Assembly: GCA_934476235.1 (NCBI GenBank)
Contig: CAKSNL010000004.1
Location: 110,582-174,581, forward strand
Reading direction: 5' to 3'
Source of the DNA: an uncultured Clostridia bacterium
GTDB lineage: Bacteria > Bacillota > Clostridia > CAKSNL01 > HGM11501
Length of the DNA stretch: 64,000 nucleotides
Within the stretch, counting starts at the first letter, position 1, and every line of letters starts with the position of its first letter. The position numbers and the translations under genes were made by a program. Below the pieces are notes generated by a model. It did not search any database. It was given only the letters and a program-made list of their open reading frames with translations, and was not told the DNA's origin. Positions 1-64,000 of this stretch are shown piece by piece.

Positions 1-366
1 AAAAGAAGAGTCACCCATGTTATATATGAAGACGACCGCGTTTTAAAGTCTGTCAAGGCGTTAAAAGAGGGCGACATTAAGGCGTTCGGTCAGTTCATGA
101 ACCAGTCGCACGCGTCGCTGCGCGACCTTTTCGAGGTAACGGGCGAGGAGCTTGACACGCTTGCCGAAACCGCACAGGGCGTTCCCGGCGTTATCGGAAG
201 CAGAATGACGGGCGGCGGCTTCGGCGGCTGCACTGTCAGCATCGTTAAAAATGACGCGATCGATAACTTTATCGAGACAGTCGGAAAGATTTATAAAGAC
301 AAGATCGGTTACGAGGCTTCGTTCTACATTTTCGATATCGGCGACGGAGCAAGGGAGTTAAAGTAA
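1..366 (+). CDS. galK: galactokinase (GHMP kinase family), C-terminal part; 5' end lies outside the window
   Basis: Frame 1 is open from nt 1. GHMP-kinase C-terminal motif GGGFGGCTVSIV and GalK-like FGQFMNQSHASLRD; stop at 364-366. Confidence 0.6.
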   Translation, partial: KRRVTHVIYEDDRVLKSVKALKEGDIKAFGQFMNQSHASLRDLFEVTGEELDTLAETAQGVPGVIGSRMTGGGFGGCTVSIVKNDAIDNFIETVGKIYKDKIGYEASFYIFDIGDGARELK

Positions 367-402
367 AAAATCCTACAAAAAAAGTAACGGTTTTACGAAA
401 AA

Positions 403-436
403 GGTACTGCAGCTTAAAAGCTGCAGTACCTTTTTT
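403..436 (+). terminator. rho-independent terminator after galK
   Basis: GGTACTGCAGC-ttaaaa-GCTGCAGTACC followed by TTTTTT. Confidence 0.7.
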
Positions 437-530
437 AATATTCAAAAGAGCAAAGTAATCAAAAAACTGTCAACTTCCTTTTCTCTCGCTTAATTGACAA
501 AAAATTAACAATTTGTTTACCTCATATCCA

Positions 531-559
531 TTGACTTATCCGCCGTTTTGATTTATTAT
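531..559 (+). promoter_or_regulatory. sigma-A-like promoter of the ADH gene
   Basis: TTGACT, 17-bp spacer, TATTAT, about 55 bp upstream of the ATG. Confidence 0.5.
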
Positions 560-613
560 GTAGTCAGAAGGGCGGTAAACTTTCCGCCCAAAGAAAAAAG
601 GAGTTGTTTTCAG

Positions 614-1762
614 ATGGTAAACAGATTTATTTTGAATGAAACCTCTTATCACGGCGCCGGGGCGATAAATTCCATTCCCGACGAAATCAGGGCGCGGGGC
701 TTTAAGAAAATATTAGTTGTTACCGACCCCGGTCTTTTAAAATTCGGCGTCACCGCCAAGGTAACGGACATTCTTGACCGCGAGAAGATCTCCTACTCTG
801 TATTTTCAAGTCTTCAGGCAAACCCGACCATAACAAACGTTAAGGACGGAGTTGAAGCCTTCAAAGCGTTCGGTGCGGACGCGCTCATTGCGGTCGGCGG
901 CGGCTCGGCAATGGACACGTCAAAGGCAATCGGCATTATAATAAATAATCCCGAATTTGCCGACGTGAGAAGCTTAGAGGGCGTTGCACCCACCAAAAAC
1001 AAGGCGGTTCCGATCATTGCGGTGCCCACGACTGCCGGCACTGCGGCGGAGGTTACAATAAACTATGTCATTACCGACGAGGAAAAGCACCGCAAAATGG
1101 TGTGCGTTGACGTTCACGACATTCCGGTGATTGCGGTTATCGACCCGGACATGATGTCGTCAATGCCCCCGTCACTGACCGCGGCAACCGGAATGGACGC
1201 GCTGACCCACGCAATCGAGGGCTACATTACGAAAGGCGCATGGGCGCTTTCCGATATGTTCCACTTAAAAGCAATCGAAATCATTTCCCGTTCGCTGCGC
1301 GGCGCGGTTGCGAACACGCCCGAGGGGCGCGAGGGCATGGCACTCGGGCAGTATGTTGCCGGCATGGGCTTCTCCAATGTCGGGCTCGGAATCGTTCATT
1401 CGATGGCTCACCCGTTAGGCGCGCTTTATAACACTCCCCACGGCGTTGCGAACGCCATCATCCTTCCCACGGTCATGGAATACAATGCTCCGGCGACCGG
1501 CGAAAAATACCGCCACATCGCTGCGGCGATGGGCGTTCCCGGCACCGAAAGCATGACGGAGACCGAGTTCCGTGCGGCGGCAATCAATGCTGTCAAGAAG
1601 TTGGCGTCCGACGTTAACATTCCCAAGGACTTAAAGGACATTGTGAAAGAGGAGGATATCCCCTTCCTTGCACAGTCCGCGTTTGACGATGCATGCAGAC
1701 CCGGAAATCCGAGGGACACAAGCGTTTCGGAGATTGCCGAGCTTTATAAGTCACTTATATAA
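614..1762 (+). CDS. iron-containing alcohol dehydrogenase, lactaldehyde reductase (FucO)-like
   Basis: ATG at 614 preceded by AAAGGAG. Fe-ADH motifs GGGSAMDTSKA, VPTTAGTAAE and HAIEGY, with a FucO-like N-terminus. Confidence 0.8.
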   Translation: MVNRFILNETSYHGAGAINSIPDEIRARGFKKILVVTDPGLLKFGVTAKVTDILDREKISYSVFSSLQANPTITNVKDGVEAFKAFGADALIAVGGGSAMDTSKAIGIIINNPEFADVRSLEGVAPTKNKAVPIIAVPTTAGTAAEVTINYVITDEEKHRKMVCVDVHDIPVIAVIDPDMMSSMPPSLTAATGMDALTHAIEGYITKGAWALSDMFHLKAIEIISRSLRGAVANTPEGREGMALGQYVAGMGFSNVGLGIVHSMAHPLGALYNTPHGVANAIILPTVMEYNAPATGEKYRHIAAAMGVPGTESMTETEFRAAAINAVKKLASDVNIPKDLKDIVKEEDIPFLAQSAFDDACRPGNPRDTSVSEIAELYKSLI

Positions 1763-1794
1763 AAAATACTTTTCATTTCTCCTTCTCTCTATTA

Positions 1795-1829
1795 AAAAGG
1801 TTCTTCAGCATAAGCTGAAGAACCTTTTT
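1795..1829. terminator. bidirectional terminator between convergent genes
   Basis: GGTTCTTCAGC-ataa-GCTGAAGAACC with T-runs on both strands. Confidence 0.7.
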
Positions 1830-1832
1830 GCT

Positions 1833-3323
1833 TTACACATACGGGATAATGTTTTCACCCTCAAACCAGCCGGACTTTTTCAGGTCTCCTCCGCTCGGCA
1901 GAAGCTTTCTTAAGTTCTGCATGCCGACGCACTTGTAGACCTCCCATGTCCTCCGGTCGGCATACTTATCGTCCTCCGACCACATCTGGCATGCGGCGTA
2001 TATGATGTTTTTCGTGTCTCTCCCAGCCGTGTTCCACGTCGTGGCGATAACGCCCAAAAGGGAATGATTCTTCGCCAGAGCGCATCTTCCGTTGATATTC
2101 TCCGCCGCACTGACGTTATTATAACCCTCCCACGGCGACAATACGACGGTTCCGGGCTCCCGCCTCTCTGCAAAATACTTCACCGACTCGTCCCTGTCGC
2201 CTCCGATATTATACTGCCAGTCGTCAATAATTATTTTTTTACTGAGCCGTGCGAGGTTGCGTTCCGAATCCGCGCATCTGTTGGAAACATTGTGGCAGTA
2301 GGGAAACTTAAATACCTTTCTGTCCAAAAACATGTCTCCCCACATGATCATTTTTCTGCCGCTTTCCTCAATTTCTGCCGCGGTGGAGTTTAAGAAGTCT
2401 ACAAAAGCGCGGTTCTGTGCCCCGTCCATACCGTCATCGTCCCCGTCGCAGATATATGCCTCGTCGCATCCGACGTGAAAATATTCTCCCTCACCGAAAA
2501 GCCCGCAAAGCTCTGCGCGTGCCGACCTTAAAAGCTCCCTCACCTCAGGCATTGACACCTTCCACGTCCATCCTCCGGGTTCAAAGTATTCCTCATACTC
2601 CGGAGCGTTGTCTATCAAGACGTTCTTGCCCGCCTTAAACCTTGACTGCGCGGCGTGCCCCAGGTGGTTAAACATCGGAATAAATTCAATGCCGAACGCC
2701 TTGCCGTCCTCAATGACCGTGCGAAGCTCATCGGCTGAGTATCCGTCCCTCCAGCCAAGCTCCTTCATAAAGCTGAATTTATACATTCCCCAGAATTCAA
2801 GTATCACATGCGAATACTTTAAAAGTCCGCAGAGTCTTACCGCCTTTTGCAGAAACAAAAGCGAGGTTTCCGGGAACACGCAAAGGTGGATGCCGCGCAG
2901 CTTCAGCACCGGTCTGTCCGAAACGGTGCAGCACGGAATCTTAAAGTTTTTGTTTCTATTACTGTAAGGACCGATCATCTGAAGCAGTGTGGAAAAGGCG
3001 TGAATAAGTCCATTTTCTTCGCTGTACAAAACCCATATACCATTATGAGTACACTCAAGCGTGTACTCATAATTTGTTTTATCCTTATTTATCTGATAAT
3101 CCTTGCTTTTTTTGATCAGCGCACAACCCGAAAGCCCGTCCGCCTCAACAAGCACAAGATGCGACTTTCCGGCAGTGAAGTTTTTCCAAAGCTCCGCGCA
3201 TTTTTTCTTGAAAAACTCATTTTTAATGTTTTTATCAATGATAAAATACAGCGTTTCGCTTTCAGAAAAGACAAAACTGCCTTCTTTTTCTTTGCACTTT
3301 GAAGGTGCGGGAAAAACATTCAT
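1833..3323 (-). CDS. glycoside hydrolase family 20 (beta-N-acetylhexosaminidase)-like protein
   Basis: 496-aa ORF with a GH20-like catalytic H-x-G-x-D-E motif (HVGCDEA) and TIM-barrel-like context. Its start is only 24 nt from the secF stop. Confidence 0.5.
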   Translation of the reverse strand: MNVFPAPSKCKEKEGSFVFSESETLYFIIDKNIKNEFFKKKCAELWKNFTAGKSHLVLVEADGLSGCALIKKSKDYQINKDKTNYEYTLECTHNGIWVLYSEENGLIHAFSTLLQMIGPYSNRNKNFKIPCCTVSDRPVLKLRGIHLCVFPETSLLFLQKAVRLCGLLKYSHVILEFWGMYKFSFMKELGWRDGYSADELRTVIEDGKAFGIEFIPMFNHLGHAAQSRFKAGKNVLIDNAPEYEEYFEPGGWTWKVSMPEVRELLRSARAELCGLFGEGEYFHVGCDEAYICDGDDDGMDGAQNRAFVDFLNSTAAEIEESGRKMIMWGDMFLDRKVFKFPYCHNVSNRCADSERNLARLSKKIIIDDWQYNIGGDRDESVKYFAERREPGTVVLSPWEGYNNVSAAENINGRCALAKNHSLLGVIATTWNTAGRDTKNIIYAACQMWSEDDKYADRRTWEVYKCVGMQNLRKLLPSGGDLKKSGWFEGENIIPYV

Positions 3324-3347
3324 CGCGATCCCAACCCTTTATTTATA

Positions 3348-4322
3348 TTACTGCTCCGACTTCTTCGGTGCGCCGACATACTTTTTCTTGCCGGGGGTCT
3401 TTTTATTTGCAGCCTTGTTTCTTCTGCGTTTCGCAACATCATTCTTCATCTTAACCCAGAGCGGTGCGCAAAGGAAGATGGAAGCGTAGGTACCTGCTAT
3501 GATACCGATGATGATCGGAAGCGCGAATTCTCTTATCGAGTTAACGCCTAAGATATAGAGCATTCCGATAGTGATAAGAGTCGTGATGGAGCTGTTTATG
3601 GTTCTGTTTAATGACTGTGCCGTACTTGCATCGGCAATCTCCTCGTAAGACGCGCTCTTGTTCTTTCTTAAGTTTTCACGGACACGGTCGAATATAACGA
3701 TGGTGTTGTTAATCGAATATCCGACTATTGTGAGTATCGCCGCTACGAATGAATTGTTTACCGGAATTTTGAATAATGCATAGAAGCCTATCATTATAAC
3801 AATGTTATGGATAAGTCCCGCAACCGCAGAAACACCGGATAAAAATTCGAATCTTACCGTGATGTATAAAAGCATCAGGGCAACCGCGATAAGAACCGCA
3901 TACATAGAATCGGTAAGGATCTTCTTACTGGTTCCCGCGCTGATTGTCGTCACGTTTCTCTCGCTTGCGGGAATCGTGATATTGTACTTTGCTTCGATTT
4001 CGGAGAAAATGTTTTCAAGCTTCTCATTTGCCCCGCCGTCGGAATAAGGAAGCTCGATAGTCTTTACGGAAACCGACTTTCCGCCGTCAACCAGCTGCGC
4101 CTGAACGTCGCCCTCGCCGATAATGCCCGATACGATCGACTCAATATCGTCCGTCGAGAACTCGGCGCCCTGCATATCAAGCTGGATCGTGGTACCGCCC
4201 GTGAAGTCAATACCGTAGGAAAGACCGCCGTGTATCAGGAGCCCTACGATTCCGGCAAGAACCAAAACCAATGATACGATAGCAAAATATTTACTCTTTT
4301 CGGTATATTTAAACTGTTTCAT
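3348..4322 (-). CDS. secF: protein-export membrane protein SecF
   Basis: SecF-like multi-TM protein (GIDFTGGTTIQL) immediately downstream of secD, overlapping it. Confidence 0.9.
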   Translation of the reverse strand: MKQFKYTEKSKYFAIVSLVLVLAGIVGLLIHGGLSYGIDFTGGTTIQLDMQGAEFSTDDIESIVSGIIGEGDVQAQLVDGGKSVSVKTIELPYSDGGANEKLENIFSEIEAKYNITIPASERNVTTISAGTSKKILTDSMYAVLIAVALMLLYITVRFEFLSGVSAVAGLIHNIVIMIGFYALFKIPVNNSFVAAILTIVGYSINNTIVIFDRVRENLRKNKSASYEEIADASTAQSLNRTINSSITTLITIGMLYILGVNSIREFALPIIIGIIAGTYASIFLCAPLWVKMKNDVAKRRRNKAANKKTPGKKKYVGAPKKSEQ

Positions 4323-5613
4323 TTACCGCACCCCTTTTCACGCCGAACCAGCCGGAACTCTTTATACCAAATCCGTTTACAAGAAGCTTAACCATAATCT
4401 TGGTAAGGATTATAGCCGTAAAGAAGCTTACAAGCGTACCAACGCCGAGCGTTACGGCGAAGCCCTTTATGGAGCCCGTGCCGAACATATAAAGAACGAC
4501 TGCGGCAATCATTGTTGTAATATTCGCGTCGAAGATCGCGATCATTGCTCTGTTAAACGCAGAGTCGATAGACGCGCCGACCGTCTTTCCTGTTCTGAGC
4601 TCTTCCTTAAGACGCTCAAATATGATACAGTCAGCGTCAACCGCCATACCGATTGAAAGAACAAGACCCGCAATACCCGAAAGTGTCAGCGTCGCACCGA
4701 TTCTGATCAAAATGATTACGACCAGGTTCGTGTATGCGCAAAGGCTGATTGAAGCCACAACGCCGGCAAGACGGTATATGGCAATCATGAATACGATAAC
4801 CAAAAGTATACCGATTCCGCCCGCGATAAGGCTCTTTGAAAGCGCCTCGTCACCCAAGGTAGGTCCGACGCTCTGAAGCTGAGAAACCTCAAGCTTAAAG
4901 GGAAGCTGACCGCTTCTTATCTGTGCGGCAAGCGTGTTTGCCGAATCCTTATCGAAGTTGCCGGTTATAACGCAGCTCTCCGAGTCGATAACCTCGGAAA
5001 CTCTGGGCTCGGAAACAGACTTATCGTCAAGATAAATTGCGATGTAGTTGTTGTTATCCGACTGATAGTTAAGTACCGTGCTTGTCGCCTCGCGGAACGC
5101 CGCCTGACCTGCCGCGGTAAGCTCCAGCGTTACGAAATACTGCGAACCGCTCGTCTCCGATATCTGACCGTAGTTCATCTTCGCGTCCTTGACATACTCG
5201 TCCGACCCGTCCATCAGGACATTGCCCTGATAGTCGCGGAATGTCAGCTGAGCCGTTGAACCGAGGATGGAAACCGCTTCCGACGGATCGTCGATATTCG
5301 GTATCTCAATTCTGACGGTGTCATCACCCTGAACGGCAACCGTCGCATCAAAATAGCTCTGACTGTCCAAACGGTTTCTCATAATGGATGTGACCGTTTC
5401 CATCTGTTCGGTCGTGGGAGTAACTCCCTCTTCCGCCTTAAATTCTATAAGCGAGCCTCCGACAAGGTCGAGTCCCTGCTTAATTCCGTACTCCTCATCA
5501 AGAGCATCCGGGAATCTGTAATCGCCGATTGTTACGTCAAACACGCAAACGTAGCAAGCCATAAATATCACAGCGGCGATCAGCAGAAATGCAATAATGT
5601 TTTTTGCTCTCAT
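4309..5613 (-). CDS. secD: protein-export membrane protein SecD
   Basis: SecD motifs GLDLVGGSL and RND-like TM region. ATG at 5613 with AGGAGGAG RBS; the ORF-track start is extended upstream. Confidence 0.9.
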   Translation of the reverse strand: MRAKNIIAFLLIAAVIFMACYVCVFDVTIGDYRFPDALDEEYGIKQGLDLVGGSLIEFKAEEGVTPTTEQMETVTSIMRNRLDSQSYFDATVAVQGDDTVRIEIPNIDDPSEAVSILGSTAQLTFRDYQGNVLMDGSDEYVKDAKMNYGQISETSGSQYFVTLELTAAGQAAFREATSTVLNYQSDNNNYIAIYLDDKSVSEPRVSEVIDSESCVITGNFDKDSANTLAAQIRSGQLPFKLEVSQLQSVGPTLGDEALSKSLIAGGIGILLVIVFMIAIYRLAGVVASISLCAYTNLVVIILIRIGATLTLSGIAGLVLSIGMAVDADCIIFERLKEELRTGKTVGASIDSAFNRAMIAIFDANITTMIAAVVLYMFGTGSIKGFAVTLGVGTLVSFFTAIILTKIMVKLLVNGFGIKSSGWFGVKRGAVNETV

Positions 5614-5647
5614 GCTTTCTCCTCCTAAAAAAATGTATAGCATATCT

Positions 5648-5676
5648 ATTATAGACCTTCCGGCGGTTTAAGTCAA
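5648..5676 (-). promoter_or_regulatory. promoter of secDF
   Basis: Minus strand TTGACT, 17-bp spacer, TATAAT, about 35 bp upstream of the secD RBS. Confidence 0.55.
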
Positions 5677-5705
5677 CTAAAATTTTATTAAAAGACACAA
5701 AAAAA

Positions 5706-5736
5706 GAAGGATTTTTAATAAAAATCCTTCTTTTTC
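5706..5736. terminator. bidirectional hairpin terminator
   Basis: GAAGGATTTTT-aat-AAAAATCCTTC with T-runs on both strands. Ends the upstream minus-strand membrane-protein gene. Confidence 0.65.
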
Positions 5737-5737
5737 C

Positions 5738-6136
5738 CTATCTTCTGCCCCGTATGTTCACGCCGATTATGCCGCCCAAAGCTCCGCCCAGAGCAAGGAG
5801 CGCCGCGGTGGGAAGCACTCCCTTGGAAAACCCCGGAAAGCCGAATGCCATAAATCCCGTGATATATAAGGCTGCCGCATATAAAAGCGCGGTCGCAATG
5901 CCCAATATAAGCCCCTGCTTCCTTAATTTCCTTCCGCCCGCCGCGGACGAGAAAAACACCGAAAGAATTGACGACGCCGTAACCAGCGCCCGCGCGACGC
6001 TCTCTTTTATATCGCCTATCAGATATACCGCGGCGAGAGCCAGTAAGAGCGCCCCGGTTAAGACAAGCGAGAGCAAAAGGCATTTTGACAAGGTATATAC
6101 AAAAAGGCTTTTTCCCGCTCTTTCGTTATCAGTCAT
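5738..6136 (-). CDS. small multi-TM membrane protein (hypothetical)
   Basis: 132 aa, three or four hydrophobic helices, between yajC and secD. Confidence 0.5.
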   Translation of the reverse strand: MTDNERAGKSLFVYTLSKCLLLSLVLTGALLLALAAVYLIGDIKESVARALVTASSILSVFFSSAAGGRKLRKQGLILGIATALLYAAALYITGFMAFGFPGFSKGVLPTAALLALGGALGGIIGVNIRGRR

Positions 6137-6189
6137 AAAAAAACCTCCTCTTTATAACTTATGTTATTCAGAGAAGGTTATTTTTATTC

Positions 6190-6531
6190 TTATTTTGCCT
6201 CCGGCTCGTCATGCTCTGTCAGGCACTTGCTGATAGAGGACTTTGCGAACTTGATCTTTGTCTTGTCCGCGGTAGACTCGATAACAACATAATCGTCCTT
6301 AACGGTCTGAACCTTGCCGTAAACTCCGCCTATCGTGATGATCTCATCGCCGGGCTTTATCGCGTCAATCATCGCGCGCTGTTTTTTCTCCTGCTTCTTC
6401 TGAGGAAGAATGAGCACGAAATAAAATACCGCAAAGATCGCCACCATAATAATGAGGCTCGACCACTGGCTTCCCGCCGCGGTTCCTGCCGCTGCAGCCG
6501 CAGTGTCTCCTGCTGCGTAAATTGTCATCAT
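6190..6531 (-). CDS. yajC: preprotein translocase subunit YajC
   Basis: One TM segment plus conserved YajC core KPGDEIITIGGVYGKV. Confidence 0.85.
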   Translation of the reverse strand: MMTIYAAGDTAAAAAGTAAGSQWSSLIIMVAIFAVFYFVLILPQKKQEKKQRAMIDAIKPGDEIITIGGVYGKVQTVKDDYVVIESTADKTKIKFAKSSISKCLTEHDEPEAK

Positions 6532-6563
6532 AACTTTTACCTCCGTTTTTTTATTTTAACCGG

Positions 6564-7391
6564 TCACTGCCTTTCGGCATTTATCCGGTCCATACACATT
6601 TTGTAATTCTTATAATAATCCGAAAAAGAATGCGGTCTTTTCGTATCGCGAGGATCGTCCGCGAGCGGGACTTCGTACATAAAGGGTCCCGAATAACCCG
6701 CGTCATCAAGCGCCGCCATAATCCTTGCCCAGTCATTTTTTCCTTCAAACGGCAGCCAGTGGCGCTCGTCCGAAAAATCATAGTCCGATATGTGCACTGT
6801 CACAATCTTTTCGCCCAGCGCACGGACAAACTCCGTATTGTCGCCAACCAGAAGATGGTTCGTATCAAAGCAGACCTTCAGTCTCCCGTCCGCGCTTATA
6901 AGCTCTTTTATCTCCTCTGCGCAGTTGCCGAGGCAAGTTCTCGGAAGATCCTCGACCGCAAGAGTCATTCCGCTCCCCGACGCGGCATCCGCAAGATAAG
7001 CAAGCGATTCCTTTGCGCATTTTAACCGCTCCGCCCGCTCATTTTCGGGGTTTGGCTCCGCGCTCGGGTGAATAACCGCGATCTTTGCGCCGGTCAGCGC
7101 CGCTTTCCTGATATATTCAGACTGGAGCAGAACCGAATTTTTTCTTATGTCTTTATCCGGGCTTGCGATATTGTTGGTCTCAAAAGGATAAAACGGCAGA
7201 TGAAAGGACCAGACCTCTACGCCCGTTTCGCCGGAGAGCCTTAATACCTCCCCCGCGTCAAGAGACTCTGTCCTTTCCGGGGAAAGCGATATTTCCAGCG
7301 CTTGGATACCGGCTTCTTTATACGATGAGAACACCTCGCGGTCAAGCCTTCCGCATGACGCCGTGGAAACGCCTAACTTACGGTCCTTCAT
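6564..7391 (-). CDS. sugar phosphate isomerase/epimerase (xylose isomerase-like TIM barrel)
   Basis: AP-endonuclease-2 / TIM-barrel family features. Inserted between tgt and yajC. Confidence 0.65.
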   Translation of the reverse strand: MKDRKLGVSTASCGRLDREVFSSYKEAGIQALEISLSPERTESLDAGEVLRLSGETGVEVWSFHLPFYPFETNNIASPDKDIRKNSVLLQSEYIRKAALTGAKIAVIHPSAEPNPENERAERLKCAKESLAYLADAASGSGMTLAVEDLPRTCLGNCAEEIKELISADGRLKVCFDTNHLLVGDNTEFVRALGEKIVTVHISDYDFSDERHWLPFEGKNDWARIMAALDDAGYSGPFMYEVPLADDPRDTKRPHSFSDYYKNYKMCMDRINAERQ

Positions 7392-7459
7392 TTTTTTCCC
7401 TCCGTTTTTAAGCCTTTAGAGTTATTCTAACACACCGCGCTCTCATTTGCAAGTATTTT

Positions 7460-8590
7460 TTAAGCTCTTTCGGAATATACCGGAATCTTCTCGCGGCGGA
7501 AGGCTTCAAATCTTCCCTCGTCAAGCGCTTCTCTGATATCCGCTGCGAGCTTGTTGTAAAAATAAATGTTGTGCTGAACGCAAAGGCGCATCCCGAGCAT
7601 TTCCTTCGCCTTCAAAAGGTGCCTGATATAGCCCTTGGAGTGATTGCGGCATGCCGGGCAGTTACATTCGGGATCTATGGGCGATGTGTCTTTTAAATAC
7701 TTGTTATTGTTTAAGTTCACGATGCCCCGGCTCGTAAACAAAAGTCCGTGCCGCGCGTTTCGCGACGGCATAACGCAGTCGAAAAAGTCCACCCCGCGCC
7801 AAACCGCCTCGATAATATTTACCGGGGTGCCGACTCCCATTAAATACCTCGGTTTGTCGGAAGGCATATAAGGCTCGACATGCTCTATGATGTCATACAT
7901 CTCCTCGGCGCTTTCGCCGACCGCGAGACCTCCTATCGCATAGCCCGGAAGGTCAAGCTCGGCTATCGCCTTCATATGCTCGATACGAAGGTCACTGTAC
8001 GTTCCGCCCTGGTTGATCCCGAAAAGCATCTGTTCTTTATTTATAGTTTCCGGAAGCGAATTGAGCCTGTCTAACTCCGCCTTGCAGCGGTAAAGCCAGC
8101 GCGTTGTCCTCTCAATGGAATTTTTAACGTAGTCATAGGGCGAGGGGTTTTCGATGCACTCGTCAAACGCCATCGCAATGGTAGACGCCAGGTGCGACTG
8201 TATCCTCATGCTTTCCTCTGGTCCCATGAATATGCTTTTCCCGTCAATGTGCGACTTGAAGGACACGCCCTCCTCCTTGATCTTTCTCAAATCGGCGAGC
8301 GAGAATACCTGAAACCCTCCGCTGTCGGTAAGGACGGGACCGGACCAGTTCATAAAAGCGCGGACACCGCCCATTTCGTATATAACGTCATCTCCCGGGC
8401 GCACATGAAGGTGATATGTATTGGAAAGCTCAATCTGGCAGCCGAGCTCCTTTAAGTCCTCAGCGTCCAGTCCGCCCTTTATCGCCGCCGCGGTGCCGAC
8501 ATTCATGAACACCGGCGTTTCCACCACACCGTGCGGACAGGTGAATCTCCCGCGCCTCGCGTTTTTTTCTTTCTTTATAACCTCAAACAT
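7460..8590 (-). CDS. tgt: queuine tRNA-ribosyltransferase
   Basis: Tgt motifs FMNVGT, TDSGGFQ and the Zn-binding CxCxxC...H. ATG at 8590 (MFEVIKK) with an AGAGGAAAAG RBS. Confidence 0.9.
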   Translation of the reverse strand: MFEVIKKEKNARRGRFTCPHGVVETPVFMNVGTAAAIKGGLDAEDLKELGCQIELSNTYHLHVRPGDDVIYEMGGVRAFMNWSGPVLTDSGGFQVFSLADLRKIKEEGVSFKSHIDGKSIFMGPEESMRIQSHLASTIAMAFDECIENPSPYDYVKNSIERTTRWLYRCKAELDRLNSLPETINKEQMLFGINQGGTYSDLRIEHMKAIAELDLPGYAIGGLAVGESAEEMYDIIEHVEPYMPSDKPRYLMGVGTPVNIIEAVWRGVDFFDCVMPSRNARHGLLFTSRGIVNLNNNKYLKDTSPIDPECNCPACRNHSKGYIRHLLKAKEMLGMRLCVQHNIYFYNKLAADIREALDEGRFEAFRREKIPVYSERA

Positions 8591-8610
8591 TCTTTTCCTC
8601 TTTCTTTTGT

Positions 8611-9045
8611 CTAACGTCCGGCAGAACCGTACTCTCTTTCCATAGCCTCCGCCGAAACGACCCACTGTTTCCCGAATTTGTAAACATCCACTCCGTTTAC
8701 AAGCTTACCGTAGCTTATAGCCTTTCTGAGTGTGCTTTCGTTAAGTCCCCAAAGTGCCGTCGCGTCCGAAAACGCCATAAGTCCGTCAAACGGTGTCTTA
8801 ATTTCCTTCCCGTTGTCCCATAATTCATCGCACGACAGGTCCAGTTCATCGTTCCACACAATGCCGTACCCCCCGACATCTACTCTGACAGATTCAAATT
8901 CACCGGGATTCTTTTTAAGTTCGGAAAATGCCGGAATCTTATTAAACAGAGGTTTTAAATCATATATCTTGGTAACGCCCTGTGCAAACTGCACGCTCAG
9001 TTTAAAATCCTTTATCGGAAAAACATTTTTTATTTTATGGAACAT
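8611..9045 (-). CDS. DUF2442 domain protein
   Basis: DUF2442-like N-terminus (FPIKDFKLSVQFAQG...DVGGYGIVWND). Paired with the upstream DUF4160 gene; GGGAGTGA RBS. Confidence 0.6.
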   Translation of the reverse strand: MFHKIKNVFPIKDFKLSVQFAQGVTKIYDLKPLFNKIPAFSELKKNPGEFESVRVDVGGYGIVWNDELDLSCDELWDNGKEIKTPFDGLMAFSDATALWGLNESTLRKAISYGKLVNGVDVYKFGKQWVVSAEAMEREYGSAGR

Positions 9046-9057
9046 AAATTCACTCCC

Positions 9058-9309
9058 TTATTCAAGTGGTTGTATGCTCTTAAACTCCTGTGTTTCCCAA
9101 ATTTCCTTCAATTCGTTTCTGTGTAGTTCGGTCCACTCTCTGACCATATCCAGTGCTTTTTTCGGAAGGCTTCCTTCAAGCACCTCTCCGGTCATAAAAT
9201 CAATTGCTGCAACATCCTCATTATATATCGCATGTATATGCGGAGGATTGTGCTCGCTCTGTAAAAAATACATTCTTATGATTATTCCGTAAAACCTCGA
9301 TAATACCGG
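9058..9309 (-). CDS. DUF4160 domain protein
   Basis: MPVLSRFYGIIIRMYFLQSEHNPPHIHAIY is the canonical DUF4160 N-terminus. ATG at 9309. Confidence 0.65.
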   Translation of the reverse strand, partial: PVLSRFYGIIIRMYFLQSEHNPPHIHAIYNEDVAAIDFMTGEVLEGSLPKKALDMVREWTELHRNELKEIWETQEFKSIQPLE

Positions 9310-9332
9310 CATTTCCCCCACCTCTCAACACC

Positions 9333-9361
9333 ATTTTATCACGATACCGTGATGTTGTCAA
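9333..9361 (-). promoter_or_regulatory. promoter with a palindromic operator for the DUF4160-DUF2442 cassette
   Basis: Minus strand TTGACA, 17-bp spacer, TAAAAT. The spacer contains the dyad ATCACGgtatCGTGAT. Confidence 0.55.
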
Positions 9362-9366
9362 TATGC

Positions 9367-10395
9367 CTATCGAATAAACATCGCATCGCCGAAGCTGAAG
9401 AAGCGGTAGCGTTCCTTTATTGCCTCCTCGTATGCGCGCATTACGGTCTCTCTTCCGGCAAACGCCGAGATAAGCATCATGAGTGTGGACTTCGGAAGGT
9501 GAAAGTTCGTTATCAGCGCGTCCACGGTCTTAAACTTATAGCCGGGATAGATAAATATGCTCGTGTCCATTTCGCACGGGGCAACCTTTCCGTTTTCATC
9601 CGCCGCGGATTCAAGCGTTCTACACGAGGTCGTGCCGACCGCGATGACTCTTCCGCCGCCCGATTTTGTGCGGTTTATCTTTTCTGCCGCGTCCGAATCT
9701 ATGATGAAATGCTCCGAATGCATTTTGTGCTCCTCAATATTTTCCACCTTGACCGGGCGGAACGTGCCGAGCCCGACGTGAAGCGTAACAAATGCCGTGT
9801 CGATTCCCTTTTCGCGGATCTTATCCAAAAGCCCGTTCGTAAAATGAAGTCCGGCGGTCGGCGCCGCGGCAGAGCCCGAATACTTAGCGTATACGGTCTG
9901 ATACATCTCCTTGTCGCCGAGCTCTTTTTTTATGTATCCGGGAAGCGGAACCTGCCCCAGTCTGTCTAAAACGTTTTCAAAAAGCCCGTCATAATAAAAG
10001 CGGACTATTCTGTTTCCACCCTCGACTATTTCAAGTATTTCCGCCTTAAGCTCGCCGTTTTCCCCGAACTCGAAGCGCGCGCCTTCCTTTGCCCTTTTTC
10101 CGGGCTTTAAGGCTACCTCCCAGTCCGTCGTATTCTTTCTTTTTAAAAGCAGCATTTCAATTGCGCCGCCCGTTTTTTCCTTTGTGCCGATAAGCCGCGC
10201 CGGGATGACCCTCGTATCGTTCAGCACCAGGCAGTCGCCGGGATTAAGATATTCAGTCACATCGGAAAATATCCTGTGCCGGATCTCTCCGGTATCTTTC
10301 GAAAGCACCATGAGACGTGCCGACGCGCGGTCCGTCAAAGGCTCCTGGGCAATCAGCTCCTCGGGCAAATCATAGTCAAATTCTTCTAATTTCAT
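9367..10395 (-). CDS. queA: S-adenosylmethionine:tRNA ribosyltransferase-isomerase
   Basis: QueA N-terminus [19 protein letters not shown], length 342 aa. Confidence 0.9.
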
Positions 10396-10397
10396 TT

Positions 10398-11645
10398 TCA
10401 GCCTATCTCCGTATCCGTAAAGTAAAATTTCAATATATCTTCATAGGTGTAGCCCTGCTCCGCCATAAACATCGCGCCGTACTGACTCATTCCGACGCCG
10501 TGACCCCAGCCGCTGCCGGTAAACGTGAATGTGACCTCGCCCGCCGAGCCGCCTATCTTCTCCCGTCCTCCGCCGGTTAATACAAGAGAATCCGGAGCCG
10601 GCTTTGAGATGAGTCCGTTTGCGGTGAGCACCTTAACGTCCGATGCCCCGCCGGACTTTGCGACCGTAAAAAGCGTGCTTTTTAAGCTCTGCGGCATCGC
10701 CGCCCTGATATTGTCCTTATAATAGCTCTTTTTTCCTTCCGTTCCGGTAATTTCAAGCTCCAGCGCGTGGTGGTTTTCGGAATATTTGACGACCTTAACG
10801 TCGGTTATGTCGCCGATATTTATGTCCCTCTTTGCGAGCGTTTCTTTGATTTCGGACGCCGTGAACATAACAGTCCAGTTATAGCCCGAGATGCGCGACG
10901 CATCCTCAAACGGGTCCTTCTTGCCTTTTAAATAGCCAAGCTCTGCGACCCAGACGTTTTCGCTGTTTTCCGTGTATCCTCCGTTGCTCGAATAGTAATA
11001 GCACTGAACCGGAGCCCCTTTATACAAAAGGAGCTTTCCGCTCGTTTCGTCCACCGCGCGGCGCACGTTTTCACCCTCGGAGGCAACGCCGCCGTAAGCC
11101 TGACAATGAACACCGGCGCAGAGGTCGAACCCGTCGCCAGCGTGCCGTCCCATTGAAATGACCGTGTAGTTTCTCGCCGCGACCGCCTGAGCCTTGAGCG
11201 CCTCAATCGGGAAGCCCTCCGACATTTCGCGCCCGACAACTCCGTAAAGATAATCGTCAAGCTTCAAGATGTTTATTATAACGATGCCGCCGTTTGACAC
11301 GGTAAGTCTTATATCTCCGCGGTAGGTCTTCCCGGAGCATACGATCGTCTCGGTGCCCTTAAAAAAGTCCGCCGCCGTCTCCCCCGAATCTGTTCCGTTG
11401 ACCGTAAGGGTGCCGGCTTCAGACACGGTTACCGTTACGCTGTTTGAAACAAAATAAGGTCCCGCTTCGTTTTCGCCCCTTGCGAATTCCGAATATGTAT
11501 AAATTCCCCCGTCCGACGAAAGTGTAACAGAAGAGGACGGGCTTGACGGATTGATTCCGATCCTGACCGTTTCGGGCGCCGCGGCAAAGGAGCTTACTCC
11601 CATTGCAATCACAAATAAAAGCGCGGCAAAGATGATCCTTCTCAT
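10398..11645 (-). CDS. SpoIID/LytB domain protein
   Basis: Signal peptide; SpoIID-type motifs AQAVAARNY and [13 protein letters not shown]. Confidence 0.8.
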
Positions 11646-11671
11646 AATGCATTTCTCCTTAAGCGCCGCAC

Positions 11672-12109
11672 TTACTTAAGCTCGTAAGCGCCCTTTATCA
11701 TTATATATATTTTGCTTTCCGCCCTGATACTGCGCCCGTCGTTTCTCGGGCAGATAAGGTGGTGGTTCGCCTTAACGGCTTCGCCGCCCGAAATGTCGCG
11801 CCCGTCCGTCACATCGGTAAATCCGCCTGCCGCGCCCGATGCCAAAACGACCGTCCCGTCTCCGCTTCTTAAAATAGCCTCGCTGCTCGCTCCGAGTGTG
11901 ACTGTTCCTCCCTTAGGCACCTCAACGACCTCAAACGCCGCGTTGCCCGACGAGACCGCCTCGTCAATATACGGCATAACAACGTTTGTGATATAGCTTA
12001 AAGATATTAAAGGATCGTCGTCCGTTCCCGCCGCGCCTGTCGCAAAGGCAAACGCCGCCGTCATTAAAAGCGCCGTGAGAGCCGCCTTTTTTCTCTTTTC
12101 ATTTTTCAT
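11672..12109 (-). CDS. hypothetical secreted protein
   Basis: ATG at 12109 (MKNEKRKK) with an AAGAAGGGG RBS; N-terminal signal-like hydrophobic segment. Confidence 0.45.
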   Translation of the reverse strand: MKNEKRKKAALTALLMTAAFAFATGAAGTDDDPLISLSYITNVVMPYIDEAVSSGNAAFEVVEVPKGGTVTLGASSEAILRSGDGTVVLASGAAGGFTDVTDGRDISGGEAVKANHHLICPRNDGRSIRAESKIYIMIKGAYELK

Positions 12110-12139
12110 AAGCAAAACCCCTTCTTTTAAAAATGCTTT

Positions 12140-12505
12140 TCAGCCCTCATCGCACGACAAGCCGAAGCTTACGAATATCGCCTCGTTCACGCTTTTCATG
12201 CGTTCGGAATCCAAATGGCCGATCTTTTCTCTCAGCCTTCTTTTATCGATGGTTCTTATCTGTTCAAGCAGAATAACCGAGTCCTTGGTCAGCCCGTACT
12301 CCCTTGAATCGATCTCAATATGCGTCGGAAGCTTAGCCTTGTTTATCTGCGAGGTTATCGCCGCGGCGATAACCGTGGGGCTGTACTTGTTTCCGACATC
12401 GTTCTGCACAATCAGTATAGGGCGCACTCCGCCCTGTTCAGAGCCGATTACGGGACTTAAGTCCGCATAAAAAATATCTCCTCTTTTAATAACCAAATCA
12501 TTCAC
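12140..12505 (-). CDS. ndoA: type II toxin, PemK/MazF-family endoribonuclease (EndoA-like)
   Basis: MazF/EndoA core [31 protein letters not shown]. Overlaps the upstream antitoxin gene by 8 nt. Confidence 0.85.
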
Positions 12506-12770
12506 TCTCCGATAACTTTAGCTCGTAGGTCAGAAGCTGCTCATTATCGGCAATAACGCTTTCCTCGGCAAGGCGAACATTCAGTTTTCCCATTGCAATA
12601 TAGCCTTCTTTAAGCGCCTTTGCCGTTTTATCGCGGCGCTTTGCCTTTACGCTCCCTGCAACGGATTCCCTGATCCATTTGCTCCGGCTCATGTTTTCTT
12701 CCGAGGACAGTTGATCGACCTCGGAAAGCAAGGCTTCGGGCATAGTGATCAGTATTTTTTTGTTACCCAT
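12498..12770 (-). CDS. ndoAI: antitoxin EndoAI-like (ribbon-helix-helix)
   Basis: About 90 aa; [21 protein letters not shown] is RHH/CopG-like. Position 5' of the mazF-like gene. Confidence 0.7.
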
Positions 12771-12802
12771 AAACCTAACCCCCGTTAAGACATAAATAAG
12801 AT

Positions 12803-12831
12803 ATATACTGATTATACATCTTTTTTGCCCT
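12803..12831 (-). promoter_or_regulatory. promoter of the ndoAI-ndoA operon
   Basis: Minus strand TTGACT, 17-bp spacer, TGtTATAAT (extended -10). Confidence 0.55.
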
Positions 12832-12947
12832 GCAGTCAATTACAGTTTGTGGATAATAGTCCGCCCGCTTCCATTTATGTATGAACCGAGGCTTTTTAAA
12901 TGGCAGTTTTTCCGACCCCTTCCTATTCTGCACACATTTTCCCCGTT

Positions 12948-14405
12948 TCATACACCGTATGCGGATTTTATTGCCGGCGGTATCATTTTGATAATATCGG
13001 TGGCGCTCATTGCGTTTTCGGAATTTTCCTTCGCCGCCAAAGAGCCGGCGAGGGAGTGAATATATACGGCGGCAATCTCGGCGTCCGGAATTTTCTGCGC
13101 CGTGAACGACGCGATAAGTCCGGCTAAAACATCGCCGCTTCCGCCGTTTGCCATTCCCGGGTTCCCGCCGTCGTTTATATATGCGCGCCCGTCAGGATAT
13201 GCCGTGACCGTGCGTGCTCCTTTAAGCACAACGGTGCAGCCGTATTTTACAGCAAAAGATACCGCGTTCTGCACTCTGTCCTTTTCGACCGAGGCAATAT
13301 CCGTTTTCATAAGACGCGCCATTTCGCCCGGATGAGGGGTGATTACGGAGCCTTTCAAAAGCTCCGGCGAATCGGCGAGGACGTTAAGACCGTCTGCGTC
13401 TATTATTTTCTTTCCCTTGAATTTTGACACTGCCTCCCTAACAAGATATGCAGTTTCTTCAGTATTGCGAATACCGCAGCCCAATAAAAGAGCGTCCGCC
13501 TTCGGAAAATATTTTTCCGCCTTCCCGAAAGCTTCCCTCTTGAACGCGCCGTTTTCCGACGGGAGCGGAACAACCATCGCCTCCGTCAGCTTTGCCGATA
13601 AAATATTTCCTATCGCGTCCGGCACCAGAACCGTCACAAGTCCGCACCCGGACTTTACCGCCGCCTCGGCGGACATATATGCCGCGCCCGACATGGATTC
13701 GGACCCCGTCAGCATGACAAGGTGACCGTACGTTCCCTTGTGTGTGTTTTTCGCGCGCAGAGGAATACCTGCCGACTTCACGATGTATCTTTTCGTGTCG
13801 CCCACGGTGTCGGGCAGGAAGATGTCCTTTATAACGACCTCGCCGGCATAATCCGCGCACGGGAACTGGAAAAGCCCCATCTTTGCAAAGGCAAATGTCA
13901 CGGTTTTATCCGCCCTGACCGCCGCTCCGGCAACCGCTCCCGTGTCGGAATCGGCTCCGCTCGGGACATCGACCGATATTTTCATGCCCGTCTGCCCGTT
14001 CATGTATAAAATCATTTCCTCCGCCTTTCCGGCAATCGGGCGCGAAAGTCCCGTTCCGAAAAGCGCGTCTATATATAGCTCGGCTTCGTTTGTTTCTCTT
14101 TCATAAAAATCGTTTATTTTTATTCCGAGCTTAGATGCAATCTCCGCGTTTTTGTGGCGAACCGGGCAAAGCGTGAGAATCTCGACCTCGCACCCCGACA
14201 AAAAAAGCCTTCTCGCAAGGGCAAACCCGTCCGCCCCGTTATTGCCGGGACCCGCCAGGATAACCGCGCTTTTCACCCTCGGGCACTCCTCATAAAGCGC
14301 CGACGCTGCGTTTTCGATTAAAATCTCCTCGCCGATACCGTAAAGCTTTTCCGCGTTTTCATCCGCCTTACGCATAATATCCGATGTAACCGCTTTTAAA
14401 TACAT
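12948..14405 (-). CDS. nnr: bifunctional NAD(P)H-hydrate repair enzyme Nnr (epimerase/dehydratase)
   Basis: YjeF-N domain (AGPGNNGADG) plus a C-terminal carbohydrate-kinase-like dehydratase domain. Confidence 0.85.
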   Translation of the reverse strand: MYLKAVTSDIMRKADENAEKLYGIGEEILIENAASALYEECPRVKSAVILAGPGNNGADGFALARRLFLSGCEVEILTLCPVRHKNAEIASKLGIKINDFYERETNEAELYIDALFGTGLSRPIAGKAEEMILYMNGQTGMKISVDVPSGADSDTGAVAGAAVRADKTVTFAFAKMGLFQFPCADYAGEVVIKDIFLPDTVGDTKRYIVKSAGIPLRAKNTHKGTYGHLVMLTGSESMSGAAYMSAEAAVKSGCGLVTVLVPDAIGNILSAKLTEAMVVPLPSENGAFKREAFGKAEKYFPKADALLLGCGIRNTEETAYLVREAVSKFKGKKIIDADGLNVLADSPELLKGSVITPHPGEMARLMKTDIASVEKDRVQNAVSFAVKYGCTVVLKGARTVTAYPDGRAYINDGGNPGMANGGSGDVLAGLIASFTAQKIPDAEIAAVYIHSLAGSLAAKENSENAMSATDIIKMIPPAIKSAYGV

Positions 14406-14749
14406 CCCTCTACCTCCGCAACCACAAACGCAACGGCATAATCCCCGTCGTGCGATATTGACAGGCTGAAAGAAAGCCCTTCCCCCAGCCCGTTTTTTAA
14501 ATTAAAAAACGGCTTTCCCTCATCGTAGCACACCTCCGCGCCTTTTAAAACGCCGAAAATGCCCTTTCCGACCGATTTGGAAAAAGCCTCCTTCGCCGCA
14601 AAAATTCCCGCCGCCGTTTCATACATGCTGCGGCTTTCTTTGCAGTGCTTTATTTCGCTTTCGGTAAAACAGCGCGCCATAAGCCCCCGTTCGCAAAAGC
14701 GTTTCATTCTCTCTGTTCTGACAATGTCTGTCCCGATACCGTAAATCAT
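14396..14749 (-). CDS. acpS: holo-[acyl-carrier-protein] synthase
   Basis: AcpS motifs GIGTDIV and EAFSKS; 117 aa; overlaps nnr. Confidence 0.85.
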   Translation of the reverse strand: MIYGIGTDIVRTERMKRFCERGLMARCFTESEIKHCKESRSMYETAAGIFAAKEAFSKSVGKGIFGVLKGAEVCYDEGKPFFNLKNGLGEGLSFSLSISHDGDYAVAFVVAEVEGCI

Positions 14750-15240
14750 CCCTTAAAGCTCTTTCCCATATAGCAGCCGAACGCTTCCACCATCATCGGA
14801 TTCGGGTCGATTATGACGGTTTCGCTCGCACCGTTATGCTTTCTCACAAGATAATAAAGGTTGTCCGATTTTTTTGACGGGCAAAGATATTCCCCCGCTT
14901 TCCCGGGCTCCGCCTTTCCGCCTTCGATGCACTCGGTAAGCTCAATGCTTTTAAGCCTTTTTCTGCTTCTTTTCGCGGTAACAAGGTCAATATCTATCAC
15001 ACTGTCGGTCAATATATACTCATATTCCTTAAAAAGGAGCGAAGCAATAAGGTAATACGCTCCGTAAGCTGCCGCCGCCCATATGATCACCGCGGCAAAT
15101 TTTAAATATACCGCGGAAACGGCAAAAATAACGCCGGCGATAACGGCAATAAGAGCGGATAAAATAAGCTCCTTCGCGTCCGGAACCTTTCTTACCAGCC
15201 TTTCTGAAAAAAAGCTCCTGTTTTCATTTCGGTATGACAT
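14746..15240 (-). CDS. hypothetical membrane protein
   Basis: ATG at 15240 (MSYRNENR) with a GGAGTGAGA RBS; two TM helices; overlaps acpS. Confidence 0.5.
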   Translation of the reverse strand: MSYRNENRSFFSERLVRKVPDAKELILSALIAVIAGVIFAVSAVYLKFAAVIIWAAAAYGAYYLIASLLFKEYEYILTDSVIDIDLVTAKRSRKRLKSIELTECIEGGKAEPGKAGEYLCPSKKSDNLYYLVRKHNGASETVIIDPNPMMVEAFGCYMGKSFKG

Positions 15241-15402
15241 ATTCTCACTCCTTGTTTGTTCTTCGCTTTTTTTCTTTATCGCACGCATTTATTCAGCGCC
15301 GCGAAGGGCGGCTTTTGCCGTGTGAAAATTATATCGCGCGCGAAGGCATTTTATAAATGCTTTTCGCGAAGTATATAATTTTCAGCGAGCGGCTAAATCC
15401 AG

Positions 15403-15740
15403 CCTCTTTGCGGGTGCATTATAATTCAAACAATAATGCCTTCAAGCCGGCGTAAAAATTTTTGATTGGTGCGAAAACTCTTGCTCGCAAGAAAGTTTTC
15501 GTATCATATCAAAATAAGCGAGTCCGCGCTTTCCCGGCGGGCGTATTATAATGCGAGCAATAAATGCTTGCTTGCAACGGGTTTTTGCGGTGCATTGGAA
15601 AGTCCGCGCTCTTTGCGGGCGTATTATAATGTGAGCGAAAACTCTTGCCTGCACGGGCTCTTTGCGATGCATTGGAAAGTCCGCGCTCTTTGCGGGCGTA
15701 TTATAATGCGAGCAATAAATGCTTGCTTGCAAGGGCATTT
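15403..15740. repeat. tandem direct repeat array, about 4.5 copies of a 77-bp unit
   Basis: Units start near 15403, 15538, 15616 and 15693, with a partial copy near 15840. Conserved core CGCGCTCTTTGCGGGCGTATTATAATGCGAGC plus a variable hairpin. Confidence 0.8.
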
Positions 15741-15951
15741 TTGCGAAGCATTAGAAAAGCGAATGCGCGGCGGGACCCGTCGCGCCCGGGGGCTTTTAAG
15801 CCACCGGTGCTATTGCTCTTTTTAAGAGCAATAGCTTATGAGCGTATTATACCACACCGTTTCCAAAAAAACAAGTGCTTAAGTAACTTTAGCCTCTCCC
15901 GGTCGATCCATGCAGCTTTTTGCCGAATCTTCCGGATACAATAAAACCGCC

Positions 15952-16188
15952 CTAAAAGGCGGACGTCAAAGTTATGGTCGCAAAGTCATGATCCTCTGCG
16001 ACCGGTAGTAGGTGTCCCGGTAAAACATCGTTATCTGCCAGAACATTTAAAAACTTTTCTGCTGCGGCGACTGTAATTTCCCCGATTACAACCGCCTTTT
16101 CATATTCGTTTTCACGAATTATGAAAATAAAACCGTCATTTCCCTCCTCCATAATATATTCCGTGTCTGACTTTATTATTTTCCTCAT
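15952..16188 (-). CDS. hypothetical small protein
   Basis: 78-aa ORF with GGAGGG RBS; a CCGCC/GGCGG hairpin plus T-run overlaps its stop. Confidence 0.4.
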   Translation of the reverse strand: MRKIIKSDTEYIMEEGNDGFIFIIRENEYEKAVVIGEITVAAAEKFLNVLADNDVLPGHLLPVAEDHDFATITLTSAF

Positions 16189-16477
16189 CCTGTCATCCCT
16201 CCGTATCCTCTATTAAGTTTAAACCATTTCGGAGGATTTGTCCAGTGCTTTTTTGTTTGCCCCTCTCACGCAAATAATCTGCTGAGTATCTTGGGCGCGG
16301 TAAAAACGCAAATTTTGCCGTAGCGCCCCGAAACTCGGATGCCGTTTGTAAGCGCCCGTAACAATTATTTAACAATATATGTAAATATTCCACAATATAC
16401 AACTTGATTTTGCTCCGAAGCTATACTAATATAATAAATATTACGAGTGTATTCGACATATATGTTTGTAAAAAAGG

Positions 16478-16714
16478 GTGATTTCATTGAAATATCTGCT
16501 TTTTTCATGGCTTAAACTGCGGGATGTGACCCGTTTTGTTATTATTTTCGGTGCGGCATTTTCCTTTGTCCCGGCGCTTTTTGCAATGCTTTGCCGAGGT
16601 AAAGATATCTTCTCCTCGCTCGCCCTTATCCGCGAGTCCTCACATCTTTTATCATCTTCAGTCTTTTTCTCGGTTTTAACCGAATTGATTTCAAAAGACA
16701 AAAAGAACAGGTAA
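16478..16714 (+). CDS. hypothetical small hydrophobic protein
   Basis: GTG/TTG start only, weak RBS, stop lies inside the rpmB terminator hairpin; coding status doubtful. Confidence 0.2.
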   Translation: MISLKYLLFSWLKLRDVTRFVIIFGAAFSFVPALFAMLCRGKDIFSSLALIRESSHLLSSSVFFSVLTELISKDKKNR

Positions 16715-16728
16715 AACCTGTTCTTTTA
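16700..16728. terminator. bidirectional terminator downstream of rpmB
   Basis: GAACAGG-taaaa-CCTGTTC with T-runs on both strands. Confidence 0.7.
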
Positions 16729-16749
16729 ATAAGCTTATATTCAGATAAA

Positions 16750-16938
16750 TCAGATAGCGCGAACTATCTTGCCCGAACGCAGGCAGCGTGAGCAAACCGA
16801 TACGGTCTTGGGAGTGCCGTTAACGAGCGCTCTTACCTTCTTAACGTTAGCTTTCCACGTTCTGTTGCTTCTTCTATGAGAATGGCTGACTCTGATTCCG
16901 AATGTTACGCCTTTTCCGCAAACATCACATTTTGCCAT
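16750..16938 (-). CDS. rpmB: 50S ribosomal protein L28
   Basis: MAKCDVCGKG...RSNRTWKAN matches bL28; GGAGGTG RBS. Confidence 0.9.
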   Translation of the reverse strand: MAKCDVCGKGVTFGIRVSHSHRRSNRTWKANVKKVRALVNGTPKTVSVCSRCLRSGKIVRAI

Positions 16939-17103
16939 TTAAAACACCTCCATTTCGTCACGGTAAATATTATAATAACAGATTTTAAAAGATTTTGCAA
17001 GTGTTTTTTTAAAAAAATCGAAAATTTAGCGACTTTATATAAAAACGCGCTCCCGTTTTATTCATTTCTCCTAAATTTAAAATAATATAATTGTAAAATT
17101 TTT

Positions 17104-17133
17104 TTCTTTACACCGTCTTTTTCCGATAGTATA
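17104..17133 (+). promoter_or_regulatory. promoter of the aldolase gene
   Basis: TTTACA, 17-bp spacer, TATAAT. Confidence 0.5.
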
Positions 17134-17169
17134 ATAAAGATATAAATATATTAAAGAAAGGATTTTGTT

Positions 17170-18462
17170 ATGAATTTTAAGCTTATGCACCCGGCGGATC
17201 AGCTCGTTCTCATAATGGAGCGCATCTACTCCTACGGAATGACAACTACGTCCGGCGGCAACCTTTCGATTCTTGACGATAACGGCGACATATGGATTAC
17301 GCCCGCCGGCATCGACAAGGGTTCCCTGACGCGCGACGATATGGTGCGGGTTACCCCGTCCGGCGAAATCATCGGCAGGCACAAGCCCTCCTCGGAATTT
17401 CCGTTCCACAGTATAATATATAAAAGGCGCCCGGACATAAAGGCGGTGCTTCACGCACATCCCCCGGCACTTTTGGGCTTTTCCATTGCGAGAATGGTGC
17501 CCGAAACGAACATTATCCCGAATATAGACACTGTCTGCGGCGAGGTGCGCTATGCGCCCTATGAGCTTCCCGGAAGCCGTGAGCTTTCGGAGAACATCGC
17601 AAACGTGTTTTCTGAGGGCGTTTCAACGGTCATGCTCGAAAATCACGGCGTTGTTGTCGGAAAGAGCGACCTTTTCGAGGCGTTCAAGGCGTTCGAAACG
17701 CTTGACTACTGCGCCAGAATCCAGCTTCAGGCGACGAAAATCGGAGCTCTTCACACTCTTTCGGACCGCGCGATTGCAGTCGCCGAGGCTAAAAACAACG
17801 TCCGCTTAAGCGAATTTGTTCCCGAGGGCTTTTCAAGCCCCGAAAAAGAGGCGCGCGCCTCCATGTGCTCGCTTATTAAGAGAGCGTATCACCAGCGCCT
17901 TTTCACAAGCTCGCAGGGCACATTTTCCGAAAGGATGCCCGACGGCGGATTCATCATCACTCCCTACGGCAAGGACAGGAAGTATTTGGAGCCCGAGGAT
18001 CTTGTCAAAATCCAGGGAAACATGAAGGAGCTTGGCAAAAACCCGAGCCGCAGTGTGCTCTTCCATAAATTTATTTACGATATTCATCCGGAGATAAATT
18101 CCGTGATTCTGGCGCATCCGCCGAACCTCATGGCTTTCTCCGTGTCGGACGCGGTTCTTGACTCGCGCATTATTCCCGAAAGCTACATAATGCTCCGTGA
18201 CGTTGAAAAGCTGCCCTTCGGCTCGACGTACTTAGAGCCCGAGGAAACGGCTAAAAAGCTTAGCCTTAAAACGCCCGTCACGCTTGTAGAGAACGAGTGC
18301 TGCATCGTTATGGGAACGTCGCTCTTAAACGCGTTTGACCGCCTTGAGGTTGCCGAGTACAGTGCCAAGGCGATTGTCAACGCCGAAACGCTCGGCAAAA
18401 TGGTAAAGATAGACGACTCCGAGATTGACCGCATCATTGACGCTTTTAATTTGGAACGGTAA
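17170..18462 (+). CDS. tandem-domain class II aldolase/adducin family protein
   Basis: Two successive aldolase_II domains, each with HxH metal sites (HAHPPALL and ILAHPPNLMAF). Confidence 0.75.
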   Translation: MNFKLMHPADQLVLIMERIYSYGMTTTSGGNLSILDDNGDIWITPAGIDKGSLTRDDMVRVTPSGEIIGRHKPSSEFPFHSIIYKRRPDIKAVLHAHPPALLGFSIARMVPETNIIPNIDTVCGEVRYAPYELPGSRELSENIANVFSEGVSTVMLENHGVVVGKSDLFEAFKAFETLDYCARIQLQATKIGALHTLSDRAIAVAEAKNNVRLSEFVPEGFSSPEKEARASMCSLIKRAYHQRLFTSSQGTFSERMPDGGFIITPYGKDRKYLEPEDLVKIQGNMKELGKNPSRSVLFHKFIYDIHPEINSVILAHPPNLMAFSVSDAVLDSRIIPESYIMLRDVEKLPFGSTYLEPEETAKKLSLKTPVTLVENECCIVMGTSLLNAFDRLEVAEYSAKAIVNAETLGKMVKIDDSEIDRIIDAFNLER

Positions 18463-18463
18463 A

Positions 18464-19303
18464 ATGAAGGATATTTTACTTTTTCAAAATGCCGCCAAGG
18501 TGTCCGGATTCATGGACAGTCACGTGTTTTCCTATATCAACGAGGGGCAGACGGAAAGCTTCGAGGGCTTTGAGAATTTTGACCTTCTGGCTTTTGATTA
18601 TTACGATGTCAAAAGCGACTCGGTAAAAACTCCGAAAATAATGATTTATATCGACCGCGAGGACCTTTTCTTCTTCTGCGAGAATGACTCCGCGCTTTCG
18701 GCGGTCACTCGCATGACGGATTCCTTATTTGAAAACAGGACGAACGAGGAAGCGCTTTACGCCTTCTTCGTCCGTCTCTTAAAGGGCGATATGGATTCTC
18801 TGGACGCGTTTGAGCAAAAAATCGACGCGCACGAGAACGCGCTTTTTTCCTCGTCCGAACGCGTTGCGGTAAAAACGATATCCGGGCTTCGGAAGGAGCT
18901 TTTGCGGCGCAAGCGGTATTATGAGCAGCTCGTTTCGATATTTGACGAAATGAGCGCGAACGACAACGCGCTTTTGTCCGACAATATTGCCCGCCGTATC
19001 GCAGTTTTGGGCACGAGGACGGACAGGTTTTTGAGCGCGGTCGTAAACCTTCAGGAGAATGTAACGCAGATGCGCGAGGCGTACCAGTCCCGTCTTTCGA
19101 TAAAGCAAAATGAACTGATGAAGCTTTTCACGGTCGTGACCGTTATATTTCTGCCTCTGACGCTTATTGCAGGCTGGTACGGCATGAATTTTAAGTTTAT
19201 GCCGGAATTATATTCGCCGTACGGTTACCCGGCGGTAATTTTAGTCAGCGTTGCAATCGTCATCTTGCTCATCTGGTACTTTAAAAAGAAAAAATGGCTG
19301 TAG
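18464..19303 (+). CDS. corA: CorA-family magnesium/cobalt transporter
   Basis: C-terminal two TM helices with the YGMNF motif. ATG at 18464 directly after the upstream stop. Confidence 0.8.
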   Translation: MKDILLFQNAAKVSGFMDSHVFSYINEGQTESFEGFENFDLLAFDYYDVKSDSVKTPKIMIYIDREDLFFFCENDSALSAVTRMTDSLFENRTNEEALYAFFVRLLKGDMDSLDAFEQKIDAHENALFSSSERVAVKTISGLRKELLRRKRYYEQLVSIFDEMSANDNALLSDNIARRIAVLGTRTDRFLSAVVNLQENVTQMREAYQSRLSIKQNELMKLFTVVTVIFLPLTLIAGWYGMNFKFMPELYSPYGYPAVILVSVAIVILLIWYFKKKKWL

Positions 19304-19306
19304 AAA

Positions 19307-19337
19307 GGTCGGCGGAAATTATCCGCCGACCTTTTTT
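19307..19337. terminator. bidirectional terminator
   Basis: GGTCGGCGG-aaattat-CCGCCGACC followed by TTTTTTT. Confidence 0.75.
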
Positions 19338-20671
19338 TAATATTCAAATACCGTATAGCCCTTGGGGGAAGCGGTAACCTTAAGCTCTTTGCCCGATTTT
19401 ACTATGCTGACATGAGATGAAATGAGCACTCTTTCAGGCTCATGACCAAGAGAAACCGTGAATTCCTCCTTCTCACCCGAGGTGTTGATTATAACCGCGA
19501 AACGCTTTTTACCCTTCTCTCTTTTATATGTCCAGACCTTCTCCGGGCACGAATTTTCAAGCCACTCAAACGACCCGTCATAAAACGCCGGATTATCCTT
19601 TCTCATTGCGGCAAGCTTTTTTAAGAACGAGCGGCGCTTTTTGCCCTCTTTGGTGAGCGCGTTTTCCCAGTTGATATAAAGCTTTCCGAAATCGCGGTTC
19701 GACCAGAGCGAGTGGCGCGCGTCATCGCATGCCTCGTTTCCGTTGTATAAAAGCGGGACGCCGTCCATTGTGTACATGAATATGAATCCGGCTTCCATTC
19801 CGTTATGCCCGAACGATTTTTCATAACGGTTATTGTAGCTGTCGCTTGCCGTGTCGTGGTTATCCATATAGCGGATGCATCTTCCGCCCTCGGGGTATGT
19901 ATCGTGAACGTGCTGCCACTCCGTGCGCGTTAATTCCGCGCTTTCAGTACCGGCAAGCGCGCGGCACATATGGGCGTTAAGTCCGAAGCTGTAGTCAAGG
20001 TCGAATCCCTCAACCAAAAAGTCGCCTCTAACGCCCTCGTTTAACATTACGATTCCGGGCTTGATCTTCTCAATTCTCTTTCTGCCCTCGATCCAGAAAT
20101 CGAGCGGCACTCTGTCGCCGACGTCGCAGCGGTAGCCGTCAATGTCAAACTTCTCCACGAAATACTCCATATTGCGCCAGAGATATTCCCTTAATTCCTT
20201 GCTTTCAAAGTTTATGCCGGGGAAATGCCAGTCAAGGTCAACGGGATTTCCCGCCTCGTCGCGCAGAATGAAATCCGGGTGGTCCTTTATGAACACCGCC
20301 TTGGGTCCGCAGTGAAGGTACACAAGGTCCAAAAGCACCTTAAGCCCCAATTTATGCGCATATTTGACGAAAGATAAAAGGTCCTCATCCGTGCCGTACT
20401 CGGGGTCAATCTTATAATAATCGCTCATGCGGTAAGGGTTTTTCGGGTTGTCAAAGCCGCTCTTTGCGTGTCTGTCGCTCCAGTGGCTTTTATCCATATC
20501 GTCGTCCATTTCAAATATCGGGCAGAGGTACACGTGCGTAACGCCGATTTCCTTCACCTCGGGCAGCATTTTCTCAGCCGCCGCAAGCGTTCCCTCGCTC
20601 GTGAACGCTCTCGGGAATATCTGATAGAACACGCTTTTTTTAAGCTCTTCGCTCATTTTTCTTGCTTTCAT
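19337..20671 (-). CDS. alpha-amylase family (GH13) glycoside hydrolase
   Basis: GH13 region with GLKVLLDLVYLH-like motifs. ATG at 20671 with a GGAGGAG RBS. Confidence 0.75.
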   Translation of the reverse strand: MKARKMSEELKKSVFYQIFPRAFTSEGTLAAAEKMLPEVKEIGVTHVYLCPIFEMDDDMDKSHWSDRHAKSGFDNPKNPYRMSDYYKIDPEYGTDEDLLSFVKYAHKLGLKVLLDLVYLHCGPKAVFIKDHPDFILRDEAGNPVDLDWHFPGINFESKELREYLWRNMEYFVEKFDIDGYRCDVGDRVPLDFWIEGRKRIEKIKPGIVMLNEGVRGDFLVEGFDLDYSFGLNAHMCRALAGTESAELTRTEWQHVHDTYPEGGRCIRYMDNHDTASDSYNNRYEKSFGHNGMEAGFIFMYTMDGVPLLYNGNEACDDARHSLWSNRDFGKLYINWENALTKEGKKRRSFLKKLAAMRKDNPAFYDGSFEWLENSCPEKVWTYKREKGKKRFAVIINTSGEKEEFTVSLGHEPERVLISSHVSIVKSGKELKVTASPKGYTVFEY

Positions 20672-20789
20672 CAATAACTCCTCCTTTTTCGTATATTAAG
20701 ACTATACACCAAAAAGGGGACTAAGTAAATAAATAAAACAACCCTATATTTATACTTTTCGGCACAAAAAGATGGTTGTTTTATTAAAA

Positions 20790-21152
20790 TCACTTCATCA
20801 GGTAGTCCAAAATAACCGTTACCAGGCGAAGGGTCAAAATATGGATGCTGATAAATATATATACTATTCCGATGCCGCCCCCTATTCCCGTGATAAACCG
20901 GCGGCAGTTATTGCTTTCCCGCTTAAACACCAATTGAACCGTACCGTCCGCTATCATCGGAATCAGCAGCAACGGAAAAACAAAATTATGCCTGCACTTC
21001 GTGATTATTGCCAAAATGATACCGATAAAATATCCCGCCAAAATACCGGTGCACCTTGAACACAAAGGGAACTGCTTTCCGTTAATGAAAAAGGATCTTT
21101 CCGGCTTCTGATGGCACATAAACGCAATTGCAAGAAATTTTTTTACGGTCAT
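20790..21152 (-). CDS. DUF2085 family membrane protein
   Basis: CHQKPERSF...PLCSRCTGILAGY is typical of DUF2085. Confidence 0.6.
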   Translation of the reverse strand: MTVKKFLAIAFMCHQKPERSFFINGKQFPLCSRCTGILAGYFIGIILAIITKCRHNFVFPLLLIPMIADGTVQLVFKRESNNCRRFITGIGGGIGIVYIFISIHILTLRLVTVILDYLMK

Positions 21153-21174
21153 TTAATAGTAATAAAGAGACGCC

Positions 21175-21474
21175 TCAAAGATCGCCGCAATTATTGCATA
21201 TATTATATATAATACAATCATATAATACAATCGCGGCAATAAACCCGATAAGAGCGCCCTTTCCCGCAGACATTGCCTTAAGCGGTGTCCCGTCCTTCCA
21301 TACCAAATACAAAATCAGTCCTACGACGGGAATACAAAAGCCTAAAAGTCCCCATCCGAAGCTGCTTGCATCCTGCGAACTTGCGGCTGTCATTTCTTTT
21401 TGCGGACATCCGCATGCGGGACATATTACCGCCTCATCCATAATTTCTTTTCCGCACTTTGAACAATATTTCAT
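21175..21474 (-). CDS. zinc-ribbon domain membrane protein
   Basis: MKYCSKCG...CPACG zinc ribbon plus two TM helices; AAGGAAGGA RBS. Promoter on minus strand: TTGTCA, 17-bp spacer, TGcTATAAT. Confidence 0.5.
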   Translation of the reverse strand: MKYCSKCGKEIMDEAVICPACGCPQKEMTAASSQDASSFGWGLLGFCIPVVGLILYLVWKDGTPLKAMSAGKGALIGFIAAIVLYDCIIYNICNNCGDL

Positions 21475-21479
21475 ATATA

Positions 21480-21565
21480 ATCCTTCCTTTTGACATTTAC
21501 TGAATGTCATTTTTAACGCTATTATAGCATATAATTTCTTTATTGACAAGTACTAAATGTCAAAA
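21480..21565. promoter_or_regulatory. divergent promoter/operator region with two dyads
   Basis: Dyads TGACATTtactgAATGTCA and TTGACAagtactaaaTGTCAA between the zinc-ribbon gene and the XRE regulator gene. Confidence 0.5.
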
Positions 21566-21579
21566 AGGGAGAAAAATTT

Positions 21580-21819
21580 ATGTTTATTAATAAATCAAAG
21601 GACGGATCAAACAATATCTGCGGTAAAAAAATCGCAGAATTAAGAAAAAACCTGAAGATATCGCAGCGGGTTTTAGCCGACAGGCTTCAGCTTTCCGGGC
21701 TCGATATAGACAAAAACGCCGTTCAGCGAATCGAAAGCGGGCAAAGGTTTGTGACAGATATTGAGCTTCTCGCGCTTGCCGATCTATTCGGCATAACTGC
21801 CGACAGTCTGTTAAGATAA
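21580..21819 (+). CDS. XRE-family helix-turn-helix transcriptional regulator
   Basis: HTH_3 motif IAELRKNLKISQRVLADRLQLS. Confidence 0.75.
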   Translation: MFINKSKDGSNNICGKKIAELRKNLKISQRVLADRLQLSGLDIDKNAVQRIESGQRFVTDIELLALADLFGITADSLLR

Positions 21820-21904
21820 TTATTTAAAAAACTCGCTTTCACGAGTTTGTACCGCACCTCTTCACTTTCCGAAAAACGGCGGAAAGTGAACAGGTAACAA
21901 ATAA

Positions 21905-21937
21905 AAATCGGCAAGCACTGACCGTACTTACCGATTT
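21905..21937 (-). terminator. terminator of the tRNA operon
   Basis: Minus strand ATCGGTAAG...CTTGCCGAT hairpin followed by TTTTT. Confidence 0.55.
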
Positions 21938-21938
21938 T

Positions 21939-22013
21939 TGGTGACTCGTACCAGATTTGAACTGGTGTTACCGCCGTGAAAGGGCGGTGTCTTAACCGCT
22001 TGACCAACGAGCC
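21939..22013 (-). tRNA. tRNA-Glu (anticodon TTC)
   Basis: 75 nt; cloverleaf with 7-bp acceptor stem, T-loop TTCAAAT, anticodon loop CTTTCAC, 3' CCA encoded. Confidence 0.85.
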
Positions 22014-22018
22014 GGATA

Positions 22019-22095
22019 TGGTAGCGGCAGGTGGACTTGAACCGCCGACCTAACGGGTATGAACCGTTTGCTCTAGCCAGCTGAGCTATGCCGCC
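22019..22095 (-). tRNA. tRNA-Met (anticodon CAT, elongator type)
   Basis: 77 nt GGCGGCATAGCTCAGCTGGCTAGAGC...; anticodon loop TTCATAC; CCA encoded. Confidence 0.85.
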
Positions 22096-22327
22096 ATGTT
22101 GCTGTCGGATGTGACAGCTATATTAGAATACCACAAAAATACCCAAAAGTCAAGAGTTTTTTTCTCTTTTGGTCAAAAATCCTCTTCCCCGGCAATTTCC
22201 GCGCTTCTTTGATATCTTATCTCGACCCTGTCTTTAATCGAATAGCGGTACACCAAAGTAAAAACCGCCGCCCAGAATATGAGAAACACTAATATTATTA
22301 TCTTCTTTTTCATATTTTTAAACATTT

Positions 22328-22353
22328 CTGCGCCGGAAAATTTTCCGGCGCAG
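22328..22353. terminator. terminator downstream of gyrA
   Basis: CTGCGCCGGAAA-att-TTCCGGCGCAG hairpin. Confidence 0.65.
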
Positions 22354-22361
22354 TTATTTTT

Positions 22362-24866
22362 TTATTCCGTTGCCTTTTCTTCCTCTGTTCCCTCCGGAAG
22401 CTCATCCTCGTGCGCGGTCTTTGCAAGACCGATAACTCTTACCCCGTCGCCCGGGCGCATGAGGCGGACGCCGCTTGTCGCTCTTCCGATAGAATTGATT
22501 TCATCGGTGTACATTCTTATTATCACGCCGTCGGACGCAATAAGCATAAGGTCGTCATTTTCATTTACCGCCGTTACGCCGATAACATTTCCCGTTTTTT
22601 CGGAGGTTTTATACCCGATAAGACCCATACCGCTTCTCTTCTGAGTCTTAAAGAGGTCAAACCCGGTCTTCTTTCCGAAGCCGTTTTCCGTTACTATCAT
22701 AAGCTCGGACTCATTATCGACATTTGCCATGCCGACAACAAAATCTCCCTCGCGGAGCGTTATTGCCTTAACGCCGCGGGTCACTCTGCCCAGAGGTCTT
22801 ACATCTGACTCGTTAAAGCGGATAACCATTCCCTTGTTCGTGCCGACCATGATATCGTTCTCTCCGTCGGTCAAGTTAACGCTTATAAGCTCATCATCCT
22901 CGTCAATCACAATCGCGATAAGACCGCCCTTTCTGGTCGTTCCGTAGCAGTCGAGCGAGGTCTTTTTGATTATGCCCTTTTTGGTGAGCATGGTAAGATA
23001 CTTATCGCTTGAAAATTCGCTTACCGGAATCATCGCGGTAACCTTCTCGTCCTTCTCTACGGGAAGAAGGTTTACTATGGCAGAGCCCTTTGCCTGTCTG
23101 CCGGACTCCGGAATCTGATAGCCTTTAAGCTTATATGCTCTGCCCTTATTGGTAAAGAACATTATATAGTCATGGGTCGACGCGGTGGAGATATATTCAA
23201 CGAAATCCTCTTCCCTCGTCTGAAGTCCGGACACTCCGCGCCCTCCTCTGTGCTGGCTCTTATAGGTCGAGCTAACTGTGCGCTTTAAATATCCGTAGTG
23301 AGTCATCGTTATAACGCAGTCTTCTCTCTCGATAAGGTCCTCGTCCTCAATTTCCTCAACGATATTTTCGATTTCGGTTTCTCTCTCGTCTCCGTACTTT
23401 TCCTTTATCTCCAAAAGCTCTTTCTTTATCTGGTCAAGCAAAAGTTTCTTGTCCGAAAGCAGGAGCTTATATTCATGGCATTTCGACTCAAGCTCGTTAT
23501 ACTCTGCTTCAATCTTCTCGCCGTTTAACTTTTGCAGCTGAGCAAGGCGCATATCAAGAACGCTCTGAGCCTGTATATCGGAAAAGCCGAAACGCTCTAT
23601 GAGGTTTTCCTTAGCGTTATCGTAAGAATTTCTGATGATATTAATAATTTCGTCAATATTGGCAAGGGCGATCCTTAATCCCTCCAATATGTGCATCCTG
23701 GCTTCCGCTTTTTCAAGGTCAAACTTCGTTCTTCTTGTAACGATCTCCTCCTGGAACCTTATAAATCTGTCCAGAATATCCTTAAGACCCATCGTTCTCG
23801 GTCTTCCGTTGTCGATCGCTATCATGTTTATCGAAAAACTGTCCTGAAGGCGCGAATATTTATAAAGCTGATTTAAAACGACCTGAGGATTTGCGTCCTT
23901 CTTTAAGAAAATTTCGAGCCTTATGCCGACTCTGTCGGACGAGTGGTCGTCAATATCGTCAAGTCCCTCTATCTTTTTATCCTTGACAAGATTTGCGATA
24001 GACTCTACCAGGTCCTTTTTATTTACTTTATAGGGAAGCTCCGTCACGATTATAGAAGCTTTTCCGTTCTTATGCTCCTCTATTCTAGCCTTTGCCCTTA
24101 TGATTATTCTTCCCTTACCGGTCGCATAAGCGCTTCTTATTCCGCTTCTTCCCATGATGGTGCCCTTGGTCGGAAAATCGGGACCCTTTATATATTCCAT
24201 CAATTCCTCGACCGTAATCTCCGGGTCCTCTATCTGCGCGATAACACCGTCCAATACCTCGGAAAGGTTATGGGGAGGAATTTCCGTCGCCATGCCGACC
24301 GCAATTCCCGACGAGCCGTTTACCAAAAGTGTCGGAATTCTCGTGGGAAGAACAACGGGCTCTCTTCTCTTTTCATCAAAGTTAGGAATAAAGTCGACCG
24401 TGTTTTTATCAATGCTTTCGAGCATAACATTTGAAATTTTGCTCATTCTCGCTTCGGTATAACGGTAAGCAGCGGGCGGGTCCCCGTCAACGCTTCCGAA
24501 GTTTCCGTGCCCGTCAATCAAAGGATAGCGCATCGAGAAATCCTGCGCCATTCTTACCATCGCGTCATAAACCGATGCGTCGCCGTGCGGATGGTATCTG
24601 CCGATAACGTTTCCGACCGTTGTAGCCGACTTGAAAAAGGGCTTGTCCGATGTGAGATTTTCCTCATACATCGAGTACAGTATCCTTCTGTGAACCGGCT
24701 TCAAACCGTCCCTTACATCCGGAAGGGCGCGGCTCATAATAACGCTCATTGCATAGTCAATGAACGCTTCCTTCATTCTTTTTTCTATATCAATATTGAC
24801 TATTGTCTGTGTTTCCAAGTGCTCCTCAAAGTGAGAATCCTCATATCTTTTACTTTTTTTAGCCAT
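22362..24866 (-). CDS. gyrA: DNA gyrase subunit A
   Basis: 834 aa with GyrA signatures including the active-site region AAMRYTEARM. Confidence 0.95.
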
Positions 24867-24889
24867 TTTTTGCCTCCGATTTTACTGAC

Positions 24890-27092
<2,203 letters not shown>

Positions 27093-27096
27093 ATTT

Positions 27097-28203
27097 TTAA
27101 TCCTCTTTTTTTATTTCTCCGTTTTCCGCGGTGAAAAATAATGATCTTTTACTTTTTCTTAATCCGCTTGCACCGGTACAGGTTATTATTGTCTGCTTTC
27201 CCTTTATTTTTTCGGTTAAGTAAGACTGCCTTTTTTTATCGAGTTCGCTTAAAATATCGTCAAGCAAAAGCACGGGATAGCTCCCCGTTCTGTCCTTTAT
27301 AATTTCCGTCATGGCAAGCTTTAAGCAAAGAATGACTGACCGCTGCTGCCCCTGGGAGCCGAAAAGCTTTACATTCTTTCCGTTTATCAAAAATTCCGCG
27401 TCATCCCTGTGCGGTCCCGTTAAAGCCTGCATTTTTTCAATTTCCGCGTTTTTTAATCTTTCTGTTTTTTCCTTGAAATCCTCTTTTATTTTTTCAACAT
27501 CGTTAATATCTCTCAAAGCCACCGAAGGAACATACTTTACCGTGAGCCTTTCCTTTCCGCAGGTAAGCTCATCCATTTTTTCTTTTGCATATTCCTCTAT
27601 CATTTTTATAAAGCTTCCGCGATACATGAAGAGCCGTGCTCCGTATTCCGTCATCCTCTGATTCCACACATCCATCATCATATTTATTTCACGGGAGCTT
27701 CCTTTTTTCAGCAAAGTATTTTTCTGCTTTAAACATTTATTGTAATCTCTTAAGATTTTTACATAGTTCGGGCGGAGAACGGATATCGAATCATCTAAAA
27801 ACTCTCTCCTTATTTCCTTTTCACCTTTTATTATATCAATTTCCTCAGGACAAAAAAGAACAGTCTTAAAATATTCCGATAAAAGAGAATTTTTAGAAAG
27901 AGGAATACCGTTAAAGCTTATATCTTTTTTTCCATCTCTGTTTACCATAAATTTCCCTCTGTATTTATGGTCCTCATTAAAAAAATCCATTTCAAGAAAG
28001 AAAGAGTCGCAGCCGAACCTTATAAGCTCTTTATCTCCCGCCGGTCTGTAGCTTTTTCCGGCTGAAAAAAGATAAACCGCCTCCAAAAGATTGGTTTTAC
28101 CTTGTGCATTTTTACCTCTTATGACGTTAACCTCGGGATTAAAGAATATTTCCTGATCTTTAAAATTCCTGAAGTCAATTATCTTAAGCCTTTCAATTTT
28201 CAT
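27097..28203 (-). CDS. recF: DNA replication and repair protein RecF
   Basis: Walker A motif GKNAQGKTNLLEA and an SMC-like C-terminus; overlaps dnaN. Confidence 0.9.
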   Translation of the reverse strand: MKIERLKIIDFRNFKDQEIFFNPEVNVIRGKNAQGKTNLLEAVYLFSAGKSYRPAGDKELIRFGCDSFFLEMDFFNEDHKYRGKFMVNRDGKKDISFNGIPLSKNSLLSEYFKTVLFCPEEIDIIKGEKEIRREFLDDSISVLRPNYVKILRDYNKCLKQKNTLLKKGSSREINMMMDVWNQRMTEYGARLFMYRGSFIKMIEEYAKEKMDELTCGKERLTVKYVPSVALRDINDVEKIKEDFKEKTERLKNAEIEKMQALTGPHRDDAEFLINGKNVKLFGSQGQQRSVILCLKLAMTEIIKDRTGSYPVLLLDDILSELDKKRQSYLTEKIKGKQTIITCTGASGLRKSKRSLFFTAENGEIKKED

Positions 28204-29302
28204 TTTTAAGTCTTACGGGAAGAACCATCTGAATGAACGAATCGTCCTCCAGCGGCTTTATGATACAGGGGCTTAAATTTGAATTAAATTCAAGCTTTGC
28301 AACGTCCGTTTCCGCTGCCTTCAAAGCGTCATGAATATATCGGTTGTTAAACCCAATCTCCGTTTCCTCTCCTTCAAAAGGAATATCCAATGTATCGACT
28401 ATCTGACCGGTTGCGGTGATACACCTTATAACAAGCTCCTTCTGAGTAAAGTGAAATCTTATCGGGCTCTTTGTTTCATCCGCGGCAATAATGGGCTCGC
28501 ATCGTTCAACGCTTTCTGTCACGCTTGCAACGGGAATTACAACACTGTAATTATTAACTGCAGGGATGGTTTTTTCATAATTCAAGAAATTTCCCTCTAT
28601 AAGTCTTGATACCACCTTTGCATTTTCCGTCTTTATGGAAACGTATCTTTCCGTAAGTCCTACATTTACCTTTGAATCATCGTCTTTTAATATTTTGACA
28701 AGCTCTCCCAAGGTTTTGCCGGGAATTATAAACGAAAAGTCACCGCTCGAAGTTACCTTTTCTCTTCTTAATGCAAGGCGGAACCCGTCAACCGACACTA
28801 TATTTAAATTATCTCCTTTTATTTCAAACAAGGAACCGGTAAGAACAATTCTGCTTTCGTTCTGGGAAACCGCATAGAGAGTTCTTCTTATCATATTTTT
28901 TAAGGTTCCCTCTTCTATGGTAAATTCATTTTCCTTTTCAATTTCGGGAACCGAAGGAAATTCATCATCCGGCAGACCCAAAATCTTATATTCTATGTTC
29001 TGACAGGTAATGACCGCGTTTCTGTTCTCGTTTACCTTTAATGTAACGGTATCGTTGGGAAGCTTTCTCACGATGTCCATAAAGGTCTTTGCAATTAATA
29101 CTATTCCTCCCTCCTCATAGACCTGTGCCGGAATACGGCATTCTATTCCGAGATCCATATCGTTTCCTACAATAGTAAGAGTTTCCGCTTCGGCTTTTAT
29201 GTATATTCCCTCCAATATAGGAAGAGAAGCCTTCTGCGAAACTGCCTTTGAAACGATGTTCAAGGTATTTAAAAGTATTTCCTTCTGACACTGAAAAATC
29301 AT
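28193..29302 (-). CDS. dnaN: DNA polymerase III subunit beta
   Basis: 369-aa sliding-clamp three-domain pattern, directly downstream of dnaA. Confidence 0.9.
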   Translation of the reverse strand: MIFQCQKEILLNTLNIVSKAVSQKASLPILEGIYIKAEAETLTIVGNDMDLGIECRIPAQVYEEGGIVLIAKTFMDIVRKLPNDTVTLKVNENRNAVITCQNIEYKILGLPDDEFPSVPEIEKENEFTIEEGTLKNMIRRTLYAVSQNESRIVLTGSLFEIKGDNLNIVSVDGFRLALRREKVTSSGDFSFIIPGKTLGELVKILKDDDSKVNVGLTERYVSIKTENAKVVSRLIEGNFLNYEKTIPAVNNYSVVIPVASVTESVERCEPIIAADETKSPIRFHFTQKELVIRCITATGQIVDTLDIPFEGEETEIGFNNRYIHDALKAAETDVAKLEFNSNLSPCIIKPLEDDSFIQMVLPVRLKNEN

Positions 29303-29329
29303 GATGATTCTCCTTTTTTCTTTGGATTG

Positions 29330-29505
29330 ATTTTTTTTATAAATAATATATATTTAAATTCAGTTATAGTAGTATCTGTAGATAAGGTGAAAAATTTATT
29401 ATTATTCCCATATACCAAGGATTTTAAACAAATTTTTTTGGTGATAAAATGTCTAATAAAATGAAAATTCATTATCCACATACTGTTTATAAAGTGGATA
29501 AGGTC
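29330..29505. promoter_or_regulatory. oriC part 2: dnaA-dnaN spacer with DnaA boxes and an AT-rich unwinding element
   Basis: TTATCCACA at 29472-80; one-mismatch boxes at 29377-85 and 29493-501; AT-rich run 29330-29365. Confidence 0.7.
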
Positions 29506-30826
29506 ATCCGTTTTTTAAATCGTTTGTGATATTTTCTATTTTGTCGCTTACCTCCGGATCCTCTTTTTTTAATGATTCAACCTTTTTTACCGCGTGAATG
29601 ATGGTTGAGTGATCCTTTCCTCCGAAATATTCTCCTATTCTGTTATAGGAAAGCTCCGTAAGATTTTTGCAAAGATAGATTGCAACCTGTCTCGGAACAA
29701 CTATTTCTTTTGTTTTTCTTTTTGAGGTAATATCTTCTTCCCTTACTCTGAATAAAGATGAAACGGATTTTATTATCATTTCCGGGGTTATTACCCTGGA
29801 AGACGCCGCCGTTCTGTATTTTTTTATAGCATCTTCAGCCATTTCAAGAGTTACCTCTTTATTTAAAATCCCCGAATAAGCGGAAAGTGTTTTGAAAACT
29901 CCCTCAAGCTCACGGATATTCATTGTTATATTGTCGGCAATATACATGAGTATCTTTGTGTCAATATTGATATTCTGGTTTTCCGCCTTTTGTTTTAAAA
30001 TTGCAACTCTCGTTTCATATTCGGGAGGCTGAATGTCTGCAAGATAGCCCCATCCGAAACGGGACTTTAGTCTGTCCGCAAGATTCGGAATCTCGTTCGG
30101 AGGACGGTCGCTTGATAAAACTATCTGCTTTGAATCCTCAAAAAGAGAATTGAAGGTATTGAAAAATTCCTCCTCCATCGAAATCTTGCCGGCGATGAAC
30201 TGAATATCGTCAACAAACAAAGCGTCAATCTTTCTGTATTTATCCCTGAAAGCGTCCGTGCTCTTTTTGGCGATGCTTTCGATAAGCTCAACCGTAAAGG
30301 TTTCCGACGTTACAAAAAGAGTTTTAAGCTTCGGATAATTTTCGTTTATGTAGTTTTCCATCGCGTGCATAAGATGGGTTTTTCCGAGCCCGACTCCTCC
30401 CCATATGAAAAGAGGATTATAGGCTTTGCCGGGCATTTCAGCAGCACCGAGAGCCAGAGCCTGTGCAAGTTCGTTTGATTTTCCGACAACGAAATTATCA
30501 AAGGTATATTTTGAATATTTTTCTTTTTTGGAGGATGAGGTTTTTTCGTTTTCTTTTTCTTCTTCCTCCTCTTTTTTTTCCCCGACGGTAATAAAAATAT
30601 CATACTTTTTGCCTGAAGCTTCAAGAACCGAGTTTATAATAAGATCGTTATAGCGCTGCTCGAGCATATTTTTATTAATCTCCGTCGGAACGGACAAAAA
30701 GATTTCAGAGTCTGTCATCCTATAAGGAACTACGGATTCGATCCATGTTCTGTATGAAACCTTTGAGGAAAGCTCATCCTTTATGTATTCGCATGCTTTT
30801 GCCCAGATATCCGACAGTGCAGACAA
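29504..30826 (-). CDS. dnaA: chromosomal replication initiator protein DnaA
   Basis: AAA+ domain GGVGLGKTHLMHA and a C-terminal DnaA-box-binding domain. Probable TTG start at 30826 with AAGGGGGT RBS; the ATG at 30853 lies inside a DnaA box. Confidence 0.9.
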   Translation of the reverse strand: MSALSDIWAKACEYIKDELSSKVSYRTWIESVVPYRMTDSEIFLSVPTEINKNMLEQRYNDLIINSVLEASGKKYDIFITVGEKKEEEEEKENEKTSSSKKEKYSKYTFDNFVVGKSNELAQALALGAAEMPGKAYNPLFIWGGVGLGKTHLMHAMENYINENYPKLKTLFVTSETFTVELIESIAKKSTDAFRDKYRKIDALFVDDIQFIAGKISMEEEFFNTFNSLFEDSKQIVLSSDRPPNEIPNLADRLKSRFGWGYLADIQPPEYETRVAILKQKAENQNINIDTKILMYIADNITMNIRELEGVFKTLSAYSGILNKEVTLEMAEDAIKKYRTAASSRVITPEMIIKSVSSLFRVREEDITSKRKTKEIVVPRQVAIYLCKNLTELSYNRIGEYFGGKDHSTIIHAVKKVESLKKEDPEVSDKIENITNDLKNG

Positions 30827-30843
30827 GTTTATTACCCCCTTAT

Positions 30844-30949
30844 TTATCCACAATTGTGTATAAAAGGTGTTGAAAACTGTGGATAAATCCTTGATTTTTT
30901 TAAAAAACGGCGTTATGGCTTAAATAAAGTTGTGGATAAGTTATCAACC
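30844..30949. promoter_or_regulatory. oriC part 1: DnaA-box cluster upstream of dnaA
   Basis: Perfect TTATCCACA at 30844-52 and reverse-orientation copies at 30878-86 and 30931-39; weaker TTATCAACC at 30941-49. Confidence 0.75.
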
Positions 30950-31041
30950 GCATAAATCTTCATATCTCATATATTATAACAAAAAACTTTCCTTTTTACA
31001 AGATTAAATTTATCTTTTTTGTAAAAAAATTAATTTTTCGG

Positions 31042-31070
31042 TTGACAAATAATTTTTTAGTATATATAAT
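31042..31070 (+). promoter_or_regulatory. rpmH promoter
   Basis: Perfect TTGACA, 17-bp spacer, TATAAT. Confidence 0.7.
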
Positions 31071-31117
31071 AAAAAAAAGTCTGTAATTTTTTATTTTACT
31101 TTAAGGAGGTGTTTTTT

Positions 31118-31252
31118 GTGCTTAGGACATATCAGCCCAATAAGCTAAAAAGAAAAAAAGTGCACGGTTTCAGAAGCAGAATGAGCACTAAAAACGGAAG
31201 AAAAGTTCTTTCGAGAAGAAGAAGACAGGGCAGAAGGGTTCTTTCCGCTTAA
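31118..31252 (+). CDS. rpmH: 50S ribosomal protein L34
   Basis: 44 aa [44 protein letters not shown]; GTG start after AAGGAGGTG; shorter than the ORF-track minimum. Confidence 0.85.
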
Positions 31253-31279
31253 TTTTAAGAAGGAGAGATTATCTTTAGC

Positions 31280-31618
31280 ATGAAAAGTACGCTGTCGCTG
31301 AAAAGCAATTCAATTTTCACAAAGCTTTATAAAAAGGGACACTGTGAGAAGTCAAAGAGCGTGGTAATGTATTATTATCCGAACGGACTTAAAATCTGCC
31401 GCATGGGAATAACGGTAAGTAAAAAGATCGGGTCTGCGGTAAAAAGAAACAGGTCGAAAAGGCTTATCAGAGAAAGCTACAGATGCTTTGAAAAATATGC
31501 CTCGGGTTACGATATAGTTTTTGTTGCAAGAACCATAACGCCCGAGGCAGGGTTTTTTGAAGTGAAAAAGGACATGGGCAGGCTGTTTGAAAAAAGCCTT
31601 ATGAGGTGCGGAAAATGA
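31280..31618 (+). CDS. rnpA: ribonuclease P protein component
   Basis: 112 aa with a basic RnpA core ([22 protein letters not shown]). Confidence 0.9.
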
Positions 31619-31824
31619 AATATGTATTTCTTTTTTTTATCAGACTTTACAGAAAATATATTTCTCCTTTATCAAAGCCGCATTGCAGATTTTACCCCAC
31701 GTGTTCAGCCTATGCCTATGAGGCAATAAAAAAATACGGTGCGTTAAAGGGCGGTTTTTTAACCGTTAAAAGAATTCTGAAATGTCACCCTTTTAATGCG
31801 GGGGGATATGATCCCGTTCCGTAA
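31606..31824 (+). CDS. yidD: membrane protein insertion efficiency factor YidD
   Basis: [24 protein letters not shown] is the YidD signature. Confidence 0.85.
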
Positions 31825-31835
31825 AAAATTAAGGA

Positions 31836-32741
31836 GTGATTAAAATAATAGACTTTTTTGCCAACATACTGAGCTATATTATTAATCCTATCTATAACTT
31901 TGTCGGAAATTACGGCGTTGCCGTAATTTTGTTTACGGTTATAGTTAAGGTACTGCTCGTTCCGCTTGGCGTTAAGCAGCAAAAGACAATGGTTAAGACC
32001 AAGCAGATAAAGCCGGAGCTTGATAAGATACAGTCAAAGTATAAAAACGACAAGGAAAAGCTCAACGAAGAAACGATGAAGCTTTATCAGAAGTATGACA
32101 TTAACCCTATGGGAGGATGTCTTCCCCTTCTGGTTCAGTTCCCAATTCTTTTGGGACTTTACAGAGTTATTCAGCATCCCATTAACTGGATATTAAGAAG
32201 CAATCCGGTTGACGCTATAGAAAAAATAATTGCCGAGGGAAAGATTACGGCAGATTATGCTTTAGAAGCTCTCCGTTCTCTTTGTGCATCGGCTGATAAG
32301 ATAGAGGGAATTAACGATGTTGCCTCGCTTGTTACAAAGTATTCTGAAGATGCGTCGCTCGGAGTTACTCAGATAGATATTGCGTCAAAGTTCAATCTTG
32401 TAAACTTTGATTTTCTGGGACTTGATCTTTCCGCAACTCCTTCTATAAGTGAGTTATCGTGGCTTTGGATAATCCCTATTTTAGCAACCGGTGCGGCATT
32501 TTTCTCAAACTGGGTTTCATCCAAAATTAATCCGGTTACGGGAGAGCAGGCGCAGACGATGAAGAGCATGAACCTTATGATGCCCTTAATGACTTTATTC
32601 TTTACGTTTACTCTTTCGGCGGGCATCGGCGTTTACTGGTTCTTCAGCACAATGTTATCGGTTGCTCAGATGTATATTCTGACAAAGTATTTTGAAAAGA
32701 AATATCCTTCCGTGGCTAATACGGGGAAAGGAAAAAAATAA
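31836..32741 (+). CDS. yidC: membrane protein insertase YidC/SpoIIIJ
   Basis: 60-kDa IMP core (GNYGVAVILFTVIVKVLLVPL, GGCLPLLVQFPIL). Non-ATG (GTG) start, exact start uncertain. Confidence 0.8.
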   Translation: MIKIIDFFANILSYIINPIYNFVGNYGVAVILFTVIVKVLLVPLGVKQQKTMVKTKQIKPELDKIQSKYKNDKEKLNEETMKLYQKYDINPMGGCLPLLVQFPILLGLYRVIQHPINWILRSNPVDAIEKIIAEGKITADYALEALRSLCASADKIEGINDVASLVTKYSEDASLGVTQIDIASKFNLVNFDFLGLDLSATPSISELSWLWIIPILATGAAFFSNWVSSKINPVTGEQAQTMKSMNLMMPLMTLFFTFTLSAGIGVYWFFSTMLSVAQMYILTKYFEKKYPSVANTGKGKK

Positions 32742-33397
32742 TGAGATTTGCAGAGAAAAAAGCAAAAACGGTTGACGAGGCGGTAAATCTGGCTTTAAAA
32801 GAGCTCGGCGCTTCGAAGGACGATGTTGATATTGAAATAATAGAGGAGACAAAGGGTCTTTTCGGAATTCTCGGAAACAAGGAAGTAAAGGTAAGGGTCA
32901 CTTTAAGAGAAAGAGAAGAAGTGTCCCGCGCCAAGGATTTCATAAAAAACGTTACCGAGAGACTCGGAATGAATATCGAGCAGGAAGTATCCTTTAATGA
33001 GAAGGACAATCTTTTAAAGATCGAATTAAAGGGCGAAGGATTGGGACTCTTGATAGGAAGAAGAGGAGAGACTTTAGATTCCATTCAGTACCTTACGAAT
33101 ATTTTTGTAAACAAGAAGTCGGACGATTATATAAAAGTTACGATTGACGCGGAAAATTACAGGGAGAGAAGAGAAGAATCTTTGGTTTCTTTGGCTAAGA
33201 GAACGGCATCTAAGGCAGTTAAGTACAGAAAGAACATGGTAATAGAGCCGAAAAATCCTTATGAAAGAAGAATAATTCACGAAGCTCTTCAGGATTATCC
33301 TGAGGTAACAACTTATTCGGTGGGAGAGGATCCCAACAGAAAGGTTATTGTAGCGTATAAGGGCATGGCAGGCGGCTACAGAAAAAATCAGGAATAA
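32741..33397 (+). CDS. jag: RNA-binding protein Jag/KhpB
   Basis: Jag_N, KH and R3H arrangement; ATG overlaps the yidC stop. Confidence 0.85.
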   Translation: MRFAEKKAKTVDEAVNLALKELGASKDDVDIEIIEETKGLFGILGNKEVKVRVTLREREEVSRAKDFIKNVTERLGMNIEQEVSFNEKDNLLKIELKGEGLGLLIGRRGETLDSIQYLTNIFVNKKSDDYIKVTIDAENYRERREESLVSLAKRTASKAVKYRKNMVIEPKNPYERRIIHEALQDYPEVTTYSVGEDPNRKVIVAYKGMAGGYRKNQE

Positions 33398-33407
33398 CTG
33401 TAAAGAA

Positions 33408-33432
33408 GCGGCACTGTAAGCCGCTTTTTTAT
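33408..33432 (+). terminator. terminator after jag
   Basis: AAGCGGC-actgta-AGCCGCTT followed by TTTTTT. Confidence 0.65.
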
Positions 33433-33449
33433 GTTAAGCGGAGGATATT

Positions 33450-34799
33450 ATGGCGGAAACGATAGCGGCGATAAGCACGGCTTTGGGAAAAGGCGGGATT
33501 TCGATAATAAGAATAAGCGGCGACAGGGCGATAGAAACGGCGGACAGGATTTTTAGGGGGAAAACAAAGCTTTCGGACGCAAAAACGCACACGATTCACT
33601 ACGGAAAAATAATGTCCGGGGAAAAGGTGATAGACGAGTGCCTTTGCTCGGTGATGAGGGCGCCCTTAAGCTATACCACCGAGGATATCGTGGAGATAAA
33701 CGTGCACGGCGGAATATATTCAGCCCAAATGACCCTTGATGCGGTCTTAAAAAACGGCGCCCGCCCGGCAAAGCCCGGAGAATTTACTCTCCGCGCATTC
33801 ATGAACGGAAGGATAGACCTTTCGGAGGCGGAGGCGGTCGGAGATATTATTGATTCAAAGACCGCGCTTTCACAGTCGACCGCGGTAAATCAGCTCGAAG
33901 GAAAATTAAAGGATCCCGTGAACAGTTTAAGAAGCCGCCTTATAGAAATTTTAGGATATATCACCGTTTCGTCGGATTTTCCGGACGAGGATCCCGATTC
34001 GCTTTCCGGGACAGATATTAAGAAGGAACTTGAAAATATTAAAAAAGAAACCGAAAAAATCTTAAATAATGCCGACAAGGGAATAATCATAAGAGAAGGG
34101 GCTCTATGTGCGATATGCGGAAAGCCGAATGTCGGCAAATCCTCGCTTTTGAACGCTTTAACGGGAACCGACCGCGCGATAGTCACGGATATTGAGGGAA
34201 CCACGCGCGATGTGATAGAGGAATATATAAACATTAAAGGGGTTCCCGTAAGAATAGCGGACACCGCGGGAATACGCGAGGATACGGATGAGGTTGAAAA
34301 GATAGGCGTTGAAAAAGCGCGCGAATATATAAAAAAAGCGGACATTTGCGTTTTTGTGACCGATAATTCAAGAAAATTTGAGAAAGCGGACGAAGAAATA
34401 TATTCCCTTCTTTCCGGAAAAAAGGTAATTACCGTTCGGAACAAGTCGGAACTTAAGGAGGAGTGCTCTCTCCCCTCTTATATAAAAGACCCGGTAAAAA
34501 TATCGGTAAAGACGGGAGAAGGGCTGTCGCTTCTTACGGACAGGATATACGAAAGCCTTATGGGAAAAGACTTTGAGTCCGACTCTGTAATGATTACAAA
34601 CAGCCGGCATAAGGAGGCTCTCGCCTTCTCGGACGAAATGATAAAAAAAGCGCTCAGAGAAATTGGCAGCGGCGCGCCGGTCGACCTTTGTTCGATATAT
34701 TTGGAGACGGCGGTCTCGCACCTCGGGGAAATTACCGGAATGACCGTTTCGGATGAGGTAATAGGAGAGGTGTTCTCAAAGTTTTGCATAGGAAAATAG
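33450..34799 (+). CDS. mnmE: tRNA modification GTPase MnmE
   Basis: G domain GKPNVGKSS, DTAG, NKSE and the C-terminal CIGK. Confidence 0.9.
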   Translation: MAETIAAISTALGKGGISIIRISGDRAIETADRIFRGKTKLSDAKTHTIHYGKIMSGEKVIDECLCSVMRAPLSYTTEDIVEINVHGGIYSAQMTLDAVLKNGARPAKPGEFTLRAFMNGRIDLSEAEAVGDIIDSKTALSQSTAVNQLEGKLKDPVNSLRSRLIEILGYITVSSDFPDEDPDSLSGTDIKKELENIKKETEKILNNADKGIIIREGALCAICGKPNVGKSSLLNALTGTDRAIVTDIEGTTRDVIEEYINIKGVPVRIADTAGIREDTDEVEKIGVEKAREYIKKADICVFVTDNSRKFEKADEEIYSLLSGKKVITVRNKSELKEECSLPSYIKDPVKISVKTGEGLSLLTDRIYESLMGKDFESDSVMITNSRHKEALAFSDEMIKKALREIGSGAPVDLCSIYLETAVSHLGEITGMTVSDEVIGEVFSKFCIGK

Positions 34800-34809
34800 G
34801 TGAATTTTA

Positions 34810-36684
34810 ATGGAACTTTTCAAAGCGGGAAAATATGACGTTGCGGTAATAGGAGCGGGGCACGCCGGCTGCGAGGCGGCGCTTGCCGCCTCTAAAATGG
34901 GATGCTCCGTAATCATGTTTTCGGTTAATCTTGACGCGGTGGCGAACATGCCGTGCAATCCGCACATCGGCGGAACGGCGAAGGGTCACCTTGTAAGGGA
35001 GATAGACGCGCTCGGCGGTGAAATGGGAAAAGCGGCGGACGAAACATATATACAGATAAAAATGCTGAACCTCGGAAAAGGTCCGGCGGTTCATTCTCTC
35101 CGCGCGCAGATTGACAGAATGAAGTACCGCGAGCGGATGAAGCACACGATAGAGCTTCAGGAAAATCTGGATTTAAAGCAGGGCGAGGTCACGGACATAA
35201 ATTTTGAGGACGGAAAGGTCAAAAGCGTTGTCACCAACACCGGTGCGGTGTATGACGTTTCGTGCTGTATCATTGCGACCGGAACGTACTTAAACGGCAG
35301 AATAGTTATCGGAGAATTAAAAATCGACGGCGGACCGGACGGGATGATGCCGGCAAAGGGACTTTCCGAAAGCCTTGTAAAAGCCGGAGTCAGACTTATG
35401 CGTTTTAAGACGGGAACGCCTTCGCGCTTAAACAGAAGAAGCGTGGACTTTTCAAAGATGGAGCATCAGACGGAAGAAGATCCGCCCCTCCCCTTCTCAT
35501 TTGAAACCGAAAATATGCGCCCCAGCACGGCGGAGTGCTATATAACCTACACCAATTCCGAGACGCATAAGATCATAAAGGACAATATTGAAAGAGCTCC
35601 GCTTTTTAACAAGTCCATCAAGGGCACGGGTCCGAGGTACTGCCCGTCCATCGAGGATAAGGTTATGCGCTTTGCGGATAAGGAGCGCCACCAGATATTT
35701 ATCGAGCCGATGGGCGAAAACACGGAAGAACTCTATGTACAGGGCATGTCGTCAAGCCTTCCGGAGGATGTGCAGATCAAAATGCTTCATTCCATAAAGG
35801 GACTTGAAAATGCAAAGATTCAGAGAAACGCTTACGCGATAGAGTATGACTGTCTGGATCCGACTCAGCTTAGATCGACCCTGGAATTTAAAGAAATATC
35901 GGGACTTTTCGGAGCGGGTCAGTTTAACGGAAGCTCCGGCTATGAGGAGGCGGCGTGCCAGGGACTCATGGCGGGAATCAATGCGGCGCTTAAGGTAAAT
36001 GGAAAGCCGCCGTTTGTGCTTGACCGGTCGGAGGCGTACATCGGTGTTCTTATTGACGATCTTACCGTAAAGGGAACCGCGGAGCCTTACAGGATGCTCA
36101 CCTCGCGTGCGGAATACCGCCTTTTGCTCCGCCAGGACAATGCGGACTTAAGACTCACAGAAAAGGGCTATGAGCTCGGGCTTATTTCCGAGGAGCGATA
36201 CAAGGCGTTTTTATTAAAAAAGCGCATGATAGAAGAGGAAATTGACCGCTGCGAGAAAAAGAACATCTCTCCGGCAGCGGCAAACCCGGTTCTTGAAAGA
36301 TTCGGGAGCACCCCGATAACAACGGGATTTAAGTTGGGCGAGCTTATAAGGCGCCCGGAGCTTAATTACTTTGTGTTAAAGGACTCAGATCCCGACCGTC
36401 CTCCCCTTCCCTATGCGGTTTCGGAGGAGGTTAATATCGCGGTTAAATACGACGGCTATATAAAAATGCAGAAAGAACAGGTGGACGCATTCAAAAAGCT
36501 TGAAAAGAGGAAGATTCCCGAGGATATTGACTATGACCTTATCAGCGGGCTTAAAAAGGAAGCGCGCGAAAAGCTTAAAAGGAAAAAACCCGAAAACATC
36601 GGTCAGGCGGGAAGAATATCCGGCGTTTCGCCCGCCGATATAGCGGTTTTGTACATTTATCTTGACCAGAACAAAAGAGGGTGA
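34810..36684 (+). CDS. mnmG: tRNA uridine 5-carboxymethylaminomethyl modification enzyme MnmG
   Basis: FAD site [12 protein letters not shown]; 624 aa GidA. Confidence 0.95.
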
Positions 36685-37381
36685 GATTATTAAAGAGAAT
36701 ATTTATCCGGTTGAGATTTCCGAAAAGGCGTGCTCTGACCTTGAAAAATATTCGGAGCTTTTAACGGAGCATAACAAGGTGATGAATCTCACCGCCATAA
36801 CAGAGAAAAGCGAGATCAGAATAAAGCATTTTGCGGACTGCCTGTCGCTTTTAACGCTCGGAATAATCAAAGATGGCATGAGCATTGCGGATGTCGGCAC
36901 CGGCGCGGGTTTTCCGGGGCTGCCGTTAAAGATTGCCGCCCCCTCCCTTTGTGTAACGCTTATTGACGCGCTGGAAAAAAGAGTCGGATTTTTAAACACG
37001 GTTATAGAAAAGCTCTCGCTTGAAAATATAAGCGCCGTTCACAAAAGGGCGGAGGATGCGGGGCATGACAGTCATCTTCGCGAAAGCTTTGATATTGCGG
37101 CTTCCCGTGCGGTAGCGCCGCTTTCGGTTCTTTCGGAATACTGCCTTCCTCTGGTAAAAACGGGAGGATATTTTCTGGCGATGAAGGGACCCGATCCCGA
37201 AAGCGAGGTAAAGGAGGCAAAAAGCGCTGTAGAAACGCTCGGAGGGAAAACGGAGGAGATAAAGCGCTTAACCGTTGCGGACGGGATAGTCCACAGCGCC
37301 GTTATAATAAAAAAAATATCGCAAACACCGCAAAAATATCCCAGAAAAGCCGGCAAACCGGCAAAAAGCCCGCTTAAATGA
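36662..37381 (+). CDS. rsmG: 16S rRNA (guanine527-N7)-methyltransferase RsmG
   Basis: GidB motifs NLTAI and [12 protein letters not shown]. No ATG before the conserved N-terminus, so a TTG/ATT-type start; 5' coordinate uncertain. Confidence 0.75.
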
Positions 37382-37470
37382 CACAAGCGCGGCGAAAAAA
37401 GGCGAAAACTTATTATTTACAAAAAATGGAAAAAGTGTTATCATATACTTGTTCAAAAGATAGCACAAAA

Positions 37471-37503
37471 GGACCGCTTTTGAATAAAAGCGGTCCTTTT
37501 TTA
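37471..37503 (+). terminator. terminator after rsmG
   Basis: AAAGGACCGCTTTT-gaat-AAAAGCGGTCCTTT followed by TTT. Confidence 0.65.
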
Positions 37504-37515
37504 AGGAGGATATAA

Positions 37516-38334
37516 ATGATAAGCGCCGTATTTTCGGAAGAAATACCGAAAAAAGTAATTGACATACCGCTTGAAAGAATCGAAACAAATCCCACCCAGC
37601 CGAGAAGGTTTTTTGACCTTGAGGCGCTGGCGGAGCTTGCCGCCTCCATTGACGAGTACGGAGTCATTCAGCCGATAACGGTTAAAAAGAAGGCTAACGG
37701 AAGCTTTTTAATTATTGCCGGGGAAAGGCGCTACCGTGCAAGCTGCATGGCAAAAAAGCGCACCATTCCGGCGATAGTAGTCAATTTAAGCGATTCACAG
37801 AGCGCGGCGATAGCGCTTCTGGAAAACCTTCAGAGAAAGGATCTGACATTTTTCGAAGAAGCTGAAGGTTATGCACGATTAATGAATGAGTACAACATGA
37901 CGCAGGACGAGCTTTCGGAAAAGCTCGGAAAGAGTCAGTCCGCTATTGCAAACAAGTTACGGCTTTTAAAGCTTGATGACGAATCGAAAACAGCAATATT
38001 TGAAGCAGGACTTACCGAAAGACACGCGAGGGCGCTTTTGAGACTTGCAAATAAAAAAAGCAGAGAAAAAGCCCTCAAGCTGATAATAGAAAAAAAGTTA
38101 AACGTTGCAAAGACGGAAAACCTTATTGACCGGTTGTCGGAGGACGAGGCTGAAAGCAAGCGCCTTAACGCATTCAAGGCGGTCATGAGCGAGGAAGCGA
38201 AAAAACAGAAGATATTTTGCAATACGGTTAACAAAGCGATACGGCTTTTGGACAAGTCCGGAATCAAGACCGAGATTGAGCAGTCCGAGGACGCCGACAG
38301 CTTTATCTATAAAATCAGCATAAAAAAAGCCTGA
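37516..38334 (+). CDS. noc: nucleoid occlusion protein (ParB paralogue)
   Basis: ParB-like GERRYRA motif and HTH; position between rsmG and soj is typical of Firmicutes noc. Confidence 0.7.
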   Translation: MISAVFSEEIPKKVIDIPLERIETNPTQPRRFFDLEALAELAASIDEYGVIQPITVKKKANGSFLIIAGERRYRASCMAKKRTIPAIVVNLSDSQSAAIALLENLQRKDLTFFEEAEGYARLMNEYNMTQDELSEKLGKSQSAIANKLRLLKLDDESKTAIFEAGLTERHARALLRLANKKSREKALKLIIEKKLNVAKTENLIDRLSEDEAESKRLNAFKAVMSEEAKKQKIFCNTVNKAIRLLDKSGIKTEIEQSEDADSFIYKISIKKA

Positions 38335-38379
38335 ACCGAAGAGGTTCTTCATTAACCCCCTTCTTCCTTGTCGGCGGAG

Positions 38380-38395
38380 TGTTTCACGTGAAACA
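38380..38395. promoter_or_regulatory. parS centromere site (perfect)
   Basis: TGTTTCACGTGAAACA, embedded in a 34-bp palindrome at 38371-38404 followed by a T-run. Confidence 0.85.
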
Positions 38396-38417
38396 CTCCG
38401 CCGAATATTTTTTTAAA

Positions 38418-38433
38418 TGTTTCACGTGAAACG
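38418..38433. promoter_or_regulatory. parS-like site (15/16 match)
   Basis: TGTTTCACGTGAAACG. Confidence 0.7.
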
Positions 38434-38496
38434 ATTGCAATTTAAAAGGAAGTGTGATATACTTATAAAAGACGAACAAATGAAAAGAGGAACGCT

Positions 38497-39261
38497 ATGG
38501 GGAAAGTGATTGCACTCGCAAACCAGAAAGGCGGAGTCGGAAAAACGACGACTGCGGTGAACCTAAGCGCCGCACTTGCCGAAAAAGGCAAAAAGATTCT
38601 TCTTGTTGATTCGGACGCGCAGGGCAACGCCACAAGCGGGCTCGGAATCAAGGTTGAAAAAAATAAAAAAACTCTCTATAATGTTATAACAGAAGACGAG
38701 CCGATAAGCTCTGTGATTGTAAAGACGACGTACGACCGCCTTTATGTGTGCCCGTCGGACGTGGAGCTTTCAGGAGCGGAAATCGAGCTTGTTGACGCGG
38801 AGGACAGAGCATACAGACTGAAAAAGGCGCTTGCTAAAGTTAAAGGGGACTATGACTTTATTTTAATAGACTGTCCCCCCTCCCTCGGACTGGTAACGCT
38901 CAATGCGCTTGCCGCGGCGGACACGGTTTTGGTTCCCATACAGTGTGAGTTTTATGCGCTTGAAGGACTGGCGCTTCTGACAGGAACGATAAAACGGGTG
39001 AAAAAGAGCATCAACCCTGACATTGAATTTGAGGGCGTGCTTTTGACGATGTTCAACGGAAGGGCAAACCTTTCAATTCAGGTGGCGGACGAGGTTAAAA
39101 GATATTTCCGCGAAAAGGTCTACAAGACCGTGATTCCGAGAAATATCAGGCTTTCCGAGGCTCCGGGCTTCGGAGAATCGGTGCTGACGTATGACTCGCG
39201 CTCCAAGGGCGCGGAAAGCTACCGCGCGCTGGCGGACGAGGTCATTAAATACAACAGATAA
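38497..39261 (+). CDS. soj: ParA-family chromosome partitioning ATPase Soj
   Basis: Deviant Walker A KGGVGKTT; 254 aa. Confidence 0.9.
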   Translation: MGKVIALANQKGGVGKTTTAVNLSAALAEKGKKILLVDSDAQGNATSGLGIKVEKNKKTLYNVITEDEPISSVIVKTTYDRLYVCPSDVELSGAEIELVDAEDRAYRLKKALAKVKGDYDFILIDCPPSLGLVTLNALAAADTVLVPIQCEFYALEGLALLTGTIKRVKKSINPDIEFEGVLLTMFNGRANLSIQVADEVKRYFREKVYKTVIPRNIRLSEAPGFGESVLTYDSRSKGAESYRALADEVIKYNR

Positions 39262-39279
39262 AACGAAAGGGAAAAAGCT

Positions 39280-40146
39280 ATGGCGAAAAAAGGACTCGGA
39301 AGAGGGCTTGACGCGCTTATTCCGACGGAAGAAATAACTGAAGGAAACGAAAACAAAGAATTTGTTTTCGTCAGCACGGCTTTTGTGGAGCCGAACAGAA
39401 AACAACCGAGAAAGCACTTTGACGAAGAAGAGCTCGAAGCTCTTTCGGAGTCGGTCAAAAGATACGGAGTGCTTCAGCCGATAACGGTTAAGGACGAGAA
39501 AAACGGATTTTACTCCATTATTGCCGGGGAAAGGCGCTGGAGAGCCGCAAAATTAGCGGGTCTTTCCGAGGTACCGGTCAGAATTGTCGATTTTTCGTCG
39601 CTTGAGGAGCTGGAGGTCTCGCTGATAGAGAATCTCCAGAGGACGGATCTTGACCCCGTGGAAGAAGCGATGGGCTATAAACGCCTGATGGACGAACATT
39701 CGCTCACACAGGAGGAGGTAAGCAAAAAGGTCGGAAAAAGCAGAAGCGCAGTTGCGAATGCTTTGAGAATACTGACTCTCCCTGAAAAGGTGAGGGGGCT
39801 TTTGATAGAAAAAAGGATATCCGCCGGTCACGCGAAAGCGATATTGATGGTCGCGGATGAGAAGAAACAGGAATTTTTAGCGGACAGGATAGTTTCGGAC
39901 GGGCTTTCGGTTCGCAGTGCGGAGAGTCTTGCCGCGGCGCTTAACTCGGAAAAAGAAAAAAAGGCACCCGCAAAGAAAAGCGAAAAGACGCCGGAGGTCA
40001 AGGACCTTGAAAGGAGCCTTTCGGACAGCCTCGGAACAAAGGTCCTGCTTGAAGAAAAGAAAAAAGGCGGCAGGATTGAAATCGAATACTACAACAAAGA
40101 TCAGCTTGAAGCCATAATCGGATACTTAAAAAAGTATCAAAGATAG
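39280..40146 (+). CDS. spo0J: chromosome partitioning protein ParB/Spo0J
   Basis: ParB box GERRWRAA and HTH. Confidence 0.9.
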   Translation: MAKKGLGRGLDALIPTEEITEGNENKEFVFVSTAFVEPNRKQPRKHFDEEELEALSESVKRYGVLQPITVKDEKNGFYSIIAGERRWRAAKLAGLSEVPVRIVDFSSLEELEVSLIENLQRTDLDPVEEAMGYKRLMDEHSLTQEEVSKKVGKSRSAVANALRILTLPEKVRGLLIEKRISAGHAKAILMVADEKKQEFLADRIVSDGLSVRSAESLAAALNSEKEKKAPAKKSEKTPEVKDLERSLSDSLGTKVLLEEKKKGGRIEIEYYNKDQLEAIIGYLKKYQR

Positions 40147-40159
40147 AAAGGAAAAAAGG

Positions 40160-41512
40160 ATGAAAAAATTACTTGCTCTGACGGCTGTATTTTTCTTTAT
40201 CTTTACAATTGCTCCTTTTGCGGCGTTGTTTGACGATGCTGCAAACCATTGGGCAAAGCCTTATATAGAAGCGCTTGCGATGGAAGGGGTTATAAACGGC
40301 GTATCGGACAATAGCTTTGCGCCGGACAGCTCTGTTACAAGGGAGCAGTTTTTGAAAATGCTCATGATCGTATCGGCTAAGGACGCAAACACAAGGGAGC
40401 TTTTCGAAAACCCGCCGAAAAGAGAAAGCGAGACTGAGGAATCGCCGTTTTCGGACGTTTTAAAGGATCGGTGGAGCTATTACTATATTAAAGAGGCATA
40501 CGGCACGATTATATTTACGGAAGAATACGGCGAAAAATTCGAACCGGTGAAGTATATCACGAGAGAAGAGGCAGCCGTGTGGATGAGCCGCGCGCTTCAG
40601 CTTTCGCCCGGCGCGCCCGATTTTACCGATAATGACCTTATAGGTAAAAAGGAGCTTGTCGGCGCAGCGGCGGCAAGCGGGCTTATCACGGGATTTCCGG
40701 ACAAGAGCTTTCGCCCGGGCCACACACTCACGAGGGCGGAGGCGTCCGTAATGCTTTTCCGCGCCGGACAGCTTAATGCAAAGATGATTTCCGAGTCTTA
40801 CACGGAGGTTGCCAAGGAATTCAAAAGAGAGTTATACACGGACGGCACGGAGGAAAACGTTAAAATAACGACCAACGGCGAAAGCTATGCCGTTACCGTC
40901 AACGATGTGACGGTTCTCGGAGGTGAGTGTGATACCGCGCAAAGCCGCTATTATGTGATCGACATTGACAAAAGCGACAGTTTTAAGGAAATTGCGGTTG
41001 TTGAGAAGGACCTTGGCGATTCGGCGCTTGCAATATACAGGTACACCGGAACCACGCTTTATCTTATGGGCAGAGTCGAAAGCGTCGGTGATATTGCGGT
41101 GAGAACCGATAATACGCCGATAGGCGACGACTGGGGCGCCGTCAGCATAAATATGGACGGCAGCATAACGGCGAACATCGGAGTTCAGTTTGTTCACACC
41201 ATGCTGATCCGCCGCCAGTTTAAGTTAAACTCCAGAATGAGGATAGAGCCGGTCGGAGATGAGTTTTATACCATCGGAAAATATTCATCCTTTACGGTGA
41301 AGAACGACCTTGAAAGCTCATATTCCGACGAGGCGCACCCGAACATCTTATTAAAATCGGGATATGCGGGTTCGATAGTTAAAACAGACCTTAAAAACTG
41401 GATATACATCGAAACCGGAAGCGGTGACAAGGGATGGATATATGTCAGTGAGGGACTGGTAAACGGACTCATTTTGTCAGACTATCTTGACGGGCTTTAT
41501 TATGCAGGGTAA
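40160..41512 (+). CDS. S-layer homology (SLH) domain cell-surface protein
   Basis: Signal peptide plus three SLH-like repeats (FxDxxxHWAxxYI; ITGFPDKSFRPGHTLTRAEA). Confidence 0.65.
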   Translation: MKKLLALTAVFFFIFTIAPFAALFDDAANHWAKPYIEALAMEGVINGVSDNSFAPDSSVTREQFLKMLMIVSAKDANTRELFENPPKRESETEESPFSDVLKDRWSYYYIKEAYGTIIFTEEYGEKFEPVKYITREEAAVWMSRALQLSPGAPDFTDNDLIGKKELVGAAAASGLITGFPDKSFRPGHTLTRAEASVMLFRAGQLNAKMISESYTEVAKEFKRELYTDGTEENVKITTNGESYAVTVNDVTVLGGECDTAQSRYYVIDIDKSDSFKEIAVVEKDLGDSALAIYRYTGTTLYLMGRVESVGDIAVRTDNTPIGDDWGAVSINMDGSITANIGVQFVHTMLIRRQFKLNSRMRIEPVGDEFYTIGKYSSFTVKNDLESSYSDEAHPNILLKSGYAGSIVKTDLKNWIYIETGSGDKGWIYVSEGLVNGLILSDYLDGLYYAG

Positions 41513-41551
41513 CATAGAACGCTCCGGCGTTCTATGCGGAAAAATATATAA

Positions 41552-42202
<651 letters not shown>

Positions 42203-42211
42203 TAAAATAAA

Positions 42212-42247
42212 AAACACGGTGTGCATTAATGCACACCGTGTTTTTTA
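42212..42247. terminator. bidirectional terminator
   Basis: AAAAACACGGTGTGCAT-taa-TGCACACCGTGTTTTT. Confidence 0.8.
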
Positions 42248-43489
42248 TTTGTATAAGGGAGCGAAGCTTTCGGGAGCGTCGCCGAAGTCCGGCACATCCA
42301 TCGTGATTCCGCCCTTTAATGCGGATTCGTGAGCGATAAGACCGGGAACCATGTAACGTGCCGCATCCCACGCATTGTTGGGAGGAAGCTTATCTGCCTT
42401 GACTGCGCGGACAAAATCGTCCACTAAGAAGGGGTGCGAGTTAAAGTGCGGGTGAATGTTTTTCTCTCTGAACGGCTCGGGAAGCCTTGAAAGGTCCTGA
42501 ATCGGCGAAAAACCTTCAATATAGCGCACGGAGCAGGGGTCCTTGGTCATGTCCATTGTTCCTGAGTGCTTGTCTTCAACATAGCGATAGGTGTTGATGA
42601 GCTCGTCAAGATATTCAATTCTCGGACCGTCCGGAGCGCTGTGACCGCGCTGGAAGGTGTGTTGAGTGACGCTGCACTCATACGAGCCCTCATCGCCGTA
42701 AAATGCGGTAATGTAGGACGACGGCTTGTTGATGCCGACCCTTCTGAACTCGTTTACTCTCATTACACCTCCGCCGGAGAGTGAGAAAAGCGCCGTTTCA
42801 TTGGAAAACGGGTTGTCCCAGTAGTTTTTGCCCTTGCCGTATATGCCGTCGGCATTGCGGTCCTCATAGCCGAAGCACGAAACCTTCTTAATGTGCTCGC
42901 CGGGAAGTGCGGAGAGAATCATCGAAATGGAATGTGTGGGATAGAACATCGGCGGGATGCCTGCGGGCTTTCTCCAATCGTCGCCCGCGGAGTGCTTGAA
43001 ATCGGCGTACATCTCGCTGATATCGTGGTAATACTGCGATTCGCCGTAAACAAACTTGCCGAATCCGCCTTCCTTGTATTTTTCGCGGCAGTAGATGGCA
43101 CAGGGATAGTAATAGCACGTCTCGCCCATCATATACACCTTGCCCGTTTTCTTAACCGTTTCAATGATTTCGCCGATCTCGTCGATCTCGCACGCGATCG
43201 GAACCGCGGAATAAACGTTTTTCCCCGCCTCCAGTGCCTTTATAACCATCGGACCGTGAAGGTGGCGCTGCGTGAAAATCGCAACAGAGTCAATGTCCGG
43301 AGCTTCTTTGAGCATTTCGTCAAGCCCCAGAAAGCCACGCTTTAAGCCGTGGCGCGCCATTGCGTCCTTCACGCGCTCGGGCACAACGTCCGCTATAACG
43401 ACCTCCTCAACATCCGGATGAAGCTTAAAGAGCCTTATAAAGTCGCCCGAGAAAAATCCGGCGCCGACAACGCCTATTTTAATTCCCAT
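42245..43489 (-). CDS. Gfo/Idh/MocA family oxidoreductase
   Basis: Rossmann fold IGVVGAGFFSG; ATG at 43489 with a GAGGTGA RBS. Confidence 0.75.
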   Translation of the reverse strand: MGIKIGVVGAGFFSGDFIRLFKLHPDVEEVVIADVVPERVKDAMARHGLKRGFLGLDEMLKEAPDIDSVAIFTQRHLHGPMVIKALEAGKNVYSAVPIACEIDEIGEIIETVKKTGKVYMMGETCYYYPCAIYCREKYKEGGFGKFVYGESQYYHDISEMYADFKHSAGDDWRKPAGIPPMFYPTHSISMILSALPGEHIKKVSCFGYEDRNADGIYGKGKNYWDNPFSNETALFSLSGGGVMRVNEFRRVGINKPSSYITAFYGDEGSYECSVTQHTFQRGHSAPDGPRIEYLDELINTYRYVEDKHSGTMDMTKDPCSVRYIEGFSPIQDLSRLPEPFREKNIHPHFNSHPFLVDDFVRAVKADKLPPNNAWDAARYMVPGLIAHESALKGGITMDVPDFGDAPESFAPLYK

Positions 43490-43642
43490 AAAAATCACCT
43501 CATTGATTTTTTTGTACAAGTACACTATAGCCGAAAAGAAAAAGAATAGCAATAGATAAAACATGCGTTAACTTGTATTTTTCGTGCAATAAATAAAGGA
43601 AAAAGCACATCCTTGCAGAAATATAATAACGGGGTGAGAAAA

Positions 43643-44455
43643 ATGATTGCCGACATATCGGAAATTTTCGCAGGAGACCTTTTAATAAAAAATACCGCAT
43701 TTGCGTTTAATTATAACGTTGTTCCGCCGGTGCCGACACTGTGCCGTGCCGGGGACAAGCCGTTTTCAAGGCTATTTTATATAAAAAAGGGCTCCATGAC
43801 ATTTTCGCTTTCGGAGAAGGACGCACCGTACCTTACCGCGCCCGCGGGCGCGATTCTCTATCTTCCCTGTGACTGCGAGTATTACTCTGAATGGGAAAAG
43901 GGTGAGGTCGGTGAATACGAAACGCTGCTTTTCACGCTTTGGAACGATAATGAGCACATCGAGCTTTCGGACAAAGTCTCGCTTTTTGTTCCGGCGGAGG
44001 AAAACTGCTTTGAGGAGAGCTTTTCTGTTCTTAAAAACATCTGGCTTACCGGTGCGCCGGGCTACAGACTGGAGTTTAAGGCAAGGGTGTATCTCCTTTT
44101 AAAAAATATCGCACTCATGAAGCTTAAAAAAGAGGTCAAGGCAAAATACAGAAGCATATACAAGGGAATCATGCACATTGAAAACAACTATCTTTCGGAA
44201 ACGGGCGTTGAAGAGCTTGCCGGAATGTGCCATGTCAGCACAAGCACGTTCCGCCGCCTTTTCGTGGAGTATAAAGGAGAAACGCCCGTGAAATACAGAA
44301 ATCTCTTGAGACTTAAAAAGGCGGAGGAGCTTTTAAAAAGCGGAGAATACACCGTTTCCGAGGCGGCGGAGGCGTGTGCGATACCGGACACGGCGTATTT
44401 TTCAAAGTTGTTCAAAAAGGTTATGGGCTGCTCCCCATCCGAGATTAAAAAATAA
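43643..44455 (+). CDS. AraC-family transcriptional regulator
   Basis: Cupin-like N-terminus and C-terminal double HTH (HVSTSTFRRLF...YFSKLFKK); GGGGTGAG RBS. Confidence 0.75.
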   Translation: MIADISEIFAGDLLIKNTAFAFNYNVVPPVPTLCRAGDKPFSRLFYIKKGSMTFSLSEKDAPYLTAPAGAILYLPCDCEYYSEWEKGEVGEYETLLFTLWNDNEHIELSDKVSLFVPAEENCFEESFSVLKNIWLTGAPGYRLEFKARVYLLLKNIALMKLKKEVKAKYRSIYKGIMHIENNYLSETGVEELAGMCHVSTSTFRRLFVEYKGETPVKYRNLLRLKKAEELLKSGEYTVSEAAEACAIPDTAYFSKLFKKVMGCSPSEIKK

Positions 44456-44460
44456 TAGAT

Positions 44461-44494
44461 AAACTGCTTGTTTTGTACAAGCAGTTTGCTTTTT
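44461..44494 (+). terminator. terminator after the AraC gene
   Basis: AAACTGCTTGT-tttgtac-AAGCAGTTT followed by GCTTTTTT. Confidence 0.6.
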
Positions 44495-44547
44495 TATACA
44501 TTGTATTTCACGTAGAACCAATGTAGAATAATATTGAGGTGAAAAGG

Positions 44548-45327
44548 ATGAAATTTTCCGTCTGCATTGACATGATGTTTTCGTATCTTGATTTTTATGA
44601 GAGATTCGCCGCGGTGAAGGCCGCGGGGATAGACACGGTCGAGTTCTGGAAATGGTCGGCAAAGGACGTTTTGAATGTGCAAAAGGTCTTGAAAGAAAAC
44701 GAAATGCACTTAAGCCTTATGAATATTGATGTTCAAAATGACGAGGCGCTTTCATATGACCTTTCGCGCGGAATTTTAAATAAAAAGCGCTCGGGCGACC
44801 TTATACGGGCAATCGAGGAGTCGGCGGGCGTGTGCGATATGTTAGATTGCAGAAAGCTCATCGTCCTTATCGGCGAAACAGTAAAGGGCGTTACATATGA
44901 AGAGCAGAAGGAAAACGTGTTTTCCTCGCTCGCCGCAGCCGCACCGTACGCCGAAAAAAACGGCATTACACTGGTGGTTGAACCGCTTAACGCCTGCGAC
45001 CGCAAAAATTATTTTATGCCGGAGAGCGAGCCGCTATCCGAAATTATCCGCGCGGTCGGAAGCAAAAACGTTAAAATGCTTTTCGATATCTACCATCAGC
45101 AAAGGACTGAGGGCAACATCATGGAAAGGATCGAAAAAAATATCGGTATTATCGGGCATTTTCACGTGGCGGACAGTCCGAAAAGGACAGAACCCGGAAC
45201 AGGCGAGCTTAACTGGAAAAATATTTTAAGATTTATCGAGGACACCGGATATTCGGAATATGTCGGGCTTGAGTACAGGGCAACCCGCCCCGACAATGAA
45301 ACTCTCGGATTTACAAAGGAGATCTGA
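44548..45327 (+). CDS. sugar phosphate isomerase/epimerase (hydroxypyruvate isomerase-like TIM barrel)
   Basis: MKFSVCIDMMF... Hyi/xylose-isomerase-like TIM barrel; GAGGTGA RBS. Confidence 0.7.
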   Translation: MKFSVCIDMMFSYLDFYERFAAVKAAGIDTVEFWKWSAKDVLNVQKVLKENEMHLSLMNIDVQNDEALSYDLSRGILNKKRSGDLIRAIEESAGVCDMLDCRKLIVLIGETVKGVTYEEQKENVFSSLAAAAPYAEKNGITLVVEPLNACDRKNYFMPESEPLSEIIRAVGSKNVKMLFDIYHQQRTEGNIMERIEKNIGIIGHFHVADSPKRTEPGTGELNWKNILRFIEDTGYSEYVGLEYRATRPDNETLGFTKEI

Positions 45328-45330
45328 TTT

Positions 45331-46443
45331 ATGGACAGACTTAAGGTTTGCATAATAAGCTGCGGAATGATTGCCAATAAGGCGCACATTCCGGCATATC
45401 TGAACAGGCAGGACGTGTTCTTTGTTTCCGCGGTGTCGGATGTGTCGGAAAAGGCGGCGCGCGAGACCTCGGAGCGCTTTAATATCGGGAACTGGTACAC
45501 GGACGCGGAGGAAATGCTTATAAAGGAAAGACCGGATCTTGTTTCCGTCTGCGTGCCGAACAAGTTTCACAAGGAATACACACTTCTGGCGCTTTCGCAC
45601 GGGGCAAATGTTCTTTGCGAAAAGCCAGTCGCCTATACCTATGCCGACGCGAAGGAAATGTATGATTTTGCAAGAGATAAGGGAAGGCTCTTAATAGCGT
45701 GCCAGTCCATGCGCTATACGCCCGACCGCATTGCCGCGCACGAGCTGATAGAAGAAGGCGTTCTCGGAAATATTTATTATGCGGAGCTTTCAAGGATCCG
45801 CCGCCGCGGAATCCCGGCGTGGGGAAAATTTCACATTCGCTCAGAGTCCGGCGGAGGCGCGTTTTTGGATATCGGCGTGCACATGATAGATTCGCTCCTG
45901 TGGCTTATGGGAAACCCTGAGATAGAGTCCGTTTCCGGCACTGCATGCGCAATGATTGCACATCGGGAAAAGCAGCTTAAAAGCAGCCTCTCCGAAAGCG
46001 GAGCGCTCGGCGGAGTGGATATTAAGCGAAGCTACAATTCCGAAGAATTTGACGTTGAGGATTTTGCCTCCGGAAGCGCGTATTTCAAAAATGGCGCGAG
46101 GGTAAATTTTAAGGTTGCATGGGCGGTCAATCTGCCGGACGAAACGTCAATGAAGATTGTCGGCGACTCTGCGGGGCTCTCTCTCCCCTCTTTGGAGCTT
46201 TACGGAAGCGCCGGAAGCTTTCAGTCGGACTTTTATCCGAAGGTTACAAATGACGATAAGTATAAAACAAAGGAGTTCGGCGGTCACTTCCATTTGATAG
46301 ACCATGTGGCGGACGTTATGACAAAGGGCGCGCCCCTTATGATACGTCCGGAGGAAACCGTTAATACTGCAGCGTTTATTGACCTTTTCTACAGGTCGGC
46401 GGAGCTTAAAAGGGAAGTCACAATTGACGAAATAAAGGGCTGA
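45331..46443 (+). CDS. Gfo/Idh/MocA family oxidoreductase
   Basis: N-terminal NAD-binding domain plus the EKP motif (LCEKPVA). Confidence 0.8.
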   Translation: MDRLKVCIISCGMIANKAHIPAYLNRQDVFFVSAVSDVSEKAARETSERFNIGNWYTDAEEMLIKERPDLVSVCVPNKFHKEYTLLALSHGANVLCEKPVAYTYADAKEMYDFARDKGRLLIACQSMRYTPDRIAAHELIEEGVLGNIYYAELSRIRRRGIPAWGKFHIRSESGGGAFLDIGVHMIDSLLWLMGNPEIESVSGTACAMIAHREKQLKSSLSESGALGGVDIKRSYNSEEFDVEDFASGSAYFKNGARVNFKVAWAVNLPDETSMKIVGDSAGLSLPSLELYGSAGSFQSDFYPKVTNDDKYKTKEFGGHFHLIDHVADVMTKGAPLMIRPEETVNTAAFIDLFYRSAELKREVTIDEIKG

Positions 46444-46468
46444 GGAGAATCCTCAGCCCTTTATTATG
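46437..46468 (+). terminator. terminator
   Basis: GGCTGAGGA-gaat-CCTCAGCC followed by CTTTATT. Confidence 0.55.
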
Positions 46469-46481
46469 AAAATCTCCGTTT

Positions 46482-47111
46482 TTAGAATTCTTTTGCCTTG
46501 GGCAGACTCCAGTGAAACTTTGCCGCAAGAAAACGTATCGCAACAATTAATATAAGCCCGGCGCTCATCGCGTAATATTCGCCGAAGTCCCATATAAGGT
46601 ACGAAACGAGCGCGCCGGCAATCGCGGCGCAGGCGTATATGTGCTTGACAAAGATATAGGGGCGCTCGCCGGCAAAAACATCGCGCAGCACACCGCCGCC
46701 GACTCCGGTCACAACGGAAATAAAGGTTAAAAGAAGCGGATTTTCCGAAAATCCGGAGTCTATGCCGACCTTAAGACCGCAGACCGTAAATATGCCGAGC
46801 CCGACAGAATCCGTCACGAGCATTAAGATTTCGTATAAATGCGGACGCGACGTGATAAAGCGGCGGATTTTCGGAATAAAAATCAGAACCGACGTGATGA
46901 TTGAGATTAAAATATAGCGTGAGTCCAAAAGCGCGGACGGCGGCGTCAGCCCGAGCGTAATGTCTCTTATCATTCCGCCGCCGACCGCGGCGGTAATGCC
47001 CAGTATGCATACGCCGAAAATGTCCATGTTCTTTTTAAGGGCAGATATCGCGCCCGACAATGCGAATGAAACCGTGCCCACTATCTCTAAAAATAAAATA
47101 AATGCGTCCAT
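46482..47111 (-). CDS. trimeric intracellular cation channel (TRIC/UPF0126) family membrane protein
   Basis: Two UPF0126 repeats with glycine-rich motifs (AAVGGGMIRD, GVGGGVLRD). Confidence 0.7.
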   Translation of the reverse strand: MDAFILFLEIVGTVSFALSGAISALKKNMDIFGVCILGITAAVGGGMIRDITLGLTPPSALLDSRYILISIITSVLIFIPKIRRFITSRPHLYEILMLVTDSVGLGIFTVCGLKVGIDSGFSENPLLLTFISVVTGVGGGVLRDVFAGERPYIFVKHIYACAAIAGALVSYLIWDFGEYYAMSAGLILIVAIRFLAAKFHWSLPKAKEF

Positions 47112-47177
47112 AGCCCTTCCTCCGTTAAAAATATAATACTAAAAAATATTATATGTGTCAAGTGCGGGGAACGTGAA

Positions 47178-47206
47178 AAAGTGCACCGACCTTTCGGTCG
47201 GTGCAC
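47178..47206 (-). terminator. terminator after the kinase gene
   Basis: AAGTGCACCGACC-tttc-GGTCGGTGCACTT followed by a T-run on the minus strand. Confidence 0.65.
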
Positions 47207-47211
47207 TTAAA

Positions 47212-48690
47212 TTATTTAAGAATCTTTTTGAAGTCTTCGTATGCACTGTCCCAAGCGGCAGTGTCCTTTGGCTCGTAGCAGACTGGCTCGAACGATGCTT
47301 TAACGATCTGTCTTGCCTCGTCCAGCGTCCTGATTTCGCCAAGAGCCATGAGCTGAGCCGCGATATTACCCATCGAGGTCGCCTCAACGGGACCGGCAAC
47401 GACTCTTCTGCCCGTTGCGTTCGCCGTGAACTGGCATATCATCTTGTCCTTGATTCCGCCGCCTACGAGATGAACAACGTCAATCTTTTTGCCGAATATC
47501 TCCTCAAGGCACTCGATCGAATAACGGTACTTCATTGCAAGGCTCTGCGCGATGCAGCGGGTAACCGGTCCGATACCGTCCGGAATGGGCTGATTTGTGT
47601 TTTTGCAGAACTCGGCGATAAATTTGGGCATATTGCCGGGACCTGAAAATCCGGTGTAGTCCGGATCTATGAAGCTTTCAAAGGGCTTTGCGTTCCATGC
47701 TGCCTGTTCCATATCGTCAAACGAAAGCGCCTTACCCTCTCTCTTCCACTGGCGGCGGCTCTCCTGAATGATCCAGAGACCCATAACGTTTTTAAGGAAG
47801 CGGATAGTCTTGTTGATTCCGCCCTCATTGGTGAAATTGTATTTCGCCGAAAGCTCGTTAATCAGAGGCTTGTCGATCTCGACGCCCAGAAGCGACCAGG
47901 TTCCGCAGCTTATGTAAACATAGCTTTCGTCCTTCTCCGCCGGAACAGCGGCAACGGCGGACGCCGTATCGTGCGATGCGACCGCGGCAACGGGAACGGA
48001 GCCGATTCCGAGCTCCTCCGCAATTTCGGGAAGCACCTTGCCCATGATCTTTCCGGGGTGGATAACGTTTGTAAATATCTTTCTGGGAAGTCCGAGCTTT
48101 TCGATGATGCCCCAAGCCCAGTCGTCCGTCACCGAGTTATAAAGCTGGCTCGTGGAGGCGATGGAGTACTCCGTAACCTTCTCACCGGTTAAAAAGTAAT
48201 TGAAAAGATCGGGAATCATGAGCATAGTCTCGGCATTTTCAAGCGCCGGGGAGCCGGAGAGCTTGTCTGCAAGAAGCTGATAAATCGTGTTGAAGTTGGC
48301 AAACTGAATTCCGGTCTCGGAATATATCTCGTCCTTGCTTATGTATTTTTCAATGTCGTTAAATACAGGGAACGTTCTCGGATCGCGGTAGTTGTGCGGG
48401 TTTGCCAAAAGCCTTCCCGTTTTGTCAAGGAGTCCGTAGTCAACGCCCCAGGTGTCGATACCGATAGAAGCGATGTCGCGGTTTCCTTCCATTGCAGTCT
48501 TGTTGATTCCGGTCTTGATTTCAAAAAAGAGCCTTAAAATGTCCCAGTAAAGGTCCTTCCCGACCGCGACGAAGTCATTGGAAAAGCGGTGCGTTTCGTT
48601 GAGCGTTACCTTTTTGCCGTCATACTCTGCTAAAATAGCCCTTCCCGAGCTTGCACCGAAGTCGTACGCCAGAGTTTTGAGATTTGCCAT
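47212..48690 (-). CDS. rhaB: rhamnulokinase-like FGGY carbohydrate kinase
   Basis: FGGY motifs with RhaB-like blocks WGVDYGLLD, VVAVASHDTASAV, SCGTWSLLG, VHLVGGG and AGPVEATSMGN. Confidence 0.75.
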   Translation of the reverse strand: MANLKTLAYDFGASSGRAILAEYDGKKVTLNETHRFSNDFVAVGKDLYWDILRLFFEIKTGINKTAMEGNRDIASIGIDTWGVDYGLLDKTGRLLANPHNYRDPRTFPVFNDIEKYISKDEIYSETGIQFANFNTIYQLLADKLSGSPALENAETMLMIPDLFNYFLTGEKVTEYSIASTSQLYNSVTDDWAWGIIEKLGLPRKIFTNVIHPGKIMGKVLPEIAEELGIGSVPVAAVASHDTASAVAAVPAEKDESYVYISCGTWSLLGVEIDKPLINELSAKYNFTNEGGINKTIRFLKNVMGLWIIQESRRQWKREGKALSFDDMEQAAWNAKPFESFIDPDYTGFSGPGNMPKFIAEFCKNTNQPIPDGIGPVTRCIAQSLAMKYRYSIECLEEIFGKKIDVVHLVGGGIKDKMICQFTANATGRRVVAGPVEATSMGNIAAQLMALGEIRTLDEARQIVKASFEPVCYEPKDTAAWDSAYEDFKKILK

Positions 48691-48714
48691 AAGAAAAATC
48701 CTCCTTAATAATAC

Positions 48715-49704
48715 TTACTTATTATTTAATTTTTTTAATAAGCGGATGTCGTTTCCGCAGAATTTTAATATAGTATAGTCGCCTACGATGCGTGAGAGCG
48801 TTCGCTCGGTATATATGCGCTTAATGTCGGCAAGAGAAAGATTTGTGCTGATAATGGTCTTTTTCCTTGTCAAAAGCCTTGTATTAAGTATTCTGAAAAG
48901 CTCGGACGAGGAAAAGTCTGAAATGAACTCGGTCCCGAGATCATCCAATATTAAAAGGTCGCAGTCAATGAGCCTTTTTGCGGTGTAAATGTCGGCGTCC
49001 TCCGTGTTTTTGGAAAACTTGACACGGTCCAGAAGCGAGAATACAACGCTGGCACTCTGATAAATAACGCTCACACCTCTTCCGATAAGCTCGTTTGCGA
49101 TGCACGAGGAGAGGAACGTTTTGCCGAGCCCGGTCGGACCGGTAAATAAAAGATTATCGTCTGACGAGTCAAAATTTTTTGAAAAGTCCTTGCAGACGAT
49201 TAATATCTTTTCCATGATGGCGCGCGGGTGCTCCTTTTTATCCTCCGATTCGGCGGGATACCAGGAAAGGTCGAAATCCTCAAAGCGGTTTTTCGAAAGC
49301 TTCGCCAGGTTGGACTCCGAGAACACCGCCTCGATCAGCTTTTTCCTGAAGCACTCGCAGTAGGTATTGTCGATAAACCCCTCGTCGCGGCAGTAAGGGC
49401 AGTCGTACGGCGGATTTAAGAAGTTTTTGTCATACCCGGCTGCCGCTATAAGCGCGTCCCGTTTTTTTGTGAGCGAGACCGAGCGCGAATGAATTTCCTT
49501 TGCCGCCTTGTCGGGGTCAAACCCGTCCGCCACGCGGCGGAACACGGAAAAGCTTATGGAGGCAATCTCATCGTCCAGTTTTTTAAGCTCCGGGATATTT
49601 AAGTATAAAAGGGAACGCCTGCTGTTTATAAGCTCCCCTCTCGCCCGCTTTTTCGCCTCGAACTCTCCGGCGACCGCGGCTGCGATGCTTTTATCGTACG
49701 GCAT
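48715..49704 (-). CDS. DnaI/DnaC-like helicase loader ATPase
   Basis: N-terminal Cys cluster CPYCRDEGF...CEC and AAA+ Walker A GPTGLGKTFL (IstB/DnaC family); AAGGAGG RBS. Confidence 0.7.
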   Translation of the reverse strand: MPYDKSIAAAVAGEFEAKKRARGELINSRRSLLYLNIPELKKLDDEIASISFSVFRRVADGFDPDKAAKEIHSRSVSLTKKRDALIAAAGYDKNFLNPPYDCPYCRDEGFIDNTYCECFRKKLIEAVFSESNLAKLSKNRFEDFDLSWYPAESEDKKEHPRAIMEKILIVCKDFSKNFDSSDDNLLFTGPTGLGKTFLSSCIANELIGRGVSVIYQSASVVFSLLDRVKFSKNTEDADIYTAKRLIDCDLLILDDLGTEFISDFSSSELFRILNTRLLTRKKTIISTNLSLADIKRIYTERTLSRIVGDYTILKFCGNDIRLLKKLNNK

Positions 49705-49719
49705 GGATGAACCTCCTTA

Positions 49720-50742
49720 TCATTTTTCTGTCGCTACCGTGCTTTTTTCGGCAATCTTGTCAAGCTCCTCATCCGAATAGGAGCGGGTGCCCGAATATGA
49801 AGCGAACTTCGTTTTCGCAGCCGGCTTTGCGGCAATCTTCGGCGCGGTTTTAACCTCGCGGTCCGCTTCGGAAACCGTTTTGATGCCCGCGCTTTGCCAG
49901 TTTTTCAAGATCGCGTTCATATAGTGATAGCTTGCCTTGCCGGTATTCATGATGGTCTTGTCATACGCAAGCTTTATCATTTCGTCGGAAAAGCCCATGT
50001 TCTCGCTCCACTCGACCAAATGGTGATACTCCGCGTCATTAAGATCGCGTCCCGATATGCCCAGAAGCTTTTTGAAACGGCGCTTGGTCTTTCCCGCCTT
50101 TTCAAGAGCGGCAAGGTGGGCGGACGCTTTCTCGGGAGTGTTGATTCCGATATCGTACCACGATAAGGCGACCGCTTCAATGTAGCGCATCGACTTTTTG
50201 CCCAGTGACGCACAGTGTTCGATAATCATCAAAATAACCTCGACCGGGAGCGAAAGCCAGTCGTAGAAGCTGTAAAGCGTCAGCGTATCGTTCTGCGAAA
50301 GCGGACGTTCCAAAAGCATGTGCGCATGCTCATACATTTCCGAAAGCGCGCGGTCGGACGACTGACGGTCGGCAATCTCGCTCATTTTGTACGCCGGGCG
50401 GGGCGCTCTTTCGTCCTCGGCAGCTGTTTCCTTACTGTTAGCCATGCCCGAAAGGTCCGAAAACTGAACCAGAAAGTCCGACGGGTCGGACTCCGAATTA
50501 TATGTAAGAGTCACGACTCCGCGGCTCTCCCAGTATTTCCACGCCTTTATAACGTCGCTCTCCAGAATCGAAAGCGACGAAGCAACATCGGCAACCGTGG
50601 ACTTCGGATTTTCCGAATAGCACTGACGGTAGCCGTAAATATAAACCGCAACGAAGGTGGGATTCGCGTCCTTCATGCAGTAGTCAACAAATTCGCACGG
50701 AATACAGAATACCTGATTCCTGCCTATAGAGAAACCTGCCAT
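49720..50742 (-). CDS. DnaD-domain replication initiation protein (DnaB/DnaD-like)
   Basis: C-terminal DnaD-like region (LTLYSFYDWLSLPVEVILMIIEHC). ATG at 50742 with a GGGTGAGG RBS. Confidence 0.6.
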   Translation of the reverse strand: MAGFSIGRNQVFCIPCEFVDYCMKDANPTFVAVYIYGYRQCYSENPKSTVADVASSLSILESDVIKAWKYWESRGVVTLTYNSESDPSDFLVQFSDLSGMANSKETAAEDERAPRPAYKMSEIADRQSSDRALSEMYEHAHMLLERPLSQNDTLTLYSFYDWLSLPVEVILMIIEHCASLGKKSMRYIEAVALSWYDIGINTPEKASAHLAALEKAGKTKRRFKKLLGISGRDLNDAEYHHLVEWSENMGFSDEMIKLAYDKTIMNTGKASYHYMNAILKNWQSAGIKTVSEADREVKTAPKIAAKPAAKTKFASYSGTRSYSDEELDKIAEKSTVATEK

Positions 50743-50858
50743 AATAAAAGCCTCACCCAAGTAATAAATTTATATCCGATAGTCATACAATAATATGATA
50801 GCACAATTTTTCGTATTCTTCAATAACAAATTTAAAAAATTTACGGGAGGGCTATATT

Positions 50859-51662
50859 ATGTTTACGTACGAGGAGCTGTTAAAGACAATGAATAAGGCT
50901 GAGGCACATTCCGCCGGGCGCAGCGTCTGGGGACGCGAGCTCTGGTGGTACAGGCTCGGGAGCGGAAAAAGAAAGCTTTTTATAAACGGCACGCACCATG
51001 GAAACGAATATATTACGGCGCGCCTCGCTGCGGACTATTATAATGAAGGAAAAGTTCCGGATAACTGGAGCGTCTGGATAATGCCGATGGTGAACCCGGA
51101 CGGCGCGGCGGTCTCTCAGGGACTGCTTCCCAAGAGCACGGCGATATATGAGAATCTCAGAAGAATGAACGGCTGGAACGATATATACCGCTCGTGGCAG
51201 GCAAACGCGAACGGAGTGGACTTAAATCATAATTACGACGCGGACTTCCGACAGATCGAACCGCACGGTCCCTCGCGCTGCGCCGGGCGCTACCCCGAAA
51301 GCGAGCCGGAAACGCGCGCGGTGGTAAATTTCGTGCGCAGCGAGAATTTCGATATGGTAATATGCCTCCACTCGCAGGGCGAGGTGATATATCACGGATT
51401 TAAGGGATTCTATCCCGCGGGAAGCTCAGAGATTGCCGCTGCCATGGCGAAGGCAAGCGGATACGCCGTGGAGGAGCCCGAGGAGGAGGCGTCCTTCGGC
51501 GGAATGAAGGACTGGTTCGTGGATAAATTCAAAAGACCGGGCTTTACCGTAGAGGTCGGAAAAGGAAAAAATCCGATTGACGAAGGGCAGACCGAAGAGA
51601 TTGAAAAGCGCCTTTTCGGGGCAATTAATGCGGCAATGTTGACTTATGATGAGGTTTTGTGA
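50859..51662 (+). CDS. M14-family zinc carboxypeptidase (gamma-D-glutamyl-diamino acid peptidase-like)
   Basis: Zn ligand HGNEY, NPDG, and a downstream H of M14. Confidence 0.65.
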   Translation: MFTYEELLKTMNKAEAHSAGRSVWGRELWWYRLGSGKRKLFINGTHHGNEYITARLAADYYNEGKVPDNWSVWIMPMVNPDGAAVSQGLLPKSTAIYENLRRMNGWNDIYRSWQANANGVDLNHNYDADFRQIEPHGPSRCAGRYPESEPETRAVVNFVRSENFDMVICLHSQGEVIYHGFKGFYPAGSSEIAAAMAKASGYAVEEPEEEASFGGMKDWFVDKFKRPGFTVEVGKGKNPIDEGQTEEIEKRLFGAINAAMLTYDEVL

Positions 51663-51696
51663 TAAAATATAGAAAAAAACGTCGGGAGGCGGTAGC

Positions 51697-52614
51697 GTGA
51701 AATATAATACGATCGTAATAGGCGGCGGAGCCGCCGGGCTTGACGCAGCGGCTGCGTGCGCAAGACTCGGGCTTTCCGTGCTCCTGCTCGAAGCGATGTA
51801 TACGGGCGGAATGGCGCTCAAGATAAAAAACGTGCCGGACTTTCCCGGCTTTCCGGACGGGATAAGCGGCGAGGAGCTGACCGACCGCATGGAAAAGGCG
51901 GCTGTCGCTTCCGGAGTCCGCATACTGCACGAACGGGTGACGGATATGGAGCTTTCGGAAAAAACGAAAAGCATAACGACCGACAAGGGCTCCTACACGT
52001 CGGATACGGTGATAATCGCCTCTGGGGCAAGAATCCGCGAAATGGGACTTGAAAACGAGCGCGCGCTTACCGGGCTCGGCATCTTTCACGCGGTCGCGGA
52101 GGGAAGAAGGGCAATCGAAGGGAAAAACGCGGCGGTCTGGGGCTCCGGAGAAGAGGCATGCGAATACGCGCTGGAGCTTGCCGAGCTCTGTATAGCGGTG
52201 TATCTCATCTGTCCGGAGGAGCATTTGAGAGCCGGAAAACGGCTGATCGAGAAAATAAGGAATACTCCGAAAATCAAGCTTTACGAAAATTCGCTGATTG
52301 CCGGGATCAATGAGGGTATGTTCCTTTTGGAGGCCATGACGGTGGTCGGTAAGGAAACGATGGAGATCGACTCCATGCCGGTCGAGGCAGTGTTTGTCGC
52401 GCCGGAGCTGGAACCGGACAGCGACGTGTTTTTGGGGCATGTGAGGATGACGGACGACGGCGCGGTCATCGTAAATGAGAAAATGGAAACGGAAACAGAA
52501 GGCGTTTATGCGGTCGGCGCGGTGAGAGAGGGCTCTGCACTGTCACTGGTGGATGCCGCGGCGGACGCGCGCCGTGCCGCGCTCTCGGTAAACGGCTATA
52601 TAATAGGAAAGTAA
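51697..52614 (+). CDS. FAD-dependent pyridine nucleotide-disulfide oxidoreductase (thioredoxin reductase-like)
   Basis: GGGAAG FAD site and a second GxGxxA (VWGSGEEA). GTG start after GGGAGG. Confidence 0.7.
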   Translation: MKYNTIVIGGGAAGLDAAAACARLGLSVLLLEAMYTGGMALKIKNVPDFPGFPDGISGEELTDRMEKAAVASGVRILHERVTDMELSEKTKSITTDKGSYTSDTVIIASGARIREMGLENERALTGLGIFHAVAEGRRAIEGKNAAVWGSGEEACEYALELAELCIAVYLICPEEHLRAGKRLIEKIRNTPKIKLYENSLIAGINEGMFLLEAMTVVGKETMEIDSMPVEAVFVAPELEPDSDVFLGHVRMTDDGAVIVNEKMETETEGVYAVGAVREGSALSLVDAAADARRAALSVNGYIIGK

Positions 52615-52636
52615 AAAATAAAAGGGCACGCAGACA

Positions 52637-52950
52637 GTGCTCCGTAGGGAGGATGTCCACATCCTCCCTTTTTGCACTCATTACGTTAGTGCACCGTAGG
52701 GGATGGCGTCCCCGACATCCTGTTTGTTTTATCTTGCACCCGCTTTCGTTAGTGCACCCGTAGGGGAGGATGCCCTCATCCTCCCGCCTTTTTATGTGCC
52801 CGCCCATTACGCCCATGTACCGTAGGGTCGATTCACGAATCGACCGCCTGGGGTTGCATGCATGTTTTTCACGATTCTCCCGAAAAATCCTCCCTTCGCC
52901 TTCGGCTCTTCCCTCCTTTAGCAAGGAGGGCATTAAAGGCTCTATTTCAT
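52637..52950. repeat. modular palindromic interspersed repeats, locus A
   Basis: Four successive CCGTAGGG + GC-palindrome + T-run units at 63-64-bp spacing, then X (CCCGAAAAATCCTCCC) and Y (CCTCCTTTAGCAAGGAGGGCATTAAAGGCTC) modules shared with loci B and C. Confidence 0.75.
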
Positions 52951-53094
52951 ACCCGCACCGCCCCGGCTTTAACCGCTGCAAAATAAGTTTCTTCATCTCC
53001 CCGCCATTGTAACAATCGGTCATTTATGTTGCGGCGCACCTCGCTTCTGTAATGTAACAAAACGGTGACAAATGAAGAAAAATTGCAAAAATGC

Positions 53095-53238
53095 TTGACA
53101 AATTATGAAAAAAATAATATTATAAAATGGTTAGGGCGAAAAAAGACTGCGTTTTTTTGCAGCAATATGATTCCAATTTTACAGTTGTGTAACAACTCGG
53201 TAAATAGCATTGACTTATAAATTGGTCAATGCTATAAT
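53095..53238 (+). promoter_or_regulatory. two tandem consensus promoters of the S-layer gene
   Basis: P1 is TTGACA, 17-bp spacer, TATTAT (53095-53123). P2 is TTGACT, 17-bp spacer, TGcTATAAT (53210-53238). A 5' UTR of about 125 nt follows. Confidence 0.65.
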
Positions 53239-53364
53239 GAAGCCATGGTTGGGAGGACCGTATTCGTACGGGCTTTCGATGCGCGGCAGGTAAAAAAGGA
53301 ACCGGCTCGCGGAAAGCGGATTCTTTCGCCAACAAAAAATTTTTTATAAGGAGGAATTGAGGTT

Positions 53365-56358
53365 ATGAAAAATCTCAAGAAAGTTCTCGCACTTGTATTG
53401 GCATGCGCTACTCTCTTCACGATGAGCTCTTTCGCATTTTCGGACGTTGCTGAAGATGCAAGCTATCTTGAAGCTGTAACGATGCTCAGCAAGCTGGGAA
53501 TCATCAACGGTTATGAGGATGGAACCTTCCTTCCTGATAACACAATCACCAGAGCGGAAGCTGCGAAAGTTCTTGTATGCGCTCTTAACGCTGAGGATTC
53601 GGCTAAGGGGATGGCAGATCAGGCACTCTTCACAGATGTTCCCTCGACTCACTGGGCTGCAGGTTATGTAAACTATGCTGCAAACTACGGTATCATCGCT
53701 GGTCGCGGAAACGGCATCTTTGATCCCGAGTCTCCCGTTTCTTACGAGGAAATCGTAAAGATGGTTGTTGCAATGCTTGGTTACACTCCTGTTGCAAACA
53801 TCAAGGGCGGTTATCCCACAGGTTACATTTATGTTGCTAACAACGTAGCTAAGATCACCAAGGGTGCTACCGGCTTAACAGGCGACGCTGCTAAGAGATG
53901 GGTTGTTGCAAGACTTGTATTCAACTCTCTTGAGACAAAGATCATGGAGCCTGAAAAGTGGAGCGCAAGCGATCCCGACTACATCAAGGGTGAGGACACT
54001 CTCTTAAAGGATTACCTTGAGGTTACCAAGGTTGAAGGTATCTTAACATCGACCTTCCTTTCCGAGGACAACTTCCAGGATAAGGAAGACCAGAACGTTA
54101 CTATTCATCTTAACACGATCAACGGCAAGTCAAAGAGAGCTCTCGAGGATGCCGGCGACGGCGACTGGGCTGACAAGATCGACACAGACTACACTGTAGA
54201 CGCTAACGACACATATGCTGAGGATTACCTTGGATACACTGTAACCGCATACGTTAGAGACTTCGACGAAGGTTCTGACGAGCTCGTTGCAATAGCTCCC
54301 AAGGCTAACAAGAACTCTGCTCTTGACGTTGCATTTGACGATTTCGGCAAGGATGACGTTAAAGAGGTTAGCAAGAAGGTTCAGTTCGAATACTATGCAA
54401 GCGTTGACGCTGACGATACAACAACCGGTAAGGTTAACGTAAAGAACGACGTTCCGGTATTCAGAAATGGTAAATACGACAATGGTTATGCTGCTAGCGA
54501 TGTTATCGATTTAATCCAGGGCTATGTTGATGCAGCTAACGACAACGTAATCGACTCTAAGGACAAAGAAGGCTTCATCAGATTCCTTGATAACGACGGC
54601 GACGGATATGCAGATTACCTCTTCGTTGAGACAATCAACGCCGAGTATGTTGTAGACTCCATCACAGCTAAGAGCTACAAGATTAAGGATAAGAAGGATG
54701 ACAAGACAATCACTCTTGATCCTACTGACGATGAGAAGTATGTAAACTTCTACAAGAACGGCGTACAGGTTGAGTTCTCCGCAATCAAAGAGGGTGACAC
54801 TCTTTCTGTAGCATACAACAAGGGCACAAGACTTAACGATGCAAGCGTTGTAAACGTATACATCTCTTCTGAGACAGTTGAGGGCTATGTTTCTACTGCA
54901 TCTGCTAACAAGAACGAGTACAAGATTGACGGTACTGTATATGCTAAGTCTTTCAACTATGACAAGGCTATCTCCAGAACCGATGACGGCGTATTCTATC
55001 TTAACTACAAGAACAGAATTGCTTACAAAGAGGCTGAGACAACTAAGGAAGGCAACTATGCATTCGTACTTGATATAAACAACGATGACAGCTTCTCTGA
55101 CGGAATCAGCTACACTCTTCGTTTCATGAACGAAAAGGGTGAGTGGGTTGACGCTAAGCTTTATGACAAGCTTGCAATCTACGGCAGCGACGGCGGCTCG
55201 ATTGTTAAGTACTCGAACGTTGACGAGATGAACGGTACTGACAGCAAGTCCAAGAAGGCTACAATTGCTGACGCTACTTTGAACTGGTTGAACCTTGACG
55301 GTACAGACCTTAAGCTTGATGTAGCTAAGACTCAGAGAGTATTTAAGTATACACTCAACTCTAACGGTGACATCACAAAGATCACTCTTCCGATTCTTAA
55401 TGACGGTAGCGACAACTACGATAAGTGGGCTGACACTGTTGACGAGGATAACTTCGCAGGCGAAGCTTTCACAGCAACCTACAAAGAGTCTTCCAACAGA
55501 TTCAACGGCATCACCTACAAGGGCGGCGCTGACAAGAACACTGTAATCTTCAAGGTAGATATCGATGATACCGAGACCATTAAGGATGTTACCAAGAAGG
55601 CTGACGTTTCTCTTTCCACCTATGCTATGTTCAAGGATGACACGGAATACAAAGGTTTCGCATATGACTACGGTACAGATTCTTACAAGTGCATGGTTAT
55701 CACCAACGCTGGTAAGAAGATCGACGAAGAGTCCTCTCTCGTAGTAGTTAAGAGCGCAGAGATCGTTTCTGACGGCGATGATGAGTACCTTACAATCGAC
55801 GGTTACATGGACGGTAAGGAAGTTACTCTTGAGTCTGTAGTAGCTGATGATGTTGACATCACAAGCAACGATAAGACCACAACTGCTAAGATAACAACTG
55901 CTGAGGGTCTTGAGGCTGTTGAGTGCGGTGCTATCATAGAGGTTTCTCTTGACGGCGCAGGCAAGGTTGACTCCATCAACGTTCTCTTCACCTTCGAGGA
56001 AGCTGTTTACGGTGATACCGTAGACAACGGCAACCACGAGGACGGCGCAGCTTATTTGTTCGGTGCTATCGTATCTGACAAGGCTACAGGTTCCGGTAAG
56101 GCAATTGACATTGCTGATAAATATAAAGGCACTGTAATCGAGAATATCGCAACTGCAGGCGCTGGCATGAAGGGTAACATCTACTATGTAAAGAACGGCG
56201 CAAGAAAGAACGCGATTTCTGTAGACACCTCTATTGCTGACTATGTTGACTCTATCGATGATTCGACAGGTTCCGGCGATACGGTTTACCTCGCATTTGC
56301 TAAGCTTTATGACGGCGACACTGTTGACGTTGTAGTTTACGATTACGAGATAAAGTAA
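53365..56358 (+). CDS. S-layer protein (N-terminal SLH domains plus large surface domain)
   Basis: Signal peptide; SLH repeats (LSKLGIINGYEDGTFLPDNTITRAEAAKVL); acidic Thr/Asp/Lys-rich body; codon usage distinct from its neighbours. Confidence 0.7.
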   Translation: MKNLKKVLALVLACATLFTMSSFAFSDVAEDASYLEAVTMLSKLGIINGYEDGTFLPDNTITRAEAAKVLVCALNAEDSAKGMADQALFTDVPSTHWAAGYVNYAANYGIIAGRGNGIFDPESPVSYEEIVKMVVAMLGYTPVANIKGGYPTGYIYVANNVAKITKGATGLTGDAAKRWVVARLVFNSLETKIMEPEKWSASDPDYIKGEDTLLKDYLEVTKVEGILTSTFLSEDNFQDKEDQNVTIHLNTINGKSKRALEDAGDGDWADKIDTDYTVDANDTYAEDYLGYTVTAYVRDFDEGSDELVAIAPKANKNSALDVAFDDFGKDDVKEVSKKVQFEYYASVDADDTTTGKVNVKNDVPVFRNGKYDNGYAASDVIDLIQGYVDAANDNVIDSKDKEGFIRFLDNDGDGYADYLFVETINAEYVVDSITAKSYKIKDKKDDKTITLDPTDDEKYVNFYKNGVQVEFSAIKEGDTLSVAYNKGTRLNDASVVNVYISSETVEGYVSTASANKNEYKIDGTVYAKSFNYDKAISRTDDGVFYLNYKNRIAYKEAETTKEGNYAFVLDINNDDSFSDGISYTLRFMNEKGEWVDAKLYDKLAIYGSDGGSIVKYSNVDEMNGTDSKSKKATIADATLNWLNLDGTDLKLDVAKTQRVFKYTLNSNGDITKITLPILNDGSDNYDKWADTVDEDNFAGEAFTATYKESSNRFNGITYKGGADKNTVIFKVDIDDTETIKDVTKKADVSLSTYAMFKDDTEYKGFAYDYGTDSYKCMVITNAGKKIDEESSLVVVKSAEIVSDGDDEYLTIDGYMDGKEVTLESVVADDVDITSNDKTTTAKITTAEGLEAVECGAIIEVSLDGAGKVDSINVLFTFEEAVYGDTVDNGNHEDGAAYLFGAIVSDKATGSGKAIDIADKYKGTVIENIATAGAGMKGNIYYVKNGARKNAISVDTSIADYVDSIDDSTGSGDTVYLAFAKLYDGDTVDVVVYDYEIK

Positions 56359-56386
56359 GAATCTTGTTAAATAAAAAGAACGCAGA

Positions 56387-56413
56387 GCAATCTGCGTTCT
56401 TTTTTGTGCTCCG
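56387..56413 (+). terminator. terminator of the S-layer gene
   Basis: AGAACGCAGA-gcaat-CTGCGTTCT followed by TTTTTT. Confidence 0.75.
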
Positions 56414-56414
56414 C

Positions 56415-57140
56415 ACTCATTACGCCGGCGCGCACCGTAGGGGATGGCTGCGCCGGAAAAGATAATAACAAGGCTCCCTTGCTAAAGGCGTGGCGGAAAA
56501 AGACAACAAAGTCTTTTTCCGTTAGGTGCGAAAAACCGTTCAAGGTTTTGTCGCACGCACTTAAAACCGCAAAGGCGGTTTTAAGCTGGCACGGCATAGC
56601 CGTGACTGAGGGATTTATCGGTGCACCCACGCATTTTACGCACCCTCTTTCCCGGGTCGATGTGGGCATCGCCCCCTACAATTCACCTACTTTCGTTACT
56701 GCACTGTAGGGTCGATTCTGAGAATCGACCGCCCGGGTGTACGCATGTTTTTTCGTGACCCTCCCGAAAAATCCTCCCGCCATTTGCTCCGCAAATGCCA
56801 CCGTCTCGCTGCGGCTCTCCTCGCGCCTTTAGTTCTTGATGAGTCTACCGGACTGCCATTCATTGCCTCGGCGCCGCTACGCTACCTTTAGCTCTTGAGG
56901 GCTCTTAAAGGCTCCTCCTGACGGGGGGCTGTCACCGTAAGGTGACTGAGGGAGAGAATCTTAATTGCGCACCCACCGCGGGTCGCCAAGGATGGCGCCC
57001 CCTACGGATTCCCGCGCATTATGTTAATGCACCCGTAGGGGAGGATGCCTTCATCCTCCCGCCTTATGTTTTGCACCCACTATGCTAATGCACCCATAGG
57101 GTCGATTCATGAATCGACCGCACGGGTGCATCCTTCCCGG
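56415..57140. repeat. modular palindromic interspersed repeats, locus B
   Basis: Copies of the CCGTAGGGG units (both orientations), the GGTCGATTCnnnGAATCGACC palindrome, and the X and Z modules. About 85-90% identical to loci A and C. Confidence 0.75.
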
Positions 57141-57205
57141 CAAAACTCACCTCTCTTAGCGAAAAGAAGGAACAAAGCATGCAAAAAAATTAAAACAAAA
57201 AAACG

Positions 57206-57235
57206 GAACAAGCTTTTGCTTGTTCCGTTTTGTGG
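57206..57235 (-). terminator. terminator after tRNA-Thr
   Basis: Minus strand AACGGAACAAGC-aaaa-GCTTGTTCCGTT followed by TTTTTT. Confidence 0.7.
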
Positions 57236-57242
57236 AGCTATT

Positions 57243-57318
<76 letters not shown>

Positions 57319-57588
57319 ATAATATTATACTGTATTTTGCGCAGTTTGTCAAGAAAAAATTACAGATTTTTTAGCCGGGCGGCGGATGAACGCCCGATGC
57401 CTTATGCCGGATAATTTTTTGTTGTTTTCGGGAAGCGCCGATAAAAACCATCAATGATTCGACCGCAAAAAATTAAAGAAACCGCATAACCTTGGCAAAA
57501 AACTTAAGGCATGTATATTTTAGGTGTGCTACAATGCACTTGACCGAGGCAAAGAGCCCGGAATAAATCCGAAAAGAGGATGATGAAC

Positions 57589-58977
57589 ATGAAATTTGAA
57601 AACGGAAAAGCAAGCGGCGTTAAAATAGCGTATATCGGAGGCGGCTCCAGAGGCTGGGCATGGGGACTTATGAGCGACCTTGTTTCAAACGAGGACATGT
57701 CGGGCGAGGTCAGCCTTTACGACATTGACTTTGAGGCGGCAAAGCACAACGAGATAATCGGAAACAAGTATAATTCAGCCGAGGGCGCAAAATCTGAGTG
57801 GCACTACAAGGCGGTTGAAAAAATCGACGACGCGCTCACCGGTGCGGACTTTGTTATAATCTCTATCCTTCCCGCGACATTTGACGAGATGGAGTCGGAC
57901 GTTCACGCGCCCGAAAAATACGGAATTTACCAGCCCGTCGGAGATACGACCGGACCCGGCGGAATTATAAGAGCGTTGCGCACGATTCCGATGTATGAGG
58001 AATTCGGCAGGGCGATAAAGGAAAACTGCCCGAACGCATGGGTAATCAACTACACAAACCCGATGGCGGTATGCGTGAATACTCTTTACAAGGTATTTCC
58101 GGAAATTAAGGCTTTCGGATGCTGCCATGAGGTTTTCGGAACGCAGAAATTTATATGCCGTATATTAAAGGAAGATTTGGATATTGATGCAACGAGAGAA
58201 GATATCGACATAAACGTTCTGGGTGTTAACCATTTCACATGGATAACGGAAGCGAAGTACAGAAATACCGACCTCTTCCCCATCTACCGTAGCTTCTGCG
58301 AAAAACATGCCGAGTCCGGATTCGGCAAGAATGCGGACGATAACTGGATTAACCGCCAGTGGGCAAGCAAGGAAAAAGTGAAGATAAATCTTTTCTTAAG
58401 ATACGGATATATTGCCGCGGCGGGCGACCGTCATCTGGCAGAGTTCTGCCCGGGCAAGTGGTACCTGGAAAACCCCGACAGTGCATTTAAGAACTGGGGC
58501 TTCGGACTTACGAGCGTTAAATGGCGCAAGCAGGACCTTGTCGGTAGACTTGAAAAAAGCGGAAAACGCGTGAGCGGCGAAGAAGTATGCAAGATAAACA
58601 ATACCGGTGAAGAGGGCGTTCACCAGATGCGCGCACTTTTGGGTCTTTCCAAGCTTGTGACCAACGTTAACATTCCCAACCGCGGGCAAATCCCGAACCT
58701 TCCCATCGGTGCGGTTGTCGAAACAAACGCGGTATTCACCTCAGACAGCGTTAAGCCGGTATTTGCGGGCCAGGTCCCGGAGGAGATATATCCCCTCATT
58801 TCAAGGAACGCGGGCGCTCAGGTTCTCGTAACCGAAGCGGGCTTGAAACGCGATCTTTCCCTTGCGTTTGACGCATTCTGCCACGATCCTTTGGTAACGA
58901 CATCGCTTGCCGACACCAAAAAACTCTTTGACGAAATGATCAGCAATACAAAAGAATACCTTAAAATGTATTTTTAA
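57589..58977 (+). CDS. glycoside hydrolase family 4 (NAD/Mn-dependent glycosidase)
   Basis: GH4 N-terminus KIAYIGGGSRGW and the CCHEV / NYTNPM regions. ATG at 57589. Confidence 0.8.
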   Translation: MKFENGKASGVKIAYIGGGSRGWAWGLMSDLVSNEDMSGEVSLYDIDFEAAKHNEIIGNKYNSAEGAKSEWHYKAVEKIDDALTGADFVIISILPATFDEMESDVHAPEKYGIYQPVGDTTGPGGIIRALRTIPMYEEFGRAIKENCPNAWVINYTNPMAVCVNTLYKVFPEIKAFGCCHEVFGTQKFICRILKEDLDIDATREDIDINVLGVNHFTWITEAKYRNTDLFPIYRSFCEKHAESGFGKNADDNWINRQWASKEKVKINLFLRYGYIAAAGDRHLAEFCPGKWYLENPDSAFKNWGFGLTSVKWRKQDLVGRLEKSGKRVSGEEVCKINNTGEEGVHQMRALLGLSKLVTNVNIPNRGQIPNLPIGAVVETNAVFTSDSVKPVFAGQVPEEIYPLISRNAGAQVLVTEAGLKRDLSLAFDAFCHDPLVTTSLADTKKLFDEMISNTKEYLKMYF

Positions 58978-59007
58978 GCCTGTTTTTTAACTTTTTCTCT
59001 TTTTTCT

Positions 59008-59037
59008 CTTGACAAAACCGCGTCAAAAGATATATAA
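59008..59037 (+). promoter_or_regulatory. promoter of the surface-protein gene
   Basis: TTGACA, 18-bp spacer, TATAAT. Confidence 0.55.
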
Positions 59038-59098
59038 TAAATCATGATAGGTGGGCTGTATATTTTTACAGTGGATATTTAATAAGGAGTGAATTGAG

Positions 59099-60814
59099 AT
59101 GAAAAAATTTATCGCATTGGTACTTGCTATGCTCATGGTTATTTCGTGCGCATGCGTTGTAAGTGCCGAAGACAAGACACTGTTTGAGTGCCTCGGAGGA
59201 AAAGCCGGCACGCTTGAAAGTGCAGTTAAGACATCGGTAGTAGGTAAGCTCAGCACGTTTTCGAACTTCACCGCAGTTGTTGAAGCAAACGGAGAGGCTG
59301 ACCGTTCATATGACCTTAAGGCTATTCTTGATATGACAGGCGTTAAGAATCTTGTTGCGCTTGCAAAGACCAAGGCTGAAGGTCTCGGCTATACGGGTGA
59401 CTTTAATGCGCTTGACGTCAAGGGTGCATTCAAGGTAGTTGTATCTTATCCCGACGGAATCACCATTCCGGACTTCGCTGCTGAGGGCGCATTTACGTCA
59501 GAGTTAGCTGACATATTCACGGTTAGCGCTCCGGTCGTTGACAAAGGGGCAAAGACGATTACTTTCGATTTTGCAATTGCTGACGGAACAAAGGCTGCTG
59601 CTATTGACAAATTTGCCGATGAGTTCTCTTTGACTGCGTTCGGATTTGAAGTAACCGAGATCGGCGACTATGTATTCACCGGCAAGATGACAGGTAACAC
59701 TGACATCTACGAGGGTAAGGACAAGGTTTACACAATTAACTATAAGTCGGTTGACGCTAACGATGCAGAGGCTGATCCTTCTCTTACAATCAGAATAAAG
59801 GAGAAGAAGTCTTCTTCGTCTACGCCTAATTCCACAACGAAGCCTTCCGGCGGTTCTTCCGGTGATAAGAAGGATGACAAGACAGGCAAGATTGAGTCTA
59901 CGGTTTCCGGTTCTACCGCAACGGTTAAGGACGTTACAGCGGACGATATCGATGCAGCTGCAAAGAACAATGAGCTTGTAATCGACCTTACAGATCACAA
60001 GAAGGACATTGACACCGTTAAGGTTTCCGGCACAACCATAAAGAACATTGACGAGTCCGACGTTGAGAATGTTAAAATCAACCTTGGAGATACGAAGATT
60101 GCGGTTGATGATAAGACAATCTCTGAGATTGCAAAGGCTGACGCTAAGAACGTTGAGATCGGAATTAACAAGGACGTTAAGCTTAACGAGAAGCAGGGCG
60201 AGGCTGTAAAGAATCTTGAGAATGCAAAGACTCTTACCGTAACCATCAAGGCTGACGATAAGGACGTTAAGGGAATCGCAACTGTTACCGCTCCTTATGA
60301 GTGGGACGGAAAGGGCGTAATCCTTGCAGGTACCGTTGACGCTGAAGGCAAAATCACAAACGTTCCCGTTACCTTCAAAAAGGGCGAGATTAACGTAACG
60401 GCTGCTGCAAACGAAGCAGTTGTAGTATGGACTGTTCCGGCTGAAAAGGCATTCGTTCTCACAATAGATGAGAAGGACGCTGATGTATTCGGCGAGAAGG
60501 CGTCTAACGACGTTGCTCCCAAGATCGTAAAAGACAGAACAATGCTTCCCGCAAGATTCGTTGCAGAAAAGCTCGGCGCTACCGTTGAGTGGAACGGGGA
60601 GAAGCAGGAAGTTACCGTTAAGTCTGACGATGTTACAATCGTTATCACGATCGGTGCAAAGACCGCTCTTGTAAATGATAAGGAAGTTAAGCTTGACTCT
60701 CCGGCATTTATCGAGAACGACAGAACTTACACACCTATCAGATTTATCTCTGAGAGCCTTGGTGCAACCGTAAACTGGAACGGTGCTACCGAACAGGTTG
60801 TTATCACGAAATAA
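59099..60814 (+). CDS. secreted protein with a C-terminal copper-amine-oxidase N-terminal-like (cell-wall-binding) domain
   Basis: Signal peptide; Ser/Thr linker; C-terminal repeats RFVAEKLGATVEWNG / RFISESLGATVNWNG typical of Cu_amine_oxidN1. Confidence 0.65.
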   Translation: MKKFIALVLAMLMVISCACVVSAEDKTLFECLGGKAGTLESAVKTSVVGKLSTFSNFTAVVEANGEADRSYDLKAILDMTGVKNLVALAKTKAEGLGYTGDFNALDVKGAFKVVVSYPDGITIPDFAAEGAFTSELADIFTVSAPVVDKGAKTITFDFAIADGTKAAAIDKFADEFSLTAFGFEVTEIGDYVFTGKMTGNTDIYEGKDKVYTINYKSVDANDAEADPSLTIRIKEKKSSSSTPNSTTKPSGGSSGDKKDDKTGKIESTVSGSTATVKDVTADDIDAAAKNNELVIDLTDHKKDIDTVKVSGTTIKNIDESDVENVKINLGDTKIAVDDKTISEIAKADAKNVEIGINKDVKLNEKQGEAVKNLENAKTLTVTIKADDKDVKGIATVTAPYEWDGKGVILAGTVDAEGKITNVPVTFKKGEINVTAAANEAVVVWTVPAEKAFVLTIDEKDADVFGEKASNDVAPKIVKDRTMLPARFVAEKLGATVEWNGEKQEVTVKSDDVTIVITIGAKTALVNDKEVKLDSPAFIENDRTYTPIRFISESLGATVNWNGATEQVVITK

Positions 60815-60862
60815 TTGATAACGGTTTCCAACGGCTGTTGTCGGATGGAGAATGGTTTATTA

Positions 60863-60895
60863 AAGCCGAAGCAGCAAAACTGCTTCGGCTTTTGC
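60863..60895 (+). terminator. terminator
   Basis: AGCCGAAGCAG-caaaa-CTGCTTCGGCT followed by TTTGCTTT. Confidence 0.7.
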
Positions 60896-60962
60896 TTTCA
60901 GTAAATGAGATATTGAGAGGGATACCATTAAACAGAATATTGTAAAGCAGGAGGTATTTAAG

Positions 60963-61958
60963 ATGTATAATGCAAGTGAAAAACGTTACTCAAAGATGAA
61001 ATATGCCCACTCCGGCAAAAGCGGACTTAAATTGCCGAGGGTATCGCTCGGGCTGTGGCATAATTTCGGAAATACCGCTTCTTATGATAATATGAAGGCG
61101 CTGTGCACAACGGCGTTTGACAATGGTATAACCCATTTTGACCTCGCGAATAACTACGGACCCGAACCGGGCAGAGCGGAGATCAATTTCGGGAAAATTC
61201 TGAAGGACAATTTCCTTCCCTACCGTGATGAAATGATAATAAGCACAAAAGCCGGATACGAGATGTGGGACGGGCCCTACGGAAACTGGGGAAGCCGCAA
61301 GTACCTGATCGCCAGCCTTGACCAGAGCTTAAAGAGAATGGACGTTGATTATGTGGATATTTTCTATCACCACAGACCGGACCCGGAAACTCCGCTTGAG
61401 GAAACGATGGGCGCCCTTGACTATGCCGTTAAGAGCGGAAAGGCGCTTTACGCCGGACTTTCCAACTATAACGGAGAGATGATGGAGCGAGCTGCGGAGA
61501 TTCTTTCAGAGCTCAAATGCCCGTTTGTTATAAATCAGAACCGCTATTCGATTTTTGACCGCGCGATTGAGCAGAACGGGCTGAAAAGGAGCGCGGAAAA
61601 GAACGGCAAGGGCATAATCGCATTCAGCCCCCTTGCGCAGGGCACACTTACGGATCGATATCTGAACGGTATCCCGGAGGATAGCCGGATAAAGACGGAC
61701 GGCAGATTTTTAAAGGCTTCCATTTTGACCGAGGAGAGACTATCGGAAATTAAACGGCTTAACGAGCTGGCACACCGCCGCGGGCAGACGCTGGCGGAAA
61801 TGGCGCTCGCCTGGGTGCTTAAGGATAACGCGGTGACAAGCGTTCTTATCGGTGCGTCAAAGCCCGAGCAGATACTTGACAATATCAAGGCGATAAATAA
61901 CACCAACTTTACAGAGGCTGAGCTCCGCGAGATCGATTCGATTTGTGGAATTATATGA
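60963..61958 (+). CDS. aldo/keto reductase (YghZ/L-glyceraldehyde-3-phosphate reductase-like)
   Basis: AKR motifs GLWHNFG, HFDLANNYG and YVDIFYHHRPD. Confidence 0.85.
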   Translation: MYNASEKRYSKMKYAHSGKSGLKLPRVSLGLWHNFGNTASYDNMKALCTTAFDNGITHFDLANNYGPEPGRAEINFGKILKDNFLPYRDEMIISTKAGYEMWDGPYGNWGSRKYLIASLDQSLKRMDVDYVDIFYHHRPDPETPLEETMGALDYAVKSGKALYAGLSNYNGEMMERAAEILSELKCPFVINQNRYSIFDRAIEQNGLKRSAEKNGKGIIAFSPLAQGTLTDRYLNGIPEDSRIKTDGRFLKASILTEERLSEIKRLNELAHRRGQTLAEMALAWVLKDNAVTSVLIGASKPEQILDNIKAINNTNFTEAELREIDSICGII

Positions 61959-61961
61959 TAA

Positions 61962-61998
61962 AACACCCCGTGATGCAATGCATCACGGGGCTTTTTTA
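61962..61998. terminator. bidirectional terminator
   Basis: CCCCGTGATGCAT/TGCATCACGGGG followed by CTTTTTT. Confidence 0.75.
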
Positions 61999-62001
61999 AG
62001 T

Positions 62002-62220
62002 TTACAGCCTTGCCAAAATTTCCATTCGACGGGCTTTCTGCTCGTCCTCGCTGATATATCCGAGCTCGTAATCCTCGTTTATCAGCTCAAGCTCTTCCTT
62101 TAATGTCAGCGTTCCCTTCTTCTTTTTCCTCCGCAGCGTGAAGTTTATTTGATTTTCTGTTTTTATCTGAGGTTTTATTGTTGTCAGTAACGTTTTACCC
62201 TCTGTCCGGAAGCGCGGCAA
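62002..62220 (-). pseudogene. SHOCT-domain ORF lacking its own ATG/RBS; probably the C-terminal part of a frameshifted PLDc_N-SHOCT gene
   Basis: LKEELELINEDYELGYISEDEQKARRMEIL is SHOCT-like. Reachable only from a TTG with no SD, one frame away from the upstream ORF's stop. Confidence 0.35.
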
Positions 62221-62377
62221 CCAAAATCATGCCAAATATTCCGGTAAAAAATACCCAAAAGCCGTAGCCGTTATCATAGCCTTTGCTTTCTGCAACGCGG
62301 GCAAAATCTATAGCCAGCGCTATCCATAGTATCCAACCTATTATTCCTATAACCCATAATACACCGTTCATTTCCAT
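62195..62377 (-). CDS. PLDc_N-like small membrane protein
   Basis: 60 aa, two TM helices (LWVIGIIGWILWIALAIDFAR...GYGFWVFFTGIFGMILVAALP); strong AGGAGGAAG RBS. Confidence 0.6.
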   Translation of the reverse strand: MEMNGVLWVIGIIGWILWIALAIDFARVAESKGYDNGYGFWVFFTGIFGMILVAALPDRG

Positions 62378-62405
62378 TTTTTCTTCCTCCTAAAAATTAA
62401 ATTTT

Positions 62406-62722
62406 ACCACGGAATATACATTACGTGGTCTGGAAAAAAATCAACAAGGATTTTTTTCGGACCGGTTTACGAAAAATATTCAAGTTTTTCGTAAACTATG
62501 TATACAGGAACCGGCAAATGCCGGGTCCGTTCATGCAAAAGACCACGAAAAGAAGACCGATGAAAGCATTTTTTCATCATCGGTCTTAAAACCATGCAAA
62601 AAATAATTTTTGCCGATAAATATTGACATACTTTTCCAAAAGTAGTATAATAAAAGTACCCTAATTTCGCTTTTCGAGGAAAAGGGCTGCATAAAACTAC
62701 CACGTAATGTATATTATGTGGC
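62406..62722. other. candidate invertible DNA switch (inverton): 24-bp inverted repeats flanking a 269-bp promoter-bearing segment
   Basis: IR-L 62406-62429 ACCACGGAATATACATTACGTGGT and IR-R 62699-62722 ACCACGTAATGTATATTATGTGGC are inverted, 21/24 identical. Each has 9-bp arms around a TGTATA-type spacer, like a tyrosine-recombinase core site. Confidence 0.55.
62623..62651 (+). promoter_or_regulatory. consensus sigma-A promoter inside the invertible segment
   Basis: TTGACA, 17-bp spacer, TATAAT. It currently points toward the recombinase gene; after inversion it would read toward the PLDc_N gene. Confidence 0.6.
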
Positions 62723-62731
62723 TTTTTTCTT

Positions 62732-63565
62732 TTATTCCCGCAAAAAGCCGAGCATTTCGATTCTGGAGCGGTGAATCTCCGAAGACTCCGCGGTGTAAAT
62801 GCGTGTGGTGTTCATGCTGACGTGCCCCAGAAGCTCCGAAAGGCGAAGTAAGTCCTTATGCACCTTGTAGTACGTCCGCGCGAAAAGATGGCGGAGGTTG
62901 TGCGGGAACACCTTCTTTTCGGAAACGTTCGCCTTTTTGTAAAGCGCCTTCATGGAGCGCCAGATATAGAACCTGTCAAGCGGTTTCCCCGTTCTCGTTA
63001 TGAACACAGGACCGCTTTTTATATTGTTCTTTTTGGCGTATTTGATCAGCATTTTGCAGAGCTTTCCCGGAAGCAGTACCGTGCGGACTCTGCCCTTTAG
63101 AGCGACCGTCGCGCGGCGCAGCATCAGCGCCTCGCACGTGATAAAGCGGATCTCGGAAACGCGCAGCCCGCAGGAGCATGCCGCCTGCATGAGGAGATAC
63201 AGCCGCTCGCTCTTTTCCTTCGCAGCGGACAAAAGGCGGTTGTACTCCCCCGCCGTCATCTCCCGCTCCTTATCGGCAAAGCTGCTCCGGGAAAATGTAA
63301 GGCTCTTTAATTTTAAATCGTGCCGCCCGCAGAACGTGAAAAATGAGTTAAGCCCCGCAACCGCGGCGTTCACGCTCGCCGGTGCGCGCGTTGCCTTCAT
63401 GCGCTCTTTGTAGCCGACCGCGAGCTCCTTTGTCACCCTTCTCCAGGAGAGGCACTCGGCAAAAAGCCGCACGTCGCGGGCGTATTTTTCAGCGGTAGCC
63501 CTCTCCTTCTCGCGTTTAATAAGGTCGTTTTTGAAATTTTTTATTTTTTCTTCTGTGATAAACAT
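62732..63565 (-). CDS. tyrosine-type site-specific recombinase/integrase
   Basis: Phage-integrase fold: N-terminal SAM-like domain, catalytic R...HxLRH...Y (LRHLFARTY...TTRIYT); GGGGTGAGAGA RBS. Confidence 0.85.
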   Translation of the reverse strand: MFITEEKIKNFKNDLIKREKERATAEKYARDVRLFAECLSWRRVTKELAVGYKERMKATRAPASVNAAVAGLNSFFTFCGRHDLKLKSLTFSRSSFADKEREMTAGEYNRLLSAAKEKSERLYLLMQAACSCGLRVSEIRFITCEALMLRRATVALKGRVRTVLLPGKLCKMLIKYAKKNNIKSGPVFITRTGKPLDRFYIWRSMKALYKKANVSEKKVFPHNLRHLFARTYYKVHKDLLRLSELLGHVSMNTTRIYTAESSEIHRSRIEMLGFLRE

Positions 63566-63639
63566 TCTCTCACCCCGTGAACCATTTTACCACAGATGCG
63601 ACCGACATCGAAAGTCAGTGACGGGCGGGTTGCGTGAAT

Positions 63640-63885
63640 ACGGTGTGTGCGCCGAAAAATCCTCCCGGTTTTTATTGCATAAAAACCACCCTCCTTTAGC
63701 AAGGAGGGCATTTAAAGGCTCCCTTGCTTAAAGGGAGCTGGGTTTTCCGGAGGGAAACTCTGAGGGATTTTTCAATCATTTCCGCTGCGGCTCTCCTCGC
63801 GCCTTTAGTTCTTGATGAGTCCTCCGGACTCGAATTCATTGCCTCAGCGCCGCTTCGCTGCCTTTAGCTCTCGAGGGCTTTAAAT
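63640..63885. repeat. modular palindromic interspersed repeats, locus C
   Basis: X module 63655-72, Y module 63690-63725 and Z module 63787-63880, near-identical to 56805-56895. Confidence 0.75.
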
Positions 63886-64000
63886 TCCGCTCACTGCTTT
63901 TTTTCTGTGCATACGCCAAGGACTTGCACCCTTGCCAAATGACAAAAAAATAAAGAAAAAATCTTAACGAAGAGCAAAAAAACAAAGGCGGAGTGTTTAA

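Follow-up and report, generated by a model that had tools for sequence, protein, structure and literature searches.

In the genome of an uncultured Clostridia bacterium (GTDB lineage CAKSNL01; HGM11501), an S-layer gene is bracketed by two hairpin-dense spacers, and a third spacer of similar content lies in the same 64,000-nucleotide stretch of DNA analysed here (hereafter, the window). What kind of element fills these spacers, and does it serve the S-layer gene? The first-pass annotation saw an interspersed, mosaic, hairpin-dense intergenic family resembling BOX, RUP or REP elements, and this description can now be narrowed to the REP/BIME type. Overall, the three spacers are probably BIME-like mosaic clusters of REP sequences, seeded by a RAYT-type enzyme and not tied to S-layer function.

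Extent of the Repeat Clusters

Common short modules fill the spacers at 52637-52945 (locus A), 56435-57130 (locus B) and 63651-63879 (locus C) and are absent elsewhere in ~82 kb of genome. When the spacers were compared with the whole window by self-BLAST, the matches were confined to 52.6-52.95, 56.4-57.13 and 63.65-63.88 kb. All six modules of the first-pass annotation were found, as were their shuffled order and mixed orientation: module order varies by locus, and the units at 56654-56679 and 56980-57005 are inverted. The four successive heads reported for locus A are also there, but not at a uniform 63-64 bp, since their GTAG tags at 52644, 52696, 52760 and 52822 are spaced by 52, 64 and 62 nt.

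The similarity between copies is high but short-ranged. Module e is 91% identical over 97 nt between 56807-56903 and 63783-63879, the GAGGATG unit 95% over 43 nt (52748-52790 and 57023-57065), and module d 97% over 33 nt (52911-52942 and 63689-63721), while copies of the TCGATTC unit agree at 96% over 25 nt and those of module c at 100% over 15-18 nt. Two units form a colinear block, found at 52736-52856 and again at 57011-57130, with only 76% identity overall. Folding of locus B (737 nt) gave z = -8.3 against dinucleotide shuffles, so the clusters are not a product of chance. In 52500-57300, TRF called no tandem array with a likeness of 70% or more between copies, its only calls being two trivial repeats of 9-10 nt; whole units are too diverged for such a call, and what they have in common is only tag, frame and hairpin logic. 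In an Rfam 15 covariance search, the check suggested at first pass, no family matched the repeats: only tRNAs reached the gathering score, and low-threshold matches within the repeats fell far below the cut-offs.

The Core Module is a REP Unit

The core module consists of GTAG placed directly 5' of a GC-rich stem of 8-9 bp with a loop of 3-4 nt. The ~82 kb of readable genome contain ten such units, all extragenic and all in two spacers, with five different stems (GAGGATG, TCGATTC, GATGGCG, GCGATG and GCGCCA) and two head-to-head pairs. Stem sequences vary, and tag and pairing are kept: GTAG stands at offset 0-1 in nine of the ten units, ATAG replaces it in one, and three units carry one internal G.A mismatch. 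The published REP rule demands GTAG or GTGG at a distance of 0-2 nt from the hairpin, 7-20 bp in the stem and 2-5 nt in the loop, and our units fit it in tag distance, stem length and loop (PMC6006769). Thus, modules (a) and (b) of the first-pass annotation, which had seemed to match nothing recognisable, are GTAG-tagged REPs and belong to a known superfamily. Around this core, the lineage has its own frame of ~60 nt, TGCACyC-AyTAyGyTAr-TGCACC-GTAGGG-hairpin-CCGCC, and its 24 units present 13 distinct stems.

The coupling of tag and hairpin was measured by counting perfect stems of at least 6 bp starting at base 5. In a 116-kb lineage set, GTAGGG was followed by such a stem at 17 of 44 sites. 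The rate was 0-5.6% when 28 other permutations of this hexamer were tried, and 15% with TAGGGG, whose sequence overlaps that of the tag. The coupling was sharper in the viral set (108 of 174 sites, with permutations at no more than 1.9% and TAGGGG at 47%). Units are separated by 21-29 nt when head-to-head and by 32-36 nt in three of the four head-to-tail cases, the fourth gap being 92 nt. Repeats in the ~82 kb are confined to three spacers inside 11 kb, and the copy number may be lower than that of classical REPs.

Organisation of the Three Loci

All features lie on the + strand unless stated otherwise. In locus A, four REP units follow one another. Unit A1 (52644-52667; GTAG + GGAGGATG-tcca-CATCCTCC, then C + TTTTT) starts 30 nt past the stop codon of a Pyr_redox_2 gene (51697-52614) and is probably the intrinsic terminator of that upstream oxidoreductase gene. 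It is followed by A2 (52696-52720; GTAGg + GGATGGCG-tccc-CGACATCC, with one G.A mismatch), by the terminator-like A3 (52760-52785; GTAG + GGGAGGATG-ccct-CATCCTCCC, then GCCTTTTT) and by A4 of the TCGATTC type (52822-52845; GTAG + GGTCGATT-cacg-AATCGACC). Module c (CGAAAAATCCTCCC) with a short variable hairpin, GCCttcGGC, comes next (52881-52906), and the locus closes with module d (52911-52942; hairpin CCTCCTT-tagc-AAGGAGG + GCATTAAAGGCTC), which ends there without the d2-f part.

Locus B opens with a shortened unit of the A2 type, B1 (56435-56456; CCGTAGGGGATGGC...), a fragment of module d2 (56472-56483; GGCTCCCTTGCT) and module g (56497-56585), whose three hairpins are AAAAAGAC..GTCTTTTT, GTGCGAAAAACC..GGTTTTGTCGCAC and TTAAAACCGC..GCGGTTTTAA; module g is inverted in the related stretch L105. 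A first copy of module f (56585-56613; GCTG + GCACGGC-ata-GCCGTGA + CTGAGGGA) precedes the first head-to-head pair, formed by B2 on the - strand (56654-56679; GTAG + GGGGCGATG-ccca-CATCGACCC, with a G.A mismatch at stem position 4) and B3 (56706-56730; GTAG + GGTCGATTC-tga-GAATCGACC). The B2 type is widespread, occurring in 36 viral-catalogue stretches. Downstream are module c with the variable hairpin GCCATTTGC-tcc-GCAAATGCC (56765-56799), the 97-nt module e (56807-56903), in which conserved flanks enclose the variable hairpin GAGTC-taccg-GACT(g) and whose first half is conserved in L075, and a second module f (56928-56953; GCTG + TCACC-gtaa-GGTGA + CTGAGGGA). The second head-to-head pair comprises B4 on the - strand (56980-57005; GTAG + GGGGCGCCA-tcct-TGGCGACCC, again with a G.A mismatch at stem position 4) and B5 (57035-57060; GTAG + GGGAGGATG-cctt-CATCCTCCC). 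Unit B6 with the TCGATTC stem (57089-57130) has ATAG (57096) for GTAG and is enclosed by an outer stem, TGCACCC...GGGTGCA. Orientation thus alternates in locus B and not in locus A, and in the two loci taken together the REPs are accompanied by modules c, d, e, f and g, the composition expected of BIMEs.

Locus C holds companion modules: module c with the variable hairpin GGTTTTTAT-tgc-ATAAAAACC (63653-63687), a complete module d (63689-63721), module d2-f (63717-63767; GGCTCCCTT-gctt-AAAGGGAGC + TG + a variable hairpin + CTGAGGGA) and the second copy of module e (63783-63879), with the hairpin GAGTCC-tcc-GGACTC.

Modules c, d, d2-f and e repeat the logic of the REP unit, with conserved single-stranded tags around hairpins. 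Their stems co-vary in modules c, f and e and are near-invariant in d and d2. Across 12 copies of GGCTCCCTT..AAGGGAGCTG-hairpin-CTGAGGG, compensatory changes occur at 7/7 pairs; in the f hairpin, each of the seven pairs varies in both partners, and pairing is kept in 93.8% of cells. The covariation score of 0.494, against at most 0.113 with slid partners, was reached by none of 500 shuffles. Template-switch repair can maintain perfect palindromes without selection. In the contigs compared, no link between modules c, d, d2-f, e or g and RAYT was found.

Occurrence in Other Genomes and Association with RAYT Genes

The same modules occur in stretches of related species (L002-L004, L054, L075, L101, L105 and L123), in 36 viral-catalogue contigs, in more than 120 metagenome contigs and in Vescimonas fastidiosa, where the same architecture fills unannotated spacers, including exoIII-metG and jag-tatD. 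In relatives, they occupy the spacers after an aldo-keto-reductase gene and after a cysteine-synthase-like gene. L002 and L105 have the same sequence at the start of the orthologous spacer 3' of the aldo-keto-reductase gene; further in, they differ from each other by entire units. A single-pattern scan of the genome of the relative HGM11501 found five TCGATTC copies on three contigs; each stem type has few copies. Such hairpin clusters are probably selfish intergenic DNA, common yet unannotated in Oscillospiraceae-like gut bacteria. The chance that the repeats arose by nothing more than segmental duplication in place, and belong to no wider family, is negligible: their confinement to 11 kb within ~82 kb of genome would suit it, but the matches in several related species, Vescimonas and many viral-catalogue and metagenomic contigs already refute it.

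In other metagenomic contigs, including Clostridia-type ones, the TCGATTC unit adjoins or sits inside genes for RAYT (Y1 transposase). Identical TCGATTC REPs abut or lie within RAYT genes in L001, L051, L170 and L174, and the same or a near-identical REP is found within RAYT coding sequences in L051, L066, L137, L170, L171, L173 and L174. The RAYT of L001/L122 scores 98.4 bits against NF047646 (cutoff 80), and its stop codon overlaps the GTAG of GTAGGGTCGATTC..GAATCGACC. In L176, the GATGGCG REP flanks RAYT P0149: this gene is followed by GTAGGGGATGGCGtcctCGACATCCC, which equals the window unit at 52696 except for one loop base and the missing final C, and the A2 unit with the loop tcct occurs there and also in L105. 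The RAYT homologues named come from Clostridia and Oscillospiraceae and are single genes amid housekeeping genes. By hmmsearch, RAYT is absent from the window, from L006, from ~18 kb of same-organism flank (L179, L181) and from ~50 kb of close relatives' contigs; therefore, mobilisation in this genome is something that we infer.

Such evidence induces us to propose the following scenario. An HUH/Y1 enzyme of the RAYT type, with its gene at another place in the genome, would recognise the units as single-stranded DNA hairpins, cut and rejoin beside GTAG, and so seed copies into tolerant spacers. Clusters would then grow and shuffle through local duplication, deletion and recombination between modules, which would explain their mosaic order and the rapid turnover at the same spacer in related species. 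Established units aligned with transcription may come to serve as hairpin terminators or 3'-end protectors, and the placement around the S-layer gene would mirror the large spacers there and not a gene-linked function.

Alternative Explanations

It is possible, though unlikely, that the arrays are mainly RNA-level elements selected for the S-layer operon, i.e., stacks of terminators, insulators or 3'-UTR stabilisers that prevent read-through in and out of a very highly expressed gene. The flanking genes are on the + strand, and eight of ten REP units, like every c, d, e and f module of loci A and B, have the same direction as their transcription. Several units combine a GC hairpin with a T-run behind it, the f hairpin has G.U-compatible closing pairs on the + strand only, and the L075 cluster, too, sits 3' of an SLH protein gene. 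However, a canonical terminator belonging to the S-layer gene itself (56373-56405) already precedes locus B, and the same modules occur in both orientations, in divergent promoter spacers (locus C, and exoIII-metG in Vescimonas) and, for one REP type, within RAYT coding sequences. The specific link to the S-layer gene drawn at first pass finds no support: in relatives, the modules adjoin unrelated genes (aldo-keto-reductase, cysteine-synthase-like, exoIII-metG and jag-tatD). An RNA-level role can nevertheless be a secondary use under the REP explanation, and the terminator role suggested earlier finds an echo here, as some units look like intrinsic terminators and, on sequence grounds, probably double as such. 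The companion proposal of S-layer cassette exchange, with the modules as direct repeats for replacement or deletion of the gene, is very improbable. The copies at 52736-52856 and 57011-57130 do bracket the S-layer gene as direct repeats at a distance of 4275 nt, but this block of ~120 nt is only 76% identical, with a longest exact run of ~22 nt. Neither a silent S-layer cassette nor a second copy turned up in the window or its flanks. Clusters of this kind are not particular to S-layer loci, and the nearby recombinase goes with its own inverted-repeat-flanked promoter segment and not with the repeats.

Alternatively, the modules might be non-autonomous IS derivatives, either MITEs or palindrome-associated elements of the IS200/IS605 type, moved by an IS transposase and not by RAYT; we regard this as quite unlikely. 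TnpA of IS200/IS605 recognises its ends by subterminal hairpins and short conserved guide sequences, which would suit tagged hairpins such as ours. The c...f composite (~140 nt) also has weakly similar ends (ATCCTCCCT versus the reverse complement of CTGAGGGAT), and Clostridia are reported to be rich in IS200-type Y1 transposases (PMC6006769). On the other hand, the GTAG tag is a RAYT hallmark, an identical REP abuts RAYT genes, and IS200 or TnpB genes are absent near every cluster examined. The MITE family considered at first pass is not supported: copies differ in module order and number, and neither a fixed-length unit bounded by terminal inverted repeats, looked for by repeat search and by eye, nor a full-length IS with such ends was found.

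Comparison with Known Systems

Units A1, A3 and B5 resemble Rho-independent terminators in being GC hairpins followed by T-rich tracts. They are set apart from these by conserved non-paired tags and by recurrence in arrays, also in the non-transcribed orientation, in promoter spacers and inside coding sequences. With the ends of IS200/IS605 they would share the recognition of a single-stranded hairpin and a short guide by an HUH/Y1 enzyme, whereas no IS body and no defined left or right ends were found here, and the tag is GTAG. BOX, RUP and SPRITE of Streptococcus pneumoniae are likewise Firmicute intergenic repeats, hairpin-rich and built of short modules in variable order and number, as ours are. 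RUP is regarded as a MITE that depends on IS630 and has terminal inverted repeats. To our knowledge, our repeats have no sequence similarity to these three, and BOX and RUP lack a GTAG tag. The inverted REP pairs with short spacers (56654-56730, 56980-57060 and beside the RAYT in L176) recall the REPINs of Pseudomonas fluorescens, although most units here are singlets or tandem.

Differences from the classical REP/BIME systems of Enterobacteria and Pseudomonas begin with the host, which here belongs to Oscillospiraceae-like Clostridia, while a 2013 survey placed GTAG repeats only in Proteobacteria, Cyanobacteria, Chloroflexi and PVC. Where the classical systems have one or two types in high copy number, stem types here are numerous and each has few copies; units come with ~30 nt of frame on their 5' side and are mostly head-to-tail, although head-to-tail dimers were reported to be rare in classical families (PMC3733652). 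No cognate RAYT was located in ~82 kb of this genome, and RAYTs of this class bear REP pairs within their own coding sequence. The likeness, in turn, covers the GC-rich imperfect palindrome with GTAG immediately on its 5' side, some stems having a mismatch that is conserved; the extragenic clusters, where REPs stand among other short conserved motifs, in both orientations and with head-to-head pairs; the same REP type beside RAYT genes, here in other contigs; and side-roles as terminators or mRNA stabilisers, which are probable here as well.

The Repeat Clusters and Their Genomic Setting

The repeat clusters of the window are BIME-like assemblies, i.e., mosaics of REP units and companion hairpin modules. 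The window lies on a 250-kb scaffold assembled from a metagenome (ENA ERZ28613827, scaffold_45) of a Clostridia organism with a GC content of 47%. Self-BLAST against all 64 kb gave significant matches only among three spacers, A (52615–53364), B (56359–57232) and C (63566–64012), confirming the shared modules proposed in the first-pass annotation, and a separate repeat search agreed (families D2, D8, D16 and D19). Spacer A separates a pyridine-nucleotide disulphide oxidoreductase gene (51697–52614, + strand) from the gene of a 997-aa SLH-domain protein (53365–56358, +), which spacer B separates from a tRNA-Thr gene (57233–57308, −). There follow genes for a GH4 glycosidase and a copper-amine-oxidase-N-domain protein, an aldo-keto reductase gene (60963–61958) and a tyrosine recombinase gene (62732–63565, −), beyond which lies spacer C. 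The shuffled module order described earlier was found again, as were two inverted units, and identity in the shared cores amounts to 91–100%. The spacing of 63–64 bp ascribed to spacer A does not hold throughout, the four unit heads being 52, 64 and 62 nt apart. TRF called no tandem array at the units, because these have only tag, frame and hairpin in common. The fold of locus B gave z = −8.3 against shuffled sequences, and no Rfam family except tRNAs matched at either gathering or permissive thresholds.

The same annotation tied the repeats to the S-layer (SLH) gene, a connection that comparison did not support. In relatives, the same modules adjoin unrelated genes, and the direct repeat bracketing the S-layer gene is only 76% identical over ~120 nt; the position of the clusters is best explained by the large spacers present there. 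Three assemblies contain an identical S-layer protein. The twin promoters noted earlier for this gene correspond to two strong sigma-70-like promoters (53095–53123 and 53210–53238; 11 of 12 matches each), from which a leader of ~125–240 nt would extend. Three ORFs of 100–185 aa lie largely or entirely inside the repeat clusters (56367–56669, −; 56404–56709, +; 52466–53023, −), the first two entirely. The last was called as a gene in the source assembly (L006, 9102–9659), and its 185-residue product has no Pfam hit. All three calls are probably spurious and produced by the repeats. Elsewhere in the window (15395–15741), a unit with a period of 77–78 nt is present in three to four diverged copies (families D1, D3 and D5), each of which holds a short hairpin along with a promoter-like TTGCGGGCGTATTATAAT.

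Anatomy of the REP Units

All ten units of the window (A1–A4 and B1–B6) have the form (T)GCACyC-AyTAyGyTAr-TGCAC(C)-GTAG-stem-loop-stem-(G)CC, in which the stem begins at the GG following GTAG and comprises 8–9 bp around a loop of 3–4 nt. There are five stem types: GAGGATG and TCGATTC (three units each), GATGGCG (two, one of them truncated), GCGATG..CATCGAC and GCGCCA..TGGCGAC. Each of the two inverted units forms a head-to-head pair with a + strand unit, with gaps of 26 and 29 nt, and both are mismatched (G.A) at stem position 4. In the literature, a REP is defined by GTAG or GTGG located 0–2 nt from a basal stem that is fully paired and carries a short loop (PMC6006769; PMC3733652); the geometry of the window units is that of this definition.

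Tag and hairpin do not occur together by chance. In 116 kb of sequence from the lineage, 17 of 44 GTAGGG sites lead into a perfect stem, 6 bp or longer, that begins at base 5, vs. 0–5.6% for 28 other permutations of the hexamer and 15% for TAGGGG, which overlaps the tag. The same holds for viral-catalogue contigs (355 kb), where a stem accompanies 108 of 174 GTAGGG sites and at most 1.9% of controls (TAGGGG, 47%). As for transcription, unit A1 lies 30 nt past a stop codon and is directly followed by TTTTT, and units A3 and B5 were positive in a terminator scan. Co-oriented units would stop transcription or shield 3′ ends.

Companion Hairpin Modules

The other modules (c, d, d2-f, e and g) follow the same logic as the REP units, having tags placed around hairpins. 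The small hairpin that comes after module c (CGAAAAATCCTCCC) is not the same in any two copies, reading GCCttcGGC, GCCATTTGCtccGCAAATGCC or GGTTTTTATtgcATAAAAACC. Together, c, d, d2 and f make up a composite of ~140 nt, conserved in spacer C and in contigs L002, L101, L054 and L105. It ends with GGCTCCCTT-nnnn-AAGGGAGC, TG, a variable hairpin and CTGAGGG, and this end part also occurs in the unrelated viral-catalogue contigs L013, L021 and L039. We aligned 12 copies of the variable hairpin, picked by pattern without any pairing requirement: both sides change at all seven pairs, with pairing kept in 93.8% of cells. Covariation scored 0.494, compared to at most 0.113 with slid partners, and none of 500 shuffles reached it; hence, the variation is compensatory. 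The three copies of the module e hairpin likewise differ (GAGTC/GACT, GAGTCC/GGACTC and GACAGCC/GGaCTGTC), and module g is inverted in the relative L105.

These modules may represent a second class of tagged-hairpin elements, one not yet described, with GGCTCCCTT..AAGGGAGCTG-hairpin-CTGAGGG as its clearest case. They are common in Oscillospiraceae genomes, with stems that co-vary freely, and could have either a mobilising enzyme of their own or an RNA function.

Distribution and Turnover

The spacer following the aldo-keto reductase gene provides an example of turnover at an orthologous site. It holds 750–800 nt of modules in L002/L101 and in L105, with the same beginning and then differences of whole units; in the window, a recombinase segment sits after this gene, with locus C beyond it. 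The elements also extend across genomes. A BLAST search of locus B against plasmid records matched pMM35_01 of Vescimonas fastidiosa MM35, an 861-kb replicon with rpmH and rnpA, where GTAGGG units of several stem types, inverted pairs and GGCCCCCTTGCCTAAAGGGGGCTG-hairpin-CTGGGGG occupy three spacers inside 12 kb. These clusters carry no annotation in RefSeq. The unit type that is inverted in the window (GATGTGGGCATCGSCCCCTAC) was found in 36 viral-catalogue stretches, mostly arrayed with other GTAGGG hairpins. A scan of the viral catalogue for the TCGATTC unit gave no match. Clusters of this kind would grow by local duplication and recombination.

The recombinase deserves separate comment. Directly 3′ of its gene, a 23-nt inverted repeat (62407–62429 and 62699–62721; 91% complementary) encloses 269 nt containing a perfect TTGACA-17-TATAAT promoter (62623–62651). 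Given the inverted repeats around a promoter and the adjoining recombinase gene, segment 62407–62721 looks like an invertible promoter switch. A 60-aa ORF (62195–62377, −) lies outside the left repeat; in L105, which has the same layout, small AT-rich membrane-protein-like ORFs occupy this place, directed away. In another assembly (L180), the contig ends just beyond this recombinase gene. The possibility that the recombinase acts on the REP and companion repeats was rejected, as it has inverted repeats of its own, and L002, without recombinase or inverted-repeat segment, keeps the modules.

RAYT Genes and Their REPs

The same REP types are physically associated with RAYT (REP-associated tyrosine transposase) genes elsewhere. 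A scan for GTAGGGTCGATTCNNNGAATCGACC in a reference genome collection that did not include the window's own genome gave five stretches, four in Clostridia bacterium HGM11501 (CAAFWO01), a related gut MAG (83% DNA identity over the aldo-keto reductase gene), and two in Cloacimonadota. In one of the latter (L001), the GTAG of an exact GTAGGGTCGATTCNNNGAATCGACC REP is overlapped by the stop codon of a gene whose 162-aa product reaches 98.4 bits against the NCBIfam model NF047646 (REP-associated tyrosine transposase; cutoff 80). A metagenome scan for the TCGATTC REP with variable loop returned at least 120 stretches, and contigs among the matches listed span 30–61% GC, so this type crosses phyla. 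Across such contigs (L043–L162; termite gut and other metagenomes), the 24-nt REP GTAGGGTCGATTCAYGAATCGACC is identical, which points to horizontal spread of a RAYT/REP pair or to strong enzyme constraint; some copies are double-headed palindromes (GTAGGG...CCCTAC).

An HMM search revealed more RAYT genes in the REP-bearing metagenome loci. Searches seeded with the Cloacimonadota RAYT yielded no Clostridia proteins among the matches listed; the RAYT of L051 retrieved 401 homologues, among them proteins named from Clostridia bacterium MAGs and one of Oscillospiraceae bacterium 44-34. The homologues are lone genes amid housekeeping genes (for instance, following uvrB or alaS, or flanked by a CLC channel gene and the his operon). 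A GTAG-hairpin lies within the RAYT coding sequence at 11 of 12 loci, 115–130 nt from the start in ten, and eight loci have a second one downstream, inverted in seven. The sites of such in-gene REPs are L051 313–499, L163 10130–10332, L170 10115–10295, L173 3359–3554, L174 6895–7090, L171 1624–2237 and L176 4819–5309. Usually, the in-gene REPs form an inverted pair bracketing the HUH motif and encode peptides such as VGSIHEST/RSIRESTL or VGADIIRP/GRMISAPT, VGSIHEST being the peptide of the TCGATTC type; among 120 homologues, these two segments are highly variable, in contrast to the conserved remainder of the protein. Immediately 3′ of the gene, L171 has three further tandem REPs. In L176, a REP pair lies on the 3′ side of the gene, and one of its members (GTAGGGGATGGCGtcctCGACATCCC) equals the window unit at 52696 minus the final C and with one different loop base. 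Together with the TCGATTC cases, this ties two of the five window stem types to RAYT genes elsewhere.

The REPs described here may belong to a RAYT class with an inverted cognate REP pair in frame in its coding sequence, encoding peptides of the form VGxxxxxP and GRxxxAPT. If so, the RAYT gene would itself serve as the master copy, and each stem type would radiate from it. That this assignment and the second hairpin class both hold seems to us rather unlikely at present. No RAYT, and no further repeat copy, was found in ~9 kb on either side of the window, nor was any RAYT present in the window and relatives' contigs; with one gene expected per genome and ~150 kb sampled, this says little. A search of viral contigs with a RAYT alignment gave no confirmed match, and tblastn of RAYTs against plasmids found none on pMM35_01. 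The units might also have been debris of RAYT pseudogenes, an idea we rejected, as no window ORF of at least 50 aa is RAYT-like and unit flanks are unlike RAYT coding sequence. We favour the reading of the units as REPs, on which a RAYT would act in this genome.

Significance and Relation to Known Systems

These elements occupy many of the larger spacers in Oscillospiraceae and their relatives, important gut bacteria, where they are unannotated in RefSeq and give rise to spurious small ORF calls. Recognising them as REPs and BIMEs offers annotators a masking rule, provides markers for strain typing and assembly breaks, and indicates roles in transcript termination and in mRNA stability, open to testing, beside highly expressed surface-protein genes. 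Many stem variants sharing one tag also form a natural data set on the evolution of RAYT specificity. A limited search of the searchable literature gave no description of these Clostridia elements, or of RAYT genes with REPs inside the coding sequence; novelty is likeliest for the companion modules and for the REP pairs that the RAYT genes carry in frame. A 2013 survey recorded GTAG REPs in Proteobacteria, Cyanobacteria, Chloroflexi and PVC (PMC3733652), and Group 1 RAYTs have been noted in Clostridia (PMC5581495). Recognition of the clusters described here brings the GTAG-REP/RAYT system into Clostridia.

Follow-up and report, generated by a model that had tools for sequence, protein, structure and literature searches.

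A 64-kb stretch of DNA (hereafter the window, by which we mean the whole stretch that was analysed) carries what is very probably a working ON/OFF inversion switch, sequenced in its OFF state, for a gene that encodes a 60-aa membrane protein. An earlier note, made from the letters of this locus, had proposed a promoter that is inverted by a tyrosine recombinase and that happens to have been sequenced in the OFF orientation, and our analysis supports that proposal. The support comes mainly from related loci, in which the same architecture recurs (63 of 80 loci), promoters occupy mirror-image positions and, in one pair of MAGs (loci L038 and L043), the segment between the two recombination sites is found flipped.

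Anatomy of the window locus

The putative invertible segment (62430–62698; 269 bp between sites, or 293 bp between the first letters of the two sites) is bounded by a distal core recombination site (IR-L, 62406–62429) and a proximal one (IR-R, 62699–62722). These are the two 24-bp inverted sites of the earlier note, which we recovered at the same positions and with reverse-complementary spacers. Each has two 8–9-bp arms around a 6-bp spacer: IR-L is A-CCACGGAA-TATACA-TTACGTGG-T (as read, ACCACGGAA-TATACA-TTACGTGGT) and IR-R is A-CCACGTAA-TGTATA-TTATGTGG-C (as read, ACCACGTAA-TGTATA-TTATGTGGC). A repeat search returned the pair as an inverted repeat of 23 nt with 91% complementarity, 269 nt apart, and also as a direct repeat at 83%, each site being palindromic. 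Because each site is itself a palindrome, the inverted orientation of the pair is set by the spacers alone (TATACA vs. TGTATA, reverse complements of one another). When the pattern CCACRTAA-N6-TTAYGTGG was searched for with up to two mismatches, exactly two matches were found in the 64-kb window, against a mean of 0.03 in shuffled sequence, and none of 100 shuffles reached at least two matches.

Within the segment stands a predicted sigma-70-type promoter, TTGACA-17-TATAAT (62623–62651, plus strand), which had been described as textbook and which does match at 12 of 12 positions; it points at the recombinase gene, i.e., the switch is OFF as sequenced. Inversion had been said to bring this promoter about 90 nt upstream of the small gene, and the computed position after inversion (~62477–62505, minus strand) agrees, lying ~93 nt upstream of the ATG at 62377. 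The flipped junctions predicted at the two ends of 62430–62698 would read CGGAATATACATTACGTGGT joined to AGTTTTATGCAGCCC and GATTTTTTTCCAG joined to ACCACGTAATGTATATTATGTGGC. The further statement that the promoter fires antisense into the recombinase gene is right as to direction, though transcription probably does not proceed far into that gene. Directly outside IR-R lies a T-run (TTTTTTCTT; 62723–62731, plus strand) and, because the IR-R palindrome and this adjoining T-run together make a terminator-like hairpin, only a short run into the recombinase gene is expected. A terminator scan picked out the same structure (62700–62721, then CTTTTTTCTT), and the fold of the OFF-state transcript across 62658–62740 reaches −20.3 kcal/mol (z = −3.2). 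On these features, OFF-state transcripts would probably end ahead of the recombinase gene, and ON-state transcripts would probably pass through IR-L.

A second terminator-like structure lies inside the segment. This internal palindrome, AAGACCGATGA-N13-TCATCGGTCTT (62553–62587), was recovered by motif search with a loop of 13–16 nt and is conserved; its RNA folds to −20.4 kcal/mol with a U-rich tail (CUUUUCGUGG) on the minus (recombinase-sense) strand, and to −15.4 kcal/mol on the plus strand. It reads as a putative terminator that would insulate the downstream gene from recombinase read-through and, because of its sequence conservation and phasing (see below), we consider that it may double as an architectural or protein-binding element in looping. 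The palindrome is the conserved internal element of the segment and was absent from the earlier note's list, which named as possible accessory sites a hairpin with 11-bp arms and CCGGCAaaTGCCGG. Both of those are present (the hairpin at 62467–62497, and CCGGCAAATGCCGG at 62511–62524), but they are not conserved even in a sister clade at 75% identity, where that part of the segment is non-homologous, and the hairpin and CCGGCA..TGCCGG were rejected as conserved accessory elements. An Rfam scan of 61900–64000 returned no RNA family above threshold, its sub-threshold matches being chance ones only.

The recombinase gene (62732–63565, minus strand) is intact and encodes a Xer-like tyrosine recombinase of 277 aa, presumed to be the invertase, with a Pfam match to Phage_integrase (E = 3e-25) and a weak match to a SAM-like N-terminal domain. 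In an alignment of 16 sequences (the recombinase and 15 homologues), the catalytic residues R135, K157, H222, R225, H248, and Y257 are invariant. IR-R does lie beside the stop codon of this gene, as had been noticed, at a measured distance of 9 nt (62723–62731) rather than the 10 bp given. More than 7600 homologues were found at E ≤ 1e-20, mostly ~278–280 aa long, ~55% identical, and from MAGs of Clostridia, Oscillospiraceae, or Lachnospiraceae.

On the opposite side of the segment, a leader of 28 nt (62378–62405, minus strand) separates IR-L from the ATG of the small gene; it includes the RBS (GGAGG, 62386–62390), which bears out the earlier claim that this gene has no space for a promoter of its own. 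The controlled gene (62195–62377, minus strand) encodes a predicted two-helix membrane protein of 60 aa and is called in public assemblies. An overlapping ORF (62002–62220, minus strand; 72 aa, TTG start) is of uncertain reality, being uncalled in public assemblies and having as its sole Pfam match a weak one to GvpG, below cut-off; if real, it would be the second gene of the controlled unit. A predicted bidirectional intrinsic terminator (61960–61997; 12-bp and 11-bp stems with 8 GC pairs, and T-runs on both strands) closes both the controlled unit and a convergent aldo/keto reductase gene. The PLDc_N/SHOCT label that had been attached to the small protein was not borne out: even at E ≤ 10, Pfam matched neither domain to the 60-aa ORF, the 72-aa ORF, or a hypothetical frameshift product that joins them. 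Neither ORF scored above threshold for any Pfam or NCBIfam family, and the 74-aa homologue of the 60-aa protein in the sister clade has no SHOCT tail.

The family of related loci

A scan of one genome per species yielded 80 related loci. In 63 of these, a consensus site, A-CCACATAA-TNNNNA-TTATGTGG-T, lies 8–30 nt past the recombinase stop codon; the remaining loci are mostly contigs that end just past the recombinase gene. A second copy of the site follows 208–305 bp beyond the first in nearly all 63 (outliers at 330, 354, and 417 bp), and the site logo contains a dif-like core, i.e., inverted arms ending CATAA/TTATG around a 6-bp spacer. In every locus with at least two sites (63/63), the two spacers are reverse complements of each other, with 39 distinct spacers represented across the family. 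Strand exchange by a tyrosine recombinase demands covariation of this kind, which is unpredicted if the sites are operators, terminators, or att remnants. More than one locus occurs in some MAGs (three in JAZTXF and two each in JBGVEN, JAZNEB, and JAFVTI), with spacers that differ. The family cassette was also found in predicted phage contigs.

The promoter, too, is a family trait, as a near-consensus TTGACA-17-TATAAT is present in nearly every segment, pointing outward and mostly 24–39 nt from one site (vs. 48 nt between the −10 hexamer and the site in the window). Among non-redundant loci, 41 have the promoter directed towards the recombinase, as in the window, and 14 have it directed towards the downstream gene from the mirror-image position, which amounts to a family-wide orientation bias of ~3:1 for OFF. 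In the two MAGs that carry L038 and L043, the 800-bp flanks align on the same strand with 99.6 and 99.9% identity, while the 251-bp interior is 99.6% identical in reverse orientation only, with breakpoints that fall exactly at both sites. Judged from these two assemblies, this is a natural inversion caught in its two states. More diverged flipped pairs were also recovered (L012/L014, L007/L010, L057/L060, and L014/L033). The earlier note had pointed to related genomes as the place to look for both orientations: homologous loci do hold both, the L038/L043 flip included, whereas the window's own clade was seen in the OFF orientation only (see below).

The spacing between sites follows a rule. 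Spacings cluster at ~208, 220, 230, 240, 251, 262, 273, 284, 294, and 304 bp, a period of ~10.5–10.8 bp (Rayleigh R = 0.75 for 56 non-redundant loci, p ~ 3e-14; 0 of 10000 sets jittered by ±5 bp reached this R), and the 293 bp of the window sits on the family's ~10.5-bp lattice. An integral number of helical turns between sites suggests synapsis within a tightly constrained, torsionally stiff small DNA loop. The palindrome, which takes the form AGACCAATG-N~15-CATTGGTCT across the family, occurs in 46 of the 63 segments and is usually prolonged by an A-tract at one end and a T-tract at the opposite end. Changes in one half are compensated in the other, such that symmetry is kept, and relative to each core site the phase of the palindrome's centre is offset by roughly half a helical turn (R ~ 0.69). 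The outer flanks of the two sites are asymmetric, at least five T within the first 8 nt outward being found at 44 of 56 proximal vs. 6 of 56 distal sites (p = 1.4e-8).

Past the distal site lies a co-directional gene in nearly all loci. These downstream genes encode TetR regulators (10 of 57) and YpsA-SLOG proteins (5), as well as SPFH/zinc-ribbon, LRR/BspA, SLH, collagen-like, subtilase, Wzy_C, acyltransferase, GGDEF, TIR, and AAA_21 proteins, the last two of which are defence-like. This range is typical of phase-variable cargo.

Orientation in the window's clade and competing readings

If the window copy were a decayed or locked switch, its clade would no longer invert the segment, or would do so negligibly, the promoter would be fixed towards the recombinase, and the small gene would be silent or otherwise expressed. 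We consider this unlikely, but it is the chief alternative left, and several observations lean that way. All eight clade assemblies are OFF and the flipped state was absent among them, namely the locus identical to the window (L001), those of the same or closely related organisms (L002, L083, L085, and L086), and those of the sister clade (L003, L087, and L088), which has 75% recombinase identity and the same architecture. A flipped copy was also sought by exact-protein look-ups (with the recombinase, a 96% relative, and the 60-aa protein), in which every copy was OFF. A metagenome scan with the promoter pattern found nothing, and one with an orientation-neutral distal-junction pattern found two sister-clade contigs, both OFF. 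Four contigs end inside the segment, at points that misfit a simple de Bruijn graph of mixed orientations, and so provide no evidence either way. A locked switch would also be consistent with the atypical promoter-to-site distance noted above and with the form of the distal site: IR-R fits the family consensus A-CCACATAA-TNNNNA-TTATGTGG-T, and the outer arm of IR-L (TTCCGTGG vs. consensus TTATGTGG) is mismatched at two positions, both nearly invariant across the family.

However, this departure of the IR-L outer arm is retained in the sister clade too, and there it is part of a wider pattern. The sister clade keeps the spacer, the unusual distal outer arm TTCCGTGG, and the RBS leader, and this conservation of deviant arms, spacer, leader, and palindrome across 25% recombinase divergence indicates selection. 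The inner arms have changed together (TTCTGTGG/CCACAGAA in the sister clade vs. TTACGTGG/CCACGTAA in the window), and so co-vary while staying identical to each other within each clade. Leader and distal site remain 90–91% conserved across L003, L087, and L088 despite a change of downstream gene, the gene past the switch being the 74-aa homologue of the 60-aa protein in L087 and L088 and a different gene in L003. Conservation of this kind argues for continued function rather than decay. Further, the recombinase ORF is intact with all of its catalytic residues, the spacing remains on the helical lattice, and the whole family is ~3:1 OFF-biased anyway.

It is very improbable that the locus instead serves Xer/dif dimer resolution or belongs to a Xer-dependent integrated element, with a housekeeping XerS/XerH-like enzyme and a second site that is an att remnant. 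The resemblance to such systems is nonetheless evident, as the CATAA-N6-TTATG core and the TGTATA spacer are like dif (by the dif sequence as commonly known), the solved structures nearest to the recombinase are Xer proteins, its best NCBIfam profiles are XerA, XerD, and XerC, and XerS and XerH genes are generally known to adjoin their dif sites likewise. Yet the scores are far below every Xer equivalog cut-off (113.7 bits vs. 220 for XerA, 102.1 vs. 329.6 for XerD, 96.7 vs. 335 for XerC, and 53 vs. 267 for XerS). The match between TGTATA and the E. coli dif spacer, to which the earlier note drew attention, is a coincidence, as the spacer's four central bases are free to vary across the family; what stands is the shared CATAA-N6-TTATG core, which reflects a Xer-like enzyme. 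Loci of the family always have two inverted sites (208–305 bp apart in nearly all), several copies per genome may carry different spacers, the segment is found flipped, and inverted sites are unable to excise or resolve DNA. A single dif site per replicon was considered in its own right and is contradicted by the two inverted sites per locus and by the multi-locus MAGs.

A locus without recombination, in which the palindromes are operators of a dimeric regulator or terminators flanking a promoter-driven small-RNA gene, would accord with the palindromic form of each site and with the terminator-like IR-R and T-run (the promoter could then give a discrete RNA of ~65–75 nt), but it leaves unexplained the reverse-complementary free spacers (63/63), the mirror-image promoters, and the clean L038/L043 inversion, has no Rfam family above threshold in its favour, and is highly improbable. 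A stable OFF-state small RNA with a function of its own could nevertheless coexist with inversion.

Proposed mechanism and relation to known switches

A recombinase-driven invertible promoter, OFF as sequenced, is thus the reading that we carry forward. In the mechanism we propose, the switch would be self-contained: the 277-aa recombinase would bind both 24-bp core sites and exchange strands within the 6-bp spacers, which would invert the 269-bp segment, and the promoter in that segment would be the only one available to the 60-aa gene. When OFF, the promoter would face the 3′ end of the recombinase gene, its short transcript would probably be halted at once by the IR-R hairpin and T-run, and recombinase read-through would be halted at the internal palindromic terminator (62553–62587). 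When ON, the promoter would stand ~93 nt upstream of the small gene and would read through IR-L, which is without an adjacent T-run. The palindrome, with its phase offset of roughly half a turn, may help to form the small loop, either directly or through a bound factor.

Promoter inversion is a well-understood route to phase variation in E. coli, Bacteroides, and C. difficile, and the window locus shares features with the systems of each. As in the fim switch (fimS, with FimB/FimE), a ~300-bp promoter segment is bounded by short inverted repeats, with the recombinase gene immediately upstream and a promoterless controlled gene immediately downstream, the 3′ end of the recombinase transcript would depend on orientation, and so small a loop implies that architectural assistance is needed. 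Unlike fim, the window has one recombinase rather than two, and its enzyme is Xer-like with a SAM-like N-terminal domain and falls outside the FimB/E family (26.1 and 24.2 bits against the FimB/FimE invertase profiles PRK09870 and PRK09871, whose cut-offs of 221 and 222 were not reached). Its sites are full palindromic Xer-type cores (8–9-bp arms and a 6-bp spacer) rather than the 9-bp inverted repeats of fim, and in place of known IHF/Lrp sites the window has the conserved AGACCAATG...CATTGGTCT palindrome.

The C. difficile recombinase RecV is a tyrosine recombinase that acts in trans on unlinked switches with different inverted repeats (cwpV, flgB, and cmrRST), some of which use a terminator or leader in place of a promoter within the segment. 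The window shares with these switches a short invertible regulatory segment, a host in the Clostridia, a tyrosine recombinase, and the prospect of ON/OFF heterogeneity. In contrast to RecV, the recombinase of each switch in the family is encoded in cis and dedicated to it, and the site is stereotyped. The single-Xer systems (XerS/difSL, XerH/difH, and XerA/dif) are closest in fold and domain organisation and share both the CATAA-6 bp-TTATG core and a site that adjoins the gene; they are unlike the family in its inversion between two inverted sites, multiple copies, diverse spacers, and sub-cut-off scores. In Bacteroides, invertible promoters (Mpi, Tsr) control surface, regulatory, and defence genes, and Mpi is a serine recombinase. 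Promoter inversion in gut bacteria is common to these switches and the present family, which differs from them in combining a canonical sigma-70 promoter with a dedicated cis enzyme, as opposed to another promoter type, other inverted-repeat motifs, and frequently a trans-acting master invertase.

A literature search for the site motif, or for a described family of this kind in Clostridia, found only one study, a PhaseFinderDC survey of a defined gut community (Microbiome 2025; PMC11892184). In the part of that survey on which we draw, inverton group 139 comprises 33 invertons, 32 of them from Clostridia, in 17 strains; its association with a neighbouring tyrosine recombinase group (invertase group 35) is the strongest of any group, nearly all of its invertons have such a recombinase close at hand, and it showed read-level orientation shifts during passaging in culture (PMC11892184). 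The descriptors given there for group 139 (Clostridia host, tyrosine recombinase within 5 kb, inverted repeats of ~13–25 bp, and a segment of ~200–230 bp) match our family, and of its inverted repeats, which reach up to 25 bp, two examples have start-to-start spacings of 231 and 241 bp that fall on our lattice peaks at 230 and 240 (PMC11892184). Judged by host, linkage, and spacing, the window family is probably inverton group 139 with invertase group 35, and has probably already been catalogued in that survey (PMC11892184). The portion of the survey cited here differs from our account in that it does not describe the anatomy of the sites, their phasing, an internal element, or the terminator design, and the window organism, from an uncultured MAG lineage, lies outside its defined community (PMC11892184). 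Our search found no paper that describes the site consensus, spacer covariation, phasing rule, internal palindrome, or terminator asymmetry.

We advance a broader reading tentatively, as plausible but far from settled. The family may be a very large set (>7600 homologues) of modular cassettes, each with a dedicated Xer-like invertase, palindromic sites with four free spacer bases that perhaps make paralogues orthogonal, sites an integral number of turns apart, a half-turn palindrome that would serve as terminator and/or architectural element, and a recombinase-side terminator. The cassette may be a portable module placed before unrelated genes, and its OFF state may make a small RNA.

For the window organism the consequence would be modest, i.e., stochastic ON/OFF expression of a 60-aa membrane protein, and the single locus is of moderate interest, the design rules of the family being the more interesting. 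In the dominant gut Clostridia (Oscillospiraceae, Lachnospiraceae, and uncultured relatives), little has been worked out about phase variation through inverted promoters, and for them this locus supplies a putative recombinase–site pair with a clear consensus, a testable spacing rule, and a candidate accessory element. The consensus offers a simple route to thousands of such switches, whose ON or OFF state can be scored straight from assemblies or metagenomes, and the compact cassette, with its many natural spacers, could serve as a source of orthogonal genetic switches for Firmicutes.

Local architecture of the probable switch in the window

At 62678–62731 of the window, the outer arm and T-run of the recombinase-proximal core site (IR-R, 62699–62722), TTATGTGGCTTTTTTCTTT, are complementary to the inner flank GAGGAAAAGGGCTGCATAA. 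The IR-R hairpin is thereby lengthened to ~19 bp, though in the OFF state only (i.e., when the promoter faces the recombinase gene, as sequenced), so that, on this predicted structure, orientation would determine where the recombinase mRNA and the transcript of the OFF-state promoter each have their 3′ end.

On the other side of the switch, a 72-aa ORF with a TTG start (62002–62220, minus strand) runs over the end of the 60-aa gene (62195–62377, minus strand) in a different frame (overlap 62195–62220); the two would be joined by a 1-nt frameshift near 62200. Because a 74-aa homologue of the 60-aa protein (at L087 and L088, sister-clade loci) stops shortly past the common …LPDRG motif, the 60-aa gene as read is probably complete and the reality of the 72-aa ORF is doubtful.

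Four independent contigs end within the invertible segment itself (the ends of L002 and L083 and the starts of L085 and L087). Two of these, L002 and L085, come from the same sample (ERZ27287325) and overlap by 88 nt, yet were left unjoined. Mixed orientations, AT-rich hairpins or strain variation may underlie these ends. The break points are at odds with a simple inversion-bubble model.

Site layouts and cassette copies across the family

Some family loci carry a tandem third core site 32–33 bp (about three helical turns) from one segment end, with its spacer in the same orientation as that of the neighbouring site; the exception is L082, where the third site lies 102 bp away. This extra site is found at the distal end, beside the controlled downstream gene, at L010, L014, L015, L019, L025, L033, L042 and L075, and at the proximal end, beside the recombinase gene, at L020, L071 and L082. 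Distal versus proximal placement of the tandem pair is the expected outcome if inversion can use either the outer or the inner partner, and a 33-bp deletion between the directly repeated pair could also occur. Further, a TTATGTA motif similar to a core-site arm (ATTATGTGG) recurs in many family loci 10–25 nt inside the promoter-proximal core site (i.e., between the −10 hexamer and the site), and is not present in the window's clade. Possible readings are an additional half-site, akin to the third FRT element, and a leader feature.

Separately, in one locus (L044:2910–3978), two sites enclose the recombinase gene itself in a segment of 1025 bp whose far end carries the promoter; here, invertase gene and promoter would flip as one. 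One recombinase homologue, P0002 (a 430-aa protein call, 93% recombinase identity), appears fused to acyl-ACP thioesterase domains; it derives from a 1.8-kb contig and probably arose through an error of gene calling or assembly.

Several MAGs hold more than one cassette, with a different spacer in each copy (JAZTXF: L030, L047 and L066; JBGVEN: L032 and L059; JAZNEB: L015 and L023), except for JAFVTI, where both copies (L062 and L072) have the spacer TTCGCA. Distinct spacers per copy would block cross-recombination among the switches of one MAG.

Genes probably placed under switch control

The recombinase and paired sites with reverse-complement spacers also occur on predicted viral or proviral contigs in IMG/VR (L089–L091, L093, L094, L096, L099, L100 and L104), and thus some switches may govern genes of phages or prophages; alternatively, the proviruses may have been delimited imprecisely.

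Among the downstream genes of family loci, 10 of 57 encode TetR-family regulators (loci with downstream genes of ~185–198 aa include L008, L009, L012, L014, L015, L019, L025 and L033). Many of these regulator genes have a palindrome of the TGTAAC-N-GTTACA type in the stretch that separates them from the distal site, which suggests phase-variable control of an autoregulated repressor, i.e., a switchable regulon.
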